Positions 1 through 64,000 of a DNA stretch of 64,000 nt are shown piece by piece. The stretch's first letter is position 1. The number at the start of each line of letters is the position of its first letter. The notes under the pieces are model-generated. The model was not told the origin of the DNA. It saw only the letters and a list, made by a program, of their open reading frames with translations, and did not search any database. Made by a program: the position numbers and the translations under genes. The stretch lies in IMG/VR virus record IMGVR_UViG_3300031952_000001, positions 147,983 to 211,982 of that record. One strand, given 5' to 3'.

Positions 1-95
1 CCGTTCCCGACGAGGTGTCGTAGCACGAGTCGTACAGGGCTCCGCAGAACATGAGAGTTCCGACGCCTTGCGTTCCTCCGCCGTAAGGTACCATC

Positions 96-389
96 TCAGT
101 TCTTGTCCTTTCCCGGGAACTCGATCAGCTTCCCTTCCGAGGGTTTCTCTTTGTGAGGGACCAGTTCACCGATGATGTTGCTGTCCTCCATGACCCGGCA
201 GCGGATCACAGGGACGTCCTCCCCTTCGAGATCTATGTGCGAGATTGCGAACGCCACGCAGTTGGGCTGACAAGGCTTCCCTTGCCTCCAGCAGCCCAAG
301 AAGGCGTTCAGCCGACCGTCGAGAAGGCCGAGACCAAGGCCGACATTCCCAGGGTCGGGGATCTTTTCGATGCTCAGCTTACGGAACAT
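96..389 (-). CDS. hypothetical protein
   Basis: ORF abutting neighbours in a tightly packed minus-strand operon. Confidence 0.55.
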   Translation of the reverse strand: MFRKLSIEKIPDPGNVGLGLGLLDGRLNAFLGCWRQGKPCQPNCVAFAISHIDLEGEDVPVIRCRVMEDSNIIGELVPHKEKPSEGKLIEFPGKDKN

Positions 390-923
390 CTACTTCCCCT
401 CCAGGTTGATCTTCAGGCCCATCTTCTGCATCTCCAGGATCGCCTCGGCGTTGCCCTTGGCGTCGTCGACCGGGTGGTGCGTGTGCACGGTCTTCCGAAG
501 GCGCTTCTTCCACTCGTGGTTCCTGCCGGCGTCCTTCACCAGCCCGCAGTACAGATCTCCGATCCTGCGGGCGGAGTGCCCGAACGGGTTCTTCCCGAGG
601 AACTTGTGGAAGTAGTAGTTGATGAACGACCAGTCGAACGCCGGGTTGTCGGAGATGAACACCGGCTTGTTTGGAGAGACCCACACCACCCAGTTCAGGA
701 ATTCCAGCATCGTTCTCTTGGGCTCCTGGAACTTCAGGTGCATCTCTCTGGTGGTGCTGCTGACCGAGAGCGCTTCCGGGATCCACAGGTCCGAGATCGG
801 AGCCGTCTGGCCGTAGAAGGTCCTGCTCAGCTCGGGCTCGACGACGACGGCACCGAAGCTCACCATCGAGTACAGACCAGGGCACGGCCCATCCGACTCA
901 ACATCCATCGAGATGAAGCTCAT
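390..923 (-). CDS. DEDDh 3'-5' exonuclease (Rv2179c-like exoribonuclease family)
   Basis: N-terminal SMDVESDGP (Exo I D-x-E), NPAFDW (Exo II), HHPVDDAKGNA (Exo III H-x4-D). Confidence 0.85.
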   Translation of the reverse strand: MSFISMDVESDGPCPGLYSMVSFGAVVVEPELSRTFYGQTAPISDLWIPEALSVSSTTREMHLKFQEPKRTMLEFLNWVVWVSPNKPVFISDNPAFDWSFINYYFHKFLGKNPFGHSARRIGDLYCGLVKDAGRNHEWKKRLRKTVHTHHPVDDAKGNAEAILEMQKMGLKINLEGK

Positions 924-1204
924 GTCCTCAGGTCCCTCCCGCAGTAGGGGCAGAAGCTGTAATTCCCCTTGGCGTGCATGTCACTGTGGAGGACCTCCTC
1001 CACGCAAGGGAAAGCCGCTTCTGCGCGTTCCTGCATCGCCGTTCGACCCAAGGCGAGCCACTCCCGCAGGCCGTCCACCAGCTCCTTGTCGTTCTCGACG
1101 ACCTTGCCGTGGACTAGGATGTCCCCGCACTCCTTGAGTTCCAAGATCGGCTCGGCGCTCTTGTCGGGGAAGTGAAAGGTGATGCTGCGACCCATTTCTC
1201 TCAT
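920..1204 (-). CDS. hypothetical protein with C-terminal CPYC motif
   Basis: Start moved to MREMGRS, overlapping the upstream stop; ATGA-type coupling at both ends. Confidence 0.55.
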   Translation of the reverse strand: MREMGRSITFHFPDKSAEPILELKECGDILVHGKVVENDKELVDGLREWLALGRTAMQERAEAAFPCVEEVLHSDMHAKGNYSFCPYCGRDLRT

Positions 1205-1548
1205 GATGGCTTCACTTTCTTTTTCAAGGCCTCGATGCCGGCGTGGACGAGCTTCTCCAGAGCCTTCCACTCCTCCTTGCAGTAGTCTGCGGTGCCGACG
1301 GCCTTGGTCCACAGCCTGTGTAGGATCGCGTCTCCATAATCGTGGGGTTTGGGTCCGGCCCACTTGCACTCCGGGCACTCATCGAGCTTCTCCGGATCGA
1401 GATCCGCGAGGCGGATTCGGAACCCACACTTTCCGCAGACGTAGTGCCAAGGTCCTACCCGGAACCCACTGCCGAAGAAGTCCCGGTCGATGACATCCCG
1501 GATCATGCAGCTGACCCACGGAGGCGGTGTCTGGCTCGGGTCAACCAT
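1201..1548 (-). CDS. small zinc-ribbon protein
   Basis: CGKC...CPEC pairs; coupled to neighbours. Confidence 0.6.
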   Translation of the reverse strand: MVDPSQTPPPWVSCMIRDVIDRDFFGSGFRVGPWHYVCGKCGFRIRLADLDPEKLDECPECKWAGPKPHDYGDAILHRLWTKAVGTADYCKEEWKALEKLVHAGIEALKKKVKPS

Positions 1549-1804
1549 GTGATACCTCGTCGTATGCGCAGTCGTTGCAGTAGTCGGTGCTGCCCATCCC
1601 GAGGCAGGCTCCGAAGACGTGCCGGCAGCCAGGGCATTGAAACACGATCCCGCAGTTGCCGTCGCACCCTTCGTCGTGGCGTACCTTGAGACCGCTCGGA
1701 GCCCAGTCGAGGCAGTTGACCTTCCCTGCGCAGCGCTCCAGCTGAGGGTCTTCCTGCATGCAGTGGGCGCGGTTGGCGCACCTTCCTGTACCGAACTTCT
1801 TCAT
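1541..1804 (-). CDS. small cysteine-rich protein
   Basis: Many Cys including CPGC and CNDC; coupled to neighbours. Confidence 0.55.
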   Translation of the reverse strand: MKKFGTGRCANRAHCMQEDPQLERCAGKVNCLDWAPSGLKVRHDEGCDGNCGIVFQCPGCRHVFGACLGMGSTDYCNDCAYDEVSHG

Positions 1805-1807
1805 GGC

Positions 1808-3076
1808 CTACCAGAGCACCGAGAGGGTCGGCAGCGCGTTCGTGTAGGAGTTCTCCACGACGGCCTTCTCCTTGAAGTGCCGCAGCTCGACGAGGTACGA
1901 GAAGCGCTCCTCGAAGGGGCTGACGCGCTCGGTCTGGGACACGATCCGGGCCATGTCCTTGATCCAGCACCGTCCCGCCTCATGGACGACAGGGTAGACC
2001 TTTCCCTCGTTGCCGGGTTGATTGATCCCGCTGAGTGGGGTGATCAGTATCTTCTTGATCGGCAGATCCTTCTTGGTCTCGACCAGCTCCCACTTCTCGG
2101 GGTTCGGATCCGGGATCGAGACCTCTCTGCCGGAGGCGAGCACAATGGTCGCGCTCCAGGTCTCCTTGAGGGAGGACTTCGATATGTCCCGGTCCCACTC
2201 GACCACGTCGAAGGAGAACTTGGGAAATATATTCATATTCATGCCCAGATTCTTGGTCATCTCCGCGGCTCGCTGTATTCGTATGTCGGCCAGCTTCCCC
2301 TCCATGTCGAGCCGGTACTCCTCCCCCACCTCGTCCACCAGGGACTTGTACTCGGCCATGTGTTCTTTCGGGATGCGGAGGCCTCGGTCCAGGATGTCCT
2401 TCATCTCTCTCAGACGGATCTTCATGGCCTCCCTCCGTGCTGCATCCCCGGGGATCTTAACCGTGAATTCGCTACCATCACCGAAGACTTCCTTCGACAT
2501 GCCGTACGACTCGGCGAACAGCGCGAGCTTCTCGGCCGTGGAACGCTTCTGCACCTCGGGGTTCGGCTTCTCGAACCCGTGAGCCACGGCCTCTTGCTTT
2601 TCGAAGTGATCTCGATCCACCTGGAGAAGCTCCTTCTTCACCCCGAGAGCTGCAAACATGCGCCTTTCGGCATACGCGAGGTCCGCGTTGAAGTAGCCCT
2701 CCTTGAACAGGGATGCTGCGAGAGGGATCTTCTCGATTCTCTCCCGCGTGATGGGGGTGTTCGGGAGGATCGGCCCCGAAACCAGGTCTTCGAACTTCGT
2801 TCGAGGAACGTCCTTCACCGAAAGATCCTTCTCCTTCGGTGTCAGATGGCTCAGCTCCAAGGACTTGGTGGTCTTCCTGTGTTTCAGAAGGAGGTCATCC
2901 TCCGCAAACCACCGGGCCACTCCGGAGTACGCATCCATGTCGAGTACCACCCCCACGAGGTTCATGGGGTCGTCGGTGCACTGGATACGGGGGATTTTTA
3001 CGATCCCCATGGCACCGTGATACTCCTTACCTTCCGCGTTGACCCGTACCGCGTCACCTTCTTGGAACTTCGACAT
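1808..3076 (-). CDS. hypothetical protein with SH3-like N-terminus
   Basis: MSKFQEGDAVRV start; phage-like codon usage over about 420 codons. Confidence 0.7.
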   Translation of the reverse strand: MSKFQEGDAVRVNAEGKEYHGAMGIVKIPRIQCTDDPMNLVGVVLDMDAYSGVARWFAEDDLLLKHRKTTKSLELSHLTPKEKDLSVKDVPRTKFEDLVSGPILPNTPITRERIEKIPLAASLFKEGYFNADLAYAERRMFAALGVKKELLQVDRDHFEKQEAVAHGFEKPNPEVQKRSTAEKLALFAESYGMSKEVFGDGSEFTVKIPGDAARREAMKIRLREMKDILDRGLRIPKEHMAEYKSLVDEVGEEYRLDMEGKLADIRIQRAAEMTKNLGMNMNIFPKFSFDVVEWDRDISKSSLKETWSATIVLASGREVSIPDPNPEKWELVETKKDLPIKKILITPLSGINQPGNEGKVYPVVHEAGRCWIKDMARIVSQTERVSPFEERFSYLVELRHFKEKAVVENSYTNALPTLSVLW

Positions 3077-3077
3077 C

Positions 3078-3251
3078 CTACTTCCCACCTTTCAGCTTCT
3101 CGGCTTCCTGGTCGATCAGCTCTCGGGTCACGTTCGGGTTGTGGAGGCTCACGTTGCCGTGGGCGAAGCTGCGGCGCTGCTCCTCGCGCTCCTCGTCCGA
3201 CATCTCGTACCCGTCGGCCCGCTTGAGGATCTTCCTCATCTTCTCATCCAT
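3078..3251 (-). CDS. 57-aa hypothetical protein (not in the ORF track)
   Basis: Reads MDEKMRKILKRADGYEMSDEEREEQRRSFAHGNVSLHNPNVTRELIDQEAEKLKGGK and fills the gap between neighbours. Confidence 0.6.
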   Translation of the reverse strand: MDEKMRKILKRADGYEMSDEEREEQRRSFAHGNVSLHNPNVTRELIDQEAEKLKGGK

Positions 3252-3750
3252 TGCTGTCCCCCGGGTCCACCCCGAGCCAAGCCTTGCGAAGGTGCTTCTC
3301 CAGATCGGGGTTCAGTTCCTCCTCGGCCAGCTTGCAGGTCTCGCAGGGAATCGTCTGCCGGTGAGGGCAGTCGTCGCAGGCCCTCTTGATGATGTCGATC
3401 ATCTGCTTCCCGAGCTTGTCGACGTTCTCGCAGATCGTTTTGGTCGCCTGGATGAAGGTCTTCGCTGCCTTCTCGGAGATGACGTCCTTGTTCATCTCGA
3501 TGACCGCCTTCGCATCGGCCAGCTTCTCCTCCAGAGAAGCGATCTTCTCGGCCGCGGTCTTGACGTCGCCCTCGCAGTCGGAGAGGTCGAAGGCGGTCTC
3601 GTCGTAGAGCTGCTCGTGCTCGTCCTGCATGTTGCTCAGCTCCAAGCCGCTTAGATCACCAATCGGCGGGTCCCCGATGAACAGGGCTCCGCGGAGGGTA
3701 CGGATCATGTTGAGCAGCTCTTCCCGGGTGATGTCCTTCGACTCACGCAT
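3244..3750 (-). CDS. coiled-coil hypothetical protein with C-terminal Cys cluster
   Basis: Start MRESKD; CDDC...CETC. Confidence 0.6.
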   Translation of the reverse strand: MRESKDITREELLNMIRTLRGALFIGDPPIGDLSGLELSNMQDEHEQLYDETAFDLSDCEGDVKTAAEKIASLEEKLADAKAVIEMNKDVISEKAAKTFIQATKTICENVDKLGKQMIDIIKRACDDCPHRQTIPCETCKLAEEELNPDLEKHLRKAWLGVDPGDSNG

Positions 3751-4225
3751 TCGAGGCCTGACCTTCCTGCTGCTCCTCGGCGAGAACTTTGTCGTTGAGG
3801 CCTTCAGCCGCCCCATGGGCACTGTGTTCCTCCGCAAGAACTTTATCGAAAATGCCGATGACCCGGGGAGCCTGCTTCCGGGCATACTCCCGCTCGGCGG
3901 CATTCAGGCCTCTGTACACCTCGAAGGCGGCCCTGAGGGACTTCTCCTCGGGTGTGAGGCTGTCCTTCTTCTTCTGGCGTTCGGAGTAGAAGTCCCGACG
4001 TTTCTGGAAGTAGGCCTTCTCCTGGCTCTCGAACTCCAGCATGGCTGCGAGTACCTTCTCTCCGACGGCCTTGGCGTTCTCGATGCTGTCGAAGGCCTGT
4101 CCCTCCTCCCAGGCACCCCCGGGGAGCCTCCAGGACAGCCAGAACTGCCCCTCGCGCTCCTGGATGCGAGCCTGGGCGTTGCCCTCACCGCACCGCAGGC
4201 AACCGTCTTTCCGCTTCCACTTCAC
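3743..4225 (-). CDS. hypothetical protein, first gene of the leftward operon
   Basis: GTG start after AAAGGTGG, downstream of a sigma70-like promoter. Confidence 0.6.
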   Translation of the reverse strand: MKWKRKDGCLRCGEGNAQARIQEREGQFWLSWRLPGGAWEEGQAFDSIENAKAVGEKVLAAMLEFESQEKAYFQKRRDFYSERQKKKDSLTPEEKSLRAAFEVYRGLNAAEREYARKQAPRVIGIFDKVLAEEHSAHGAAEGLNDKVLAEEQQEGQASNA

Positions 4226-4256
4226 TGGACCACCTTTCGCAATGCCGGACCTGGCA

Positions 4257-4340
4257 ACTATAAGTATGCCTGCTGCGGAAGTCAAGACCCTCTTTTGGAG
4301 ATTTTCTGCCCTTGACTTCCTGATGGGGCATGATTATAGT
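4257..4340. promoter_or_regulatory. divergent pair of sigma70-like (class I) promoters
   Basis: Minus: TTGACT(4285-4280)-17-TATAGT(4262-4257). Plus: TTGACT(4312)-17-TATAGT(4335). Located at the strand switch. Confidence 0.8.
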
Positions 4341-4399
4341 TCCCTGGTGGGGAAGGCAGGTGTGTAGTGAGCAACAACTCGAAGACCAAGGAGCACAAG

Positions 4400-4612
4400 A
4401 TGCCGGCAAACAAGGCGGGGAAGGGTTTGGTTCTGAAAGCCTATGACCCCAAGACGGGGTGGCTCGCACAGGGGATCACGACGGAGGACCTGTCAAAGGT
4501 TATGAGGGGCCTGCGCAAGGCCTTGACCGAAGCAGGGTTCGCCCCCGAGGAGACAAGTGAAATCCTGGTCTCTTGGTTCCAGGCGCAGAACTTCTTCGCT
4601 CTCCCCAAGTAG
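4400..4612 (+). CDS. hypothetical protein
   Basis: AAGGAG RBS then ATG. Confidence 0.55.
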   Translation: MPANKAGKGLVLKAYDPKTGWLAQGITTEDLSKVMRGLRKALTEAGFAPEETSEILVSWFQAQNFFALPK

Positions 4613-4621
4613 GATCGGGAC

Positions 4622-4915
4622 ATGTCGAAATCCACCCCCATGATGTTCTCGACGTTCGGGTCCATGCGTAGCCCGGACGCCTCTCATGAGGTGAGGGTTC
4701 TCGAAAAAGTCCTCTTCGGAGCCAAAGTGAGGATCATCATCGATCCGGGGATGCCGCCCGATGAGCTGCGGTTGACCTCTCCTGCGGATGACAGCGTACT
4801 TTCCGAAATCAATGACATCAAGGTCCTGGAGGACGGCTCCGTCACCTACAAGGCCTCCTTGAAGATGCCTTTGAAGTACATCACCGTCGATCTCAGGGAT
4901 CCGGAGGGAAAATGA
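4622..4915 (+). CDS. hypothetical protein
   Basis: ORF in packed operon. Confidence 0.55.
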   Translation: MSKSTPMMFSTFGSMRSPDASHEVRVLEKVLFGAKVRIIIDPGMPPDELRLTSPADDSVLSEINDIKVLEDGSVTYKASLKMPLKYITVDLRDPEGK

Positions 4916-5268
4916 GCGAGTGCGACCGACCGTTCACCTTGGAGGACTACCAACGCGACTGCGGGTACGGGCCCATCGATAAGATGGACTTCAAGGAGAC
5001 CTACGAGTTCCTCGACTGGATGAAGGTCGACGCGGAGGGGTTCCTGCGTGACGACAACCAGTGGCAGGTGGTCGCTCTCCTCCGGCAGAGGGGCAGGGTG
5101 CCCTTCCTTTCGGAGATGCCGGATCGTGAAGAGTTCGCTCCGCAGGACCTACCGTTCATCCGGCCGGGAGTGAAGCTGACGCAGTACCGCGGCCGGACGC
5201 ACATGCCTGGAGGCACGCGGATGAAGGGGTCGTTCTGGATCGTAGAGCTGGAGGAGGGACAAGGATGA
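4912..5268 (+). CDS. hypothetical protein
   Basis: GGAGG RBS, ATGA overlap. Confidence 0.6.
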   Translation: MSECDRPFTLEDYQRDCGYGPIDKMDFKETYEFLDWMKVDAEGFLRDDNQWQVVALLRQRGRVPFLSEMPDREEFAPQDLPFIRPGVKLTQYRGRTHMPGGTRMKGSFWIVELEEGQG

Positions 5269-5621
5269 GCAGGTACGAGAATAGCTGGACCACCGAGTCC
5301 GACGGCAACGAAGTTCGATTCGGTCCGGTACGCATCGAGGTGAAAATCCGCAGGAAGCATGACCTCCGGGCAGGGAAGGACCTCGGGAACGTGGTCGACA
5401 TCTGTATCGGTCTGACCTCGGCGGAGTCCTCGCACATCGATGTGCCTCTCCAGCCGCCCGGAGAGCCTCTGGACGAAGAGCGCGCCAAGGAAATCGAGAC
5501 GGGGATCGCGTTCCTCTTGGAACCGGTCTGCGCCCGTTTCCTGGGTGAGCTGCGAGAGGCCCTCACTCTGGGGGCTCAGGTGTCGGCGGACAGGCTCCGC
5601 GAGCGCAAGGAGCACCCATGA
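5265..5621 (+). CDS. hypothetical protein
   Basis: ATGA overlap. Confidence 0.6.
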   Translation: MSRYENSWTTESDGNEVRFGPVRIEVKIRRKHDLRAGKDLGNVVDICIGLTSAESSHIDVPLQPPGEPLDEERAKEIETGIAFLLEPVCARFLGELREALTLGAQVSADRLRERKEHP

Positions 5622-5920
5622 GGTGCTTCCTGATCGCCCTGGTGGTGTTCTGCTCTGGGTGCTTGGACCGGGCTAATTGTGACGACAACGCCCGGCAGCT
5701 CTATCCGGGTAGAAAGGTTGAAGTCCTTGAGGCGTCCTCTGAGCAGATCTACATCATCGACGGGAAGTACGCCGTTGGGTGTTCGGGAAGCGACTCTAGT
5801 GACTTCATCAGGATGAGCTGGAGGCCTTGGAAGGACTCTTGGTGCGATCACCATTGGTCGGGGCATGAGAACTACCAGAAGTGGTGTGTCCCCCCGAAAA
5901 CCCCCGAAAAGGCCCCTTGA
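5618..5920 (+). CDS. putative lipoprotein
   Basis: MRCFLIALVVFCSGC: hydrophobic signal with lipobox-like xSGC. Confidence 0.55.
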   Translation: MRCFLIALVVFCSGCLDRANCDDNARQLYPGRKVEVLEASSEQIYIIDGKYAVGCSGSDSSDFIRMSWRPWKDSWCDHHWSGHENYQKWCVPPKTPEKAP

Positions 5921-5944
5921 CTTCTTGTTAAGGCTGACTATAGT
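5917..5944 (+). promoter_or_regulatory. class I sigma70-like promoter
   Basis: TTGACT-16-TATAGT, then AGGAGG RBS. Confidence 0.75.
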
Positions 5945-5964
5945 ATCCAGCTAGGAGGTGAAAG

Positions 5965-6177
5965 ATGTTCGAGCAATCACTTTTCTGGGAATCCTTCGAG
6001 CGCTACTTTCTCGATAAGTGGGATCTCTACTTCTCGAAGCAGGCCGACGGGGTGCTGGTTCGGTTGTGGGTCCGTGCGTGGGACAGAACCTTCCGAATCA
6101 CACATGACGACAAGGTCGTTTACGAAGGCATCTCTCAAACGACGGTCGAGAAGTATCTGTTAGGTGGTGTGCCGTGA
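5965..6177 (+). CDS. hypothetical protein
   Basis: AGGAGGT RBS. Confidence 0.6.
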   Translation: MFEQSLFWESFERYFLDKWDLYFSKQADGVLVRLWVRAWDRTFRITHDDKVVYEGISQTTVEKYLLGGVP

Positions 6178-6509
6178 GCGAGGAAGACCTTCAGCTCTGC
6201 TCGGAGTGCCACACGGCCAAGCTGGGTCTCTTCAAAGATCCGTATTCCGGAAGGTCTTGCTGCTCGCGCTGCTGGACACAACGGGCTCTCGACGCCGAGA
6301 GGGCGCTGCGTGAGCAGAAGAGGATCTACGTGGTCCTGTCCTTGACGAACACGCAGAACGGCATGGCTATCGGGCCGGTCAACCCGGGAGCCTTCTGGAC
6401 CAAGGAAGAGGCAGCTCGCCAGGTCGAGAACCTCATGAAGATGGGGGAAGCGGCGTGGGCGGAGACCGTGGCTTTAGGTCACTTCGACTTGGAGGAGGAG
6501 CCCGAGTGA
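6174..6509 (+). CDS. hypothetical protein with Cys-rich N-terminus
   Basis: CSEC...CSRC; GTGA overlap. Confidence 0.55.
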   Translation: MSEEDLQLCSECHTAKLGLFKDPYSGRSCCSRCWTQRALDAERALREQKRIYVVLSLTNTQNGMAIGPVNPGAFWTKEEAARQVENLMKMGEAAWAETVALGHFDLEEEPE

Positions 6510-6697
6510 ACGGAGTCCTCTTCACGCTTACTCCTCAACCGGACTGGACCGGCCAGGTGAGCTGTTCCTGCGGGAACCTGATCCCGCACCCGCCGAACCC
6601 GGAGAACGGAACTCGGATCGGGTGCATAGTCTGCAACGCGGTCTACATGTACGCGATGGACAAGCAGTGGGTGCCCGTAAAAGACGACGAGGGCTGA
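6506..6697 (+). CDS. small zinc-ribbon protein
   Basis: GTG start after GGAGG; CSCG...CIVC. Confidence 0.5.
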   Translation: MNGVLFTLTPQPDWTGQVSCSCGNLIPHPPNPENGTRIGCIVCNAVYMYAMDKQWVPVKDDEG

Positions 6698-6710
6698 AAG
6701 GAAGGTCTCG

Positions 6711-7208
6711 ATGAAGCAAGTGATGATGTACGTTTCGGACGAGTTCCACGAGATGCTCGCCACGCACATGATCGGCGACGAGGTCTTGATCTACGGCATG
6801 GACTTCTACTTCGACAGCTTCAGGACGGAACCTCTCTACTCCGAGTCCGAAGGTGAGGACATCCCGGTGCTCACCTGCAACGCGGCCTTCCGTGCGATGA
6901 CGGTGGGCAAGGGTCGCACCGCGACCGAGCACATCAAGGAGAATGATCGCCTGTCCGCTGCCTTGAAGGACTCGATGCAGGAGCGCGCGGAGCGTGTCGC
7001 TGAGGCGCAGGGTTGGAGCTTCTGCGAGGGTGTCGGGCTCGCTCTTCGGAACATCAACGGCGAGATCGTTCCGTGCAACGAGGAGACCCGAAGGATCCTC
7101 CGAACCACGACGGTGTCCGAGCTGCTCGATGGGGAGAAGCGCGGGATCACGCAGAAGGACTACGACGACGTCGAGGAGTGCTTCGAGCTTAGAGTGGAGA
7201 AGAAGTGA
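6711..7208 (+). CDS. hypothetical protein
   Basis: AAGGAAGG RBS; codon usage. Confidence 0.65.
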   Translation: MKQVMMYVSDEFHEMLATHMIGDEVLIYGMDFYFDSFRTEPLYSESEGEDIPVLTCNAAFRAMTVGKGRTATEHIKENDRLSAALKDSMQERAERVAEAQGWSFCEGVGLALRNINGEIVPCNEETRRILRTTTVSELLDGEKRGITQKDYDDVEECFELRVEKK

Positions 7209-7380
7209 AGCTCCAGACCCTCAAGAAGAAGGCTAAGTGGGCCCTGAAGCACCGGCCGCTCTCTCTGGAGACCAAGCGGATGCTCGAAGAGCTACTCACG
7301 AACCCTCACCCCGAGAGCCTCCCGCCGGAAGCTCTGGAGCTGATCCGCCAGAAAGTGCAACCCGAGCTTTCCCCGACCCC

Positions 7381-7408
7381 TTGACACACCAAAATTGATG
7401 GTTACATT
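7381..7408 (+). promoter_or_regulatory. class I sigma70-like promoter
   Basis: TTGACA-16-TACATT upstream of AGGAGG RBS. Confidence 0.6.
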
Positions 7409-7438
7409 AGTAGGCAGGGAAGAACAAGGAGGTTCGGG

Positions 7439-8869
7439 ATGCAGTGGTTCGAAGTCGACCGAAAGGGGCTGGGGAAGCTGCTGGAGCGCCGCGGCTTCGG
7501 GTTCGTACTCTTCGAGTTGGTACAGAACGCCTTGGACACCGCGGCGAAGGTGATCACGGTCGACTTCCATAAGGTCCCGCGCTCGCCGTACGCCACCATC
7601 TCCGTGGAGGACGACGATCCCACAGGGTTCAAGCGCCTGACGGACGCCTGGACGTTGTTCGCCGAGTCGGACAAGAAGGTCGACCCGACGCTGCGTGGCC
7701 GGTGGAACCTCGGTGAGAAGCTCGTTCTCGCCCTGTGCAAGACCGCCCGCATCGAGAGCACGACCGGTACCGTGGTATTCGATGAGAAGGGACGCCACCG
7801 AAACCGGTGCGCACCCCGTACGGCCGGCTCCAGGTTCTACGGCGAGTTGCGATGCTCGCAGGAGGACTACGAAGCCGCGTGCGAGGACTTCAAGGCGCTC
7901 ATCGTTCCGAAGGGTGTCGACTTGAGGTTCAACGGAGACACCCTGTCGTGGCGTGAGCCGGTCACGACTTTCAAGGCTCCCCTGGTCACCTTGATCGCGA
8001 ACTCCGAAGGGGCCCTGATGAAGACGACCCGTCAGGCTCTCGTGGATGTCTACGAGCCCCGGAGTGGCGAGGTCGGGACTTTGTACGAGCTGGGGATCCC
8101 GGTCATGGAAACGCAGGACAAGTTCCACTACGACGTCCGCCAGAAGATCCCCCTCGGGTTCGAGCGGGACAACGTGCCTCCGGTGTACCTGGCGGATCTC
8201 CGTGCCCATGTGCTCAACGAGACGGCCGAGCTGCTGGACAAGGAGGAGGCGACCCATGAATGGGTGTCCGAGGCCCTGGGGCGCAAGAACGTGGAGCCCG
8301 ACGCCGTCGACCGAGTGCTTGACCTCCGCTTCGGGAAGAAGCACGCCATCTGGGATCCGACGGACAAGGAGGCAAACAACCGCCTCATAGCCGAGGGGTA
8401 CACTGTCATTCATGGCCGGACGTTTTCGAGAGCTGTCTGGGAGAACATCCGGCTGGGGAAGACCAAACCCTCCGGGAAGATCTCCCCGACGCCGAAGCCC
8501 TACAGCAACGATCCGAACGCGCCCGAGGTGCACGTCCTTAGCGACGAGGAGATGACCCAGGAGATGCGTGAGTTCCGGGACTGGGCGGAGCACGTCTCCT
8601 ACCTGGGCATCGACATGCTCGTGCGAATTCGCCTGGTGAACACCACGAACAACTTCGCCGCATGCTTCGGTCACGGGTGCCCGCTAGACATCAACGTACG
8701 CAAGACCAAGAACCTGTTCCAGAACTGGAGTCACCACAAGATGGCGTGGCTCCAGCTCCTCATCCACGAGCTGGCGCACTACTACGCGGACAACCACCTC
8801 TCGGACGACTACCACCAGGCGTGCTGCAAGGTCGGAGCGCGGCTCGCGCTGTGCAAGGAGAAGCTCTAG
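7439..8869 (+). CDS. GHKL (HATPase/Hsp90-like) ATPase fused to a C-terminal HExxH metallopeptidase-like domain
   Basis: ELVQNALD (N box), VEDDDPTGF (G1), RGRWNLGEK (G2); LLIHELAHY near the C-terminus. Confidence 0.8.
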   Translation: MQWFEVDRKGLGKLLERRGFGFVLFELVQNALDTAAKVITVDFHKVPRSPYATISVEDDDPTGFKRLTDAWTLFAESDKKVDPTLRGRWNLGEKLVLALCKTARIESTTGTVVFDEKGRHRNRCAPRTAGSRFYGELRCSQEDYEAACEDFKALIVPKGVDLRFNGDTLSWREPVTTFKAPLVTLIANSEGALMKTTRQALVDVYEPRSGEVGTLYELGIPVMETQDKFHYDVRQKIPLGFERDNVPPVYLADLRAHVLNETAELLDKEEATHEWVSEALGRKNVEPDAVDRVLDLRFGKKHAIWDPTDKEANNRLIAEGYTVIHGRTFSRAVWENIRLGKTKPSGKISPTPKPYSNDPNAPEVHVLSDEEMTQEMREFRDWAEHVSYLGIDMLVRIRLVNTTNNFAACFGHGCPLDINVRKTKNLFQNWSHHKMAWLQLLIHELAHYYADNHLSDDYHQACCKVGARLALCKEKL

Positions 8870-8871
8870 CC

Positions 8872-9114
8872 TCACTCGATGGGTTCGGTCCCTTCCGGCA
8901 TCGTGATCAGATCGAAGTCGGCCTTGAGGACCTCGACGAGCCTCTCCACCTCCAGCATCCGGCACCTCGTTCGTCCCTGGATGCGGGCGTTCATCGTCAT
9001 CTTGGAGATCGACAAGGCCTTCGCCAGGTCCGTAGGGGTCAGGTCCTGTCGAATCATCGCGATCTTGATCTCCTTGCGGTTCAAAACGCGACCCTGAATC
9101 TTCCTTGCCGCCAT
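8872..9114 (-). CDS. XRE-family HTH regulator
   Basis: LTPTDLAKALSISKMTMNARIQG helix-turn-helix; AAAGGAG RBS. Confidence 0.75.
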   Translation of the reverse strand: MAARKIQGRVLNRKEIKIAMIRQDLTPTDLAKALSISKMTMNARIQGRTRCRMLEVERLVEVLKADFDLITMPEGTEPIE

Positions 9115-9129
9115 TGATGCGCTCCTTTG

Positions 9130-9149
9130 GTTTACAAACCCTTGTAAAC
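9130..9149. promoter_or_regulatory. putative operator palindrome upstream of the XRE gene
   Basis: GTTTACAA-ACCC-TTGTAAAC perfect 8-bp inverted repeat. Confidence 0.55.
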
Positions 9150-9190
9150 TGATACCATAAATTCTTAAACTGGGGGAGCGGTTTTTAAGA

Positions 9191-9535
9191 CTACGCGGAT
9201 GGGCTTCTGCCGTAGGCCGAGCCGTACCATGAAATCGTGAGGATTCCGCCGTTACCTGTCGGAGGGTCTACCGCTACGTTGAAGACGGGAGTGATCGAGA
9301 AGGTGTAGCTCAGGGCCGTCAGCCACTCGCTGAATGGGGCGCTTTTGAAGAGCCCGATTTCCACCTCGGTAAGGTCCAGAGCGGTCGACAAAAGCTCCTC
9401 GCTGATCGCGGTGGTGACGGCGGTCTCGATCTTCGTCTTCACGGCCGCGGTGCTGGGCTCTTCGTCGATCTCCCCCTCCAGCCGGGCTGCGATGACTTCG
9501 AGAACCTGTGCCTGGGCTTCCTGCGCGGTGATCAT
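9191..9535 (-). CDS. hypothetical protein (class II promoter)
   Basis: GAGGAGG RBS before MITAQEAQ. Confidence 0.65.
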   Translation of the reverse strand: MITAQEAQAQVLEVIAARLEGEIDEEPSTAAVKTKIETAVTTAISEELLSTALDLTEVEIGLFKSAPFSEWLTALSYTFSITPVFNVAVDPPTGNGGILTISWYGSAYGRSPSA

Positions 9536-9560
9536 GGTATCCTCCTCTGTGACGCCTCGC

Positions 9561-9615
9561 AGTGTACCACAGCCTGTTTGCATTTTTAGATCTCATAACA
9601 CTTTCGTGTTATGTT
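9561..9615. promoter_or_regulatory. overlapping divergent class II promoters
   Basis: Minus: TCTAAAAATGC...TGGTACACT. Plus: TTTTAGATCTC...TGTTATGTT. Confidence 0.5.
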
Positions 9616-9622
9616 TTGCACC

Positions 9623-9979
9623 ATGCGCTTGGCCCTGTCAGATCGATCCCTTCTCAAGATTTCCGAGGCTCAGGTGGAGCCTTGGTTCGAGGATGTTCCC
9701 ATCGATAGCCTGTCTCCGACCGAGGACCTCGCCACAAAGGACCCCCGAGAAGTTGCTGACATGGCGGAGATGATGCGCCTCTCCGAGGGCTGGCCTGAAG
9801 GCATGCCTGAGATCTCCGTCCTCTACAACGGGGGTGGGGAGTACCTCATCGTCGATGGGCACCATCGGTGGCTCGCCGCCCAGGCCGCAGGGCTCGACTA
9901 CCTGCCGGCCAAGGTCTACCCCGAGGACTGGAACGATCTCTTCGATTACTCGAAAGAGTACGATTTCCGGCAGAAGTAG
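9623..9979 (+). CDS. ParB/Sulfiredoxin N-terminal domain protein
   Basis: YLIVDGHHRWLAA motif; stand-alone domain. Confidence 0.75.
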   Translation: MRLALSDRSLLKISEAQVEPWFEDVPIDSLSPTEDLATKDPREVADMAEMMRLSEGWPEGMPEISVLYNGGGEYLIVDGHHRWLAAQAAGLDYLPAKVYPEDWNDLFDYSKEYDFRQK

Positions 9980-9983
9980 CCTC

Positions 9984-10013
9984 TTGACTTCTTACCGAAG
10001 CTCCCTATATTAT
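9984..10013 (+). promoter_or_regulatory. class I promoter
   Basis: TTGACT-16-TATATT. Confidence 0.65.
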
Positions 10014-10037
10014 CAAGCAGGTTAGAAGGGAGCACGC

Positions 10038-10313
10038 ATGTCCAAGCAAACCATCAAAGAGCAGATCGCAGAAATCGACGATGGGATCCTCCTCGCGGAC
10101 GGCTTCGAGGAGGCCCTGATTGGGGTCTCTACCCAGTTCACCCGCGGGACTATCGCGCTGTACGACTGGGACAAGTGTGTGAAGATCCTGATGGAGCGTG
10201 ACAAGATGGACTACGACGAGGCCGTCGAGTTCATGGACTTCAACGTCACCGGATCCTGGGTCGGGGAGAAGACGCCGGCTTTCGCTCGGCTGATGGTCGA
10301 GGAGCCCGAATGA
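10038..10313 (+). CDS. conserved phage hypothetical protein
   Basis: LLADGFEEALIG...YD...EAVEFMDFNVTGSWVGEKTP pattern recalled from phage proteins. Confidence 0.7.
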   Translation: MSKQTIKEQIAEIDDGILLADGFEEALIGVSTQFTRGTIALYDWDKCVKILMERDKMDYDEAVEFMDFNVTGSWVGEKTPAFARLMVEEPE

Positions 10314-10585
10314 CGCGCTGGACCTGGAAAGAGCTGGCCCACGTCAATTCCTACGGGGTGGGAAAGGACCAGCAGGCTTGGCGAGACAAGTCCTACGAGG
10401 ACTTCCTCGTCACCTACGGCTACATGGGGATCCTGGCCCTGGCGATCTCCAGGAAGATGTCGCCGGCCTCGAAGAGGTCCCAGCAGAGACCTACCATTTT
10501 CGACAACCGTCCTCTCGATGCGCTTCTGGGCCTCTACCGGAGGATGTACTGGAGGACGTACGGCAAGAAGGAGTGCGAGCCATGA
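10310..10585 (+). CDS. hypothetical protein
   Basis: ATGA overlap, RBS. Confidence 0.55.
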   Translation: MTRWTWKELAHVNSYGVGKDQQAWRDKSYEDFLVTYGYMGILALAISRKMSPASKRSQQRPTIFDNRPLDALLGLYRRMYWRTYGKKECEP

Positions 10586-10797
10586 CCGAGGAGCGCGTTC
10601 CCGTCCTCCCCATCACCTGCCCGATATATCACGGCAGGGATCGCTGCAACGGCGTCCTCAACTACAAAGGCACCTTCCACACGGACATGGGCACCGCGAA
10701 CGGGGTGGACCTGAACTACTTCACGGAATACTTCGTCTGCGCGGACTGCAAGACCGAGGTGCAACGCACCTACATATGGATGGTCACTCCTCGATGA
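10582..10797 (+). CDS. small zinc-ribbon protein
   Basis: Start MTEERVP; CPxxxxxxxC...CADC. Confidence 0.5.
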   Translation: MTEERVPVLPITCPIYHGRDRCNGVLNYKGTFHTDMGTANGVDLNYFTEYFVCADCKTEVQRTYIWMVTPR

Positions 10798-10816
10798 CAA
10801 TCTTTCCCTCCAGGTC

Positions 10817-10845
10817 TTGACTTCACCTCCAGGCATGACTATATT
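10817..10845 (+). promoter_or_regulatory. class I promoter
   Basis: TTGACT-17-TATATT. Confidence 0.75.
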
Positions 10846-10870
10846 ACCAGCAGGGAAGCTAGGAGGTTCA

Positions 10871-11413
10871 ATGATCCAGATGATGCAGTCGGAAGCAGTT
10901 GTGGTGAAGATTCGGAAGGCGTTCATCGCCGGAGAGACCCAGACCGCGCTCGCGGCCAAGTACGGGTTCTCAAAAGAAGCGATTCGACAAGCCGTGCGGT
11001 ACATCACCTACAAGGACGTCGCCCCCGAGCTGATGAAGGCCTGCCTCGCTTCCGAGGCCCGGGGGAACAAGGCGCTCGATGGGAAGATCGTTGGGGAGAT
11101 GCGCAAGCTCTATCGTAAGGGTGCGACGGCCACCGAGCTGGCGGCCAAGTACGACTGTACGGTGTCGACCGTCCGGTCCGCTCTTCTGGGGAAGAGCCAA
11201 TATCCCACGAAGGTGCCACCTCTGGAAGAGCTGCGAGCGAACACTGTTCACGGGGAGCACCACCCACATGTCAAGCTCACCTCGAAACAGGTTTCCGAGA
11301 TTCGGAGACGGCGAGGTGAGGGTGAGCCCTACGCGAGTCTCATGAAGAAGTTCAAAGTCTCCTCCATGCAGATCCGGAGGATCGTGACGGGGGAGGCGAG
11401 GGCCAATGGTTGA
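10871..11413 (+). CDS. protein with three tandem HTH repeats like the DNA-binding tails of HNH endonucleases
   Basis: TQTALAAKYGFSKEAIR, TATELAAKYDCTVSTVR, GEHHPHVKLTSKQVSEIR...LMKKFKVSSMQIRRI; no HNH motif. Confidence 0.7.
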   Translation: MIQMMQSEAVVVKIRKAFIAGETQTALAAKYGFSKEAIRQAVRYITYKDVAPELMKACLASEARGNKALDGKIVGEMRKLYRKGATATELAAKYDCTVSTVRSALLGKSQYPTKVPPLEELRANTVHGEHHPHVKLTSKQVSEIRRRRGEGEPYASLMKKFKVSSMQIRRIVTGEARANG

Positions 11414-11762
11414 CCTGGACGCCTTCGCGGAGGAGCTGGCGGCGCGGGTAGAGCTTCCGCTGGATAGTCCCTCCAGCCTGACGTGGCCTTGGATCCTTTT
11501 CACGATTCTCAGTATCGTCCTGGTGAACCTCTTCGGGGCCACTGCGGCTGTGGTCGGTGGCTGCTGCGGAATGTACCTCTTTTCTTTACTCGGGTGGGCC
11601 TGGAAGAGGGTCAAGGTGCGAAGGCTATTCGTGGGCCTGGCGGTCAAGTCCCGAGCGGCGTTTCCTGATGCCGGCAAGGAGGAGGTCATCATCGGTACCC
11701 TCCTGGCGTGGAAGAACAACGGGCTCCCCCCGATCAAGGTTCGCCTGCCCGAGCACTACTAA
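11406..11762 (+). CDS. membrane protein
   Basis: Two hydrophobic segments. Confidence 0.6.
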   Translation: MVDLDAFAEELAARVELPLDSPSSLTWPWILFTILSIVLVNLFGATAAVVGGCCGMYLFSLLGWAWKRVKVRRLFVGLAVKSRAAFPDAGKEEVIIGTLLAWKNNGLPPIKVRLPEHY

Positions 11763-12484
11763 TCGAACTTGATCTTCGGGAACCTGGTCTTCTTGGCGGG
11801 GACGGGGACCTGCAAGGCCGTGCTCCCGCGGGTAGGTGCGATACCTTCGACACGCCCCCACATCTCCAGGTGCCGGCGGTTGCGTATCCGCTCGATGATC
11901 CTGGAGACCGCGGTCCCCGCGACCCCGCTGAAGCACTCCTTGCAGATGTAGGTCCGCTCTTCGGAGCGCCCTTCCAGCTTCCGCAACTCCATGTCGTCCA
12001 GGGGCAGATCGACCGTGATCTTGACGACCACATGGTCGATAGTGATGTTGATGGCGGTCGGGAAGAACTCACAGGTCAACGGGAGGACGTCCTCCTCGGT
12101 GAAGGTGTCCTTGCAGCAGACGCACTGGAAGGTGCCCTTCAAGGACTCCTTCTTGAGCTGGGCCACCTGCCTCTTCAGCTCGTCGTTCTCCTCGCGGGTC
12201 TTGTTCAGCTCTACCTGGAGATCCTCACAGAACTGCTGGCTGAGTTCGCACTGGGCGTGCTGGGCCGCCTCCGTGGGCTGGAGCTTGCCCAAGACCTGGG
12301 CCTCGGCGAACGCGCCCCAGCCGGCCCTGTAGACGTTCCAGTCGCGCATCTTGGGATCGGAGTCCTTCAGCGTTCTGTACCTCGGGCTCATCACGAGGTC
12401 GAGGAACCTCCGAGCGACCTCGTTGTCCGGATGCCGGGGGTCCAGCGCGATCTCGTCCCAGTTGTGCTTCTTGTTTTTGAACAT
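11759..12484 (-). CDS. hypothetical protein with coiled coil and CxxC pairs
   Basis: Start MFKNKKH 7 nt after TATACT (possibly leaderless); CVCC and CKEC. Confidence 0.65.
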   Translation of the reverse strand: MFKNKKHNWDEIALDPRHPDNEVARRFLDLVMSPRYRTLKDSDPKMRDWNVYRAGWGAFAEAQVLGKLQPTEAAQHAQCELSQQFCEDLQVELNKTREENDELKRQVAQLKKESLKGTFQCVCCKDTFTEEDVLPLTCEFFPTAINITIDHVVVKITVDLPLDDMELRKLEGRSEERTYICKECFSGVAGTAVSRIIERIRNRRHLEMWGRVEGIAPTRGSTALQVPVPAKKTRFPKIKFD

Positions 12485-12543
12485 GGTCTGGAGTATATAA
12501 GACAGGCCTCCCAAGCTCCACAAAAAAAGTTTGTTCAGGTATC

Positions 12544-12576
12544 TTGACAACCCATCCAAGCTGACCTATATATGCT
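12544..12576 (+). promoter_or_regulatory. class I promoter
   Basis: TTGACA-17-TATATA. Confidence 0.6.
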
Positions 12577-12598
12577 CAGTCACACAGTGGAGGGACGG

Positions 12599-12883
12599 AT
12601 GCCCAACTGCTTCAAGCACGCGAAGGACGGTATCACCATCGAGTGGGAAGTCGGAATCGACTGCCCCCTTTGTTCAGCACTGGACGAGCGCGCAATCCTG
12701 CAAGAGAGGCTCGACCAGGCTCTCGAAGAGCTGAAGACCATCCATGAGCGCTTCCAGGACATCATGGAAGAGGCCGCGGCGAGTGCACCTTCCATCCCCG
12801 CGAACAAGCGGCGCAGAGGCCCACAGGCTCCTGCCTCTCGGGACGTCTACGAAGACCTGGCGGACCTGGACGAGGGCGACTGA
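12599..12883 (+). CDS. hypothetical protein
   Basis: GGAGG RBS; CxxH...CPLC. Confidence 0.6.
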   Translation: MPNCFKHAKDGITIEWEVGIDCPLCSALDERAILQERLDQALEELKTIHERFQDIMEEAAASAPSIPANKRRRGPQAPASRDVYEDLADLDEGD

Positions 12884-12885
12884 AC

Positions 12886-13401
12886 GTGGCCCCACATCTC
12901 ATCGATACCGTGGTCACGCAGCTCCCCGAGTTCGTCGAGGGCTCCGATCCCGATGCCTACGCCCCGAGCGTGGTGCAGGCCATCGAGATGCTGAAGCCCT
13001 GGATGCACCAACTCTGCCGAATTTGGATCCGCGCCAAGGACGCCTACAGGCTGGTCGAGAACTCTGCGAACCCCGAGTACAAGCACCCTGAACTGCTGGG
13101 CCTCCCGTGGAGGGTTGCCCTGGCGCTCAAGTTCCGCGGGTTCCACCTGTACACTTGTATAGCTCTGAAATCGAAGGACTGGATGCTCGACCACGAGTAC
13201 CTGTTCCTGCTCCGTGCAACGACGTTGCCGCACTCCGTGGAGTCGCATCACCGGAAGGAATGGCCCCAGGAAGGCGAGGACTGGCTCCGGTGGATCGTGG
13301 ACTCCAGCCAGGTGATGACGTGTTTCTACGATCCTTACCAGAACCCCAAGATCAAAGAGTTCGTAAAGAAGAACGGCCGGCGCTGGCTGGGTGAGGAGTA
13401 G
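12886..13401 (+). CDS. hypothetical protein
   Basis: Packed operon, codon usage. Confidence 0.6.
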   Translation: MAPHLIDTVVTQLPEFVEGSDPDAYAPSVVQAIEMLKPWMHQLCRIWIRAKDAYRLVENSANPEYKHPELLGLPWRVALALKFRGFHLYTCIALKSKDWMLDHEYLFLLRATTLPHSVESHHRKEWPQEGEDWLRWIVDSSQVMTCFYDPYQNPKIKEFVKKNGRRWLGEE

Positions 13402-13587
13402 CGTGGAAAATCGAGACATCGAGACGGTAGGCGACCTGCGGTCCGAGCTGGAGGGTATCGAGGACTCGGCCCCCTTCTATCTTTTCGAACAGATCAGCGC
13501 AGCTTCGATGGGTAAAAAGCTCGTCGTCCGGATAGAGATGTTGGACAAAGCGGTCGTGATGAACTGCGCGACCGAGAAGGAGTAGCC

Positions 13588-14370
13588 ATGTTCAAGAAGC
13601 TCATCGACAAGATCTTCGGACGGAAGAAGCCGACGGTTCGAGACGAGATCCTGAAGGACCTGGAGAAGTTCGTTTCGATGGGCATCACCCAGACCTCCAG
13701 GTGGATCGCACCAACGAATATCACCGTCACCAACAGCACCTCGTCGATAACGAGCGGGCCAATGCTCTTCTTGAACACTGGCGGCATCATGGACTCCGGA
13801 ACTCCGGTCGGGGATCCCGAATCCTCGGACCAGCGCGTCGAGGTGACGCCCAAGGACATCGTCGCAGAGTTCGAGCAGCCGGTGGACATCAACCTGGAAG
13901 ACCTCGAACGGAAGCTGGGCCTGCTCTACGAGCGCGCCGAGCTGTACAAGACGACGATCCGGCAGCCCATCCCTCCGGACATCCGGCACGCGATCAGCAT
14001 CTTGGAGGCGCGGAAGAACTACCCGAAGCTCGCGGAGTGGATTCCCTGGAAGACCACGACGCAGGAGAAGATCAACGATCTGTGCAAGAAGTACAAGCTC
14101 TCGCACCAGGGCACCGAGGACTTCATCCCCGAGCTTCCCCAGGAAGCCGTGGACGAGATCACCGCCTACCGGAAGGTGCACGAGGCGGCGTTCTCCCACG
14201 AGCCCAAGATCACCCCTCCGGTGGTGCTCTCCATCATCGCCCCGACGAGCATGTTCAAGACTCGGAAGGGCGATCCCATCCTCCTGGCGAAGTCGCCCTT
14301 CGGCGATTTCTTCTACGTGCTCTGCGCGTGGGACGAGGAAGTCGCGTTCGTGAAAGATTTACTTGCGTAG
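13588..14370 (+). CDS. conserved phage hypothetical protein
   Basis: AAGGAG RBS; C-terminal DPILL...VLCAWDEE pattern. Confidence 0.7.
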   Translation: MFKKLIDKIFGRKKPTVRDEILKDLEKFVSMGITQTSRWIAPTNITVTNSTSSITSGPMLFLNTGGIMDSGTPVGDPESSDQRVEVTPKDIVAEFEQPVDINLEDLERKLGLLYERAELYKTTIRQPIPPDIRHAISILEARKNYPKLAEWIPWKTTTQEKINDLCKKYKLSHQGTEDFIPELPQEAVDEITAYRKVHEAAFSHEPKITPPVVLSIIAPTSMFKTRKGDPILLAKSPFGDFFYVLCAWDEEVAFVKDLLA

Positions 14371-14448
14371 TTGGTAGGCCTGCGAGGCGGCTTAGAGACC
14401 TCGACGTGAAGGACCTGCTCGCGTATCTCGAAAAACAGGAGGCCCGAG

Positions 14449-14790
14449 ATGGATGCTCTGCTGGTGAAAGACCTGCGCTTGATGAGAAAGACTACATTCG
14501 AAAACGCTGCTCCAGCTATCTTGGAGACCCACAGGATCTGCAAAAAAGTGGATCTGCCCGGCATTCCCCCGGACGGACTGGCCCTTCAAGATGCACACAT
14601 GACCATGTTGATCGACGGGGCCGTGTACGATCTCGTGAACAAGTCTCTCCTTGTGCGCATCAAGTCGGAGGCTTTCTACGAAGCGGGCATGGTGGAGCGC
14701 TCGCTGCTGGCGCACCAGGCGCTCGGCTGGGCGATGTTCCAACCCCCAGAAAACAAGGAGAGGTCCGATGACAGAAGCAAAGAGGACTAG
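14449..14790 (+). CDS. hypothetical protein
   Basis: AGGAGG RBS. Confidence 0.6.
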   Translation: MDALLVKDLRLMRKTTFENAAPAILETHRICKKVDLPGIPPDGLALQDAHMTMLIDGAVYDLVNKSLLVRIKSEAFYEAGMVERSLLAHQALGWAMFQPPENKERSDDRSKED

Positions 14791-15055
14791 CAAGAACGTT
14801 CTGGAGGCTCGAAAGATCCTCGAAGGTGACTGCGCTTCCTTGATGCCGGACAGCGGCGGGTTCTGTACCTGCCCGGCGACAAGTGATGGCGTGATCCTGT
14901 CGACGTACGGCTCGCGCGGCATCTTTCTCTCGGTGAAGAACCTCTACAATATCGTGGAGCACATTCTGGAGGGTAAGGCCCACTCCACACTCGTACTCGA
15001 CGAGTTTGACATTCCGGAAGTATCGGCCGTGGTAGAAGGAGAAGAGCCAAAATGA
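14768..15055 (+). CDS. hypothetical protein
   Basis: GGAGAGG RBS before MTEAKR. Confidence 0.55.
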   Translation: MTEAKRTSKNVLEARKILEGDCASLMPDSGGFCTCPATSDGVILSTYGSRGIFLSVKNLYNIVEHILEGKAHSTLVLDEFDIPEVSAVVEGEEPK

Positions 15056-15762
15056 CACTCGGGAAGTTCATCGTCTTCGAGGGCGCGGACGGTGCCGGCA
15101 CGACGACGCAGTCGAAGCTCCTGATGGAGGCTCTCCTAGCTCTCGGGCTGCCGGTGATTCAAACCTTCGAGCCCTCGAACAACGTGATCGGAAGGACACT
15201 GCGCGAAATCCTGTCAGGAAAGCATGGAGGTCTTGAAGTCTGGGGCTGGCGTGAGCTGTCGTACCTCTTCATGGCGGACAGGATCCACCATGTGAAGACC
15301 GTGATCGCCCCGGCCCTCAAGGCGGGGACGCACGTCATCTGCGACAGGTATTACGCGAGCACGCTCGTCTACCAGAGCACCAGCGCGCCTTCGCACAACG
15401 AGCAGCTCGACAGGATCTTTTCTCTCTTGAAAGAGATGCAGGGCCAGCCGGACTTCCTGGAACCCCACCTCTGGCTCTACCTGCGGGTCTTGGATGTCGG
15501 TGTTCTCGAAGCGCGCAGGTCGTCTCGGGGCAGCGAAGAAATCTATGAGAAGACCGAGCTTCAGCGGAAGGTTGTCGATCTCTATGAAACCTGGAGCGCC
15601 CGCACTGTGCGTCCACAGCACAGCACTGTCCGCCGGGTGGACGCAACCCGGGAGATCCGGGAGGTCTTCACCGATTGTCTTCGGAGCACCTTGCTCCTTG
15701 TCGCAGCGGAGAAGCTCGACCTGGTCGATGAGACCGTGGCGAAAGTCCTGGAGAAGATCTGA
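15052..15762 (+). CDS. tmk: thymidylate (dTMP) kinase
   Basis: FIVFEGADGAGTTTQ P-loop (Lys replaced by Thr), FEPS, LFMADR, VICDRYYASTLVYQ. Confidence 0.9.
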   Translation: MTLGKFIVFEGADGAGTTTQSKLLMEALLALGLPVIQTFEPSNNVIGRTLREILSGKHGGLEVWGWRELSYLFMADRIHHVKTVIAPALKAGTHVICDRYYASTLVYQSTSAPSHNEQLDRIFSLLKEMQGQPDFLEPHLWLYLRVLDVGVLEARRSSRGSEEIYEKTELQRKVVDLYETWSARTVRPQHSTVRRVDATREIREVFTDCLRSTLLLVAAEKLDLVDETVAKVLEKI

Positions 15763-16265
15763 TGGCCGAAGAAGAAGTCTCCATCGGGGAGCTGTACAAG
15801 CTCTCGATCTACATGCAGGGCGTCTGGTGGTACGCAGACGATGACGACAACCCCTTCGACGTCGCCATGCTCGTCTGTCCGGACGGAGACAAGATGACGT
15901 ACCTGTACACGCTGCGGGGTGCCCAGATCCAGTTCGTCAGGACCGAGAAGACACCTTCGAAGCTCTGGGCCGCGCCGAGCAAGAAGAACCCCATCATGGA
16001 CAAGTTCGGGTGGAGGATCTGGAAGGACGATGCACCCATAAACTACATGCTGCCCCCGCGGCTCTATAATGACGCTGTGAGGGACCTGCTCCAGCAGACG
16101 CAAGAGTTCCGGCAGTCGCTCTCTGAGGCTCGAAAAGTGGTCACCGCTTTCGATACCAAGATCAAAAAATCCGCCGCGCTGAAGAAGTCGCGAGCGGAGT
16201 GGGCCGCGTGGGTTGCAGAACGAAGACCGGGAGGGACAAATGGCAGCAGAGGATCTGATCGATGA
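15762..16265 (+). CDS. hypothetical protein
   Basis: TGATG coupling. Confidence 0.6.
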   Translation: MAEEEVSIGELYKLSIYMQGVWWYADDDDNPFDVAMLVCPDGDKMTYLYTLRGAQIQFVRTEKTPSKLWAAPSKKNPIMDKFGWRIWKDDAPINYMLPPRLYNDAVRDLLQQTQEFRQSLSEARKVVTAFDTKIKKSAALKKSRAEWAAWVAERRPGGTNGSRGSDR

Positions 16266-16716
16266 CACTGAGGGCAGAGACCTCATTGATGACTTCCTGA
16301 AGAGGCAAAAACCCTTACTGGAAGATCTGACCGCTCGACAGAAGGAGATCCTGAGCATCATCTCCAGCCACATGGTTCGGGAAGGAGTCTCTCCCTCTCT
16401 AAGAGAGATCGGTCGCGATGCCGGCATCGCTTCTCTCAATGGAGTGGTTGACCACCTGAAGGCCTTGATCCGCAAAGGGTGGCTCCGGAACTCGGGGAAG
16501 GGGCGTGCCCGCGGGTACGTTTTGAGCGCCGCAGCTACAGGGGTTGTTCCCGGGGTGTCCAAGAATGTGAACCACATCACCTTGAGGAAGCTGAACGACT
16601 TCATTCGAGACTTTCCGGACAACGTCCTGGCTGATCTGGCATCTTGCGAAACCCCGCAGGACGGGGCCTTGCTTATCGTCAATCTCGTGGACGACATCCT
16701 GTCGGGCAACTACTAG
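16240..16716 (+). CDS. LexA N-terminal DNA-binding domain protein lacking the autoprotease domain
   Basis: LTARQKEIL...SPSLREIG...GIASLNGVVDHLKALIRKGWL; no Ala-Gly site or GDSM Ser motif. Confidence 0.8.
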   Translation: MAAEDLIDDTEGRDLIDDFLKRQKPLLEDLTARQKEILSIISSHMVREGVSPSLREIGRDAGIASLNGVVDHLKALIRKGWLRNSGKGRARGYVLSAAATGVVPGVSKNVNHITLRKLNDFIRDFPDNVLADLASCETPQDGALLIVNLVDDILSGNY

Positions 16717-17307
16717 ATGGTCACCTCGGTCCGGTTCCTCCAGAAGTTCTGTTGCTTCGAGCCGGGCGACACCTTCGAGTTCCGTCCTGGGGTGAACCTG
16801 CTCGTCGGCGACCAGGGCTGCGGGAAAAGCTCCTTGATGAACGCGATCCGTCTCTCGGATCGAAAGAACCCTGTCGTCGAGGTCGTGCTGGGGCAGCGGG
16901 GTGCGAAGGTGTTCGCCTTCGACTTCGAGCGGGACAACCCGCGGATGCGCTCCATGTCGTCCGAAGGTGACCTGTCCTACCAGATGAAGGCGGCCTGGGG
17001 CTCCCATGGGGAGTCCGTGAAGAGCATCCTCTCGGGGCTCCTGCCGGCCGTGCAGGGGCAGCTGCGGAAGCACCCTGATCTGACCCCGCTGGTCCTGCTC
17101 GACGAGCCCGACATCGGGCTGAGCATCCGCAGCTGCTACCGGGTGATCGGGGTCCTCCTGAAGCTGGAAGCGTTGGGTGCCCAGATCCTCTGCGCGGTCC
17201 ACAACCCTACGGTGATCGAGGCCTTTCCTCAGGTCCTGAGCCTGGAAGATCGGGAGTGGCTGGCATCCGAGGTGTTCATCGAACGTCAACGTCGTCACGA
17301 GCTTTAG
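16717..17307 (+). CDS. small ABC-type/AAA ATPase
   Basis: Walker A GDQGCGKSS, signature-like SHGES, Walker B LVLLDEPD, H-loop AVHNP. Confidence 0.85.
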   Translation: MVTSVRFLQKFCCFEPGDTFEFRPGVNLLVGDQGCGKSSLMNAIRLSDRKNPVVEVVLGQRGAKVFAFDFERDNPRMRSMSSEGDLSYQMKAAWGSHGESVKSILSGLLPAVQGQLRKHPDLTPLVLLDEPDIGLSIRSCYRVIGVLLKLEALGAQILCAVHNPTVIEAFPQVLSLEDREWLASEVFIERQRRHEL

Positions 17308-17334
17308 AACCTGTTCAGACCTCCGTGGTACACT
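17303..17334 (+). promoter_or_regulatory. class II promoter
   Basis: TTTAGAACC...TGGTACACT with class II spacing. Confidence 0.55.
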
Positions 17335-17358
17335 GCTCGGTGCCACAAGGAGGCACCG

Positions 17359-19050
17359 ATGACGCCGACCAAGATCCTCATCATCACTGTCGTGGGCAAC
17401 GCGCATCTCTCCATCGAAGGGATCCACGTCCGGGTGAAGGTGGATCCTCTCCATCCAGACTCGGTGTTTCTGCACGAAGTTCAGGAGGACTTTGAATTCC
17501 TGTACAACCTGGCGAGCTTCGTGGAGTCCGGCAAGGCCATCGTCACGATGGACGGAGACGTACTGACCGCGGATGTAGTGCGGTCCTTGGCGGAGCGTGA
17601 CACCTCCGAGATCGTGGGTGGTGGCGAGTTCACCAAGCTGACCGACGTTCCTCAGTCCTACGCCGGCCAGGCCGGAAAGGTCGTCAAGGTCAACCCGACT
17701 GCGACCGGCCTGGAGTTCGGGGTCGGGGGCGGCGGCGCGGGGGCCTTCACGGACCTCTCGGATGTCCCGGGTACCTACGTGGGTCAGTCCTTGAAGCTGG
17801 TTCGAGTCAACGTGGCTGAAGGCGGGTTGGAGTTCGTGGTGCCCCCCGCCACCCTGCCAGACCTCTCGGTGGTCCTGGGGAAGATCGATGCAGCGCTGGC
17901 GGCTCCCGCGACCGTGATCGTGTCAGGAGTCGGGGCCGGCGACCTCCAGACGGCCATCGCCGCCGCGGCGGACGGAGACGTGATCGAGGTCCGGACGAAC
18001 GCGACCTACAGCCCGATCACCCTGCCGTCGACCATGGTGCTCACCATCAGGGCCGGCATCGGCTACGGCCCCATGCTGACCGGGCTCAAGTGCATCCAGA
18101 TCCTGGATGGGGCGCATGATCACATCGTCAGCGGGTTCGGCTTTACGGCCTACACGACCGACGACAACAACGCCCAAGGTGCAGGGATCACGTTCCGCGA
18201 TCAAGGTTCAAAGTGCCAGGATCTCATCTTCCACAACCTGCACTTCGAGGAGGTCACCGCCGGCTCTGCGGTGCTCATGTCCTTCCATCGGAGCGTCGGC
18301 CCAGACGACTACGCCAACCCGCCACAGCCCGCGGAGATGTCGGACGGCATCTCGTTCGTCTCCTGCTCGTTCTACAAGGCGTGCAAGGACGGCACCGAGG
18401 GCGCGGCACTCCTTTTGCGAGGGTTCAACAAACCGATCTTCTACGGCTGCTACGTGGATGGTGCGGCTCTGAACTCCCGGGGGTTCATGCTCCAGAACTG
18501 CACGAACTTCCGGGTGGAAGGGAATCGGATCCAGTCGTTCACTGGGAACGGCGAGGGGCTCAAGATCGACTCCATTGGGCTCCCGGTCGCTGTCCGGAAC
18601 ACAGGGTACGTCATCGACAACGACGCCTACAAGTGCATCGAGGGGATCGACTGTGACGACGACTGCGACGTGGTCGTGCTCAACAACCGCTGTGTCGAGT
18701 GCACCGACGAAGGCATCTCCATCGACGGGGGTGCCGCGCCGGCCATCGCTCGGGTCTTGGCGGTCGGGAACATCTGCACTCTTGGGACCCGAGGCATCTA
18801 CGCCGAGGCGGGCTCTATCTGCGAGCTGTCGGGGAACTCGTGCTTCGGGAACACGACCGACTACTCCATCCTGAACGGCTACGTGCTCCCAGGCTCGAAC
18901 CTCACCACGCTCGGACCTGCCCGCAGGTACGTTCCGGCTCAAGGGGTTCCGTACATTCCCGCGGCCCCCGGCAACTGGGTGGGACCGGTCCCGACGACCG
19001 TGGCGGCTGCCCTCGACCGGATCGCAGCGGCAATCGGTCCCATCCCGTAG
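17359..19050 (+). CDS. virion spike/fibre protein with right-handed beta-helix (pectin lyase-like) domain
   Basis: Two FTxLxDVPxxYxGQ...VNxxxxGLEF repeats, DLQTAIAAAADGDVIEV, beta-helix periodicity. Confidence 0.75.
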   Translation: MTPTKILIITVVGNAHLSIEGIHVRVKVDPLHPDSVFLHEVQEDFEFLYNLASFVESGKAIVTMDGDVLTADVVRSLAERDTSEIVGGGEFTKLTDVPQSYAGQAGKVVKVNPTATGLEFGVGGGGAGAFTDLSDVPGTYVGQSLKLVRVNVAEGGLEFVVPPATLPDLSVVLGKIDAALAAPATVIVSGVGAGDLQTAIAAAADGDVIEVRTNATYSPITLPSTMVLTIRAGIGYGPMLTGLKCIQILDGAHDHIVSGFGFTAYTTDDNNAQGAGITFRDQGSKCQDLIFHNLHFEEVTAGSAVLMSFHRSVGPDDYANPPQPAEMSDGISFVSCSFYKACKDGTEGAALLLRGFNKPIFYGCYVDGAALNSRGFMLQNCTNFRVEGNRIQSFTGNGEGLKIDSIGLPVAVRNTGYVIDNDAYKCIEGIDCDDDCDVVVLNNRCVECTDEGISIDGGAAPAIARVLAVGNICTLGTRGIYAEAGSICELSGNSCFGNTTDYSILNGYVLPGSNLTTLGPARRYVPAQGVPYIPAAPGNWVGPVPTTVAAALDRIAAAIGPIP

Positions 19051-19055
19051 GCCTC

Positions 19056-19087
19056 TTTTAAAAATCCAGAGAGACCTGTAGTATAGT
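19056..19087 (+). promoter_or_regulatory. class II promoter
   Basis: TTTTAAAAATCC-N14-TATAGT. Confidence 0.75.
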
Positions 19088-19106
19088 TCGAGCACGGAGG
19101 ACCTCC

Positions 19107-19982
19107 ATGAAGACGATACGAATCGCAGAGTCCGGGGCCGTCGACCGCTTGGTCAAGTTCTTCAACGCGCGCCAGGCGGCGCTTGCGGACAGGCTCCAGC
19201 AAGTCCTGGACATGTACACGCCGACGAATTCAAGGTCGCCTGCGGGCAACCCCTACGTCGGTGAGGGTCTCGAAGGGCAGAAGTTCACCGTGACCCCAGC
19301 CCCCACCCAGGATCCCAGCCAGGAGCTGGCCTACGTCAAGGACAACACCGGCATGGAGGTCATCGTGGACCCCATGATCGCCATCCAGTACCTCCAGAAC
19401 GCTCCTCCGGAGGGTGTCTCCTTGGAGTCCATCTGGAACACCCTCAATCAGGTGAGCGCCGAGAGCCAGACCAGCGCGCTGACGTTCTCCGGACAGGATG
19501 AGGCCGCGGAGTCCGCTTGGGACCAGGCGATCACGGCTGCCCAGAGGAAGAGGGCCGTAAGCGAAGTCGAGGAGGCCATCAAGGAGCAGGTTGAGTTCTA
19601 CAAGAGCCAGCTCGACGAGGACACGAAGCGCAAGATTCAGATGCTGAACGAGGACCTGTACAACGGCCCTCTCTACGTGAATCCCGAGGATCCCGACGAG
19701 TGGTCCTACGCCAGCGCTGAGGAGGGCTACGTTGCCTTCGATTTCCAGGCTGCCAGCCGAGAGGTTATGGGCATCCTTCAAGACGTCGTCCAGGGCTTCT
19801 ACGTCGACGAGTACGGAGGTACCTACAGCTCCGAAAACGAAGCCTATCAGATGGCGAACTTGGGGTCGGATCGCGATCCTGAAGACGAAGACGACCCCTG
19901 GCTGCCCATGCTTTGGGAGGTAGAATCCGGTCAGATCATCGAGAAGATCCTCGGCAAAGAGCTGTACAACACGATCAGGTAG
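19107..19982 (+). CDS. acidic hypothetical protein (possible virion internal protein)
   Basis: GGAGG RBS; class II promoter. Confidence 0.7.
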   Translation: MKTIRIAESGAVDRLVKFFNARQAALADRLQQVLDMYTPTNSRSPAGNPYVGEGLEGQKFTVTPAPTQDPSQELAYVKDNTGMEVIVDPMIAIQYLQNAPPEGVSLESIWNTLNQVSAESQTSALTFSGQDEAAESAWDQAITAAQRKRAVSEVEEAIKEQVEFYKSQLDEDTKRKIQMLNEDLYNGPLYVNPEDPDEWSYASAEEGYVAFDFQAASREVMGILQDVVQGFYVDEYGGTYSSENEAYQMANLGSDRDPEDEDDPWLPMLWEVESGQIIEKILGKELYNTIR

Positions 19983-19991
19983 TCCCACCTC

Positions 19992-20020
19992 TTGACATCT
20001 CGCACAGGCTGATCTATAGT
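19992..20020 (+). promoter_or_regulatory. class I promoter
   Basis: TTGACA-17-TATAGT. Confidence 0.8.
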
Positions 20021-20062
20021 ATCACAGTACGGCAGTGGGGGCGAACGCCCTTCGGAGGTGCT

Positions 20063-20785
20063 ATGAGCCAAGTCGACGAGCTGACCGGCCTCTTCTCTGG
20101 GTTCCGAAAGACCATGCCCACCATCCCGCATCCTGCGAAAGTGCAGTACCGGAACTACTGGGTGCAGGAGGCTGCGCACAGCCTTCCGATACCGGCATCC
20201 GTACGCTTCGCGAATGGCAACCCTGATGGGGTCATGATCTTGGGCGTCCAAGGGTCCTACTTCCCGACCATGATCTTCTCCTGGGGACCCCAGGTGGTGT
20301 ACACCGAACTCGACGCGAGCTTCGACGATGTGGCCCTGGCTCATGCCCGTCGGAGGGTGTTCGATGGGCAGGACGAGAAGGACAACTTCTGCCCGATCTG
20401 CGAGCAGCGGGTGAAGCTCTACCGGCGCAAGCTCCACACGGAGATGGCACTGTTCCTGATCAAGCTGGTCAAGGCGTACCAGAAGGAGCCGCGGTGGTAC
20501 TCCACGCGCGAGCTGCTGCCGGCGACGTCCAAGGCGGCTACCGACGGTGCCTACTTGACACGGTGGGGCCTGGTGGAGAAGATGCCTTCCATGAACTCCG
20601 CGGGCGGCAAGGCCGGCATGTACCAGCCGACTCAGAAGGGCATCGACTTTGCCCAAGGGAAGAGCATGGTCGCGTCCCACGTCCACATCATCTGTGGGAA
20701 AACTGTGGGGTTCTCGGAAACCCCTGTTTTCATTGAGAATTGTCTGTGCAAAAAATTCAATTACGCCGAGCTGATGTTCGGCTGA
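20063..20785 (+). CDS. hypothetical protein with CPIC motif and C-terminal winged-helix-like region
   Basis: GGAGG RBS before MSQVDE; LTRWGLVE...GMYQPTQKGIDF. Confidence 0.65.
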   Translation: MSQVDELTGLFSGFRKTMPTIPHPAKVQYRNYWVQEAAHSLPIPASVRFANGNPDGVMILGVQGSYFPTMIFSWGPQVVYTELDASFDDVALAHARRRVFDGQDEKDNFCPICEQRVKLYRRKLHTEMALFLIKLVKAYQKEPRWYSTRELLPATSKAATDGAYLTRWGLVEKMPSMNSAGGKAGMYQPTQKGIDFAQGKSMVASHVHIICGKTVGFSETPVFIENCLCKKFNYAELMFG

Positions 20786-20797
20786 GAGGAGGCCTCG

Positions 20798-21316
20798 ATG
20801 GCGCAGAAGACCAAGGTGAAGATCACAACCATGACCCCGAAGACGAGAAAGAAGCTCGTGGCGAAGGCCAGGCCGTTCTCCGTGGTGAACCCCTTGGAGA
20901 AGGCGAAAGTTCTGGAGGAAGACCCCACCCTCGCGTACTTCATGGGGTCCGCGGAGCGGAAGGAGCATCTGAAGATCATCGAGAGCCTGAAGGCCCAGCT
21001 CGAAGAGGCTCGTAAGAGCTGCACCTCTAAGGAGGATCAGCAGTTCTTCTCGAACTACGCCGGCACGAGCGAGTTCCTGTACAACTCCGAGAGCGTCAGG
21101 GCGACCACGAGCTACGAAGCCCTCCAGAAGATGATCCACCTCTGGGAGGCCGAGGTCGTCCACCGCAAGGTGCTCGCCAAGGCCCTCAACAACTTCAGGA
21201 TGCTGCACGCCGACAGGCCGGTCCAGGTCTGCCCGTCTTGCGGGCTGGTCACGTCCTCCAAGATCCAGCAGACCATGCTTTGCCCCGACTGCAAGAGGAC
21301 CTTTAAGAAAAACTAG
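20798..21316 (+). CDS. hypothetical protein with C-terminal zinc ribbon
   Basis: CPSC...CPDC; strong RBS. Confidence 0.65.
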   Translation: MAQKTKVKITTMTPKTRKKLVAKARPFSVVNPLEKAKVLEEDPTLAYFMGSAERKEHLKIIESLKAQLEEARKSCTSKEDQQFFSNYAGTSEFLYNSESVRATTSYEALQKMIHLWEAEVVHRKVLAKALNNFRMLHADRPVQVCPSCGLVTSSKIQQTMLCPDCKRTFKKN

Positions 21317-21388
21317 CGAGATAGGGTAAAATCTCGACAAGAAACCGGCGTGGTACTGTGATATAGTGGCCGGGCTAAGGAGGACCTC

Positions 21389-21868
21389 ATGAAAGGACGC
21401 CCCGGATTCTGGATGCCCCCGGTTGAAAAACCGGAGGACGTGGGCATTTCGAGTGAAGACTCGTTGAACCGCATCGCGAACTCCCTCCCGGAGGCCGCCT
21501 TCCAGCTCGCGGCTCAGCGGGCTGCGCAGATGGGTCTGGAGTACGGGAACAGCGAGGTCTTCGACGGCGACCCGGGCTACCCCGACGAGAGGGGCTATGG
21601 TGGGGGCGGAGGCGGTGGTGGCCGGCAGGTCGAGGCGAACTTCGACGGCATCGCGGACGACGACCTGTACCGGGTCGCTCGCGCGCTGTACAAGTCCGGC
21701 CAGCCCGAGCAAAGCGTCGAGATGGACGACGGCTCCATCGTCGAGCTGCACCCTGATGACCTGGCGATCCTCATCGTCCGCCAGGGACGCTCCATGAACC
21801 ACGTCGACATCCGCTCGGCCCGCTCGATCCGGCATCTGGACCAGATGTGGTCGGAAATCGTCGGCTGA
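21389..21868 (+). CDS. hypothetical protein
   Basis: AAGGAGG RBS. Confidence 0.7.
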   Translation: MKGRPGFWMPPVEKPEDVGISSEDSLNRIANSLPEAAFQLAAQRAAQMGLEYGNSEVFDGDPGYPDERGYGGGGGGGGRQVEANFDGIADDDLYRVARALYKSGQPEQSVEMDDGSIVELHPDDLAILIVRQGRSMNHVDIRSARSIRHLDQMWSEIVG

Positions 21869-21874
21869 CCTCGG

Positions 21875-21906
21875 TTTAAAGATTCGACATCCGCGCGTGG
21901 TATAGT
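21875..21906 (+). promoter_or_regulatory. class II promoter
   Basis: TTTAAAGATTC...TGGTATAGT. Confidence 0.7.
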
Positions 21907-21930
21907 GTCCCCTGTCCAAGGAGGACCTCT

Positions 21931-22710
21931 ATGCGTAAATCCGGGCTGACTAGCGGCACTAGGGATCATCTTCGCCGGCTCACGGCCGAGAAGGTGGGCG
22001 GGATGAACCTGGACGAGGTGGTCGCGTCCCTGCCGAAGCCGCAGCCGGTTCGCCAGAAGCCTCGGCAAGCTCAGGTCCAGAAGGCCCCTCCGGTTCCCGC
22101 CCGCCAGGCCTGGGAGTACAAGGAGCCCGACTCCGACCGGGACATCTTCATGACCGTCCTCAACGAGGAGGCCAAGGATCCCATGGCGGAGCAGAGCAGC
22201 AAGCTCCTGGACGACACCCTCAAGGACATGCGGAAGGGCCCAGGGATCACCCCCGGGCTGTCCCCGAAGCGCCCGAAGGGCATGCCGAAGAGCCCCCTGA
22301 AGAAGGACTGGACTCTCCGGTCCGCTCAGAGGTTTCTTGCCCTCCTGAAGAGGGCCTACGACATCCGGAACTTCTACGTCGAGGACTCCGAGGGCCCCCA
22401 GGCCCCGGTGTCGATCTCGGCGTCCTTGAACATCCCGATGGCCGGGAGCGAGCGGGGTGTCAACGACCTCGAAGAGTACGTCTCCGACGTCATCACCCAG
22501 GCCTTGAACCTCGGCGGGGAGCACCAGCTGATCGTCACCGCGAAGAACGGATCGGTCGCTTCGGTCAGTGGCGCAACCCCGCCGCCGGTCTCGGTGAACC
22601 TCGAAGGCTTCGATCCGACCAAGGAGGCCGAGCTTCGCACCTTGATCGAGGGCCTGGTCGTGGAGGCCGTGGCGCAGTTCGCGGACAGCAGAGGTAGGAC
22701 CCGAGCGTAG
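21931..22710 (+). CDS. hypothetical protein (late-expressed candidate)
   Basis: AAGGAGG RBS; class II promoter. Confidence 0.7.
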   Translation: MRKSGLTSGTRDHLRRLTAEKVGGMNLDEVVASLPKPQPVRQKPRQAQVQKAPPVPARQAWEYKEPDSDRDIFMTVLNEEAKDPMAEQSSKLLDDTLKDMRKGPGITPGLSPKRPKGMPKSPLKKDWTLRSAQRFLALLKRAYDIRNFYVEDSEGPQAPVSISASLNIPMAGSERGVNDLEEYVSDVITQALNLGGEHQLIVTAKNGSVASVSGATPPPVSVNLEGFDPTKEAELRTLIEGLVVEAVAQFADSRGRTRA

Positions 22711-22711
22711 A

Positions 22712-24844
22712 ATGCCGCAGGTCAGGCACACACTCAAGATCTCTAACTTGACCCACCTTACGGGTCAGGGACACCCCTTGTCTCTCGTCGGCGGAGACAT
22801 CACAGGTGGTGCGCGGAAGACCGTGAAGCTCACGGTCCCGGTTCAGTCGTACATCGTGCTGGACCTCCACGAAGTCCAATTCGATGCCGACTTTGCGAAC
22901 ACCTTGAGCGAGTGGATCGATCAAGGCATGGTCGAGGTGCGCCTCGATGGGTTCCTCCAGACCTCGGCCCAGGTGAGCACCTACAAGTACGGAGGGGCCA
23001 GTGTCCCGGGGGCGAACTTCTTCACAGATCTCCAGGACGTCCCTGCCGACTATTCCAGCCATGCAGGGGAGCAGGTCATAGTCAACCCGACCGAAGACGG
23101 CTTGGAGTTTGGCCCCGCGGCAGGTTCCATCAACATCTTGTTCAACGGTGCCCCTCTCGGACCTGGGGTCACGAAGCTGAACTTCGTCAACGGACAGGAT
23201 CCGGCTGCGTACGACGGTGTGCTCGCGCAGCTGGACTCCGATCCGACCCAGGTCAACGCCTTCATCCACCCGCCGGCCTTCGTGTCGCACTTCAACACGA
23301 TGGACGGGACGACGAACGCCCTGGTGCCGGCGTATGCGACCTTCAACAGGTACCTCTCGAACCCGGGCGCGTTCGACATCACCGGTTGGGTGGCCGGAAA
23401 CACCTACGCCGGCTTCCATCAGACACCTCCGGGCGTCGGCGGCCCGATCCCCTACACCCTGGCGGGGAACTTCTCGATCCTGCTGAACGACGGCAGCTCG
23501 ACGTTCCGCGTCTTCGTGACGAGTGCGAGCGGAGCGATCCTTGCGGACCACGGCCCGGTCGGCATCCCCGCGGTCGGCTACAGCGCGACGGTCAACAACA
23601 TCACGATCAACATCGGCGCGCTGGCGGGGGACTCGTACAAGTTCCAGGCGAGCCTGTCCGTGTCGGTCCTCATCGACAACATCATCCCCCTGGGCGGCAA
23701 GTACAGCATCACCCTGGTGCACGACGATGGGGCCGAGGGCATCTTCACCTACAGCAGCGGCAACCTGTTCCACGATCCGAACACGAACCCCGCGGTGATC
23801 TCGGGTGGCCCTCCCCCGATCACCATCGTCGACAACGTCATCGTCGGGAAGTGGCTGAGCGGCATCCGCTACTACATCCGGAACGACACGTTCACCATCG
23901 GCATCACCGGGATCGACAACATCAACTGCGAGTCCTACCCGCAGCCGTTCGTGACGCTCAACGCCACGGACTGGGGGATCGGGAGCGGTGGTGGTCTCGG
24001 CTGGCTCACGCTGAACAGCGCGGACCTGATCGGCTGGACAACCGCCTGGAACAACACGGGCGCGTCCCACTCGGCGACCTACACGATCACCCGGGTGAAC
24101 TACCGCTTCATCAGCCCGGCGAACGCCTTCGTCTACTCCCGTCCCGAGGACTGGGTTTCTGGCGCGTGGGTGAACGACGGCGGGAACGCGGTCTGCATCG
24201 ACACGTTCCTGCCCGACAGTGACGGGCTGAACGAATACTACACGGACGAGGCTCGCCGCCGGACCGCGTTCAACCTGGTCGGTGCGTACAACCCGGGCGT
24301 GGCTTGGGTCAGCACCCAGGACATGCAGGCCTACGACGACAACGCCGGGGCCATGGTGCAGTCAGGACAGCTCCAGAGGCGCGTCACGAACTGGACGGGT
24401 CACCGACCGGGCCTGGGGGCGAACGCGGACTACAGTGGCGCTCAGCCCGCCACGCAGACGTTCTACCGCCGCTACCAGGCCAGCGACGGGACCTACCATG
24501 GGAGCTGCCGGTTCACGTTCAACAACGCAGCCGTCGTGGCGGACTTGCTCGCGAGCCGAACCCGCCTCTGGGTCTTCATCCCGAACGGCGTCTGGCGCAT
24601 CCGCGGCCGGGCCCACAGCGGAGTGCTGTGGGCGGCGACCTTCAACCTGGTCGTTCAGAATGGTGGCGTGTACGACAACGTACTCGACGTGCCGATCTAC
24701 ACGGCGAGCGCCGGCAACACCTTGGACGTGTCGTTCGGATCCTTCGGTCTGGGCGGCGCGTACATGCCGATCAACTATTTCGAAATGCACCTGGAGCTGA
24801 CCGCACTGTCGACGGCCGTCAGTTCCATTCAGGTCAGCTGGTAG
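22712..24844 (+). CDS. virion structural/fibre protein
   Basis: N-terminal domain shared with the 17359 protein; FTDLQDVP repeat; Gly/Thr/Asn-rich beta composition. Confidence 0.7.
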   Translation: MPQVRHTLKISNLTHLTGQGHPLSLVGGDITGGARKTVKLTVPVQSYIVLDLHEVQFDADFANTLSEWIDQGMVEVRLDGFLQTSAQVSTYKYGGASVPGANFFTDLQDVPADYSSHAGEQVIVNPTEDGLEFGPAAGSINILFNGAPLGPGVTKLNFVNGQDPAAYDGVLAQLDSDPTQVNAFIHPPAFVSHFNTMDGTTNALVPAYATFNRYLSNPGAFDITGWVAGNTYAGFHQTPPGVGGPIPYTLAGNFSILLNDGSSTFRVFVTSASGAILADHGPVGIPAVGYSATVNNITINIGALAGDSYKFQASLSVSVLIDNIIPLGGKYSITLVHDDGAEGIFTYSSGNLFHDPNTNPAVISGGPPPITIVDNVIVGKWLSGIRYYIRNDTFTIGITGIDNINCESYPQPFVTLNATDWGIGSGGGLGWLTLNSADLIGWTTAWNNTGASHSATYTITRVNYRFISPANAFVYSRPEDWVSGAWVNDGGNAVCIDTFLPDSDGLNEYYTDEARRRTAFNLVGAYNPGVAWVSTQDMQAYDDNAGAMVQSGQLQRRVTNWTGHRPGLGANADYSGAQPATQTFYRRYQASDGTYHGSCRFTFNNAAVVADLLASRTRLWVFIPNGVWRIRGRAHSGVLWAATFNLVVQNGGVYDNVLDVPIYTASAGNTLDVSFGSFGLGGAYMPINYFEMHLELTALSTAVSSIQVSW

Positions 24845-24853
24845 GAGGAGAAC

Positions 24854-26155
24854 ATGTCGCTCGAAGGACGGTTGGAAAGCATTGTGCAGGATGGGGACGA
24901 GGTCATCTTGACCTATCGCGAGAGCGATACCACCTCGACGGTCCGCCGGCTTCAGCTGTCGGAGTTCGAGCGGCAGTTCGGCATGCTCTCCCTGTTCAAC
25001 AAGAACAAGGAGTCCATCTCCGTCGACCCGGCGAAGGACGATCCGGAGATCGACACGCTCCAGGAGCTGGCGAACTTCCGGCAGGAGGTCCTGGAGGACC
25101 TGAAGAAGCGCGGCTCACTCTTGCAGGCGAGTTACGACTCCCTGAAGGACTTCATCACGACGACCCTCGTCCAGCGTGAGAAGCTCGCTTCGGGCCTGAA
25201 CGACAGTACAGGCAAGAGCCTCGCCTCTGTCGCCATGCTGCTGGAGCAGTCCAAGGAAGCCCAGAACAAGGCCTTGGACACCATCATCGGCCGCGACCAG
25301 ACGATCCGGGCCATCATGTCCGACCTGGAGACCCGGAAGGAGTGGACCTGGGACAACGCCCGCCGCGTGCAGCGCGAGGTCGAGCTGAGCAACGCGGCTC
25401 TGGCCGAGTTCAAGGCCAAGACCGAGAAGCAGCTCACCGACATGAACGTTGCGTTGACGGCGAAGATGAACTCCTTCGACGGCATGTTGCAGAGGCTCCA
25501 GACCGACAAGGACATCATGATCAAGGGTGTCGTCTCGGACGCCGAGCGCCTCATCGCGCAGCACCGGGCCGCCCTGGACGACAAGACCGAGATGCTGCGG
25601 ATGCAGCAGATCGACATGTACAAGAATTCGTACCTGGAGAACGAGCTGATCCGCCGCACCGCGGTCGAAGCCGAGAAGGCCGGCATCGCGCAGCGGCAGT
25701 TCGACTCCTTCCAGAAGAAGATCGAGGAGAAGCTCGGGGCCATCAAAGAGACCCTCGCCGTGCAGAAGGCACGCCTGGGTGAGGGCTTCCAGCTGCCGGC
25801 CGAGCTGGTCGAGAGTCTCCTGAAGGAGGACCACTTCTCCGACCTCCAGAAGGCCATCGACCGGGAGTCCGTGGAGGTCGAGGAGCTGAAGGCCAAGCTG
25901 AACATCTGCGAGAGCCAGGCGGTCAAGGTCCGGGAGCTGTTGACCACCCTCATGAAGGCCTTGCAGGACGCTCCTGCGGAGGTCTTCGAGCTGGTGACGC
26001 AGCTGGACGAGAAGGCGAAGTCCTGGACCGAGAAGGTCGGCCTGCTGGAGACCGAACTGAAGAAGCGCGGTGCTCTGAAGGAGCTGACGAAGGTCGAGGT
26101 CGTGGAGAAGACCGAGGAGAAGAAGGGGTTCTTCAAGAGGTTGATCGGGAAGTAG
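24854..26155 (+). CDS. long coiled-coil protein
   Basis: Heptad-rich E/K/L/Q sequence; AGGAGG RBS. Confidence 0.75.
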   Translation: MSLEGRLESIVQDGDEVILTYRESDTTSTVRRLQLSEFERQFGMLSLFNKNKESISVDPAKDDPEIDTLQELANFRQEVLEDLKKRGSLLQASYDSLKDFITTTLVQREKLASGLNDSTGKSLASVAMLLEQSKEAQNKALDTIIGRDQTIRAIMSDLETRKEWTWDNARRVQREVELSNAALAEFKAKTEKQLTDMNVALTAKMNSFDGMLQRLQTDKDIMIKGVVSDAERLIAQHRAALDDKTEMLRMQQIDMYKNSYLENELIRRTAVEAEKAGIAQRQFDSFQKKIEEKLGAIKETLAVQKARLGEGFQLPAELVESLLKEDHFSDLQKAIDRESVEVEELKAKLNICESQAVKVRELLTTLMKALQDAPAEVFELVTQLDEKAKSWTEKVGLLETELKKRGALKELTKVEVVEKTEEKKGFFKRLIGK

Positions 26156-26226
26156 GGACGAATAGGTATGCACGAATCTTGCAAATCTATGCAGTCTGAA
26201 AACCTCAAGAAAGAGGTTTCATAGTC

Positions 26227-27477
26227 ATGGCTTTCCTCTCGGAAGAATTAGTTAATTTCTCATTTAAGGGGTGGAACGCCCTTCTGGGCACGGCTAATAG
26301 AAATACATCGCCCAACAATCTAGCGTGGTACGAAGAATTCTACCCTGCCGACGTCGAGGTGAAGCCCCTTCAGATCCTCGTCGAGTTCGACCAGATCCCG
26401 ATTGCCCCGGATCTCGTGACCGCGCAGGCGAACGCCGCGGCGGCCCCATCGAGGATCGCGGACTACTCCCTGGCGACAACCGCTATTCGGCTCACGCCAA
26501 CGGTCAACCAGACTGCGTTCTTCGCTCTGAGCACCTTCGGTGACTGGACGACAAGAATGCAAAACTGGTTGCTCCCCCAGCACTACCCCTTGGCGGACGG
26601 AACCCCCTCGTTCGGGTACCAGGTGCGGCTGTGGAACGGTGATCCGAATGCCGGTGGTGTCGAGATCTTTCCAACTACTGGAAAAATCGATGCTTTTACC
26701 GCTTGGACCTTCTCGTACGGTGCCGGCGCTATCGTCATCGCCTCGAACGCAGTGGCGGCACTCATCACCGACGTCAACCAGGTATATATTCAAGGATTTC
26801 AATACGTTGGCCCCACGGGTGTCGTCGCCAGCACGGCGAAGATCTTCACGTACCCCTTCACGGCGCAGATGGCGATCACGGTGCCCCACAACCTGGGGAC
26901 GAAGCGGCTGCTGTCCTACATCCACGACGACGGCACCAACGATTTCGAGATCACCGGGGTGGCGGCGACCTGGCGGTACACGGACGACAACAACATCGAC
27001 ATCACCTTCGCGACCCCGACCTCGGGGGTGGTCGTCGTGGGCAGCTTCGACGGCGAGACGTTCTACGGGGACTACGCCTCCGCGGTGAACCTGGTGCACG
27101 AGCATGCGTTCAACCAGAACCACGGGTACAACACGTACGACCCGGTGACCTTCGACGACTACAGGTACGCCCTGTCGGCGTACACCTTCAACGGGGCCTA
27201 CCAGGACCTGTCGAGCTGGGTGGCGGCTCGGGATGCGGAGTTCTGGCTGGTCGCAGGGATGCCGCGCCGGTACATGCAGACGTTCCCCAGCTCGACGACC
27301 TGGGTCGTGCAGCACAACCTCGGCCGGCGGGAGGTGTTCCTGAGCGTCCAGGGCATCGGGGCCCTCGTCGGCGTGGACATGTACTCCATGGCGGCTACCG
27401 TGCAGAGAAATCTGAACAATGTGACAATAACATGGGCTACTGCGAAGGCTGGCCGTGTTATGGTAGGGACAATCTGA
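26227..27477 (+). CDS. virion structural protein with two HNLG fibre-type repeats
   Basis: ITVPHNLGTK and WVVQHNLGRR domains. Confidence 0.7.
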   Translation: MAFLSEELVNFSFKGWNALLGTANRNTSPNNLAWYEEFYPADVEVKPLQILVEFDQIPIAPDLVTAQANAAAAPSRIADYSLATTAIRLTPTVNQTAFFALSTFGDWTTRMQNWLLPQHYPLADGTPSFGYQVRLWNGDPNAGGVEIFPTTGKIDAFTAWTFSYGAGAIVIASNAVAALITDVNQVYIQGFQYVGPTGVVASTAKIFTYPFTAQMAITVPHNLGTKRLLSYIHDDGTNDFEITGVAATWRYTDDNNIDITFATPTSGVVVVGSFDGETFYGDYASAVNLVHEHAFNQNHGYNTYDPVTFDDYRYALSAYTFNGAYQDLSSWVAARDAEFWLVAGMPRRYMQTFPSSTTWVVQHNLGRREVFLSVQGIGALVGVDMYSMAATVQRNLNNVTITWATAKAGRVMVGTI

Positions 27478-27486
27478 GGTGCATCG

Positions 27487-28926
27487 ATGAAGCAGCCATA
27501 CGGAAACGCGCTACCGGCAGCCCCCACCAGGGGGGACTCCTGCTTCCGTGACGATGGGACTCTGCACTTCTGCTACACAGATGGAGTCTGGACTCAGATC
27601 AGCGGCGGGGCCTCTGCGTTCACGGACCTCACGGATGCTCCGGCGTCCTACGTCGGACAAGCGGGGAACGTCGTTTCGGTCAACCCGGGCGAGACCGGGT
27701 TGCAGTTCAGTCCCGCGGGCGGGACTTCTCGGCTGGAGTATGGCACTGCGGTTGTAGTCCAGGGGGATTCTACCAATTGTATAAGAATTGATTTCCCCCC
27801 TGAAGTGAACAGGCACGCGGCCGACATGTACAATCATCCGGGTGAGTATTTCGGTAAATGTAAGTTTGATGTCTTTGAAATTACAGGGGGGACACCAGCT
27901 AGCATTGTAAACTCCTGGCTCGGTCAAAGTTTTGCCAATATTGCAGCTCTGTATGCCTTCATACTCGCTAACTTTATTCCGGGGAGTGGTCCAGGAAGGG
28001 TAGCGAACTGGGCCCTCATCAAGTGGTACGATGAAATCGACGACACCTATACACAGATTTCCAAGATCTGGGGGATCAACAAGTTCTACTCCATGCTGCG
28101 CGGCCGGGAGCACTACCGGGATTCCATTTACTGCCTCACCCCGGAGTGCATCCGCTGGAATAGGCTTGCTCTCTGGTTCGAGGACCTCTGTAACCAGAAC
28201 GTAGGGTTCGGACCGGGACACACATACAACCCTAATGATGAAAAAGCGATCTGGGTGTCCCGTAACGAAAAGAAGATGTACGGCCTGCCTCGTGCAGGGT
28301 TCACTTCATTTATAACCTCCGCTGGAGATCGGCGCATCTGGGACTGGGGTTCCTCTAGTTTTGACCCGCTTCCGGTACCGGTTGCTTATGTAAATACACC
28401 CTCTTGGGGGCTACCGCTCATGTACTGCCACCTCGACGTCAACACCGTTAGTTGGAGGTGGGATCCTGTTACCAATTATCTGTTCATGTATAATACCTCC
28501 CGTACTACATCGAGCACGGTGGTCTTATATGCCATGGAGTCTTCAGCTGACCCCAACCATCGGTCTTTGTTCTTGAAACCGCTCGGAATAGACCGCCTTG
28601 GTTTTAATTGGTTCGACTGCAGTATTTACGATCTGTACGGCCTCTATACCAGAAAAAATACGTCTCCTATCATACGGCAGCTTGCTGGCATTGCCCAGGA
28701 GACCGCCTCTCGTGACTTCGTGTGGGTCAACCGTCCCGGCTGGGACGTGGTTGCCCTCGGCCCTCAGGCTCGCTTATCGAAAAACATGGTGGGCTTGCAG
28801 CCCTGGACTACACAGTTTTTCCTGAGGGACAAAACGACCAAAAAAATATCTCGCGTCTCTGTAGCTCGCGTTGTTCGTTCTCAGAGGCACTACAACGCGC
28901 CCTTCAAGTACGAGGTGCGAAGATGA
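27487..28926 (+). CDS. virion fibre-associated protein, paralog A
   Basis: FTDLTDAP repeat; C-terminal region homologous to 30959-32146. Confidence 0.7.
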   Translation: MKQPYGNALPAAPTRGDSCFRDDGTLHFCYTDGVWTQISGGASAFTDLTDAPASYVGQAGNVVSVNPGETGLQFSPAGGTSRLEYGTAVVVQGDSTNCIRIDFPPEVNRHAADMYNHPGEYFGKCKFDVFEITGGTPASIVNSWLGQSFANIAALYAFILANFIPGSGPGRVANWALIKWYDEIDDTYTQISKIWGINKFYSMLRGREHYRDSIYCLTPECIRWNRLALWFEDLCNQNVGFGPGHTYNPNDEKAIWVSRNEKKMYGLPRAGFTSFITSAGDRRIWDWGSSSFDPLPVPVAYVNTPSWGLPLMYCHLDVNTVSWRWDPVTNYLFMYNTSRTTSSTVVLYAMESSADPNHRSLFLKPLGIDRLGFNWFDCSIYDLYGLYTRKNTSPIIRQLAGIAQETASRDFVWVNRPGWDVVALGPQARLSKNMVGLQPWTTQFFLRDKTTKKISRVSVARVVRSQRHYNAPFKYEVRR

Positions 28927-28938
28927 CAAGTTTATGCA

Positions 28939-29022
28939 GGTCCGCGAAGCGTCAGTCGGACCACCTAAGGTCTGCGAAGTGTCAGTCAGACCACAATAGG
29001 CCCGCGAAGCGTCAGTCGGGCC
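28939..29022 (+). repeat. triple-hairpin array 1 (3 units, 30-bp period)
   Basis: GGTCCG/CGGACC, GGTCTG/CAGACC and GGCCCG/CGGGCC stems around CGAAG(C/T)GTCAGT. Confidence 0.9.
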
Positions 29023-29071
29023 ACTCAACGGATGCCCTCGTGATGAGGGCTTCACATAGGCAGTAGTCGCT

Positions 29072-30499
29072 ATGAAGTTCCCGTGCGGCGCAACTCTACT
29101 TCCGGCCCCAACGCAGGACGACATCCAGGTCCGCACGACGGATGACACTGTGCACTACTGCAAGACCCCAGGGGTGTGGACCCCGCTCGCCGGGGGTGCC
29201 TCGGCTGCCTACCGCCTGTACGATGCGGTGGTGAGCGCCATAGGCACTCCCGGCGTAGATTGCGATTTCAACGACGTCCAGTCGGCTGTCAGCTCGGGCG
29301 CGAAGACGATCTACATCCGCAAGGGCACCTACCTCAACGTCGGAGCAGCGCTCACTTTCAACGGCTTGAACAACGTCCGTCTCATCGGAGAGGAGTGGTC
29401 GTCGACCATCATTCAGTCCGATGACTCCTTGAACCATGTCGTCGAGATGTTCAGTTGCAGTGACATGTCCTTCGAGAACATTAAGTTCGAGTTCGCTCTT
29501 CCACTGACTGGTGGGAAGGACGCCATCGTCTACACCGTAGGTGCATGCCACCGCATCAACTTCCGCCGCTGCTGGTTCTCTGGGGACAGCCCCCGCGCGG
29601 CTCCGGGTTTCGTAGAGCGCGGGATCTATTCTATGAACGGTGCGAAGACCTATTGGAATATTGACTGGTGCAGGTTCGACCGGTTGGCTTACTCGGGGAT
29701 GACGCTGTATGACGGCTCCCCGGCGCGGGCTTGCAACTACATCAAGATCATCAACAACACGTTTACGGACGGAAGTGGGAACTTCGGTCTCGACACGTAC
29801 GTTGGCTGCAAGTTCTGGGTCATCTCCTTCAACCACTTCGAGAACCTGAACTCGCCGGTTGCCAGTATTAGCGGGGCGCTGTTTTTTAACGGCCAGGCCG
29901 GCAGCTCGCTCAACCTCAAGCACGCGGTGTCGTTCAATGTCTTCAAGAATGTCCCCCTTGCCTGTCAGTTCGATCATAACTGCCACGAGATCATCATCAA
30001 CGGGAACGTCTTTGACGGTACCGACGTGAACATCCGGTTCTGTCGCAACGACAACACACGGCATCATGTGAGTAACAACTACAACCATGGTGCTACCGCA
30101 CTTAACGTGGACATCGACTATACCAGCTTGGATGTGGACGCCGTCTTCTACCTCGGAGGAAACTGGCAGAACGAGCTGTGGAGGATCGTAGGAGATCCCA
30201 ACCAGCCGGCGTACCTGAACTCTTGGACGTTCGTAACGGCGTCTGCGAACGGCGCTGCGTTCGTCGTGGATGACAGCCACGAGGTCCTCCTCAGAGGGAA
30301 CGTGACGGGTGGCTCCATCGGTACGGTGATCTTCACGTTGCCTCCCAACCACAGACCCCCGGACTACCCCAGGCGCTTCGTCGTTGAGAGCAACGGCGGC
30401 TACGGGCTCGTGGAGGTCAACACGGCTGGGCAGGTGACCGCGCTGGCGGGCGACCCCACTCGGATCTGCTTGGACGGGATCCGGTTCAGAGTGAACTGA
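29072..30499 (+). CDS. tailspike-like beta-helix protein with fibre C-terminal domain
   Basis: VQSAVSSGAKTIYIRKGTY, beta-helix periodicity, C-terminal VLLRG...IFTLPPNHRP. Confidence 0.75.
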   Translation: MKFPCGATLLPAPTQDDIQVRTTDDTVHYCKTPGVWTPLAGGASAAYRLYDAVVSAIGTPGVDCDFNDVQSAVSSGAKTIYIRKGTYLNVGAALTFNGLNNVRLIGEEWSSTIIQSDDSLNHVVEMFSCSDMSFENIKFEFALPLTGGKDAIVYTVGACHRINFRRCWFSGDSPRAAPGFVERGIYSMNGAKTYWNIDWCRFDRLAYSGMTLYDGSPARACNYIKIINNTFTDGSGNFGLDTYVGCKFWVISFNHFENLNSPVASISGALFFNGQAGSSLNLKHAVSFNVFKNVPLACQFDHNCHEIIINGNVFDGTDVNIRFCRNDNTRHHVSNNYNHGATALNVDIDYTSLDVDAVFYLGGNWQNELWRIVGDPNQPAYLNSWTFVTASANGAAFVVDDSHEVLLRGNVTGGSIGTVIFTLPPNHRPPDYPRRFVVESNGGYGLVEVNTAGQVTALAGDPTRICLDGIRFRVN

Positions 30500-30951
30500 T
30501 GGCACGCGGCATAGAAAAATGGGTCACCGGGCAGCAGTACAAGATGGGCGATTTTGTGATCGCCGAAAATCAAGAGCTGTTTGTCTGCATGTTCAACAAC
30601 ACCGCAGGGGCCAACTTCCTGACGGACCTCATCACGAACCACTACTGGGAGTACGTTTCCGCGCGCCAGACCATTCAGCCGGTGAACAGCAACATCGCCA
30701 TCACTCCCGTCCGGCCGTACCTTTACCTCGTGGACTGCTGGAACAACCCGGTCACGATCACCATCGACAGTAGCTTTTCTCCCGAGGGCTTGGAAATCTG
30801 CTTCAAGAAGGTCCGGGGCACGTACCCATTGACGCTGGTGAATGGAGGTGGGACCTTGATCGACGGGCAGGCGTCTTATCCGATCACGCCTCTCATGGAA
30901 ACCCTTCGCATGGTCTACGACACGAACCTGTCGTACTGGTGGATAGTGTGA
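30499..30951 (+). CDS. small virion protein with N-terminal carbohydrate-binding-like motif
   Basis: WVTGQQYKMGDFV (CBM5/12-like WxxxxxYxxGDxV). Confidence 0.6.
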   Translation: MARGIEKWVTGQQYKMGDFVIAENQELFVCMFNNTAGANFLTDLITNHYWEYVSARQTIQPVNSNIAITPVRPYLYLVDCWNNPVTITIDSSFSPEGLEICFKKVRGTYPLTLVNGGGTLIDGQASYPITPLMETLRMVYDTNLSYWWIV

Positions 30952-30958
30952 GGACACC

Positions 30959-32146
30959 ATGAGCTTCAAAGACAAATCGTACAAGAAGGTCATGTACGAC
31001 TCCTTCCTCTGCGTTGCAGTGGATGATCCTGTCGGCGCAGCTCTTTGGTACGGCAGGATGCGACGAACTGCTCCGACTCTCGAAGATGATGAGACGCGCC
31101 TTTTCGGTCATGCGTTCTACGACATCACCTTCCGCATCGGAGGCGCTGTTCTGAACCAGATAGAAGGGCTCACCCTTCCGGCGAACCTCGGGGCTCTGGC
31201 AGCCGCCGTGATGGCAGTGACGCCGAACGGCGGTGGTGTTTACACCCAAAACGCTGTCGTCACCGTGTACGACAAGGTCGACTACTCGATTCCGCGGATC
31301 GAGAAGGTCTACGGTATCAACACCCCCATGTACCAGATTCGGGGGCGGCGGCACGGCCGCGACCATAGGACCGCCGTTGCGCGTCCCTACTCCGCAGGAG
31401 GCCAGCGGTGGCCTGCCCTCTATGATTTCATCCCCGCAGCGTTCCAGGCGTGCTGGGGTATGATCCCAACCACCGTCCCTTCGGACGCCAACGGTGGTTT
31501 CCGAACCCTGTGGACGGGTTCTGATAGTCGGAAGCGCTTTGGTGCTCCGAAGGCCGGAATGGTCACCCAAGGGTATCTTCCCGGGGAGCGTTACTACTAC
31601 GACGATATTGCGAATACCTACAACGACTGCTTTGGTATTGAGATGACCATCGGATCCCCAGTCATCTGTTCCTGGGTGTCTTATGATACGTGGTGGTGGT
31701 ACCTCTACTACCAGCAGGAAAATACAAGAATGGCCTTTATCTATCCGCAGTGCCTTGTATACCCTCTGTACGATTTTGCTAATCCGAACCGCAAGGCCTT
31801 GTTGGTAAAGGCCCTTGGGATCGACAGTGTCCATGTGGACCGTTACGACACCTCACGCTACATGCTGGAGGTCGTTGGGGTTCGCAAGGACCGCACTCCG
31901 AAGCTGTTGAAGCAGTTCAGTGGCTCCCCTGGCGACTACAGTGAGTGGAGGAATGCTTTCAGGATCCCGAAGGCTAGCTGGCTGCCGAAGCAGGGGAGCC
32001 TGATGGGTGCGGGAAGCATCGAAGCCTGGAGGTTGAAGTTCCGTCTTCGTGACACCCTCACGAACCGGGTGGGGGCTTTCTCGAACGCGAGCATCGTACC
32101 GGTCATGAACACCCGGTACCGGAGGTTGTTCTTCATGGTGAAATAA
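30959..32146 (+). CDS. paralog B of the 27487 protein
   Basis: IEKVYGINTPMYQIRGRRH vs ISKIWGINKFYSMLRGREH; VKALGID vs LKPLGID; FRLRDTLT vs FFLRDKTT. Confidence 0.7.
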   Translation: MSFKDKSYKKVMYDSFLCVAVDDPVGAALWYGRMRRTAPTLEDDETRLFGHAFYDITFRIGGAVLNQIEGLTLPANLGALAAAVMAVTPNGGGVYTQNAVVTVYDKVDYSIPRIEKVYGINTPMYQIRGRRHGRDHRTAVARPYSAGGQRWPALYDFIPAAFQACWGMIPTTVPSDANGGFRTLWTGSDSRKRFGAPKAGMVTQGYLPGERYYYDDIANTYNDCFGIEMTIGSPVICSWVSYDTWWWYLYYQQENTRMAFIYPQCLVYPLYDFANPNRKALLVKALGIDSVHVDRYDTSRYMLEVVGVRKDRTPKLLKQFSGSPGDYSEWRNAFRIPKASWLPKQGSLMGAGSIEAWRLKFRLRDTLTNRVGAFSNASIVPVMNTRYRRLFFMVK

Positions 32147-32165
32147 CCATGTTGACATTCAAGTA

Positions 32166-32252
32166 GGTCGCCTGGCTTAAAGTGCGACCGACTGAAGGCC
32201 GCCTGGATTCGAGTGCGGCCGATGGGGAGGCCGCCTGGATTAAAGTGCGGCC
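32166..32252 (+). repeat. triple-hairpin array 2 (3 units, 31-32 bp period)
   Basis: GGTCGC/GCGACC and two GGCCGC/GCGGCC stems around 12-nt CTGG...AGT. Confidence 0.9.
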
Positions 32253-32296
32253 GATGAGAGAAAGGGTTCTGATCTTGCGCCCGGCGGGGCCCGGTG

Positions 32297-32328
32297 TTTT
32301 AGAAATCCGAAACCCGCCATAGTATACT
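32297..32328 (+). promoter_or_regulatory. class II promoter
   Basis: TTTTAGAAATCC-N14-TATACT. Confidence 0.7.
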
Positions 32329-32391
32329 GGGCGCAACCGAGAACATTCGGAGGGCTGGTCCCTTCGTCACAAGTTTGCAAGGAGAAGCAAC

Positions 32392-33051
32392 ATGTACCTG
32401 TACCTCAGATGTCTGGGCTCCACGAACGTGACGGTCACGGGCGACAACAACGTCCCGAACGTCTCTCTCACCAAGGGCGAGACGGAGACGGTGCTGGCGT
32501 CCCAGGCCATGGGCAACGTCGTGTTCTGCGACTCGTGCGCGAGCCTCATCACGAAGGCCCACCTCGAAGTCCGCGTCGGCACGGCCACCGGCCGCATCCT
32601 GACGGCGGCGGAGATGGAAGCCGTGAAGAACGGCACGCTGTTCGATCTCGACGAGGACGGCATGGTCGACGAGGCCGAGCACCTCGCGGGCGTCGAGTTC
32701 ACCATCGATCTGGTGGACGGCGTGACCGAGTGGTCGATGGTCCTCCCGGGCGACGGCTCCAAGCGGTTCATCCCGAAGCGCGCCCTCGTGCTGTGCACCG
32801 AGGACGACACCCTGGCGGCGGACGCGACCCTGAGCATCGGCACGGCTCCGGCCGGCACCCAGTACCTCAACGGCGTGGCGCTCACCGGCCTCAACAACAC
32901 GAACATGGCTATCGAGAAGGTCATCGACGCCACGACGACGGCGATTCCGGCGGTCGCGGACAACGCGACCCTCTACTGCCGTCTCGCAGCGGCGGACACC
33001 GGCACGTCCGGCACCGCGAAGGTCGTGGTCGAGGGCACTTTCGTCGGCTAG
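32392..33051 (+). CDS. putative virion (decoration-like) protein
   Basis: AAGGAG RBS; strongly biased codons; beta-rich C-terminal domain. Confidence 0.7.
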   Translation: MYLYLRCLGSTNVTVTGDNNVPNVSLTKGETETVLASQAMGNVVFCDSCASLITKAHLEVRVGTATGRILTAAEMEAVKNGTLFDLDEDGMVDEAEHLAGVEFTIDLVDGVTEWSMVLPGDGSKRFIPKRALVLCTEDDTLAADATLSIGTAPAGTQYLNGVALTGLNNTNMAIEKVIDATTTAIPAVADNATLYCRLAAADTGTSGTAKVVVEGTFVG

Positions 33052-33129
33052 GACCCACTTCGCGCTAGCATCCAGGTACCCTTTGTTGTATGGTAGGGCC
33101 TCGTCTGTCCTACACAACGAGGTGCCAAC

Positions 33130-33468
33130 ATGCCCGAACTGAAAAACGCCGCTGAGACCGAGGAGGTCATCGGCGGGGACGTTCTTCGGAACTCCATCGA
33201 CATCGTCACGAAGCCCGTCCTGGACCACCTGGAGGCGTCCGTCCTCCGGGCCATGGGGCTCATCACCGAGCAGGCTCCGAACCTGACGGAGCAGGAGAAG
33301 CTCCACTCCGAGGCCATCATGTACGAGACCGCGGCCCTGACCTGCATCGGCCGGGTTCTCCAGATCGCCAACCAGGTCGACGCGGGCCGGCAGCTCGCCC
33401 TCCGGGATTCGCTCTGGAGCCAGCTGGACCTGATGAGGAGCCCTGCCGGTGAGCCAAAAGCGGATTAA
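33130..33468 (+). CDS. hypothetical protein
   Basis: GAGG RBS; codon usage. Confidence 0.6.
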   Translation: MPELKNAAETEEVIGGDVLRNSIDIVTKPVLDHLEASVLRAMGLITEQAPNLTEQEKLHSEAIMYETAALTCIGRVLQIANQVDAGRQLALRDSLWSQLDLMRSPAGEPKAD

Positions 33469-33706
33469 GGACAAGCTGAAGCGCAAGGACGCCGTCCAGG
33501 CGCTCCGCGGGCTCGACTCTGTGAAGCAGCTCCCCGAGCTGCTGAAGCAGGCCTTGGAGGTCAACCAGGCCCTCGTCGAGGAGAACGCCCGGCTCAACGC
33601 CGAGGTCAGCAACATCCTCGAAGAGCACGACCAGCGCTTGACCACCCTGGAGAACGTCCTCGTGAAGAACTTCGCCGCCGCCACAGGAGGGTCTCATGAC
33701 GGGTAA
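33449..33706 (+). CDS. coiled-coil hypothetical protein
   Basis: GAGGAG RBS, GTG start. Confidence 0.6.
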   Translation: MSQKRIKDKLKRKDAVQALRGLDSVKQLPELLKQALEVNQALVEENARLNAEVSNILEEHDQRLTTLENVLVKNFAAATGGSHDG

Positions 33707-34073
33707 CTACATCCACGTCCTACTGGACAAAAATCCAGGTGGTACCGAGGGCCAAGAGATCTGCGGCGGCTGCAAGCTCACCCTTCCGGATGACCTGGTG
33801 GGTTGGGAGGAGTTCCTCAACGGCGAATACGTGCCCGAGCCCCCGAACGCCGAGGGTTACTACCCGGTGCTCATCCTTCCGAAAGGGTATCGAAGGGGTG
33901 AGGTGGTGCTCGTCGAGCATGAAGTCCTTTACGCCCGGCCGGCGCTCCGACGAAGGGACCTCTTCGTGTGGAGCGACCCCAAGCAAGGTGCCCGGATCGA
34001 GAAGCGCTGGAGCGTTCCTCTGCCCAAGATGACCTGCTCCCTGAACAACCCACTTTGGAGGAAGGTGCTATGA
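33696..34073 (+). CDS. hypothetical protein
   Basis: AGGAGG RBS. Confidence 0.6.
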   Translation: MTGNYIHVLLDKNPGGTEGQEICGGCKLTLPDDLVGWEEFLNGEYVPEPPNAEGYYPVLILPKGYRRGEVVLVEHEVLYARPALRRRDLFVWSDPKQGARIEKRWSVPLPKMTCSLNNPLWRKVL

Positions 34074-34312
34074 ACCCAGACCGCGTCATCGTCGAGATCA
34101 AGACCAGCGAGCAGCACGGCAAGGCGTTCTGCGACGAGGGGTGCGACCACTTCGTGCTCTTCGTGAACTTCCCTCCGCAGGGCATCTGCAAGGTCTGCGG
34201 ACCGCTCGCCGAGCCGGACTCCTTGAACCGCTTCCCGCGTCACCTCGCCTGCAAGTACATCTGCGGCGAGGAGGTCCCCGAGCGCTTCTGGAGCCCGATG
34301 AGGGACGGCTGA
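34070..34312 (+). CDS. small cysteine-rich protein
   Basis: ATGA overlap. Confidence 0.55.
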   Translation: MNPDRVIVEIKTSEQHGKAFCDEGCDHFVLFVNFPPQGICKVCGPLAEPDSLNRFPRHLACKYICGEEVPERFWSPMRDG

Positions 34313-34737
34313 TGTCCCGCCTCTCCGAGGTCCTCGCGAAGCTCCAGAGGGAGTGCCCGGTCGGCGAGGACGGCCAGCCCGTCGGCGTCACCTACGAGGC
34401 CATCGTCGAGGCCCTCCGGCTCCACAAGATCGGGGAGGACTGGATCCTCCAGCAGCTCAGAGACATCGTCATCGCGGAGCTTGCGGCCGGCGTGGCTGCC
34501 TACCAAGGCACATGCGGGCCCGAGATCCGCTCTGCAACCCTGCACATCGCCGATGGCCGGCAGCTGGTCGCCTTGCTGAACGGCATCGTGGATGTCCAGG
34601 AGAAGCTCCGAAAGGAGCAGGAGGACTCATGGAAGAGACCAGAGCCACCTGGGTCTGGGTCCGATTCCCCGGACTCGGGAGAATCGAAGCCCAGATCCCC
34701 ATCCCCGCCGACTGCTTCAGCTCCTCAGGAGAGCTGA
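34312..34737 (+). CDS. hypothetical protein
   Basis: TGATG coupling. Confidence 0.55.
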   Translation: MSRLSEVLAKLQRECPVGEDGQPVGVTYEAIVEALRLHKIGEDWILQQLRDIVIAELAAGVAAYQGTCGPEIRSATLHIADGRQLVALLNGIVDVQEKLRKEQEDSWKRPEPPGSGSDSPDSGESKPRSPSPPTASAPQES

Positions 34738-34877
34738 TCAAGGAAGACGCCATCGAGTACGTCGAGCGGTGGATGACCGACGACCTCAAGATGGAGTACG
34801 GCTGCTGCGAGACCCGGGAAGAGATCCCTGAGGTCTCCCCCGGCGAGCACTACTTCGGCATCTCGACCTCCACCTAG
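34629..34877 (+). CDS. hypothetical protein
   Basis: AGGAGG RBS before MEETRATW. Confidence 0.5.
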   Translation: MEETRATWVWVRFPGLGRIEAQIPIPADCFSSSGELIKEDAIEYVERWMTDDLKMEYGCCETREEIPEVSPGEHYFGISTST

Positions 34878-35780
34878 AGTTCAACCCTACCTTTAAGACC
34901 TTCAAGGTACCTTCAACCCTACCTTACCCTAGCCTTCAACCCTACTTTGAAAACCTTCAACCCTACCTTGAACCTTTGTTTTAACCACCACCAAGGTATA
35001 GTCAAGACCCCCTTGGTACCCCTTCTGGGAGCTGAAAATACCATAGGTTTGAACCCTTCAAAGAGGTCTTGACTATACCTTCCTGGCGGTTGCATCGATG
35101 GTTACTATTTTATTAGAAGTTATACGTTTCATAACCCGAAATACTGTCAAAATTATTCAATGATTTATAGCGAACTAGCCTCTTGACTATACCTTGCCGA
35201 CGGTTAGTGGCATACCTTCATAGGGTTGGAAGTCAAGGGGAAGATGGGCCTCAAATTCAACCCTCCCGGGAAGGGTCTTGGGTTGCAACCGCTGGTAAAC
35301 AAGATGTCAAGGCCTTTTGAAGGGTGTTAGAAGGCCTAGCCGCTCAAGGCCGCGCGCCGTGCGCCACTGGTATTCTTGCGCTTTTCAACTGGGTATTGCA
35401 GCTGGTGTCCGTTTTTACAGTATTTCTATCTTTCTAACTCGGTTTTCAACCTTTTCAACCCTGTTTTTGCGTTTTTTGCCGAGGGTATTCCTCAGATCCT
35501 TCAGAACTCTTCAGTTCCTTCAGAGTTCTTCAGGATCTTCAGAATACCCCCAGATGATCTACAGGAACTCTATAGCTATGTACAAGAACCACTTGGGATC
35601 AGGATCGTCCGATCCTATTGATCCAGCTTTGTAAGTTTATTCATCAAAATTAGACTGGGATCGTCTGTACGACTTACCTTTAAGGGGCTCGAAGAGCATT
35701 CAACTTGGGAAAACCCCCGGGGCGATTTTTACATCATTTGGTGATGTATTGGCAAGGTATGCCTACAACCCGTAGGGTTT
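34878..35780. repeat. AT-rich non-coding region with direct and inverted repeats (candidate origin or packaging/terminus region)
   Basis: TTCAACCCTAC(C/T)TT x4; CTTGACTATACCTT x3 (one inverted); phased CTTCAG repeats; GATC cluster. Confidence 0.7.
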
Positions 35781-35808
35781 AAAAATTCAACAGGTCTTGT
35801 AGTACGCT
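35778..35808 (+). promoter_or_regulatory. class II promoter
   Basis: TTTAAAAATTC-N14-TACGCT. Confidence 0.6.
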
Positions 35809-35847
35809 GCGGTTGTGGGCAGAATACTGGATTCAGGAGACTCAACA

Positions 35848-36312
35848 ATGACCAAAGCCACAACCCCTTCGGACTCTCCCGTCGAGCTGGCCCCAGAAGG
35901 ACTCAAGATTCGAGTTCGCTGGAAGTTCATCGTCTCTGTTCTCGGCTTCCTGCTGTGCGGGGGCAGCTTTGCCGGCGTGGCTGCGATGTTCAACGTCGGC
36001 ACCAGCGTTGCCGACGACTTCAGCACTTTCAAGTCCGAGCAGGGCTCTGCGCACCTGCACATCGACTCGGCTCTCGATTCTCAAGACTCGCGTGCGAAAG
36101 CGCAGGACGACAGGATCGAGGGTATCAGCAAGGTGGTCTCCTCCGTCCAGACGACGCAGCAGAGGGACGTTGCCCGTACAGAAGCTCGCCGGCTCACCGA
36201 AAAAATACAAAATCGAATTGAGCGTGAAGAATCGTACGACCGCCTCTACGAGCTAAATCTCAAGCATTTACAACGTGGTGAGGACCCTTGCGGCACCGTG
36301 AGCTGTGATTAG
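35848..36312 (+). CDS. membrane-anchored coiled-coil protein
   Basis: AGGAG RBS; one TM segment (FIVSVLGFLLCGGSFAGVAAMF). Confidence 0.65.
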   Translation: MTKATTPSDSPVELAPEGLKIRVRWKFIVSVLGFLLCGGSFAGVAAMFNVGTSVADDFSTFKSEQGSAHLHIDSALDSQDSRAKAQDDRIEGISKVVSSVQTTQQRDVARTEARRLTEKIQNRIEREESYDRLYELNLKHLQRGEDPCGTVSCD

Positions 36313-36392
36313 CACCTTCGTTTTTGCCGATCATCTCCAGAGCAATCTCGTAACTTAAGATAGAGGGCATTTTTCGCCCAAAGGGAGGATCC

Positions 36393-37181
36393 GTGGAACT
36401 GACCACTCTCCAGCCGGCTTGCAAGATTTGCATCCTGATGCGGTTGGACAGCAACCTGTGGAAGGAGCTGCACCGCAAGGTCATCATCGAGCGGGTCAGC
36501 CGGGCGAAGGCGCTGACGTGGCTCAACCAGCGGGCGGAGATCCTGAACATCACCCGGGAGGAGAACAACTGGGAGCTGTTGCCGACGTTTTCCACCAACG
36601 GCATCGTCAAGCACTTCAAGATGCACATCACGGACTTCACCCAGGTCGAGGCGTACATCGCGGCTCAGAACATGTTCTCTCCCGAGGCTCGGGCGAACCC
36701 CGCGAAGATGGCGCTCCAGGCCTCGGCGGCATCGGAGATGGACGACTATCTCCGCCTGGAGTCCCTGATCTCCGCCTCGGTGGTGCAGCTCGAAAGCTAC
36801 GAGAAGACCTTGTCCGCGGCGGCCAGGAAGAACCAGGGTGACGGCAAGTCGCCGCCCATCGTGAACCTGGAGGAGGTGAAGATTTTCCAGAAGCTGATCC
36901 GGGAGCAGATGGCGATGAAGAAGGAGCTGGCGGTCCTTCAGGCCAAGCAGGCGGTCGCCGGCACCGCCCTCCGGGACGCTCTGGAGCGGGTCGTTGAAGT
37001 TGTTATGAACGCAATTCAGGATTCCATGGTAGAATTGCGGTCGAACCTGCACCAGCAGTACGCGAACCCGGAGTGGGGCGAGAAGCTGGCGAGGATGGTG
37101 GCCTACAAGATCGGGGAGCCCTTGAAGGCGTCGATCCCCTCGATTTTGGACGAGGTCTACAAGAAGTACAAAATACGATGA
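36393..37181 (+). CDS. candidate terminase small subunit
   Basis: N-terminal CKIC plus helical domain; lies two genes upstream of terL; function inferred mainly from position. Confidence 0.45.
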   Translation: MELTTLQPACKICILMRLDSNLWKELHRKVIIERVSRAKALTWLNQRAEILNITREENNWELLPTFSTNGIVKHFKMHITDFTQVEAYIAAQNMFSPEARANPAKMALQASAASEMDDYLRLESLISASVVQLESYEKTLSAAARKNQGDGKSPPIVNLEEVKIFQKLIREQMAMKKELAVLQAKQAVAGTALRDALERVVEVVMNAIQDSMVELRSNLHQQYANPEWGEKLARMVAYKIGEPLKASIPSILDEVYKKYKIR

Positions 37182-37468
37182 GCCCAGTCACAAAGACCTT
37201 CACCCATGATCACGTCGTCCGCGACCCTGCGGGGAAACCGGTCGGCCGCGCGATCCTACTCAACGACAAGGGCTACACCGAGGGAGCCCCGCTTCCGGTG
37301 GCGGTCCTGCTCGTCCCGGTGACCGCGACGAAGAACATCCGGAGCTTCGTGTTCTACATCGACGGCATCGCGTACAGGATCCCGCAGGACACGCCTCAAG
37401 GGCGGATACTGCTCTCAGAGGGCATGCACAAGGTCAACCACGTTGTGCTCCAGAAAGTGAACCCGTAA
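37178..37468 (+). CDS. hypothetical protein
   Basis: Coupled to both neighbours. Confidence 0.6.
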   Translation: MSPVTKTFTHDHVVRDPAGKPVGRAILLNDKGYTEGAPLPVAVLLVPVTATKNIRSFVFYIDGIAYRIPQDTPQGRILLSEGMHKVNHVVLQKVNP

Positions 37469-39723
37469 TGGAGACCGGTTTTCTCGACAACATCGGCAAG
37501 AGGATCGACACTGCGCTGGAGTCGAGGACGTCGAGCGGCTTGACCGGTCCCGAGGTCGAGTACCTCCGCCGGCCGGCTCCGAACATCTGCGAGTGGGTGA
37601 CCGGGCTCGACTACTGGAACGTGCCCACGACGTTCGACCACACCCGCCAGTACCAGATCATGCGCGACCTGTTCGGGGTGCGCTGTCCGATCTGCAACTC
37701 GATGAAGCCCGAGGCGGTCGACTGCTGGGGCAAGAGCCGGATGTACCTGGAGTCCGAGGTGCTGCTCTGCTGGGTCGAGAGCGAGCAGGACTTCGTGTGC
37801 CCGCGGTGCGGCAGCACGCAGCGCGAGCTGCTCCACGACGGCATCCTCCAGGCCTACAACGAGACGATCATCCTGGCCGGCATGCGCTCGGGGAAATCGT
37901 ACCTGGGCGCTCACATCGGAGGGTACTTCGAGAACTTCATATCGAGCCGGGCGATGTTCGGCCAGGGCCACCTCCAGAGGATGCTGAAGCAGGAGAAGAG
38001 CGAGTGGTTCGAGGTCACCTTCTCCGCGTCGACCGCGACCCAGGCGCAGCAGACCATCTACGCCAAGTACCGCGAGATGCGGAAGAACTCTCCGTGGATT
38101 CAGCGCTACTCCTCGTGGGTCCAGGCCTTCGAGTCTCAGCAACCCTCGGAAGTCGACCGCTGGATGTACAACACCAACGCCGACGCCATCCTGGATGGCT
38201 GGGCGCGCGTGCGCTACAACCGCATCGCTAGCGACTCGGCCGGTGTCGCCGGCAAGACGCGCATCATGGCGTCCATCGACGAGTGGGCTCGTCTCGCGGA
38301 CACCGAGGGCAGCCGCTCCGCGAAGGAGCTGTACCGCGTGCTGAACCAGTCCCTCGCCACGGTCCGCGCCGCGGTGATGCAGAACGAGCTTCCGTCTTTC
38401 CTGGGGATGATGCTGAACGTGACCTCGCCGATCTCGCAGGACGACCCGGCGATGGAGCACTACAACAAGGCGGCCGAGGGGATCCTGCCGAGGACGTACT
38501 ACTGGAAGGGCGCGACCTGGGACTTCAACCCGCAGATGCCGCGGCACGTCTTCGACGACGACTACGTGAAGGACGCCATGGGCGCGGAGCGTGACTTCGG
38601 GGCGAACCCGCCGAACGCCGAGAGCCCCTACGTGGACGACCCGAAGCGTTTCTGGAAGAGCATCGACTTCGACCGCGACCCCATCGCCCGCTTCCGGCCC
38701 TCGTTCTTCGAGGACACGACGGGCAAGAAGTACATCGGCATGGAGGTCGAGGAGTGCAAGCTGAACCACGTCAACCCCTACTACCTGTTCGGTGACGCCG
38801 GGCTCAACTGGGACTCGTTCGGGCTCGTCATGGCGCACTCCGAGTGGCTCAACGTGGACGACTTCGAGTCCGACGAGACTGGCCCCGACGGAGAGCCCCT
38901 CATTCGCCAGAGGGCTCCTGTGGGCCGCGGCAGGATGGAGCCTGTCGACGAGTACGGGGTCGTCTTCTCCGAGGACCTGGGGACGTTCCTCGGCGCGAAC
39001 ATGCCGGTCGGTGCCGACGGCGACATGATCATGGAGGCTCAGAAGAACCGCCGCCGCATGGCGAACTACTTCACCGCCTCGAACAAGGCCGGCGCTCGTC
39101 CGTTCGATCACATGAACGAGATGCTGTGCACGGTGATCGACTTCTCCGTGCGCATCGTTCCGACCCGGGAGCGGGACATCTGGTTCAACTCGGTCGTGAA
39201 CATCATCGCCGAGGTCCAGAAGAAGGTCCGGATCGCCGGGGTGGCGTTCGACCACTGGAACGCCGAGTCCACGATCCAGCAGCTCCGGACGATGGGCATC
39301 ATCACGACGAAGGTCCAGCTCGGGCCGGTCCACTTCATGAACTTCCTGCGGATGACCTACAACGGCCGGGTGAAGCTCCTTCCGCCACATGCGGAGGACA
39401 CCGTGGGCATCACGGACACGGGGGCCCTCGTGATCGCGACCCCGCAGGAGCAGATGCAAGGGCAGTCCGTCGCGCTGGTCGAGCTGCTCAAGCTCACGCG
39501 GTCTCCGGACCTGAAGAAGTTCTTCAACCCGAAGAAGGGGACCGTCCGGGGTCGAGACTCGGACGATCTCGCGCGCTGCTACGTCGGCGTCCACCATCTC
39601 ATCCAGGATTCTATTGTGGATTCTCAGGCAAATATGAAGAGAAAGATGAATATACGAAAGAGAATGGCTGCCACGGATACAAGCGCTCTAGGCTCTGTTG
39701 TCTCGGGGAGAGGTTCCTGGTAG
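37468..39723 (+). CDS. terL: terminase large subunit
   Basis: Walker A ILAGMRSGKSY, Walker B ASIDEWAR, nuclease acidic motifs GDAG..DSFG, FDHWN, SDDLA; zinc-ribbon insert CPIC...CPRC. Confidence 0.9.
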   Translation: METGFLDNIGKRIDTALESRTSSGLTGPEVEYLRRPAPNICEWVTGLDYWNVPTTFDHTRQYQIMRDLFGVRCPICNSMKPEAVDCWGKSRMYLESEVLLCWVESEQDFVCPRCGSTQRELLHDGILQAYNETIILAGMRSGKSYLGAHIGGYFENFISSRAMFGQGHLQRMLKQEKSEWFEVTFSASTATQAQQTIYAKYREMRKNSPWIQRYSSWVQAFESQQPSEVDRWMYNTNADAILDGWARVRYNRIASDSAGVAGKTRIMASIDEWARLADTEGSRSAKELYRVLNQSLATVRAAVMQNELPSFLGMMLNVTSPISQDDPAMEHYNKAAEGILPRTYYWKGATWDFNPQMPRHVFDDDYVKDAMGAERDFGANPPNAESPYVDDPKRFWKSIDFDRDPIARFRPSFFEDTTGKKYIGMEVEECKLNHVNPYYLFGDAGLNWDSFGLVMAHSEWLNVDDFESDETGPDGEPLIRQRAPVGRGRMEPVDEYGVVFSEDLGTFLGANMPVGADGDMIMEAQKNRRRMANYFTASNKAGARPFDHMNEMLCTVIDFSVRIVPTRERDIWFNSVVNIIAEVQKKVRIAGVAFDHWNAESTIQQLRTMGIITTKVQLGPVHFMNFLRMTYNGRVKLLPPHAEDTVGITDTGALVIATPQEQMQGQSVALVELLKLTRSPDLKKFFNPKKGTVRGRDSDDLARCYVGVHHLIQDSIVDSQANMKRKMNIRKRMAATDTSALGSVVSGRGSW

Positions 39724-39726
39724 TAA

Positions 39727-40881
39727 ATGCACCGTGCCTTCAAATTCCGACTCTTTACGAACTCCAATCAAGAGCGCGAACTCGGCGTCATGCTCGAAAC
39801 GCACCGCCGACTCTACAACCTCTGTTTGGAGCAACGGCGTGACCTCTACCGCCAGCACGGACATTCCGTCCGGTACATCGACCAGTCTGCGGAGTTCAAA
39901 GACCTGCGCAGCGACAACGCCTACTTCGCGCGGATCAACTTCTCTTCGGCTCAGGCCACGATGCGCCGTCTCGACAAGTCGTTCGTCGCGTTTTTCCGTC
40001 GCGTGAAGGCCGGACAGACGCCCGGCTATCCGCGTTTCAAGGCCAGCGACCGTTTCGACAGCATCGAGTTCCCGAACTACGGCGACGGCATCCGCCTGAA
40101 CGGCAATCGGCTTCGAGTTCAGCACGTTGGTGTGATTCGCTGTAAGGTTCACCGTCCCGTCGAGGGTGCAGTCAAGACGGCCACGCTCAAGCGCGAGGGT
40201 GGCAAGTGGTTCGTGATTCTGTCCTGCGATCTCGGAGACATTTGGGTTGAGCCGAGCACTCTTCCCGCCGTTGGCATCGACGTGGGTCTCGAAAACTTCC
40301 TCACCACTTCTGACGGTGAGGTCGTCGAGAACCCACGCTTCCTCAAGAAGGAACTCCCCGCCCTGCGCCGTGCTCAGCGTGCCGTCTCTCGCAAGAAGAA
40401 GGGTGGAGCGAATCGACGAAAGGCCGTCAAGGGCGTTCGTGTTATTCATGCGCACGTCGCCAACCAGCGGCGCGAGCATCATCATAAAACTGCTCTGAAC
40501 TTGATCCGTTGCTACGGCTTGATCGCGGTGGAGAGCCTGAACATTCTCGGAATGGTCAGGAACCACCGGCTCAGCCAAGCAATCGCGGACGCCGCATGGG
40601 GCGGCTTCCTGACGGTCCTGGGACACAAGGCTGAAAGAGCCGGTGTCACTGTGATGGCTGTAAATGCGTGGGGCACAAGCCAGGAGTGCAGCGGTTGCGG
40701 CGAAGACGTACACAAGGAGCTTCGTGTGCGTCAACACGTCTGCCCGCACTGTGGCCTGTCCCTGCACCGAGATGAGAACGCGGCCAGGAACATCCTGACT
40801 CGCGCTCTCCAGGCCCGGATGGGGCCTGTGGGCGTCAACGGGGAGAGCCCCGTTGCCCAAGAAGCCGTCTGCTTTAGCTGA
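39727..40881 (+). CDS. tnpB: RNA-guided endonuclease TnpB (IS200/IS605 family), no tnpA
   Basis: RAFKFRL HTH start, GYPRFK, RuvC VGIDVG / IAVESL / HRDENAARNI, zinc finger CSGC...CPHC. Confidence 0.95.
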   Translation: MHRAFKFRLFTNSNQERELGVMLETHRRLYNLCLEQRRDLYRQHGHSVRYIDQSAEFKDLRSDNAYFARINFSSAQATMRRLDKSFVAFFRRVKAGQTPGYPRFKASDRFDSIEFPNYGDGIRLNGNRLRVQHVGVIRCKVHRPVEGAVKTATLKREGGKWFVILSCDLGDIWVEPSTLPAVGIDVGLENFLTTSDGEVVENPRFLKKELPALRRAQRAVSRKKKGGANRRKAVKGVRVIHAHVANQRREHHHKTALNLIRCYGLIAVESLNILGMVRNHRLSQAIADAAWGGFLTVLGHKAERAGVTVMAVNAWGTSQECSGCGEDVHKELRVRQHVCPHCGLSLHRDENAARNILTRALQARMGPVGVNGESPVAQEAVCFS

Positions 40882-40913
40882 CGGAGTCATCACCGGAACT
40901 GTCGCTACTGGGA
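40800..40913 (+). ncRNA. predicted TnpB omegaRNA 3' scaffold (right-end hairpin ending TCAC at 40893) plus guide from 40894
   Basis: GAAGCCGTCTGCTTTAGCTGACGGAGTCATCAC resembles IS200/IS605 right ends; 5' boundary approximate. Confidence 0.7.
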
Positions 40914-40930
40914 GGAGGATCTGATAGGTC

Positions 40931-41104
40931 ATGCCAAAGCGTAAACCGGTCGAGGTCATCAAGGTCGACGCTGCCTCTCGCGAGGTTAAGACTTTGACAC
41001 CTCCTCCGTGCTACCATGCCCGTTGTTCGTACTGCCGCCCTGAGGTTTGCGGCGAGTGGTTCACCACCTGCAAGGAGCTTCCTGATGGCGATCACCCTCG
41101 ATGA
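40931..41104 (+). CDS. 57-aa cysteine-rich protein (not in the ORF track)
   Basis: GGAGGAGG RBS; MPKRKPVEVIK...CYHARCSYCRPEVCGEWFTTC. Confidence 0.6.
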   Translation: MPKRKPVEVIKVDAASREVKTLTPPPCYHARCSYCRPEVCGEWFTTCKELPDGDHPR

Positions 41105-41948
41105 AGCGATAGAGTCCGCCAAGCTGTCCGCCGGCAAGGAGCGAATCCTTCGGCAGCAGCACTACTCGGACCTCCTCAACCAGCTCCCCGAGGAGGAGCG
41201 GTTCACCTTCACGATGGCGCTCGCCGAGCTGGACATCGGCCCTCGGACCGGCAACGTTGCGGCCTCCGCCGCGGTGGCCGAGTTCCTGCGCTCCGGGGCT
41301 GTGCGGGACGTCCTGCGCCAGAACACGGGGCTGGATGATCGGGCCATCGAGAACCGGCTCGTTAAGGCCGCGATGCACCGGGACGCGCAGTGGTGGCAGA
41401 ACCTGAAGGACCGGTTCAAGAACTGGTGGAGCCAAGGTCCCGAGGACGAGTACCAAGAGGAGTTCGGTGAGCCGTTCCCCGAGAGGGAACCAGGTACTGA
41501 AGACATGTACAGCATGGAACCGAAGGAAGTCATTGAGCCGATGGCCGAGCCCGCGCCGCCGGGGTACGGTCCTGGACCTGAGCCGAACATCCCGCCGCCT
41601 CCGGAGGAGATGCCGGGCCCGCCGGTTGAGCCCGTGGGGATCCCCGTGACCGAGGAGCCCCCACCGCCTCCTCCGGGCTTCGAAGACAAGCGGGACATGC
41701 CGGAGATGATCCCCGTCAAGTCGAGCAACCTGGAGGCTGTGGGGTACATTCCAGAGGAGGAGCTGCTCTACATCATCTTCGCGGAGAAGCGCTCGACCCC
41801 GCGGACCCTCTACAGGTACAGCAACGTCTCCCAGTCGGAGTTCGATGACCTGCTCACCGCCGACTCCCAGGGAAAATACTTCCATCAATACATTCGGAAC
41901 ACGAAACCGTACACAGGTCCCATCGATCCGGGCGCGTACGGCCTCTAG
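41085..41948 (+). CDS. Pro-rich protein with C-terminal KTSC domain
   Basis: PVKSSNLEAVGY...LYRYSNV...LLTADSQGKYFHQYIR; AAGGAG RBS before MAITLD. Confidence 0.8.
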   Translation: MAITLDEAIESAKLSAGKERILRQQHYSDLLNQLPEEERFTFTMALAELDIGPRTGNVAASAAVAEFLRSGAVRDVLRQNTGLDDRAIENRLVKAAMHRDAQWWQNLKDRFKNWWSQGPEDEYQEEFGEPFPEREPGTEDMYSMEPKEVIEPMAEPAPPGYGPGPEPNIPPPPEEMPGPPVEPVGIPVTEEPPPPPPGFEDKRDMPEMIPVKSSNLEAVGYIPEEELLYIIFAEKRSTPRTLYRYSNVSQSEFDDLLTADSQGKYFHQYIRNTKPYTGPIDPGAYGL

Positions 41949-41955
41949 ACCTCTG

Positions 41956-41987
41956 TTTTAAAAATCCAAGACTGCCGCTGGTATACT
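41956..41987 (+). promoter_or_regulatory. class II promoter
   Basis: TTTTAAAAATCC-N14-TATACT. Confidence 0.75.
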
Positions 41988-42006
41988 GGAGCCTTCAGGA
42001 GGTCCC

Positions 42007-42507
42007 ATGCGCAAAGGTCTTGGTTTGTCGGAACAGGCGATTCGCAGGATCGGAAGAGTGGTTCTTGCGCAAGACTACGCCATGGACCCTGCCTCGGGCG
42101 ACTTCATCATGCCCGAGGGACCTTCGGGCGTTCCCACGGCGGACACGGAAGGCCGGCTGAAGGCTCTGGAGGATGGGCTGGGCAACCTGCAAGCCCAGAT
42201 GCAGGAGCTTCAGATCCTGGGAACGGGCATCGCCGATCTGCAAGCTCAAGTGCAGGAGCTTCAGCAGTCCGGAGGGGCCGCTCCCGGGGCTGGCGCTGGT
42301 GGGCAACCTGCCGCGCCGGCACCTCGAAAGAAGCGGCAGCCGAAACAGCCGCAGCAGCCGCAGCAACAGGCCTGGCAGCCGACTTCTTGGTGGGATCACT
42401 TCAAGCAGGTCGTGATGCCCGACCAGATTCCCGGTGCTCAGCAGCCCGAGCAGTACCAGGAAAGCAACCCTGCGACCCAGTACGTCGGTTCGAAGAGACC
42501 ACGTTAG
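42007..42507 (+). CDS. Gln/Pro-rich hypothetical protein
   Basis: AGGAGG RBS; class II promoter. Confidence 0.7.
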   Translation: MRKGLGLSEQAIRRIGRVVLAQDYAMDPASGDFIMPEGPSGVPTADTEGRLKALEDGLGNLQAQMQELQILGTGIADLQAQVQELQQSGGAAPGAGAGGQPAAPAPRKKRQPKQPQQPQQQAWQPTSWWDHFKQVVMPDQIPGAQQPEQYQESNPATQYVGSKRPR

Positions 42508-42528
42508 CTCCTCCAGGTACCCTTTCAA

Positions 42529-42561
42529 TTTAAAAATCCCTACGGGTGTCCGGGTTATACT
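42529..42561 (+). promoter_or_regulatory. class II promoter
   Basis: TTTAAAAATCC-N16-TATACT. Confidence 0.7.
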
Positions 42562-42590
42562 CCTCGTGCTGAAGGCAACGAGGTATTTTC

Positions 42591-43265
42591 ATGGCGTTTT
42601 GGCCCTTTCCCAGTGGATACCCTGTGGTTCTCGATAACTTCCTCGTCTCACAAATCGACGGGGTGGACATCGTATGGGCCAACCACCCGAACTCCTTGGC
42701 CTCCGCGGTGATGGCCCTCCAAGCCAAGCTGAACACGGACAACGCCCTGGTTCAGAGCACGGGCGGGCTGGCGTTCGATCCGGTCGGTCACGTTGCGAAC
42801 CCAGCCCCTCCCGGGGTCCCCTCCTTGTGGATCGACACGACGACAGCTCCGAGCTACGCCATCATCTACACGGACGAGCTGGGGAACGACTACGACCTGA
42901 GGTACGCGGCGTCTGCCGGGTTCATCGGGTACGGGTTTGCTTGCCCCTTGGGCGTTGTGGCTGGGCAGCTCGCCTACATCGACGCAGCGAACTCGGTAGC
43001 CTTGGCGGGGGCGACCCCCGGGAACAAGGCGGACGGTCTGGTGATCAGCGTCTACGGGGGTGGTCTCGTGTGCGACGTCGCCTACAGGGCTGAGGTCTCC
43101 GGGTTCGGTGGCCTGGTCCCCGGCGCGGACTACTACCTCGGGGATGGTGGCGCTTTCGTCACCGAGCTGCTCATTCCCGTGACGGCGACTGTGAAGCAGA
43201 TGGTAGGTACCGCCCGCAGCGCGGCGACCTTGGTAATGAACCCGACCCTGCCGACAAGGGTCTAG
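42591..43265 (+). CDS. virion protein with C-terminal capsid-cement/DUF2190-like fold
   Basis: ANHPNSLASAVMALQAKL then LVPGADYYL...QMVGTARSA. Confidence 0.65.
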   Translation: MAFWPFPSGYPVVLDNFLVSQIDGVDIVWANHPNSLASAVMALQAKLNTDNALVQSTGGLAFDPVGHVANPAPPGVPSLWIDTTTAPSYAIIYTDELGNDYDLRYAASAGFIGYGFACPLGVVAGQLAYIDAANSVALAGATPGNKADGLVISVYGGGLVCDVAYRAEVSGFGGLVPGADYYLGDGGAFVTELLIPVTATVKQMVGTARSAATLVMNPTLPTRV

Positions 43266-43277
43266 CAGGAGGAGAGC

Positions 43278-43607
43278 ATGGCGATCAAGAAGTACAGGAT
43301 TTCACTGGCGGGCGTCCCGGCACAGCTCATCAGCCAGTTCGAGGGCGACTCGGTCATCAAGCTGCGCATCACGACGCAGTACGGCCCTCGGGAGGTCGTG
43401 CTCCGCGAGGGCGAGATCATCAAGACCGAGGACCAGCTCGTGAAGATCCAGCTGGAAGGCTACCGGCCTCCGAAGATCCCGAAGATCACGAGGCAGCCCA
43501 AGGGTGATCTGGAGGCAACGGTCAAGACGTACAACCACGAAGACTACGCGGACTTCAACCCGTTCGCGGTCGTCGCAAACAACCTGACCCACCACATCGA
43601 GCTGTAG
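43278..43607 (+). CDS. hypothetical protein
   Basis: AGGAGG RBS. Confidence 0.65.
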   Translation: MAIKKYRISLAGVPAQLISQFEGDSVIKLRITTQYGPREVVLREGEIIKTEDQLVKIQLEGYRPPKIPKITRQPKGDLEATVKTYNHEDYADFNPFAVVANNLTHHIEL

Positions 43608-43640
43608 GTGGGCAGAAACGATTCGAAAGGGAGGTAGATC

Positions 43641-45311
43641 ATGGTTTTGGCACTCGTAAGACCCTCAGGCATAGTTCGAAACTTTGTCGAGGCTACCGAC
43701 GTTCTGAACGCTCGGTACATCGACAACGCCGCTCCTGCCGGGACGATGGACATTGGCACTGTCAATGCCACTACGATCAATTTCGGTGCTGCGGGCACAA
43801 CGATCAACATCCCCGGTACGCTGCATCTGATCGACGGCAGTGTTCTCACGGGTGACGGTAACGTCACCCTGGGTGGGGGTGATGGTGATACCATCACTCT
43901 CGGCGGGGCGTTTGTCTCGGCGGGCGACATCGTGAACATCGGTACGGCCGGAGCTACAGACACGATTGTCAGTCTTCGGGTCGACATGACCATCGCCGAC
44001 ACGAAGGACCTCCGGTTCAGCCGTGTCACCGGTACGGGCGTCATGGTCCTGCCGAGCACGTCGGCGGGTGAGGCCGGCGCGATCCGGACCACCGCGGGCG
44101 GTGCGTTCGAGTGGTGGAACGGTGCTGCGTGGGTCGCCGCGGGAGCCGCGGCCGGCAACACGTTGCAGCAGTCGTACGACGCCGGCACCGGCACGATCAC
44201 CCTCGATGCTTCCGGCGACTTCATCATCAACCTGGCTACGGCTGCGGCACCTGCTGGTGATGATTTCATCGTGAATGCAGGCACCGACGGGCTGACGTTG
44301 CACATGTCCGGTGCGAACGCGATGAGCCTCCAGGCGGATGTCACCTCGTTCGCGGCTTCGGCGTCCACTACGATGGACCTCGATGCGGCGGGTGTGCTGT
44401 CGATCAACTCGTCCGCGGGTGTGATCAACATCGGCGATGATGCGATTGTTCAGAACATCTACATCGGTACCGGTGGTGCTCGAACCTTGGTTCAGCTCGG
44501 CAGCGCGGCTGTTGTCGAGGTCGAGGTCGATGCAGTTCTGATCGACATCAACGCGGGGGCCAACGGCTTCCATCTCGATGCGGCCGGCAACTCGAACATC
44601 ACGACCTCGGCCGGCATCCTGACGATCACCGCGGCGGCGGGTTCGACCTGGTCGACGGCGGCCGGCGCTCTGACCCTGACCTCGGCGGCTGCGGCCACCT
44701 GGTCGACGCTGGCGGGCGCGCTGTCCCTCACGGGCTTCACGGATCTGGCTCTGACCGCGACCGGCGGCGAGCTGACCTTCAGCGACAGCTGGCGGGCGGC
44801 CTCGGGCTACTCCGCGGCGATGCCGTTCGCGAATGCCCAGGCCGAGTGGACGTCGTTCGTGGCGAACTTCGGTGACGGCACCTCTCTGATCGCGGCGGTC
44901 AACGAGGCCTACTCGACGGGCGGCGGCTTCGAAGCCGTCACCACGGCCGGCACGACCGCGGGCTACGCCATCGGCGGTTCGGCCACGGACAACGAGATCG
45001 CGGATGCGGACGCGGACAGCGCGACCCTGCCCATCGCGAAGTGCTTCGGCTTCGCGAACGCAACGGTCGGTGCGGCCGGTACGGTCCTGGTACGGACGAG
45101 CGGCCGGATCATCGTGACCTCTCCGGCGAACGAGACCTGGGCGCGCGGCGAGATGATCTACCTGAGCACGACCGCGGGCCGAGTGACCAAGACGGCTCCG
45201 TCCGGTGCGGGCAACACGGTGCAGTGCGTTGGGTACGCGGCGGCGACGGATCTCGCCCCGGCTGGAACACATCAGATGTGGATCCACCTGACCATCCCGA
45301 CGTACGTGTAG
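43641..45311 (+). CDS. fibre protein with C-terminal DUF2190-like domain
   Basis: G/A/T-rich repeats, TLQQSYDAG, WARGEMIYLSTTAGRVTKTAP...QCVGYA. Confidence 0.7.
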   Translation: MVLALVRPSGIVRNFVEATDVLNARYIDNAAPAGTMDIGTVNATTINFGAAGTTINIPGTLHLIDGSVLTGDGNVTLGGGDGDTITLGGAFVSAGDIVNIGTAGATDTIVSLRVDMTIADTKDLRFSRVTGTGVMVLPSTSAGEAGAIRTTAGGAFEWWNGAAWVAAGAAAGNTLQQSYDAGTGTITLDASGDFIINLATAAAPAGDDFIVNAGTDGLTLHMSGANAMSLQADVTSFAASASTTMDLDAAGVLSINSSAGVINIGDDAIVQNIYIGTGGARTLVQLGSAAVVEVEVDAVLIDINAGANGFHLDAAGNSNITTSAGILTITAAAGSTWSTAAGALTLTSAAAATWSTLAGALSLTGFTDLALTATGGELTFSDSWRAASGYSAAMPFANAQAEWTSFVANFGDGTSLIAAVNEAYSTGGGFEAVTTAGTTAGYAIGGSATDNEIADADADSATLPIAKCFGFANATVGAAGTVLVRTSGRIIVTSPANETWARGEMIYLSTTAGRVTKTAPSGAGNTVQCVGYAAATDLAPAGTHQMWIHLTIPTYV

Positions 45312-45382
45312 TCGCGACGGTCGATTGAAACCGAGTTCCCCCGTGCGTCTGGTGGCGCACGGGGGAATGATCGGAGGATTGA

Positions 45383-47095
45383 ATGGCGGACCTTCGAGCC
45401 CTCTCTCGTTTCAGCACCAGCTCGGGGTTGAGCATCGACCCTCGCCTGGTTCTGGATACCGACCGTGTTGCGGCAGGCGGCATGGTTCAGTCCACTGCTG
45501 CGACCCCTCTGAGCTTCCAGACGACCGGTGCGAACTCGGACATCACCCTCTCTGCGACCCGGAGCATCACGCTTGGCGCTACGACAGGGGCCATCACTCT
45601 GAACTCGGTGATCTCTTCGAATTTTACGGTGTCAGGAAACGTACTGGGTGCGGTTATCCTTACTCTGAGCGCCACCAACGCCGTAGGTGGTGGCACAGCA
45701 GACGTAGCAATTTCGTGTAAGAATACAGCCTCCGTAGCAGCCATAACGTTCGATGTAAACGCGACGGGAGCTATCACCCTAGATTCGGCTCTTTCGTCGA
45801 ACCTTACTGTTACGGCTGCCAGTCCACTTGCTCAGACTCTTACGTTGAGCTGCACGAACGGTGGGGCAGGTACAGGAAACGTCACTGTCACTTGTAAGGA
45901 TGTCTTAACCCTTTCCACTATAGGCGGTGCTCCTAGCTCCATTGTTATCAACAGTATCTCTGGTTTGAACATAGACTGCGTGCAGTGTGATCTGGATGCC
46001 ACAGGGGCCCTCAGCATCGACGCAGCCACTACTTCGAACATCACCTTGGGGGCGACCAGCGGCGGTGCTCAGACCCTGACGATCAGCTGCACGAACGCGG
46101 GTGCCGGAGCGGGTAACCTTACCGTCAGCTGTGAGGATACACTCACTATCGTCTCTACGGCACCCGGCATTATCGATATGGACTGTCGACAGTTCACACT
46201 CGACACGTCCCTGGACATCAGCCTGGACACGGTCAGCAGCTCGAACTTCTCTATCATCGCGAACAACGGTGGTGCTCAGACTCTTACGTTGAGCTGCACG
46301 AACGCGGGTGCCGGAGCGGGTAACCTTACCGTCAGCTGTGAGGATACACTCACTATCGTCTCTACGGCACCCGGCATTATCGATATGGACTGTCGACAGT
46401 TCACACTCGACACGTCCCTGGACATCAGCCTGGACACGGTCAGCAGCTCGAACTTCACGGTTGCGGCGACCAGCGGCGGTGCGGTTACACTCACGTTGAG
46501 ATGCACGAACGGTGGTGCCGGCGCGGGGAACTTGACTCTTGACTGCAAGAGCACGTTGAACATTGACTGTGCGGACTGCACACTGGACGCGACCGCAGCC
46601 ATCAGCTTGACCGCGGCGACGGCTTCGAGCTTCACGGTGTCCGGCGCTGCTGCGGATCTGACCCTCGGGGCGAGAGCTGCGACGATCACCCTGAACCAGG
46701 CCTCAGACACCGCCCTGGTGGGGTTCACGGCGACCTCCATCATCGGTGCCCTGAACGAGCTGAAGTTGACCGGTGGGGGTGCTGCGTTCATCTCGACGAC
46801 GATTCCAGCTGGCGCTTCCACTACGGATTCCTTCGCGTCTGTCCAAGATGGGGTAGCGGAGTGGCTCTACATCATCCGGTTCAATGGCAACATCCGCGGG
46901 GGCACCATCCTGGCGTCTTGGGATCAAAGCGTTCCAGATGCGAAACTCTACGAGACTGTCACTACGGACATGGGTGTGACGACGGACATCACGTTCACGG
47001 TTGTGCATAACGGTGCTCTCATGAGACTTAGCGCAGCCAACGCCGGGGTGAACGTCTACGACTTCAGGGCAGTGAGGCGTGTGGTATCGTTCTAG
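45383..47095 (+). CDS. repetitive fibre protein
   Basis: Recurrent LTLSCTNxGAGxGN units; GGAGG RBS. Confidence 0.75.
   Translation: MADLRALSRFSTSSGLSIDPRLVLDTDRVAAGGMVQSTAATPLSFQTTGANSDITLSATRSITLGATTGAITLNSVISSNFTVSGNVLGAVILTLSATNAVGGGTADVAISCKNTASVAAITFDVNATGAITLDSALSSNLTVTAASPLAQTLTLSCTNGGAGTGNVTVTCKDVLTLSTIGGAPSSIVINSISGLNIDCVQCDLDATGALSIDAATTSNITLGATSGGAQTLTISCTNAGAGAGNLTVSCEDTLTIVSTAPGIIDMDCRQFTLDTSLDISLDTVSSSNFSIIANNGGAQTLTLSCTNAGAGAGNLTVSCEDTLTIVSTAPGIIDMDCRQFTLDTSLDISLDTVSSSNFTVAATSGGAVTLTLRCTNGGAGAGNLTLDCKSTLNIDCADCTLDATAAISLTAATASSFTVSGAAADLTLGARAATITLNQASDTALVGFTATSIIGALNELKLTGGGAAFISTTIPAGASTTDSFASVQDGVAEWLYIIRFNGNIRGGTILASWDQSVPDAKLYETVTTDMGVTTDITFTVVHNGALMRLSAANAGVNVYDFRAVRRVVSF
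46085..46456 (+). repeat. recent in-frame tandem duplication, 207-bp period
   Basis: About 165 bp identical at 46085-46249 and 46292-46456. Confidence 0.85.
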
Positions 47096-47120
47096 CTCTG
47101 GAAAGTGAAGGGGCTGAAAA

Positions 47121-49694
47121 ATGTCTAACGAGTTCGTCGTAAAGAACGGTCTTCATATCCCAGCGGGTCTTCTTGCCACCCCTTCGTTCGCGTTTGCCTC
47201 TGATACCGATACCGGCATCTACCTCTCCGGAGTGAACACCTTCGCTCTGGTTTCTGGGTCGGCTTCGCGAATATCCGTGGGGGATGCTGTAGGGGTTACG
47301 CCACGAACCAATAACAACTTCACGGTGACCACTGCGGGGTCCGGTCAGATCACGCTGACATCTGCGGACGCATTTAATATCTCGGGTGCTGCTGCCAGCT
47401 CGATCTACACGACCAACGCCAACCTGATGATCTACTCCGGTACAGGTGTTCTGGGCATTAGCTCTGATGCCACGACGACGACCGTTAATCTTGCTACCGG
47501 TGCCGGAGCGAAGGGCCTCACGCTGGGGAGCACGAACACGACTTCCCGCACTACGGTTCAGAGTGGTACCAACGGTACGTTCGTCACGAGCACTGGGGCC
47601 TTCACTGTGACAGGGGCAGCTGCCAGCTCCATCTATACGACCAACGTGGATCTGGATATTTACGCAGGTACGGGTAGGCTGTACTTGGGGGCCGATGCCG
47701 CTGCCAACCTCATCAGTCTGGGTACGGGTGCCGCTGTCAAAACTGTCATCGTCGGGAGTGTCAACACCACTTCGATCACCACCGTACAGAGTGGAACTGC
47801 GGGCACCAACATCACGAGCACCGGCTTCTTCTCCATCTCCAGCTCAGGCGCTGCCGACTGCAACATCTACACGTCGGCCAACGCGAAGATCAACATGTAC
47901 ACGGGTACAGGCACGATCAGCATCAGCGCGGATGTCGCGGCTACGACGGTCGCCATTGCTACGGGTGCTGCTGTCAAAACTGTCACCGTCGGGAGTGTCA
48001 ACACCACTTCGATCACCACCGTACAGAGTGGAACTGCGGGCACCAACATCACGAGCACCGGCTTCTTCTCCATCTCCAGCTCAGGCGCTGCCGACTGCAA
48101 CATTTACACGTCGGCCAACGCGAAGATCAACATGTACACGGGTACAGGCACGATCAGCATCAGCGCGGATGCCGCGGCTACGACGGTCGCCATTGCTACG
48201 GGAGCGGGGGTGAAGAGTACCACGGTCGGCAGCACGAATACGACCTCATCGCTCACCCTTCAAGGTGGTGGCGGTGCTGCCGGCACAGGTATCACCGTCA
48301 CGTCCACCGGGAACATCAGCATCACGACGAGCACTTACTTAGGTGTGTCGGCCAGGGTTGCCATGACGACCGACGTGGGGGGCTGGATCAAGAACAACAA
48401 CACCTACTTTGTCCCAGCAGGAGGTACGGCCCTCCAGACGTTGCTCACGGCCATCATCGCGACGACAGAGACTCCGGGGACCATCGTCCTGGGGTACGGC
48501 ACCCACACGATCAGCTGGACTGCTGCGACGACCGTAAACCAAGAAGTCACTATCATCGGTAGTGGGGCTACGATCAATTTCTCCAGCACCGATGCGGACT
48601 GCTGCCTCATTTTCTCCTCCAAGTGCATCCTCAGTAATATCAATTTCACCGGGCCGAACCCCGGCTGGCTCGCTCCCCAGATGGTGCGTGTGCAAGGGGA
48701 CTTCTCTGAGATCGTAGGTTGTAACTTCAACGGGGGTCCTGTTGGTGCCGGCACCTCCTACCTTCTCTACGTGGATGCTGCAAACGTCCTAGTGGATCAG
48801 TGCCAGCTTACTACTGCTGCCGTTGCAGCCGCCGCCGTGGTGGATTACAGTTTGTACTTCTCGGCGAACTCCCTTAGGAGCAAGGTGACTAGGAGCCGCT
48901 TCACTTGCGGTTTCTGCCAGACAGGATCCATTCTTCTGGCGGCGTCGACTACGGAAGTCATTATAGATTCTTGCAGCTTCTTGTGTGCGAACGTTCTAGG
49001 TCTCGCTCGGATCACATTTGAGGCGGGGACGTCTAGCTGTATAGTTTCAAAATGTAATTGGAACATAACAGCGGCGTCTGCTGGTCGAGTCTTCACATTC
49101 ACGTCTTCGGACACTGGAGGCTATCATTTAATCACACATAACAACATCTGGGAAGCCGCCTCTGCCCTTACCAACAGGGCCTCTGTGGTCTATGTGGCCC
49201 AACAGAATTGTCGGTTCGACTCCAACATCATCACAACTTTCAATAGGATCCATGGGGGCCTCCCCGATACCAATCTGGATCGCGCTGCCATCTACATTCT
49301 TGCGCACCACTGTTCGATTGTCGGAAACCTGTTCGACCTGGGAGGATCCGCCCAGGAGGCCATCGTAGTTCTGAAAACTGGAAACGTTGCAGCGGGTGCT
49401 GCGATGCTAGGCGTTTTCATCAGCAACAACTACTTCTATAACATCGACGGGATTACCGCTGGTGGGGGGTATGGAGTCTGGGTGAACTCGACCGCTGCCT
49501 TCCGTCCGGTGAACGGTATGGTGGACACCAACAAGTTCCATGCCAGTGGTAACGTCAGCAACTGTATAGGAACGGCTGCTGCCAACGGTGCGTTAAACTG
49601 GACGGCCGTAGGGAACGGCCGGAGTATCATAGGGGCTTTCACGGTGGGGGACTGGATCTCCGGTGGCGCTCAGATGATCGCGAGCAACCAGTAA
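47121..49694 (+). CDS. long fibre/tailspike with repeat shaft and C-terminal beta-helix
   Basis: PSFAFASDTDTGIY fibre motif, Thr/Gly repeats, C-terminal beta-helix periodicity. Confidence 0.75.
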   Translation: MSNEFVVKNGLHIPAGLLATPSFAFASDTDTGIYLSGVNTFALVSGSASRISVGDAVGVTPRTNNNFTVTTAGSGQITLTSADAFNISGAAASSIYTTNANLMIYSGTGVLGISSDATTTTVNLATGAGAKGLTLGSTNTTSRTTVQSGTNGTFVTSTGAFTVTGAAASSIYTTNVDLDIYAGTGRLYLGADAAANLISLGTGAAVKTVIVGSVNTTSITTVQSGTAGTNITSTGFFSISSSGAADCNIYTSANAKINMYTGTGTISISADVAATTVAIATGAAVKTVTVGSVNTTSITTVQSGTAGTNITSTGFFSISSSGAADCNIYTSANAKINMYTGTGTISISADAAATTVAIATGAGVKSTTVGSTNTTSSLTLQGGGGAAGTGITVTSTGNISITTSTYLGVSARVAMTTDVGGWIKNNNTYFVPAGGTALQTLLTAIIATTETPGTIVLGYGTHTISWTAATTVNQEVTIIGSGATINFSSTDADCCLIFSSKCILSNINFTGPNPGWLAPQMVRVQGDFSEIVGCNFNGGPVGAGTSYLLYVDAANVLVDQCQLTTAAVAAAAVVDYSLYFSANSLRSKVTRSRFTCGFCQTGSILLAASTTEVIIDSCSFLCANVLGLARITFEAGTSSCIVSKCNWNITAASAGRVFTFTSSDTGGYHLITHNNIWEAASALTNRASVVYVAQQNCRFDSNIITTFNRIHGGLPDTNLDRAAIYILAHHCSIVGNLFDLGGSAQEAIVVLKTGNVAAGAAMLGVFISNNYFYNIDGITAGGGYGVWVNSTAAFRPVNGMVDTNKFHASGNVSNCIGTAAANGALNWTAVGNGRSIIGAFTVGDWISGGAQMIASNQ
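47733..48201 (+). repeat. recent in-frame tandem duplication, 237-bp (79-aa) period
   Basis: Near-identical copies beginning CTGTCAAAACTGTCA at about 47733 and 47970. Confidence 0.85.
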
Positions 49695-49700
49695 GAGGAG

Positions 49701-49729
49701 TTGACTCCGGCTGGCATTTTATATATAGT
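49701..49729 (+). promoter_or_regulatory. class I promoter
   Basis: TTGACT-17-TATAGT. Confidence 0.7.
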
Positions 49730-49759
49730 AGCCCCGGTGAACCTGCCAGCTAGGAGGAG

Positions 49760-50371
49760 ATGAGGATGTTGAAGAAGAATTCCAAATTGGCTGTAATCTG
49801 GAACACGCTCCAGGCCATCGCGGCGTCCCCGGTGAACGCGCGCCTGAAGTACGCGGCCAACATGAACCGCTCGCTGATCGAGCGGCCCGTGGCTGTCCTG
49901 GAGAAGACCCAGAAGGAGCCGGCCGAGCGCGAGTCCGAGTGGAACGCGGCCAAGGACCAGCTGATCCTGGAGCACTGCCTCAAGGACGACAAGGGCTCTC
50001 CCATCGTCTTCTCCGACGGCTACCAGTTCGCGAACAAGAACTCCTTCCAGGCGCTCCTGGACTCGACCAAGGTCAAGGACTTCTCCGATGTCCACGAGTT
50101 CCACCTCAAGCGCGAGCAGGACTACGTCCGCATCCTCGACGAGGAGGTCGACATCAGCGACTTCCCCTACAAGATCAAGTGGAGCTTCGTCGACTTGGAC
50201 GAGACGACCGGGGACTTCAAGGGGATCACCGGGGAGCAGATGTACGTGCTCATGTCCAACGGCATGATGGACGGCGAACCCCCGTGGATGGCCGAGGAAC
50301 CTGGACAGAAGTCCAGTCTCAAAGCGGTCCCTGATGTCGAGAAAATACCCGCTACGGCGGAGAAGGAGTAA
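49760..50371 (+). CDS. hypothetical protein
   Basis: AGGAGG RBS; biased codons. Confidence 0.7.
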   Translation: MRMLKKNSKLAVIWNTLQAIAASPVNARLKYAANMNRSLIERPVAVLEKTQKEPAERESEWNAAKDQLILEHCLKDDKGSPIVFSDGYQFANKNSFQALLDSTKVKDFSDVHEFHLKREQDYVRILDEEVDISDFPYKIKWSFVDLDETTGDFKGITGEQMYVLMSNGMMDGEPPWMAEEPGQKSSLKAVPDVEKIPATAEKE

Positions 50372-50377
50372 CCTCCA

Positions 50378-50770
50378 ATGAACGAGCAGAACACCCCCGA
50401 GACCGAATCCCCGCGGGAGGACAACGTGACCACCCTTCCGGTTCCGCCGGCAGCCCCCGCACCGGCAGCTCAGGAGCTGCCCACTGTGGGGTCTCCGAAG
50501 CGCTCCCATGTGAAGCTGAACCGGGCCCAGCGCGCCGAGGTGCGCTTGGCTTTCATGACCATCACGGAGGCGGAGACGCGGTTCAAGGCCGCGACGGAAG
50601 CCGCCAACGTGGCTCGAAGCTCGACGATGTCGGCCAGGTCCCAGGCTCTGGAGGCTCAGGCCAAGATTCTCCAGGAGCTGGACCTGTCCGACGACAACAT
50701 CGTCGATGTGGAGAACCTCGTGGTTCTGCCTCCGAAGGGTGAGTCGTTCGTGAAAGGCAGGAATGAGTAG
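50378..50770 (+). CDS. hypothetical protein
   Basis: AAGGAG RBS. Confidence 0.65.
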   Translation: MNEQNTPETESPREDNVTTLPVPPAAPAPAAQELPTVGSPKRSHVKLNRAQRAEVRLAFMTITEAETRFKAATEAANVARSSTMSARSQALEAQAKILQELDLSDDNIVDVENLVVLPPKGESFVKGRNE

Positions 50771-53700
50771 CTTCATCCCGAACCGCCAGTCGTCCGTGTT
50801 CAAGCCGAGGATCATCTCCTCGGATTCCTCTTCCATGAGGCAGGAGATCGCGTCGAGCGTTCTCCCCAAGGGTGCCTCACTGGCGGTTCCGTCCTCGTTC
50901 CACCAGAGGACTGCTTCCGGCTTCTTCGGAGGCAACATGCCGATGGGGGTCTCCCCCTTCGGCTCGGGCGGCGGTGGCGGCAGCTCCATGTACCATATGC
51001 AGCGGCCCTACATGCCCGGGGTGGAGTCCCCCGACCGAGTCCAGTACCCAAGAACCCGAGAGGAAGCCAACCGGGCTTGGCGACTGTTCCATGAGACCGA
51101 CCCGATCTTCGGTACAGCCATGGACATGTACGCCGAGATGCTCGTCTCCGATTTCGACGTCATCGTCGGCGACGACAAGTCCTCCGAGATTCGGAACACC
51201 TTGGAGTACATGTGCCAGACGACCAACCTGATGGACAGACTCCGCTATATCATCCGCGAGTACCTGGTGCTCGGAGAGGCGATCCCTCACTGCTGGACGC
51301 CTGAGCAGAGCGTTCTGACTCCTGATGGGTTCAAGAGGATCGATACCGTCGCTGAGGGTGATCTGGTGCTCACCCATGAGCGTCGATTCCGACCTGTCAC
51401 GGAGGTGCACGTCAGGGAATATTCTGGCGATGTCTTGAATTTCGGCATTGAAGGGATCTCTGCGCTTCCGTGCAGGTGTACTCCGGAGCACCCTCTCTAC
51501 GTGTGGACTGAAGACGGTCCGGTTTGGAAGCGTGCGAAGGACGTGACCATTCTGGACCACATCGCAGTGGGGGTCGATAAGGACGTCGAAGACATCGAAG
51601 ATTTTGACGTCTCTGATGTCGTTCCCGAGTATTTTGATTTGTTGGCCGAGAACGACAAGCACAATGAGCATACGGGGCGGGAGCCCATTCCGGACATCGT
51701 CAAGGTCGACGAAGACTTCATGCGGCTGGTCGGGTACTACTACTCGGAGGGCAACGCCTTCGTGACCAGCCGGAAGGGCCGGCTGACTTTCTCTTTCCAC
51801 ATAGACGAGGCCCCCTATCACGAAGATGTGGCTCGGATCGTCAAGGCCAAGTTCGGAGTGGAGTGTCGCTTTGACATGAAGCCCGACACCCACACCTGCC
51901 AGATACATATTGATTCCAAGATCATTGCGAGCTTTTTCCTCAACCTATTTGGGACGGGTTGCAGGGACAAGCTAGTCCCTTCCTGGCTTCGGAAGTTGCC
52001 TATCCACAAGCAGAAGAGCTTTCTGATAGGGCTCTTCCGCGGGGACGGAAACATCTACTACAGCAAGGTGAGTAAGTTCACGACCGCTCAGGTGCAGCTG
52101 GCTCATGAAGGTGTTACCCATCTAGCTTGGCAGATGCTCTTGCGGATGGACGTTGCCGCGTCCTTCAACATCTTCAGCAGAGCCCGGTATGGCAGTTACT
52201 GGAAGTGCTCTTTCAATGCCGGCGTGTACTCTGCCCTCGCGGAAGAGATCTTTGAAGAGTATGTCGAGCCTGCTCTCATAGTCAGGAAGCATGCGCAGAT
52301 CCGTCACGACACTCTCTTCTATCGAGTTCGTTCCATCGAGCGTGAAGAGTACGAAGGCTCTGTGTACAACCTCGAAGTGGAGGAAGACCACAGCTACGTT
52401 GTGGGCGGCATCGTTAGCCACAACTGCTTCTTCGACGACAGCCTGGGGATCTGGACCTACATCGCGATGCACAACCCGGACTTCATCGAGGTCCTGGATT
52501 CCCCCATCGTGAACATGGACCCGATCATCAGCTTCATCCCCGACGAGTCCCTCAGGTCGATGATGTCCGCAGGTACGCCAGAGGCTCGCGAGTTCCGTGC
52601 GCGATTGCCGCCGGATTTCGTCTCCAGGATCCTCGCTCGACAGAAGATTCGCCTGTCGCCGCTGAACTGTACGTTCATTCCGCGAAAGCTCCATCCGTAC
52701 CAGACGCGCGGGACTTCGTTGGCGAGCAGAATGTGGCGAATCTTCATGGTCGAGGATGCGGTATATAATTCCACAATTGCGACATTCAGGAGACATGCGT
52801 CACCTGTTAAAGTGTTGAAACTTGGGGATCCTGCGACGGGCTGGATACCTGCGCCAGGTGCGGAAACTAAGCTACTTGAGATGCTTAACCGAGCTGAGGT
52901 GGATCCACACAGCTGGTTGATTTATCATTATGGGATTAACTTTGAGCAGTGGGGCACGACGGACAAGAGTGTCACAATTGGCAAAGAGCATGATGTGATA
53001 GAACGTGTGAAACTTTTGGCACTTGGGTTGTCCAAGAGTTTTATGACAGGCGAGGTCACGTACGCCTCATCGTTATACGATTCTTTCGTTAGATCTTCGG
53101 ATGATTCGACTGTTTTTCTTGGTGAGGTGCTAGTTGGAGATCTCGTTAAGGATCGGTTCGGTGACACCCAGAAAGTCACCAATGTTCTGAAGTACCCTTC
53201 GCCAGACAAGATGGTGAAGATCTCGGTGTACGGCAACCGCAGCTTGACGCTCACCGACAACCACTTCCTTCCCGTCTTCATGCGCCCGAGGACTTGTCTG
53301 TGTGGCTGTGGTACGCTGCTCGGTGATGAGCGCTACGTCGCCCAGGGCCACATGTTCTGGCGGTCGTTCGTTCCTGGTCACCACAAGCTCAGCGAACGTG
53401 GGGGCCGGGACCGGGTCTGGAAAGAGTACAAGCACGACGACAAGGTGATCGTCCGGTTCCCCGAGAAGCATGACCCTCACCAGAAGCTCATGGCTGCCGA
53501 GGTCATCAAGGGTGACTGGCTGATGATCCCTCGGAAGTTCGAGGTGTCCGACACGCCGGCCACGGAAGAGAACCTCAAGAAGGCTCGGTTGCTCGGATAC
53601 TACGTTGCCGAAGGCAGCGTGCGGGATGGGGCGACTCCTGGTGCCAACCCGAGCGCCACCTTTTCTTTTGGCAACGAAGAGAAGGAGCTGCTTTACGCGG

Positions 53701-55052
53701 AGGATGTAAAGTCTTGTGCAGCTTCTTTGGGTTTTGATGTCACTGTGCGCAAAGAAGCCGATCTTTGTTACACTGCTTACGTTCCTACTTCTTCTCGATC
53801 TCTCACGGACTGGTTGGATGTGAGCGCCCATCGTTACAGCCAGACGAAGTATCTTTCTTCCGAGGTCATGCACTGGAACCTGGATCTGAAGAAGGAACTC
53901 ATCAAGGGCATGTTCCGCGGAGATGGGTACATCTTCAAGGGGGGGAACGGCAAGACGACCAAGAACCGACTCGACATCGTGTACGTCACGACGTCTCAGC
54001 AACTCTCTTTCCAGGTGGAGTTGATCCTTGCTCAACTGGGGTACGCCAGCTCAGTGCATCAGAGCGAAGAGCGCGTGGACAAGAAGGGCTATGTACATAA
54101 GCCCTGCTGGAATATTTCCATTTTCGGAAAGCAGGCCATGCCTCTTGCCCAGTTCGTGTGGGGTGAGGTTCCGGCCGTGTGGGATCAGTTCAATTTCGAC
54201 GACTTCGATAAGGGCTCCCAGGGAGAGCGCTTCGAGTGCTTCAAGGACGATGACTTCCTGTACCTGCCGGTGACGAAGGTTGAGATCGTCGAGGTCGACA
54301 AGGAGAGGGATCCCTTCGTCTACAGCCTCACGGTCGAGAACACCGAGAGCTACACGCTGGACAACATCGCCTCTTACAACTCGGCCAAATCCGGTCTACA
54401 GGTCTTCCTTCGCCGTCTACTGTCTCTCCGACAGCTCCTGGAGAACCTCTGGATCTACCCGAAGTTCTTCCGACCGATTTCCGAGATCAACGACTGGACG
54501 ACGGCTTCCAAGAGCGAGGTGAACCACAACTACCGCGTCAAGCGGACCGCTCAGGAGATCCAAGAGCGGAACATGGTCATGGTTCCCACGTTGAAGTGGA
54601 AGAACAAGCTCGATCCGACCGTCGACACCGACGTGCTCGCGGCGTACCAGATCCTGGAGAAGTTCGGGATCAAGCTGTCGAAGGCGACCGTGTCTTCCGC
54701 GGTGGGAATCGACTGGGAGGACGAGCTGGAGAAGTCGCTCAAGGAGTTCAAGACCGAGAAGGAGAAGAAGGAGCAGACTCTCGGTCAGACGGAGTTGGCT
54801 CTGTACGAGGCCGAGCACGGGAAGGCCAGCCAGACGCCCGGTGGAGCCCCTCCGGGTGCTCCCGGCGGGCCTGGAGCGGGGGCGAAGCCTCCAGCGGCTA
54901 CTGGGAAGCCTCCGGGCGCGATGGGCGCTCCTGGCGCACCTCCAGGCGGTATGAACGATGCCTCGAATCCGCCAGGTAGCGCCGAGCCTGCGGTTCCGGG
55001 CGCTCTTGGCGGAGGGATCGAGGGTCCTGGCGGCGGTGGGTTGCCGGGATGA
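50763..55052 (+). CDS. portal protein containing two inteins (about 613 aa after splicing)
   Basis: Position ahead of protease/scaffold/capsid; portal-like extein motifs REYLVLGEA, RGTSLASR, FMTGEVTYA-SA; Pro/Gly-rich tail. Confidence 0.8.
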   Translation: MSSFIPNRQSSVFKPRIISSDSSSMRQEIASSVLPKGASLAVPSSFHQRTASGFFGGNMPMGVSPFGSGGGGGSSMYHMQRPYMPGVESPDRVQYPRTREEANRAWRLFHETDPIFGTAMDMYAEMLVSDFDVIVGDDKSSEIRNTLEYMCQTTNLMDRLRYIIREYLVLGEAIPHCWTPEQSVLTPDGFKRIDTVAEGDLVLTHERRFRPVTEVHVREYSGDVLNFGIEGISALPCRCTPEHPLYVWTEDGPVWKRAKDVTILDHIAVGVDKDVEDIEDFDVSDVVPEYFDLLAENDKHNEHTGREPIPDIVKVDEDFMRLVGYYYSEGNAFVTSRKGRLTFSFHIDEAPYHEDVARIVKAKFGVECRFDMKPDTHTCQIHIDSKIIASFFLNLFGTGCRDKLVPSWLRKLPIHKQKSFLIGLFRGDGNIYYSKVSKFTTAQVQLAHEGVTHLAWQMLLRMDVAASFNIFSRARYGSYWKCSFNAGVYSALAEEIFEEYVEPALIVRKHAQIRHDTLFYRVRSIEREEYEGSVYNLEVEEDHSYVVGGIVSHNCFFDDSLGIWTYIAMHNPDFIEVLDSPIVNMDPIISFIPDESLRSMMSAGTPEAREFRARLPPDFVSRILARQKIRLSPLNCTFIPRKLHPYQTRGTSLASRMWRIFMVEDAVYNSTIATFRRHASPVKVLKLGDPATGWIPAPGAETKLLEMLNRAEVDPHSWLIYHYGINFEQWGTTDKSVTIGKEHDVIERVKLLALGLSKSFMTGEVTYASSLYDSFVRSSDDSTVFLGEVLVGDLVKDRFGDTQKVTNVLKYPSPDKMVKISVYGNRSLTLTDNHFLPVFMRPRTCLCGCGTLLGDERYVAQGHMFWRSFVPGHHKLSERGGRDRVWKEYKHDDKVIVRFPEKHDPHQKLMAAEVIKGDWLMIPRKFEVSDTPATEENLKKARLLGYYVAEGSVRDGATPGANPSATFSFGNEEKELLYAEDVKSCAASLGFDVTVRKEADLCYTAYVPTSSRSLTDWLDVSAHRYSQTKYLSSEVMHWNLDLKKELIKGMFRGDGYIFKGGNGKTTKNRLDIVYVTTSQQLSFQVELILAQLGYASSVHQSEERVDKKGYVHKPCWNISIFGKQAMPLAQFVWGEVPAVWDQFNFDDFDKGSQGERFECFKDDDFLYLPVTKVEIVEVDKERDPFVYSLTVENTESYTLDNIASYNSAKSGLQVFLRRLLSLRQLLENLWIYPKFFRPISEINDWTTASKSEVNHNYRVKRTAQEIQERNMVMVPTLKWKNKLDPTVDTDVLAAYQILEKFGIKLSKATVSSAVGIDWEDELEKSLKEFKTEKEKKEQTLGQTELALYEAEHGKASQTPGGAPPGAPGGPGAGAKPPAATGKPPGAMGAPGAPPGGMNDASNPPGSAEPAVPGALGGGIEGPGGGGLPG
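51291..52424 (+). mobile_element. intein 1 with LAGLIDADG endonuclease (378 aa)
   Basis: C1 WTPEQSV, block B CTPEHP, LVGYYYSEG / FLIGLFRGDG, VYNLEVEEDHSY...SHN followed by Cys. Confidence 0.92.
53067..54380 (+). mobile_element. intein 2 with LAGLIDADG endonuclease (438 aa)
   Basis: S1 SLYDSFV, block B LTDNH, LLGYYVAEG / LIKGMFRGDG, VYSLTVENTESY...SYN followed by Ser. Confidence 0.88.
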
Positions 55053-56107
55053 CCCCAGAAGAGCTTCAGAAGATCTACGACGAGTGGCCGGAGGATGAGC
55101 CTCTGATGCCCTTCGACGACTTCCTCACGGGTGGGGCGATGGCACCCTTGGCCGTTCAAGACAGGGGCATGTTCAACCGCCAGATCAGCGGCGTGAAGAC
55201 CGCGCAGGATCTCGTGAACCCTCCTGAGGTCGAGCCCGAGATCCAGACTCGGAACGACCTTGCGCAGTTCGCGCAGACCGCGGTGGAGCTGTTGACGGAG
55301 GAGCAGTACACGCAGCTCTTCTTCGCTGCCAAGAAGGCGGCTTTCAAGACGTTCAACTTCCTCTCGATCAAGTCTTCCTTCAAGGGTGATGTGCCTCTGA
55401 GCGAGAGCGATCTCATCCTGGAGGAAGAGGACTACTATGTGCTCGAATTCCTGAGGGGCTCGACGAAGGACTACTTCCGGGTTCAGCAGATCGCCACGTT
55501 GATGGCGTACCGGGAGATGGGCATCGAGCTGGTCCGGTTCCAGAAGCGGGACTCCTGCCCTCTGTGCAAGGCTCATGACGGGTTGTTCTACGGGGTGTCC
55601 CACCTGCTCGACCTGCTGGGCTCCGGATCCGATCTGGTGCACCCGAGCTGCGACGTCGAGTGGTTCCCCATCATCGGTCGCGAGGGTTACGTGGGCCCTC
55701 TGAAAGGTTCCTTGGACCTGGAAGAGGTCATGGATCCGGACTGCCGGATGCTGCGGAAGGTGCCCGTGGAGATGCACGAGGAGATCCTGAAGGCGGTTTC
55801 CGAGCTGCCGTTCAAGATCGTCGACTTCGTGAACATGGCCGAGTACGGGCTCAACGACATCGACGATCTCGAAGATACGTCCGGGGTCGTGGTGTACTGC
55901 AAGGGAGACCGGCTGATCGTGCACAACAGCTACGTGGGGATGCGTGGGCCGGCGCAGTTCATCCAGGGGTTCCAGACCGCTCAGGTCGCGTTGGACAAGA
56001 TCGAGGTCGGAGATGCGAACGAGGAGGCCTTCTTCGTTCGGGGTCGCGCCGCGGTGAGACGTGAGGGATCGTTCTGGGACGCTGCCACTGGCGAGCGTCT
56101 CCTGTAG
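55049..56107 (+). CDS. minor head/morphogenesis protein (Mu F / SPP1 gp7-like motif)
   Basis: SCPLCKAHDGLFY...HPSCD motif; directly after portal. Confidence 0.6.
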   Translation: MTPEELQKIYDEWPEDEPLMPFDDFLTGGAMAPLAVQDRGMFNRQISGVKTAQDLVNPPEVEPEIQTRNDLAQFAQTAVELLTEEQYTQLFFAAKKAAFKTFNFLSIKSSFKGDVPLSESDLILEEEDYYVLEFLRGSTKDYFRVQQIATLMAYREMGIELVRFQKRDSCPLCKAHDGLFYGVSHLLDLLGSGSDLVHPSCDVEWFPIIGREGYVGPLKGSLDLEEVMDPDCRMLRKVPVEMHEEILKAVSELPFKIVDFVNMAEYGLNDIDDLEDTSGVVVYCKGDRLIVHNSYVGMRGPAQFIQGFQTAQVALDKIEVGDANEEAFFVRGRAAVRREGSFWDAATGERLL

Positions 56108-56115
56108 GAGGTTCC

Positions 56116-56271
56116 ATGGGGTTCAAGAAGACCGGAGATGCGTCGATGAGCGGGAAGCCGTTCCAGCCGAAGGACGTTGACACGGGGAAGACCCGCAACG
56201 ACACCATGACCACCGAGACGCCGAAGACGCCGGACGCCTCTGAGAAACCTGGCGGGGCGGAGAAGAAGTGA
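56116..56271 (+). CDS. 51-aa protein (not in the ORF track)
   Basis: AGGAGG RBS; MGFKKTGDASMSG...; GTGA overlap with the next gene. Confidence 0.6.
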   Translation: MGFKKTGDASMSGKPFQPKDVDTGKTRNDTMTTETPKTPDASEKPGGAEKK

Positions 56272-56594
56272 GAGCCTTCCTCATATCTCAGGGGGAGATC
56301 CCCATCGCGCTCGTGTTCCACGACCATGGGACGGGGGATCTGTACTGCCGTTCAGTGGTCAGGTCCTTTGCGGCGGCGTTCGATGCCGAGTGCTCCAAGC
56401 ACGCCATCACCTTCAAGAAAGAGGGCTCCAAAGGGGAGATCCTCCGCGCCGTCAGCTCCAGCCCTCGGGAGTACGATTGGGCCCGATCAGTGATTGATCA
56501 GCTCTGCGAGGGCTTCTGGACCTCCAAAGATCTGGGTACTGTGATAGGCACAGAATCCAGTATTGACGCCACGATCCGCAAGTATCTGATCTGA
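56268..56594 (+). CDS. hypothetical protein
   Basis: Coupled start. Confidence 0.55.
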   Translation: MRAFLISQGEIPIALVFHDHGTGDLYCRSVVRSFAAAFDAECSKHAITFKKEGSKGEILRAVSSSPREYDWARSVIDQLCEGFWTSKDLGTVIGTESSIDATIRKYLI

Positions 56595-56612
56595 TTTTCC
56601 GGCCGAACGTCG

Positions 56613-56646
56613 TTTTTAAAAATCCGATAGCCCACCGTTCTATAAT
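56613..56646 (+). promoter_or_regulatory. class II promoter of the capsid operon
   Basis: TTTTTAAAAATCC-N15-TATAAT. Confidence 0.8.
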
Positions 56647-56679
56647 ATCCAACAGAACAACAGGATTACTGTATCTAAC

Positions 56680-57588
56680 ATGGGATTTCCGAAAACAGCT
56701 GCGGTCGACGTCCTTGGTGTACGATCTGACTCCTCGTGGCAGCGGGTTGCTGCTGCTGGGAAGACCTCGTCGCACTTCATGGAGGACGGGCTCCAGCTGA
56801 ACCTCGAAGCGATCCTGGACACGGTGGCCGACACCTACCGGATCTCGCGAGATCCCCGAGACTACCTCCTGATTCCCTGTCGCGCGTGCAGTGCGGATCG
56901 CCCCAACGAGAACATGGACGGCTGGAAGCGTGAAGAGCTGCTGAGGTTCGATCCAAAGATCGGCCGGCGGGTCTACTCGACTTTCACGTTGAAGCCTCAT
57001 TTCGTGAATCACAACTCCGCGAACTTCTCTCTGTCGCGGGGTGTTCTTCTCGACTCACACTACAACGACCAGAACCCGGCTTCCGACGCGGTGAAGCGCG
57101 CGGTTTTCGACGCTACCGGCAAGGACGCCTCCCAGGACGAGTTCATCGAGACCCTGATCGCCGCCGACATGTCCAAGGACCCGTACTTGGCTGAGGCCTA
57201 CAAGAGCGGCTCGGTCTACCGATTCTCGATGGGTTGCGACGTGACGGACACGGAGTGTTCGATTTGCGAAAAGGTCGCAACGAACACCCTCCAGTTCTGC
57301 GAGCACGTTCGTGGGAAGCACTCCCGCAGGGCCTACCCCCTCAAGGGTGGCGGGCAGCGCAAAGCGTCGGAGTGGTGCAGGGGTACGATCTTCGCCGAGC
57401 TGTCGGCGGTGGACGACCCCGCGGACAAGGATGCTGAGATCCAGGAAGGCCTTCTGCGGATTGCCTCCAACGATCTTTCATTGACAGAGCGCGATCTTTA
57501 TGAAATCAGTTCGTTTGTGGCTCGGCACGCAAATCAGATTCCAGAGGCTCTGGCGGGGCTGATTAACTCAGCCCTTTCCAGGAGTTAG
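56680..57588 (+). CDS. prohead (capsid maturation) protease
   Basis: NENMDG, FVNH, FSMGC...CSIC...CEH, FAELSAVDDPAD; lies before scaffold and capsid genes. Confidence 0.75.
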   Translation: MGFPKTAAVDVLGVRSDSSWQRVAAAGKTSSHFMEDGLQLNLEAILDTVADTYRISRDPRDYLLIPCRACSADRPNENMDGWKREELLRFDPKIGRRVYSTFTLKPHFVNHNSANFSLSRGVLLDSHYNDQNPASDAVKRAVFDATGKDASQDEFIETLIAADMSKDPYLAEAYKSGSVYRFSMGCDVTDTECSICEKVATNTLQFCEHVRGKHSRRAYPLKGGGQRKASEWCRGTIFAELSAVDDPADKDAEIQEGLLRIASNDLSLTERDLYEISSFVARHANQIPEALAGLINSALSRS

Positions 57589-57598
57589 GAGAACGGTA

Positions 57599-59773
57599 AT
57601 GTCGGGACTGACTCAGCGGTTTCAGCTTTTCAAGACGGTTGCCGATCTCCACAGCCAGGGCAGGGTCAAGCTCTCGAATGAGGAGCAGCGGCTGATCGAG
57701 CGTGAGTCGATGGACCTCATTCGGAAGTCGATGCTGAATCGGACCGCCGAGAAGGCTCCTCCCGGATTCGAGAGCGTGCTTCAGCAGCTGTCGAAGGCTC
57801 CCGATGCGGATTCCGCCTACGGCATCATCGTGGAGTACCTGAAGTCCCAGGGGGACCTCGGTGGGGCTCCCGAGCCGAAGCCCGGCCTGCCCGGCATGGA
57901 CAAGGGTCCGGGCATGGGCATGGACAAGGGTCCGGGCCCAGGCCCCGGTCTCGACATGGACAAGGGTCCGGGCATGGGCATGGGCAAGGGTCCGGAGATG
58001 GGCGGCGGCATGGGCGGCGGTCCGGGGAAGCCCGGCCTCGACATGGGGAAGAGCCCGGATCACGTTCCGGAGGGACTCGGCGGCGAGCCCGGGATCATGA
58101 AGGGCAAACCCTCCGAAGGTCCGATGCACGAGAAGAAGGAATCCCCGATGGAGGAGGGTATGGAGCACGGTAAGCCGGCTCCGAAGCCCGAAGGTGGCCC
58201 GGCCCCGAAGCCCGAGTCTACCCCCGGCGAGAAGCCCGAGAGCTTCGGTGGTGGCGAGAAGTCCGAGAAGTCCGAGGGTGGTGAGGACAAGGACGACGAC
58301 AAGGGCGGCGAGAAGCCCGAGAAGAAGGACGACAAGGGCGAGGACAAGGGCGAGAAGAAGCCCGAGAAGAAGGACGACAAGGGCGAGGCTCCCAAGAAGG
58401 AGCGTGAGGCCCTGCGCCGTCGTGCCCAGGAGCAGGCCGAGCAGTCGAGGATCAAGAATCTCCAGAAGGAGAAGAAGGACTTCGGCAAGGAAATCACTTC
58501 CGACGAGATGGGACTCGAAGCGACGGAGGGTATGCCGATGTCCAACCCAATGCCTCAGGAGCAGACGAACGTCCGCGCGAAGAAGGTGCGCGTCCACACG
58601 ACGCCGTCCGGCACCATCGTCGCCAGCCACATCGACTTCGGTCCGATCTTCCACGCCGTTCCGTCGGAAGCGATCCGGGGCAACGCGGAAGAGCTGCGCC
58701 GCCTCGCGAACCGCGTCTACGGCAAGATCGTGTACGAGGGGTTCATGAAGGCCGCGAAGTTCTGCAACGCGAAGATCATCCGTTCGGCCGGCATCGATGA
58801 CGGCGTCGAGCTGAACCACGTCGAGACGGTCGAGCCGAAGACCAAGGGCATCACCGACGGCGCGGAGAACGTGAACCGCGAGAAGCCCGAGGGCGAGCTG
58901 GACTCTCTGACCAAGGATCCCGAGGTCGTCACGCGCGAGAAGCCCTCCATCGAGCAGCCGGATGTTCTGGCGGGTCGCCGCAAGGCGCTCGCCCGCGCTG
59001 CGCTCCTCAAGATGAAGCGCCGGCAGGGCGGGGACATCCTGGACCAGGCGGAGAACGTCACGAAGGATCACAAGCCGTCCAAGCCTACCTTCAACACGGG
59101 CGACGACGCCGAGACCAACGCGACGGAGCAGCACGGTGCTCCGGAGGGTCGCGTCATCGACGGCGGGGACAACGTGATCCGCAACGCGCAGACGCACTTC
59201 CAGAAGTTGTACGCCACGCGGATGGCGAAGAAGGTCGCCGCGGAGAAGGAGGCGTTCATCCGCCGGTTCACCCGGGCGATGCGCCTCTCCGCGACTCGGA
59301 TGCTGCTCAACCACGAGGAGCACCCGTTCAAGGCCGCCGCGGTCGACGTCCTCGCGGACAACAGCGGCAGCATCGAGTTCTCGGACGGCCAGCGCTACAC
59401 GGGCATGGACGTCGCCGCCGCGGTGGAGCTGACGGAGCTGATCGCTTCCGAGGGCCACAAGGCGTTCCTCGATGCGCTGCTCACGAAGGCGGCCGACCTC
59501 ATGGGGAAGGATGATCGGTACCTGGCGGATGCCGAGTCCGATCTCGCCAAGCTCGCGCCGGTTTCGGTTTCGGCCGGCCTCGCGGGCTCCAAAACGTCTT
59601 CTTTCCGCAACCGCTCCGTTTCGAAGAGGCGGGCGGCAGTGGAGGGGAATTTCGAAGTCACGCATGGGACCCCTGCAACCGGTCCTGAAATTTCAAAAAC
59701 AGCTGATCTGCGCGGAGCCCTCGGCGGCGGCACTCTCCTGGGTCGTAGGCTGGAGAGATTGGGCCGTGGGTAG
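57599..59773 (+). CDS. putative scaffolding protein
   Basis: Low-complexity G/P/M and K/D/E tracts; lies between protease and capsid genes. Confidence 0.65.
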   Translation: MSGLTQRFQLFKTVADLHSQGRVKLSNEEQRLIERESMDLIRKSMLNRTAEKAPPGFESVLQQLSKAPDADSAYGIIVEYLKSQGDLGGAPEPKPGLPGMDKGPGMGMDKGPGPGPGLDMDKGPGMGMGKGPEMGGGMGGGPGKPGLDMGKSPDHVPEGLGGEPGIMKGKPSEGPMHEKKESPMEEGMEHGKPAPKPEGGPAPKPESTPGEKPESFGGGEKSEKSEGGEDKDDDKGGEKPEKKDDKGEDKGEKKPEKKDDKGEAPKKEREALRRRAQEQAEQSRIKNLQKEKKDFGKEITSDEMGLEATEGMPMSNPMPQEQTNVRAKKVRVHTTPSGTIVASHIDFGPIFHAVPSEAIRGNAEELRRLANRVYGKIVYEGFMKAAKFCNAKIIRSAGIDDGVELNHVETVEPKTKGITDGAENVNREKPEGELDSLTKDPEVVTREKPSIEQPDVLAGRRKALARAALLKMKRRQGGDILDQAENVTKDHKPSKPTFNTGDDAETNATEQHGAPEGRVIDGGDNVIRNAQTHFQKLYATRMAKKVAAEKEAFIRRFTRAMRLSATRMLLNHEEHPFKAAAVDVLADNSGSIEFSDGQRYTGMDVAAAVELTELIASEGHKAFLDALLTKAADLMGKDDRYLADAESDLAKLAPVSVSAGLAGSKTSSFRNRSVSKRRAAVEGNFEVTHGTPATGPEISKTADLRGALGGGTLLGRRLERLGRG

Positions 59774-59810
59774 CGCAGGGAAGCAACAGAGCGAGAAAGA
59801 GGGTTAGAAA

Positions 59811-60602
59811 ATGGTATTTTCACCTCGGATGGACGCCTTCAGAGTCAGTACCCGCGCGATGGGTATCGACCTGATGCGTTCGGTCTACACTCGCAACCTG
59901 GGCACGTACGTTGCCGCGGTCGGTACCACGTTCCGAGCCGGGATGCTCGTTCAGCTGAACGCATCCCAGGAGATCGAGATCTGTGGGAACGGCGGCGCGA
60001 CGAACCCGTTCGGGTTTGCGAAGTACAACAAGACGAGCACGCTGTGGGCGGCCGTCGTCGGAGAGCAGATCCAGCTGGTCGGTGTCCTGCCGACCAACCT
60101 GGCCCACGCCAACCTCTGGTCGGCGGCGGGCGGTGTCGGCGGCGTTCGCGTGTTCAACCTGAGCACGGGCGCGGCCTACATCGAAGGCGCGCTCAACGAC
60201 TACACCGTCACCTACATCAACGGCCAGGTCCAGCGGACGGCCGGCTCCACCATCCCGGCGGGCGCGTACGTCGGCGTCACCTACCAGTACGAGGTGACCC
60301 AGAGCGAGATGAAGTTCGAGGGGCGCAACTTCTGGAACTTCACCGACGACGTCTCCATCCAGGACAACAAGATCACGGTCATCAACGACTGGTCGCTGAT
60401 CTTCACCACCCAGTACGATGCCTCGCGGACCTACACCGTGAATCAGCCTCTGTACGCGGGTGACTCTGCGAACCTCCTCCAGGGCTTCGTGTCCAACGAC
60501 GGCGCGCTCGGCACTCCGTACGTTGGTCGTGTCTTCCAACTCCCGACCGCCGCGGACCCGTTCATGGGTATGCAGTACGCTGGCGGCAGGACTGCGCCGT
60601 AA
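59811..60602 (+). CDS. head decoration/cement protein
   Basis: FRAGMLVQL...PFG...KITVI pattern; immediately before the capsid gene. Confidence 0.65.
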   Translation: MVFSPRMDAFRVSTRAMGIDLMRSVYTRNLGTYVAAVGTTFRAGMLVQLNASQEIEICGNGGATNPFGFAKYNKTSTLWAAVVGEQIQLVGVLPTNLAHANLWSAAGGVGGVRVFNLSTGAAYIEGALNDYTVTYINGQVQRTAGSTIPAGAYVGVTYQYEVTQSEMKFEGRNFWNFTDDVSIQDNKITVINDWSLIFTTQYDASRTYTVNQPLYAGDSANLLQGFVSNDGALGTPYVGRVFQLPTAADPFMGMQYAGGRTAP

Positions 60603-60618
60603 AGAAAGGAGCGGAAAA

Positions 60619-61854
60619 ATGACGAATCCATATCGTTCGATCAGTTCGGATCGCCGTCCCGTCTCCGCGCAGCCGGCCCGGAGAGCGGAAGGCAACACCC
60701 CGCAGCCGCAGCCCAAGGGCATGGCGGTTCGGCCGAAGGGGAGGTTCGCCTCCCGCCAGGACGAGCGCCTGTTCGAAGGCAACGGCGCGTTCAACCCGCA
60801 GCGGCACGATGCCCACTCGTCGCGGCACGCGACGAAGGATCGCACCGACCGGCGCATGTTCGACAAGAAGGGTGAGGTCAACGCCTGGGATCGCCGGGAC
60901 GTCCTCACCCAGATCAACGAGCTGATGAACGGCGTGACCAAGCGCAACGCGAAGGCCCTGTCGTTCTACAAGCCCGAGACCGAGTCGAACATCTCCAAAG
61001 AGGCCCGGCGCGACATCCTCGCGGCGGCTCTCACCGACCCGACCAACCAGGGGTTCCACCTGGTCGGCCAGGAGCTGGCGCTCCCGATCAAGGTCATCCT
61101 CGACTACGAAGGGTTCGCGCGGAAGGTGTACCGCGTGCGGAAGCTGGCGCAGGCCGAGCTGTTCCGCATCCCGGTGGACATCCGTTCGACGGCCTGGGTG
61201 GTCGGTCAGGACGGCCAGAGCAACGAGTCCCGGATCAAGACGAAGTGGATCACTCCGCCGGAGTGGAAGGTCACTTCGTTCCCGTCGGTCGACATCATGG
61301 ACATCTACCAGATGAACTTCGATGTCCTCGACAGGGCCCAGGACACCGCGCGGCAGGAGATCGAGCTGAAAGAGGACCAGGCCGCCGTCGGCCTCATCGA
61401 CGAGGCGGCGCAGACGATCAACGCCGTGACCACGTTCGCCACGCTGGGCATCGGCGCGTTCGAGGACGTTCGCTTCCAGGTCGAGCGGCACCGCTTGATG
61501 GTCGAGAACTTCCTGATCTCCAGGTCCGAGCTGAGCGACATCGTGAAGACGATGTCGGCGGCAGTCGACCCGGTGACCGAGCGCGAGCTGATCCTCGCCG
61601 GCTACATCGGCAACGTGCTCAACGCGCAGATCCTGACCGCGGCCGGCACGGGCGTCGAGGAAGTCATCCCTCCGGGGACCTTCTACGCGACGACCGGCGC
61701 TGACTACATGGGCGAGATGGGCATCCGCATCGAGCTGTTCTCCGAGCCGTACAACAAGTACAGCCACCAGGAGACGGTGAAGGGCTGGGCGTTCATCGAG
61801 ATGGTCGGCTTCGGCATCGCGAACGCTCGCGCCTGCGCGAAGGGGATGAAGTAG
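60619..61854 (+). CDS. major capsid protein
   Basis: AAAGGAG RBS; LALPIKVILDYEGFARK, RAQDTARQEIELKED, GWAFIEMVGFGIANARA; extreme codon bias; head-module position. Confidence 0.85.
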   Translation: MTNPYRSISSDRRPVSAQPARRAEGNTPQPQPKGMAVRPKGRFASRQDERLFEGNGAFNPQRHDAHSSRHATKDRTDRRMFDKKGEVNAWDRRDVLTQINELMNGVTKRNAKALSFYKPETESNISKEARRDILAAALTDPTNQGFHLVGQELALPIKVILDYEGFARKVYRVRKLAQAELFRIPVDIRSTAWVVGQDGQSNESRIKTKWITPPEWKVTSFPSVDIMDIYQMNFDVLDRAQDTARQEIELKEDQAAVGLIDEAAQTINAVTTFATLGIGAFEDVRFQVERHRLMVENFLISRSELSDIVKTMSAAVDPVTERELILAGYIGNVLNAQILTAAGTGVEEVIPPGTFYATTGADYMGEMGIRIELFSEPYNKYSHQETVKGWAFIEMVGFGIANARACAKGMK

Positions 61855-61868
61855 TTCATCCGTGGAGA

Positions 61869-61943
61869 GGGCCCCGGGGAATCACCTTTCCCGGGGCCCA
61901 AACCACTTAACCCCGCTGCGGCGGGAGATGGAGCGAAAGCTCT
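61869..61943 (+). other. cluster of three hairpins after the capsid gene
   Basis: GGGCCCCGGG...CCCGGGGCCC; CCCGC-TGCG-GCGGG; GGAGC-GAAA-GCTCT; no U-tract. Confidence 0.65.
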
Positions 61944-61964
61944 GGCACACCTGAGAGTTCATGG

Positions 61965-62807
61965 ATGTACCGTACAACAGGATCAGTCCCCGTTCTGGGT
62001 CGTAACGACGAGATCCTGTCGTACACGCATCCCGCCAGAGCAAGAAAATTGGTGGACTCAGGAAGGGCGCGAGTGGCAAACCGCGACCCTTTCATAATCA
62101 AACTGGCGAGAGATCCCAGGGAGGCTAACATGGAAGCAACATCGAGAGTTCCAGTCATCACCAACTTCACGGAGTATTTCCGTGAGGAGCGGGACGTGTA
62201 CGTCCAGAACAAGAGCAACACGCAGGTGTCGCTCCAGTTCGAGACGTCGCCGGGGCGTGTCGATTCGCTGCTGATCCCGCGCGACAAGAAGCCGCTGAAC
62301 CTCACGCAGATGGTGCCGTTCAAGGCCATCAAGGAGTCGGTCGATCTGCGCAAGATGGTGAACCGGCAGCCGCCGGTTCTCGTCCTCCTCACCGAGGAAG
62401 AGTACCTCGCGTACTACCAGCTGATCGCGCAGGCGGACAATGCCCCCATCGACAAGGTCATCGCGGAGGCTCAGCAGTACCAGAGGGACCTCCAGGACAA
62501 GCGCGTCTTCACAGCGCCCGAGCCCCGCGGTCGGAAGACTCTGGAGGACACGGCCGAGGATCGGAAGGACGAGCCGGCGGACCCGCAGGACAAGGTTACC
62601 GCGCGTATCGTGGGCATCTGTAACTCGGTCGGCGACGACGTCTCCGAGAAGGATCGTCTCGCGGCGGGCCCCATGCTGGAGGAGATCAAGGACCTCGACG
62701 CCGGGCAGCCGCTCACGCGGGCGGACTTGGAGTACATCCAGGGCCACGGCTTCTACAAGAGCGTCAAGAACTGGGCGTTGACGACCCACGCAGAGCGCTG
62801 GAGCTAG
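61965..62807 (+). CDS. protein with N-terminal RRXRR/PLMP domain; second in-frame start at 62130
   Basis: VPVLGRNDEILSYTHPARARKLVDSGRARVANRDPFIIKL; GGGAGG RBS before the internal ATG. Confidence 0.75.
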   Translation: MYRTTGSVPVLGRNDEILSYTHPARARKLVDSGRARVANRDPFIIKLARDPREANMEATSRVPVITNFTEYFREERDVYVQNKSNTQVSLQFETSPGRVDSLLIPRDKKPLNLTQMVPFKAIKESVDLRKMVNRQPPVLVLLTEEEYLAYYQLIAQADNAPIDKVIAEAQQYQRDLQDKRVFTAPEPRGRKTLEDTAEDRKDEPADPQDKVTARIVGICNSVGDDVSEKDRLAAGPMLEEIKDLDAGQPLTRADLEYIQGHGFYKSVKNWALTTHAERWS

Positions 62808-62827
62808 TTCTTCGGCCCTCTTCACAC

Positions 62828-62859
62828 TTTAAAAAATCGAAGTCGTTTCGTGCTACTCT
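62828..62859 (+). promoter_or_regulatory. class II promoter
   Basis: TTTAAAAAATC...TGCTACTCT. Confidence 0.65.
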
Positions 62860-62895
62860 GAGGCAGACGGATTCGTGTATTCAAAGAGGTGATTC

Positions 62896-63348
62896 ATGGG
62901 CAGAATGCGGCATAGGGTGGTCGAGGTTACGTTGCCCGACGGGCAGGAGATCCGGGTTGCGGATGCTCCCAACAGCGACTCGTTGAGGAACCTGACCATC
63001 ACGGTGGTACCTCTGTACGATGGCCCCCTCCTCCCCGCGGGCGGTAACGTCGTGTGCAAGATCTTCTACGGCGGCGGCTACGGACAGCCGGCCGTGGTGT
63101 TCGGTCCGAACTACGAGACAGGTGTACAGCAGGGTGGTATCGTGAATCTCGCCGGGGGCTCTGCCCTTCCGCGGCGCATTTTCACGGACGCGAACATCCT
63201 TCCTCCGGACAGGTGGAGGGATGGCACTACGGTTCGCGAGGATGCGAACCTCGCGAGGGCACTGCATCTGTACAACAACACAGGCGGCGGCGGTACTTTG
63301 CGCTGCAAGGTCATGTTCGACTCCGAGGAGCTGAACGAGGCCACCTAA
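62896..63348 (+). CDS. hypothetical virion-associated protein
   Basis: AGAGG RBS; class II promoter. Confidence 0.65.
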   Translation: MGRMRHRVVEVTLPDGQEIRVADAPNSDSLRNLTITVVPLYDGPLLPAGGNVVCKIFYGGGYGQPAVVFGPNYETGVQQGGIVNLAGGSALPRRIFTDANILPPDRWRDGTTVREDANLARALHLYNNTGGGGTLRCKVMFDSEELNEAT

Positions 63349-63358
63349 GGAGGGTTCC

Positions 63359-63742
63359 ATGGAAGACATTCTCAACCTCTTGATCGAGTACGGTCCTTAC
63401 GTCGCGCTGGCGGTCATCGTCGCCGGAATCGTGCAGTCCTTGAAGCTCGCCTTCAAGAAGTTCTTTCTTCAGATGCCTCTCGGGATGAGGATCCTGCCGT
63501 TTCTCCCGCTGATGCTGGGCATGATCGGTGGGCTTCTTCTCCCGCAGGAGACTCTCGCTTCGAAGCTGATGGTCGGTGGCGCGTTGGGGACGTTGTCCTC
63601 GGTGATCTACGGTGCCATCACACGCACGTTCGTGAGCAACAACACCTTGCGGCAGAAGATCGAGATGAAGACCGGCAACGCGGCATCCACTTCGGTAGAG
63701 GCTATGGAGCCCCCGGCAGGCCCTGAGGGCGAAGTGAAATGA
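63359..63742 (+). CDS. holin-like membrane protein
   Basis: Three hydrophobic segments, charged tail. Confidence 0.55.
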   Translation: MEDILNLLIEYGPYVALAVIVAGIVQSLKLAFKKFFLQMPLGMRILPFLPLMLGMIGGLLLPQETLASKLMVGGALGTLSSVIYGAITRTFVSNNTLRQKIEMKTGNAASTSVEAMEPPAGPEGEVK

Positions 63743-64000
63743 AGACCCTGGGGAAGATCTGGGCGTGGGTGAAAGCCCACTGGAAGTGGGTCGTCGCCGG
63801 CCTGGCGGTGGTCGTCGCGCTCATCGTGGGTGCGCGCATCGCGAAGGGGCGGGTAGGCCCTCCGCCCATCCCGGAGAAGATCCAGAAGCGCAAGGAGAAG
63901 GTCGCCTTCTTGCAGGGTGAGATCAGCCAGCTCGAAGTTCAGAAGACCACCATAGCGTCAAGGGAAGCCGCTACTGAAGAAGACATCAAAAAAATCAGTA
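63739..64000 (+). CDS. membrane-anchored coiled-coil protein (spanin-like), truncated by the window edge
   Basis: MKTLGKIWAWVKAHWKWVVAGLAVVVALIVG then coiled coil. Confidence 0.5.
   Translation, partial: MKTLGKIWAWVKAHWKWVVAGLAVVVALIVGARIAKGRVGPPPIPEKIQKRKEKVAFLQGEISQLEVQKTTIASREAATEEDIKKIS

Follow-up and report, generated by a model that had tools for sequence, protein, structure and literature searches.

tnpB is among the most abundant genes of prokaryotes, and its persistence without a transposase is an open question. In ISDra2-type TnpB–omegaRNA systems (Karvelis 2021, PMC8612924), the RNA scaffold overlaps the 3′ end of the gene and the right end of the element, the guide originates immediately 3′ of that end, and the TAM is the target site of the transposase. 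Established cases of homing concern chromosomal donor sites and, in experiments, plasmids, among whose copies TnpB drives the spread of an insertion sequence (IS) without TnpA (Mears et al. 2025, PMC11870625); homing between phages has so far only been suggested on theoretical grounds (review PMC13565253).

The locus analysed here – part of a 64,000-nt window at the end of a 212-kb contig from a jumbo phage – encodes a member of the same protein family and is laid out in the same way, down to the predicted guide template just outside the right end and the candidate TAM at the transposase target site. The initial annotation, made from the window alone, had read it as an RNA-guided homing system aimed at the large terminase gene (terL) of related phages. 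The sequence statements of that annotation are all confirmed. Its interpretation is supported in part: the main comparative prediction held, and none of the outcomes that it had named as refuting was observed. The locus is a concrete natural test case, in which the nuclease, its guide, an inferred TAM, putatively susceptible and immune alleles and the coexisting populations that carry them have all been identified.

An immobilised tnpB behind a terminase gene

The resident terL is complete (751 aa) and of the same length as in TnpB-free relatives. Its AlphaFold model (pLDDT 68.6) finds its best PDB matches in the large terminases of HK97, D6E and G20c, and residues 737–751 are predicted to be disordered. 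The stop codon, TAG at 39721–39723, is separated by a single TAA from the tnpB ATG at 39727 (Table 1).

Table 1. Features of the terL–tnpB locus, in coordinates of the window
Feature	Position	Strand	Basis
terL-like large terminase subunit gene	37468..39723	+	PHROG 17415, terminase large subunit, E 5.6e-38
Divergent, AT-shifted 3′ end of resident terL	39541..39723	+	Identity gradient, codon table, GC3
Resident counterpart of TAM and 20-nt target: CTCT + AGGCTCTGTTGTCTCGGGGA	39686..39709	+	Alignments with relatives
TAA between terL stop and tnpB start	39724..39726	+	Comparison with IS copy junctions
tnpB, intact IS200/IS605-type RNA-guided nuclease gene, 384 aa	39727..40881	+	Pfam, NCBIfam and ISDra2 matches
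omegaRNA scaffold, overlapping tnpB 3′ end and right end	40771..40893	+	RNAalifold, right-end boundary
Predicted guide template, 16–20 nt, CGGAACTGTCGCTACTGGGA	40894..40913	+	Adjoins right end; 17/20 to relatives' terL end
Non-coding remnant of L001-class terL end (last 11 codons and stop)	40894..40927	+	28/34 identity, in register
Conserved small ORF, 57 aa, next after terL in TnpB-free relatives	40931..41104	+	Comparison with relatives

The encoded TnpB has the full domain architecture – HTH_OrfB_IS605 (PF12323), OrfB_IS605 RuvC (PF01385) and the TNB zinc ribbon (PF07282), all above their cut-offs – and matches the NCBIfam model guided_TnpB with 279.8 bits (cut-off 100) and ISDra2 TnpB with an E value of 1.4e-51. 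The three RuvC acidic motifs noted in the initial annotation are indeed present: D185, E269 and D349 align with D191, E278 and D361 of ISDra2, and this D-E-D triad is invariant in 23 family members.

What surrounds the gene in its family is missing here. Close TnpB relatives have tnpA directly upstream of tnpB; TnpA has no match within the window or at the locus, no left end was found in the window (left-end queries match only a hairpin common with the right end), and full IS copies can be aligned only from the tnpB ATG onwards, all in agreement with the earlier observation that tnpB starts 3 nt past the terL stop with neither tnpA nor a recognisable left-end hairpin. In a close IS copy (L082), the end of tnpA reads AAG TAA ATG, the ATG being that of tnpB; in three others (L016, L051 and L052) the junction reads TAG ATG. 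Judged from these junctions, the TAA in front of the resident tnpB is probably a vestige of the tnpA stop codon. The locus does not have the make-up of an autonomous IS200/IS605 insertion sequence, which would include a Y1 (HUH) TnpA and a left-end subterminal hairpin with the target tetranucleotide in front of it. The element is an immobilised IS200/IS605 remnant that comprises tnpB, the omegaRNA scaffold and the right end; with left end and tnpA gone, TnpA-mediated transposition of this copy is excluded, and only recombination can move it.

Right end, omegaRNA and guide

The right end stops at TCAC (40890–40893), as originally proposed: four independent copies agree in every base as far as the end of GTCATCAC and part immediately beyond, and metagenome contigs likewise break at 40893. 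Across 15 family members, RNAalifold folds the omegaRNA into 24 pairs, 17 of them with compensatory changes, arranged as three stem-loops (40812–40826, 40829–40859 and 40865–40884) plus a long-range GAU/AUC pairing, up to the end at TCAC. An Rfam search of 37000–42000 (E <= 1) matched neither an omegaRNA nor a group I intron family and gave one chance IRES hit.

Directly beyond the right end, the DNA reads C GGA ACT GTC GCT ACT GGG AGG AGG ATC TGA TAG, and the resident terL ends GGC TCT GTT GTC TCG GGG AGA GGT TCC TGG TAG. The claimed correspondence between the two stands, in codon register, at 20/33 nt, with four identical and three conservative residues and the TAG in the same place. The same remnant also carries AGGAGG (40913–40918) upstream of the next gene. 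The guide 20-mer is unique in the window at <=3 mismatches, where 0.02 occurrences would be expected; since it moreover has its counterpart at the orthologous terL end of related phages, the match to terL is not a matter of chance.

TnpB-free relatives, target and TAM

TnpB-free sister phages, whose terL is ~100% identical along its final 2 kb, were found with the predicted kind of terL end. Their gene closes ...GCC ATC GGG ACG GTC GCT ACC GGG AGG GGG AAC TGG TAG, so that the protein ends in GTVATGRGNW and not in GSVVSGRGSW, and in the four relatives without tnpB at this junction (L001, L002, L003 and L058) terL runs straight into the homologue of the 40931 ORF (TGG TAG ATG CCG AAG...), again as foreseen. 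The expected guide match is there as well: 17/20 over 40894–40913 and 28/34 over 40894–40927.

At the position of the resident target, these relatives carry CCAT followed by CGGGACGGTCGCTACCGGGA, the CCAT adjoining the first base of homology to the DNA beyond the right end. CCAT also stands directly 5′ of the left end in independent insertions of the same IS family, among them pairs of the same IS with different flanks; as the site that adjoins independent insertions, it is inferred to be the TAM. The nuclease-free alleles thus combine a TAM with 17/20 guide matches, whereas the resident allele has no TAM and 11/20; having lost the TAM (CTCT for CCAT) and differing from the guide at 9/20 positions, the resident site is predicted to be immune.

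The proposal that the guide targets TnpB-free terL accordingly holds as far as a CCAT-flanked 17/20 site goes, but its cleavage is doubtful. Between the guide and all TnpB-free alleles sampled there are mismatches at positions 4, 7 and 16 (with L003 also at 19), and in ISDra2 adjacent double mismatches within positions 1–12 abolish cleavage (PMC10097598). The two mismatches close to the TAM may be enough to shield these alleles as they stand. A perfectly matching allele was not found in two degenerate scans of viral contigs, which returned only L001-class alleles and unrelated genes coding for AIGTVATG; a single metagenome scan added one distant relative and nothing more, and a search of GenBank phage DNA with 37400–42000 gave no match.

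Divergent flanks and origin of the resident terL end

Towards the tnpB junction, identity of terL to its relatives falls from ~1.00 through 0.95 and 0.77 to 0.58; the protein follows that of the relatives up to about codon 738 and then continues with the tail SALGSVVSGRGSW. The shift to A/T-ending codons noted at the outset is real: GC3 drops from 0.94 in the body of the gene to 0.47 in its last 40 codons, the lowest value among the 39 ORFs of the window with high GC3 (mean 0.79, sd 0.13). The accompanying warning about AT-rich gene ends elsewhere was also justified, a few others in the window being moderately AT-shifted; the ends at 59.7 kb and 16.2 kb showed nothing comparable. Two divergent islands near terL likewise proved not to be recoded coding sequence, that at 37.2–37.5 kb being a small start-codon rearrangement and that at 41.9 kb a 13-nt intergenic insertion.

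On the other side, the divergent flank includes the first ~140 nt of the 40931 ORF, with identities of 0.75–0.92 up to 41073 and >=0.97 beyond, and the codon choices of this ORF are common to L053/L054. Together, the flanks form a divergent block in a near-identical backbone, identity dropping towards the insertion from both sides. Differences within the block are biased from GC to AT (37:10, against 63:67 outside it; p = 3e-4), and the AT shift reaches the guide remnant and the right flank, a pattern which suggests that the entire block was imported from a relative of lower GC content and not recoded locally. Describing the terL end as recoded was therefore too strong: it belongs to a natural allele class, that of TnpB-free P0123 and L053, a lower-GC lineage, and the terL of P0123, which ends TSALGTVVSGRGRW, also has no TAM. 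Arrival by recombination from another lineage fits the divergent flanks, the GC-to-AT bias and the lower-GC-like tail alike. Direct copying from the L053/P0123 lineage is nonetheless rejected at the DNA level, the tract lying at much the same distance (68–72%) from every sampled allele; only the protein tail is P0123-like.

These phages are generally mosaic, and the junction of terL and the next gene varies across the group, so that homing does not follow from a divergent block alone.

Distribution of the cassette

Alleles with and without tnpB occur together in one sediment sample (X3), and an identical cassette is present in a second (X2). Spread into a second genomic background was looked for and not found: the cassette was seen in one background only, X1 and X2 carrying the same strain. 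The closest TnpBs (87–90% identical) are ordinary IS copies with a left end and either tnpA or a small zinc-ribbon ORF. No obvious case of the same architecture was seen in a set of 31 viral TnpB loci; the copies without TnpA keep their left end or have an Arc-like ORF, and inspection by eye revealed no obvious duplicated gene end in them. In 185,579 species genomes, sought for a host or donor, the best TnpB match is only 43% identical.

A possible gene drive between co-infecting phages

On balance we think it probable, if not strongly so, that TnpB, its guide and the putatively immune terL end together work, in co-infecting phages, like a free-standing homing endonuclease or a TnpA-independent gene drive. 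What the anatomy of the locus shows is here extended by inference to expression, to cleavage, to spread by repair and to the origin of the left junction. An ancestral element would have inserted 3′ of CCAT within the last 11 codons of the terL of an L001-class phage; because the insertion lay inside these codons, the severed terL 3′ end would have become the DNA outside the right end, and with it the template of the omegaRNA guide. On the other side, a complete but divergent terL end without TAM would have taken the place of the left end and tnpA, which is why full-length TerL would still be made. TnpB itself would be made from the packaging-gene transcript. Such late-operon expression, already suggested in the initial annotation, can only be inferred; no RNA run was found that contains the locus, a sigma70 scan detected no promoter-like site in the AT-rich stretch, and a role of the AT shift as a tnpB promoter is thus unsupported. 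In a mixed infection, the omegaRNA guide would pair with the CCAT-flanked terL ends of TnpB-free relatives and TnpB would cut them. The break would either kill the rival genome or be repaired by recombination from the TnpB-carrying one, and repair would copy the whole ~1.5-kb block – immune terL end, tnpB, guide and the start of the next gene.

A stronger version, which we hold only tentatively and at rather less than an even chance, is that of a natural RNA-guided 'home-and-rescue' drive in a virus, in which transposition has been given up, spread occurs only by cutting the terminase gene of co-infecting sister phages, and the cassette brings along a cleavage-immune substitute for the severed gene end. 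On that view the synonymous mismatches to the guide (positions 4, 7 and 16) in all TnpB-free alleles sampled, like the patchwork make-up of the L003 allele, would record a continuing arms race between drive and resistance at the terL 3′ end.

Alternative explanations

The alternative that survives best, unlikely though still to be reckoned with, is an inert fossil: TnpA would have inserted an IS605 element at CCAT in the dispensable, disordered tail of terL, and recombination with another terL allele would later have truncated it on the left, carrying along a tnpB and a guide remnant that no longer cut. The three mismatches between guide and target against all sampled relatives, two of them TAM-proximal, suit a fossil, as does the direction of change between the remnant and the L001 allele, GC to AT in five of six differences, which is expected of non-coding drift; the predicted disorder of the TerL tail, its variability among lineages and the single genomic background point the same way. 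Yet tnpB has not decayed: the ORF is full-length with its triad intact, it departs from highly conserved columns at only two places, and its dN/dS against the closest IS copies is ~0.1. Over its last ~120 nt, moreover, the omegaRNA scaffold is nearly identical to that of transposase-bearing copies, and a fossil leaves unexplained why the replacement terL end has neither TAM nor target.

Rather improbable, in our view, is a competition weapon without homing, whereby cutting the terminase gene of rivals would remove competitors and copying would be rare or irrelevant. Its anatomy would equal that of a homing system, its target lies inside a gene needed for packaging, and homing endonucleases do act as weapons between phages too divergent to recombine (review PMC13565253). 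Here, however, the sampled rivals are ~100% identical in the flanks, so that repair from the TnpB-carrying genome should be easy, and the cut takes only the last codons of a disordered tail, so that killing would depend on the double-strand break itself.

A chance resemblance between terL and the DNA beyond the right end, an IStron-like spliced insertion or a nuclease-dead regulator of the TldR type are hardly credible: the original 20/33 match would be weak on its own, but the comparative data already contradict these explanations, with 28/34 identity at the relatives' orthologous site and a junction that falls right at the TAM of the family, neither a group I intron nor any other Rfam family and an in-frame stop in the resident terL (which rules out an IStron), an intact RuvC triad (which rules out a TldR), and a guide template that, being flanked by TCAC and not CCAT, cannot be bound in cis.

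Implications

If homing between co-infecting phages is what the locus does, RNA-guided nucleases could stand in, ecologically, for the protein homing endonucleases of phages, and a linked immune duplicate, instead of an intron, could make an insertion into an essential gene harmless. It would then be worth re-reading the solo tnpB genes of viruses as drives or weapons, and a compact TnpB with a short CCAT TAM would be gained.

Comparison with known systems

Compared with ISDra2-type systems and their transposon (restorative) homing (Meers 2023, bioRxiv 10.1101/2023.03.14.532601), in which the target is the sister chromosome, the predicted target here is the orthologous site in a co-infecting phage genome, the inferred TAM is CCAT instead of TTGAT, and, with neither TnpA nor a left end, there is no excision to restore. 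The plasmid drive (PMC11870625; 'transposon non-restorative homing' in review PMC13565253) resembles the proposed mechanism in being independent of TnpA, in recognising its victims by presence or absence of the element, and in that IS-free copies are cut and then repaired or replaced from the IS-bearing copy. It is, however, an experimental system, and its IS is complete and sits in non-essential DNA; the present case belongs to a natural phage population, its site is within a packaging gene, and with the element comes a substitute gene end that has neither TAM nor target.

Among phages, the nearest counterparts are the free-standing homing endonucleases SegF, SegB and Mob of the T-even group, known for intronless homing and localized marker exclusion. 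Their genes, too, lie between conserved genes and occur in some close relatives only, and at the present locus the nuclease gene is likewise present or absent between conserved genes in near-identical genomes. In the genome that lacks the nuclease they cut a conserved gene close by, substitutions guard the resident copy against cleavage, and flanking markers are co-converted. These enzymes recognise their target by protein; here an RNA guide and a 4-nt TAM would do so, and what remains of the target, lying beside the gene, would physically encode the specificity. IStrons, which combine a group I intron with a TnpB-bearing IS605/IS607 element, similarly place TnpB inside a gene without destroying it, but they restore the gene by RNA splicing, whereas here the remedy is a duplicate, divergent 3′ end at the DNA level, with no detectable intron.

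Engineered 'home-and-rescue' or cleave-and-rescue drives are synthetic Cas9 constructs in insects. They, too, direct a nuclease and guide against the wild-type form of an essential gene and link them to a cleavage-immune version of it; the resemblance is functional only, and the terL–tnpB locus would be a natural, TnpB-based viral analogue.

The terminase gene and the adjoining tnpB

The window covers the final 64 kb of the viral contig IMGVR_UViG_3300031952_000001 (212 kb), which is identical to Ga0315294_10000012 and comes from a sediment metagenome. The 751-aa ORF upstream of tnpB has no Pfam match and no PDB match by sequence; we accept it as the large terminase gene, terL, because it matches PHROG 17415 'terminase large subunit' (E 5.6e-38) and because the top 18 PDB matches to its AlphaFold model (20 homologues in the input, pLDDT 68.6) are the large terminases of HK97, D6E and G20c. 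The final 15 residues are predicted to be disordered. The start of terL is rearranged – TAATGGAG in the window versus an overlapping ATGA in relatives – and the N-terminal peptide differs.

What the initial annotation had stated of the locus sequence, including a tnpB that starts 3 nt after the terL stop and a right-end hairpin ending in TCAC, proved correct throughout on re-reading. The only tnpB of the 64-kb window encodes the full TnpB domain architecture (Pfam, NCBIfam), and ISDra2 TnpB aligns with its product at E 1.4e-51, with D191, E278 and D361 aligned to D185, E269 and D349, respectively. With a dN/dS of ~0.1 against its closest copies, and two conserved-column deviations compared with 0–18 in other family members, the gene shows no sign of decay.

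Homology to complete insertion sequence (IS) copies begins at the tnpB ATG, and neither tnpA nor a left end was found at tnpB; it stops exactly at ...GCCGTCTGCTTTAGCTGACGGAGTCATCAC, position 40893, where contigs of four metagenomes likewise break. Over the last ~120 nt, 15 family members have in common a three-stem structure with a long-range pairing, with compensatory changes in 17 of its 24 pairs; this conserved structure over the right end is the expected omegaRNA scaffold, and it is intact in the window copy. A scan found no promoter-like site near tnpB. The element is a member of the TnpB/omegaRNA family and, since tnpA and the left end were both tested for and are both absent, it is not an autonomous IS.

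Features of the window and of related contigs
Feature	Sequence	Position	Remark
terL	window	37468-39723 (+)	751 aa
Rearranged terL start	window	37455-37500
tnpB	window	39727-40881 (+)
Predicted guide template	window	40894-40913	first 20 nt of the post-right-end DNA (40894-40927)
Small ORF	window	40931-41104 (+)	next gene
Insertion versus relatives	window	41949-41961	13 nt
Hypervariable gene	window	43641-45311	556 aa
Patchwork terL end	L003	7086-7253	corresponds to window 39538-39723
Junction cargo in more distant relatives	L086	6248-7056	homologous to window 39724-40930
	L101	6239-7058	homologous to window 39724-40930
	L105	6152-7509	homologous to window 39724-40930
	L106	6146-8323	homologous to window 39724-40930
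IS at start codon of opposite-strand gene	L016	5504-5520
	L050	694-700
	L078	498-504
Variable-cargo IS copies	L020-L022, L032/L033	~100 nt 5' of tnpB at 3001/2262/2386
	L051	1-73
	L052	101-226
	L078	605-728
Split tnpB	L049	3001-4110	viral contig

The predicted guide template as a relic of terL

TnpB-free sister phages, represented by four contigs from several samples (L001, L002, L003 and L058), share 99–100% identity with the window in the final 2 kb of terL. Their terL ends in ...ACA GCC ATC GGG ACG GTC GCT ACC GGG AGG GGG AAC TGG TAG (GTVATGRGNW), and directly after this stop comes the start codon (ATG) of the small-ORF homologue; both the ending and the uninterrupted run into that ORF had been predicted from the window alone. 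The DNA beyond the right end, CGGAACTGTCGCTACTGGGAGGAGGATCTGATAG, is a 28/34 copy of this TnpB-free terL end, and its first 20 nt match at 17 of 20 positions.

The point at which this homology begins is abutted, in the TnpB-free gene, by CCAT (GCC ATC), so that CCAT|CGGGACGG in the sister phages compares with TCAC|CGGAACTG in the window. The same tetranucleotide lies directly 5' of the left end, 13–15 nt before a conserved GGGGAC box, in the independent family insertions examined (L014, L016, L024, L025, L028, L030/31, L034, L043, L046, L050 and L078, with L052 visible in part only and L027 and L035 less certain), and where the same IS is found between different flanks (L028 versus L031, L014 versus L050), divergence begins just before CCAT. 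In IS200/IS605 elements, the target-adjacent motif (TAM) of TnpB is the target site of the transposase (PMC8612924), and we infer that CCAT is the TAM of the window TnpB. Because CCAT sits exactly where the homology begins, the sequence comparison fixes the reading that a family element once inserted in terL 3' of this motif, and that what is left of the terL end it cut off is now the predicted guide template. CCAT is also the reverse complement of ATGG, and three copies coincide precisely with the start codon of a gene on the opposite strand, with the left end replacing the upstream region of that gene and, in L016, providing GGAGGA for it.

The guide mismatches fall at positions 4, 7 and 16 in every sampled target, each of them the third base of a codon. 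For ISDra2, two neighbouring mismatches within positions 1–12 abolish cleavage (PMC10097598). Degenerate scans of viral contigs found no terL allele that matches the guide perfectly. The mismatches may reflect drift of the guide, which the GC-to-AT bias described below would fit, or the mismatched TnpB-free alleles may be escape alleles.

The resident terL end and the origin of the block

The resident terL is full length, with CTCT at the TAM position (changing Ile to Leu) and AGGCTCTGTTGTCTCGGGGA at the target position, where 9 of 20 nucleotides are mismatched. Across codons 39607–39681 only one residue differs from relatives, and most synonymous positions have changed, overwhelmingly toward A/T; GC3 at the terL 3' end is 0.47, the lowest of 39 ORFs, compared with 0.94 for the body of the gene. 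In the left flank, identity to relatives declines in steps as the junction nears (0.95, 0.77, 0.58), and in the right flank it recovers (0.75, 0.92, 0.92, then at least 0.97). By its sequence, the resident tail TSALGSVVSGRGSW appears to be a member of a natural allele class: the TnpB-free lineage P0123/L053, with 83% TerL identity and a GC3 of 0.67, ends in TSALGTVVSGRGRW and likewise has no CCAT there. Among the alleles compared, a TAM at the terL target site is confined to the L001 class.

As a donor of the terL tract, every sampled lineage is rejected, since the tract is about equally distant from all sampled alleles (68–72% identity). Against the L001 class, GC-to-AT changes outnumber the reverse by 37:10 in the left and right flanks, with the guide remnant counted in, versus 63:67 outside them (Fisher p = 3e-4), and right-flank codons are common to the window and L053/L054. 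Most simply, the entire block – terL end, tnpB, guide remnant and start of the next gene – would have arisen in a relative of lower GC and reached the present backbone through homologous recombination. Such recombination is expected from homing, yet possible without a nuclease. The TAA at 39724–39726 is probably an old tnpA stop, because a related copy (L082) reads AAG TAA ATG; the endpoint of the deletion would then fall between two stop codons.

Populations and exchange at the junction

Both junction types occur in Logan contigs of the sediment samples, so carriers and non-carriers coexist: X2, a second sample, holds an identical cassette; X3 holds an L001-type TnpB-free junction (depth 9) together with window-identical tnpB pieces (depth 2.4–3.3); and X4 holds an L003-type TnpB-free junction (depth 17). 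In the contigs found, only one backbone carries the cassette.

The TnpB-free terL end of L003 is a patchwork, with eight window-type sites 5' of the target (e.g. GAT TCT, AAT ATA, ATG), L001-type sites downstream and a dozen unique synonymous changes. Because of this patchwork, and because L001 and L003 are 84% identical in the last 117 nt of terL versus ~99% elsewhere in the gene, the terL 3' end is a hot spot of exchange. In the wider phage group, the junction between terL and the small ORF is empty in many genomes and holds different cargo in others: an ORF of 217–221 aa without assigned function (L086–88, L101/L107), small repeated ORFs (L105/L108), or a 332-aa EndoVII/HNH-like nuclease (PHROG 1035, E 1.6e-10) with a metallophosphoesterase (L106). 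This junction appears to be a general point of entry for mobile genes.

Two other differences from relatives lie further downstream. The 13-nt insertion is just 5' of a promoter-like site (TTAAAA-18-TATACT), and the 556-aa ORF, which has only a faint PHROG match, is 57–80% identical to relatives versus ~100% for adjoining genes; it is a hypervariable gene, possibly with a role in host recognition.

The IS family

The family of the window TnpB is large, with thousands of metagenomic homologues at least 65% identical, many of them on phage-like contigs, and in most copies a Y1 TnpA gene lies directly 5' of tnpB. Among 185,579 species-representative genomes, no TnpB is more than 43% identical to that of the window; phages or uncultured hosts may be the main home of this subfamily. 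Cargo varies: in some copies an ORF resembling Arc/ribbon-helix-helix proteins, or a small zinc-ribbon ORF, replaces tnpA and abuts tnpB. Arc is described as a repressor in IS605 elements (2026 preprint 10.64898/2026.09.24.754181). In L049, a related tnpB is split, with its N-terminal half on one strand and its C-terminal half on the other, and is an inverted, broken copy.

Relation to known systems

We are highly confident of the anatomy of the locus as described. It fits TnpA-independent (non-restorative) homing, cleavage of competitors, or both, the cassette being linked to a predicted immune version of the gene end that it would target, and from the sequence we lean towards such a homing or weapon function. 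No second example of this architecture was seen among the viral TnpB loci inspected, and a full-text literature search yielded no report of a TnpB aimed at a phage terminase, nor of a linked immune gene end. Known cases comprise restorative homing by TnpB (PMC8612924; bioRxiv 10.1101/2023.03.14.532601), a gene drive by TnpB between copies of a plasmid (PMC11870625) and IStrons (PMC10690162), and a 2026 review treats homing into co-infecting phages as a theoretical case only (PMC13565253). The window cassette, as we propose, would work like a free-standing homing endonuclease.
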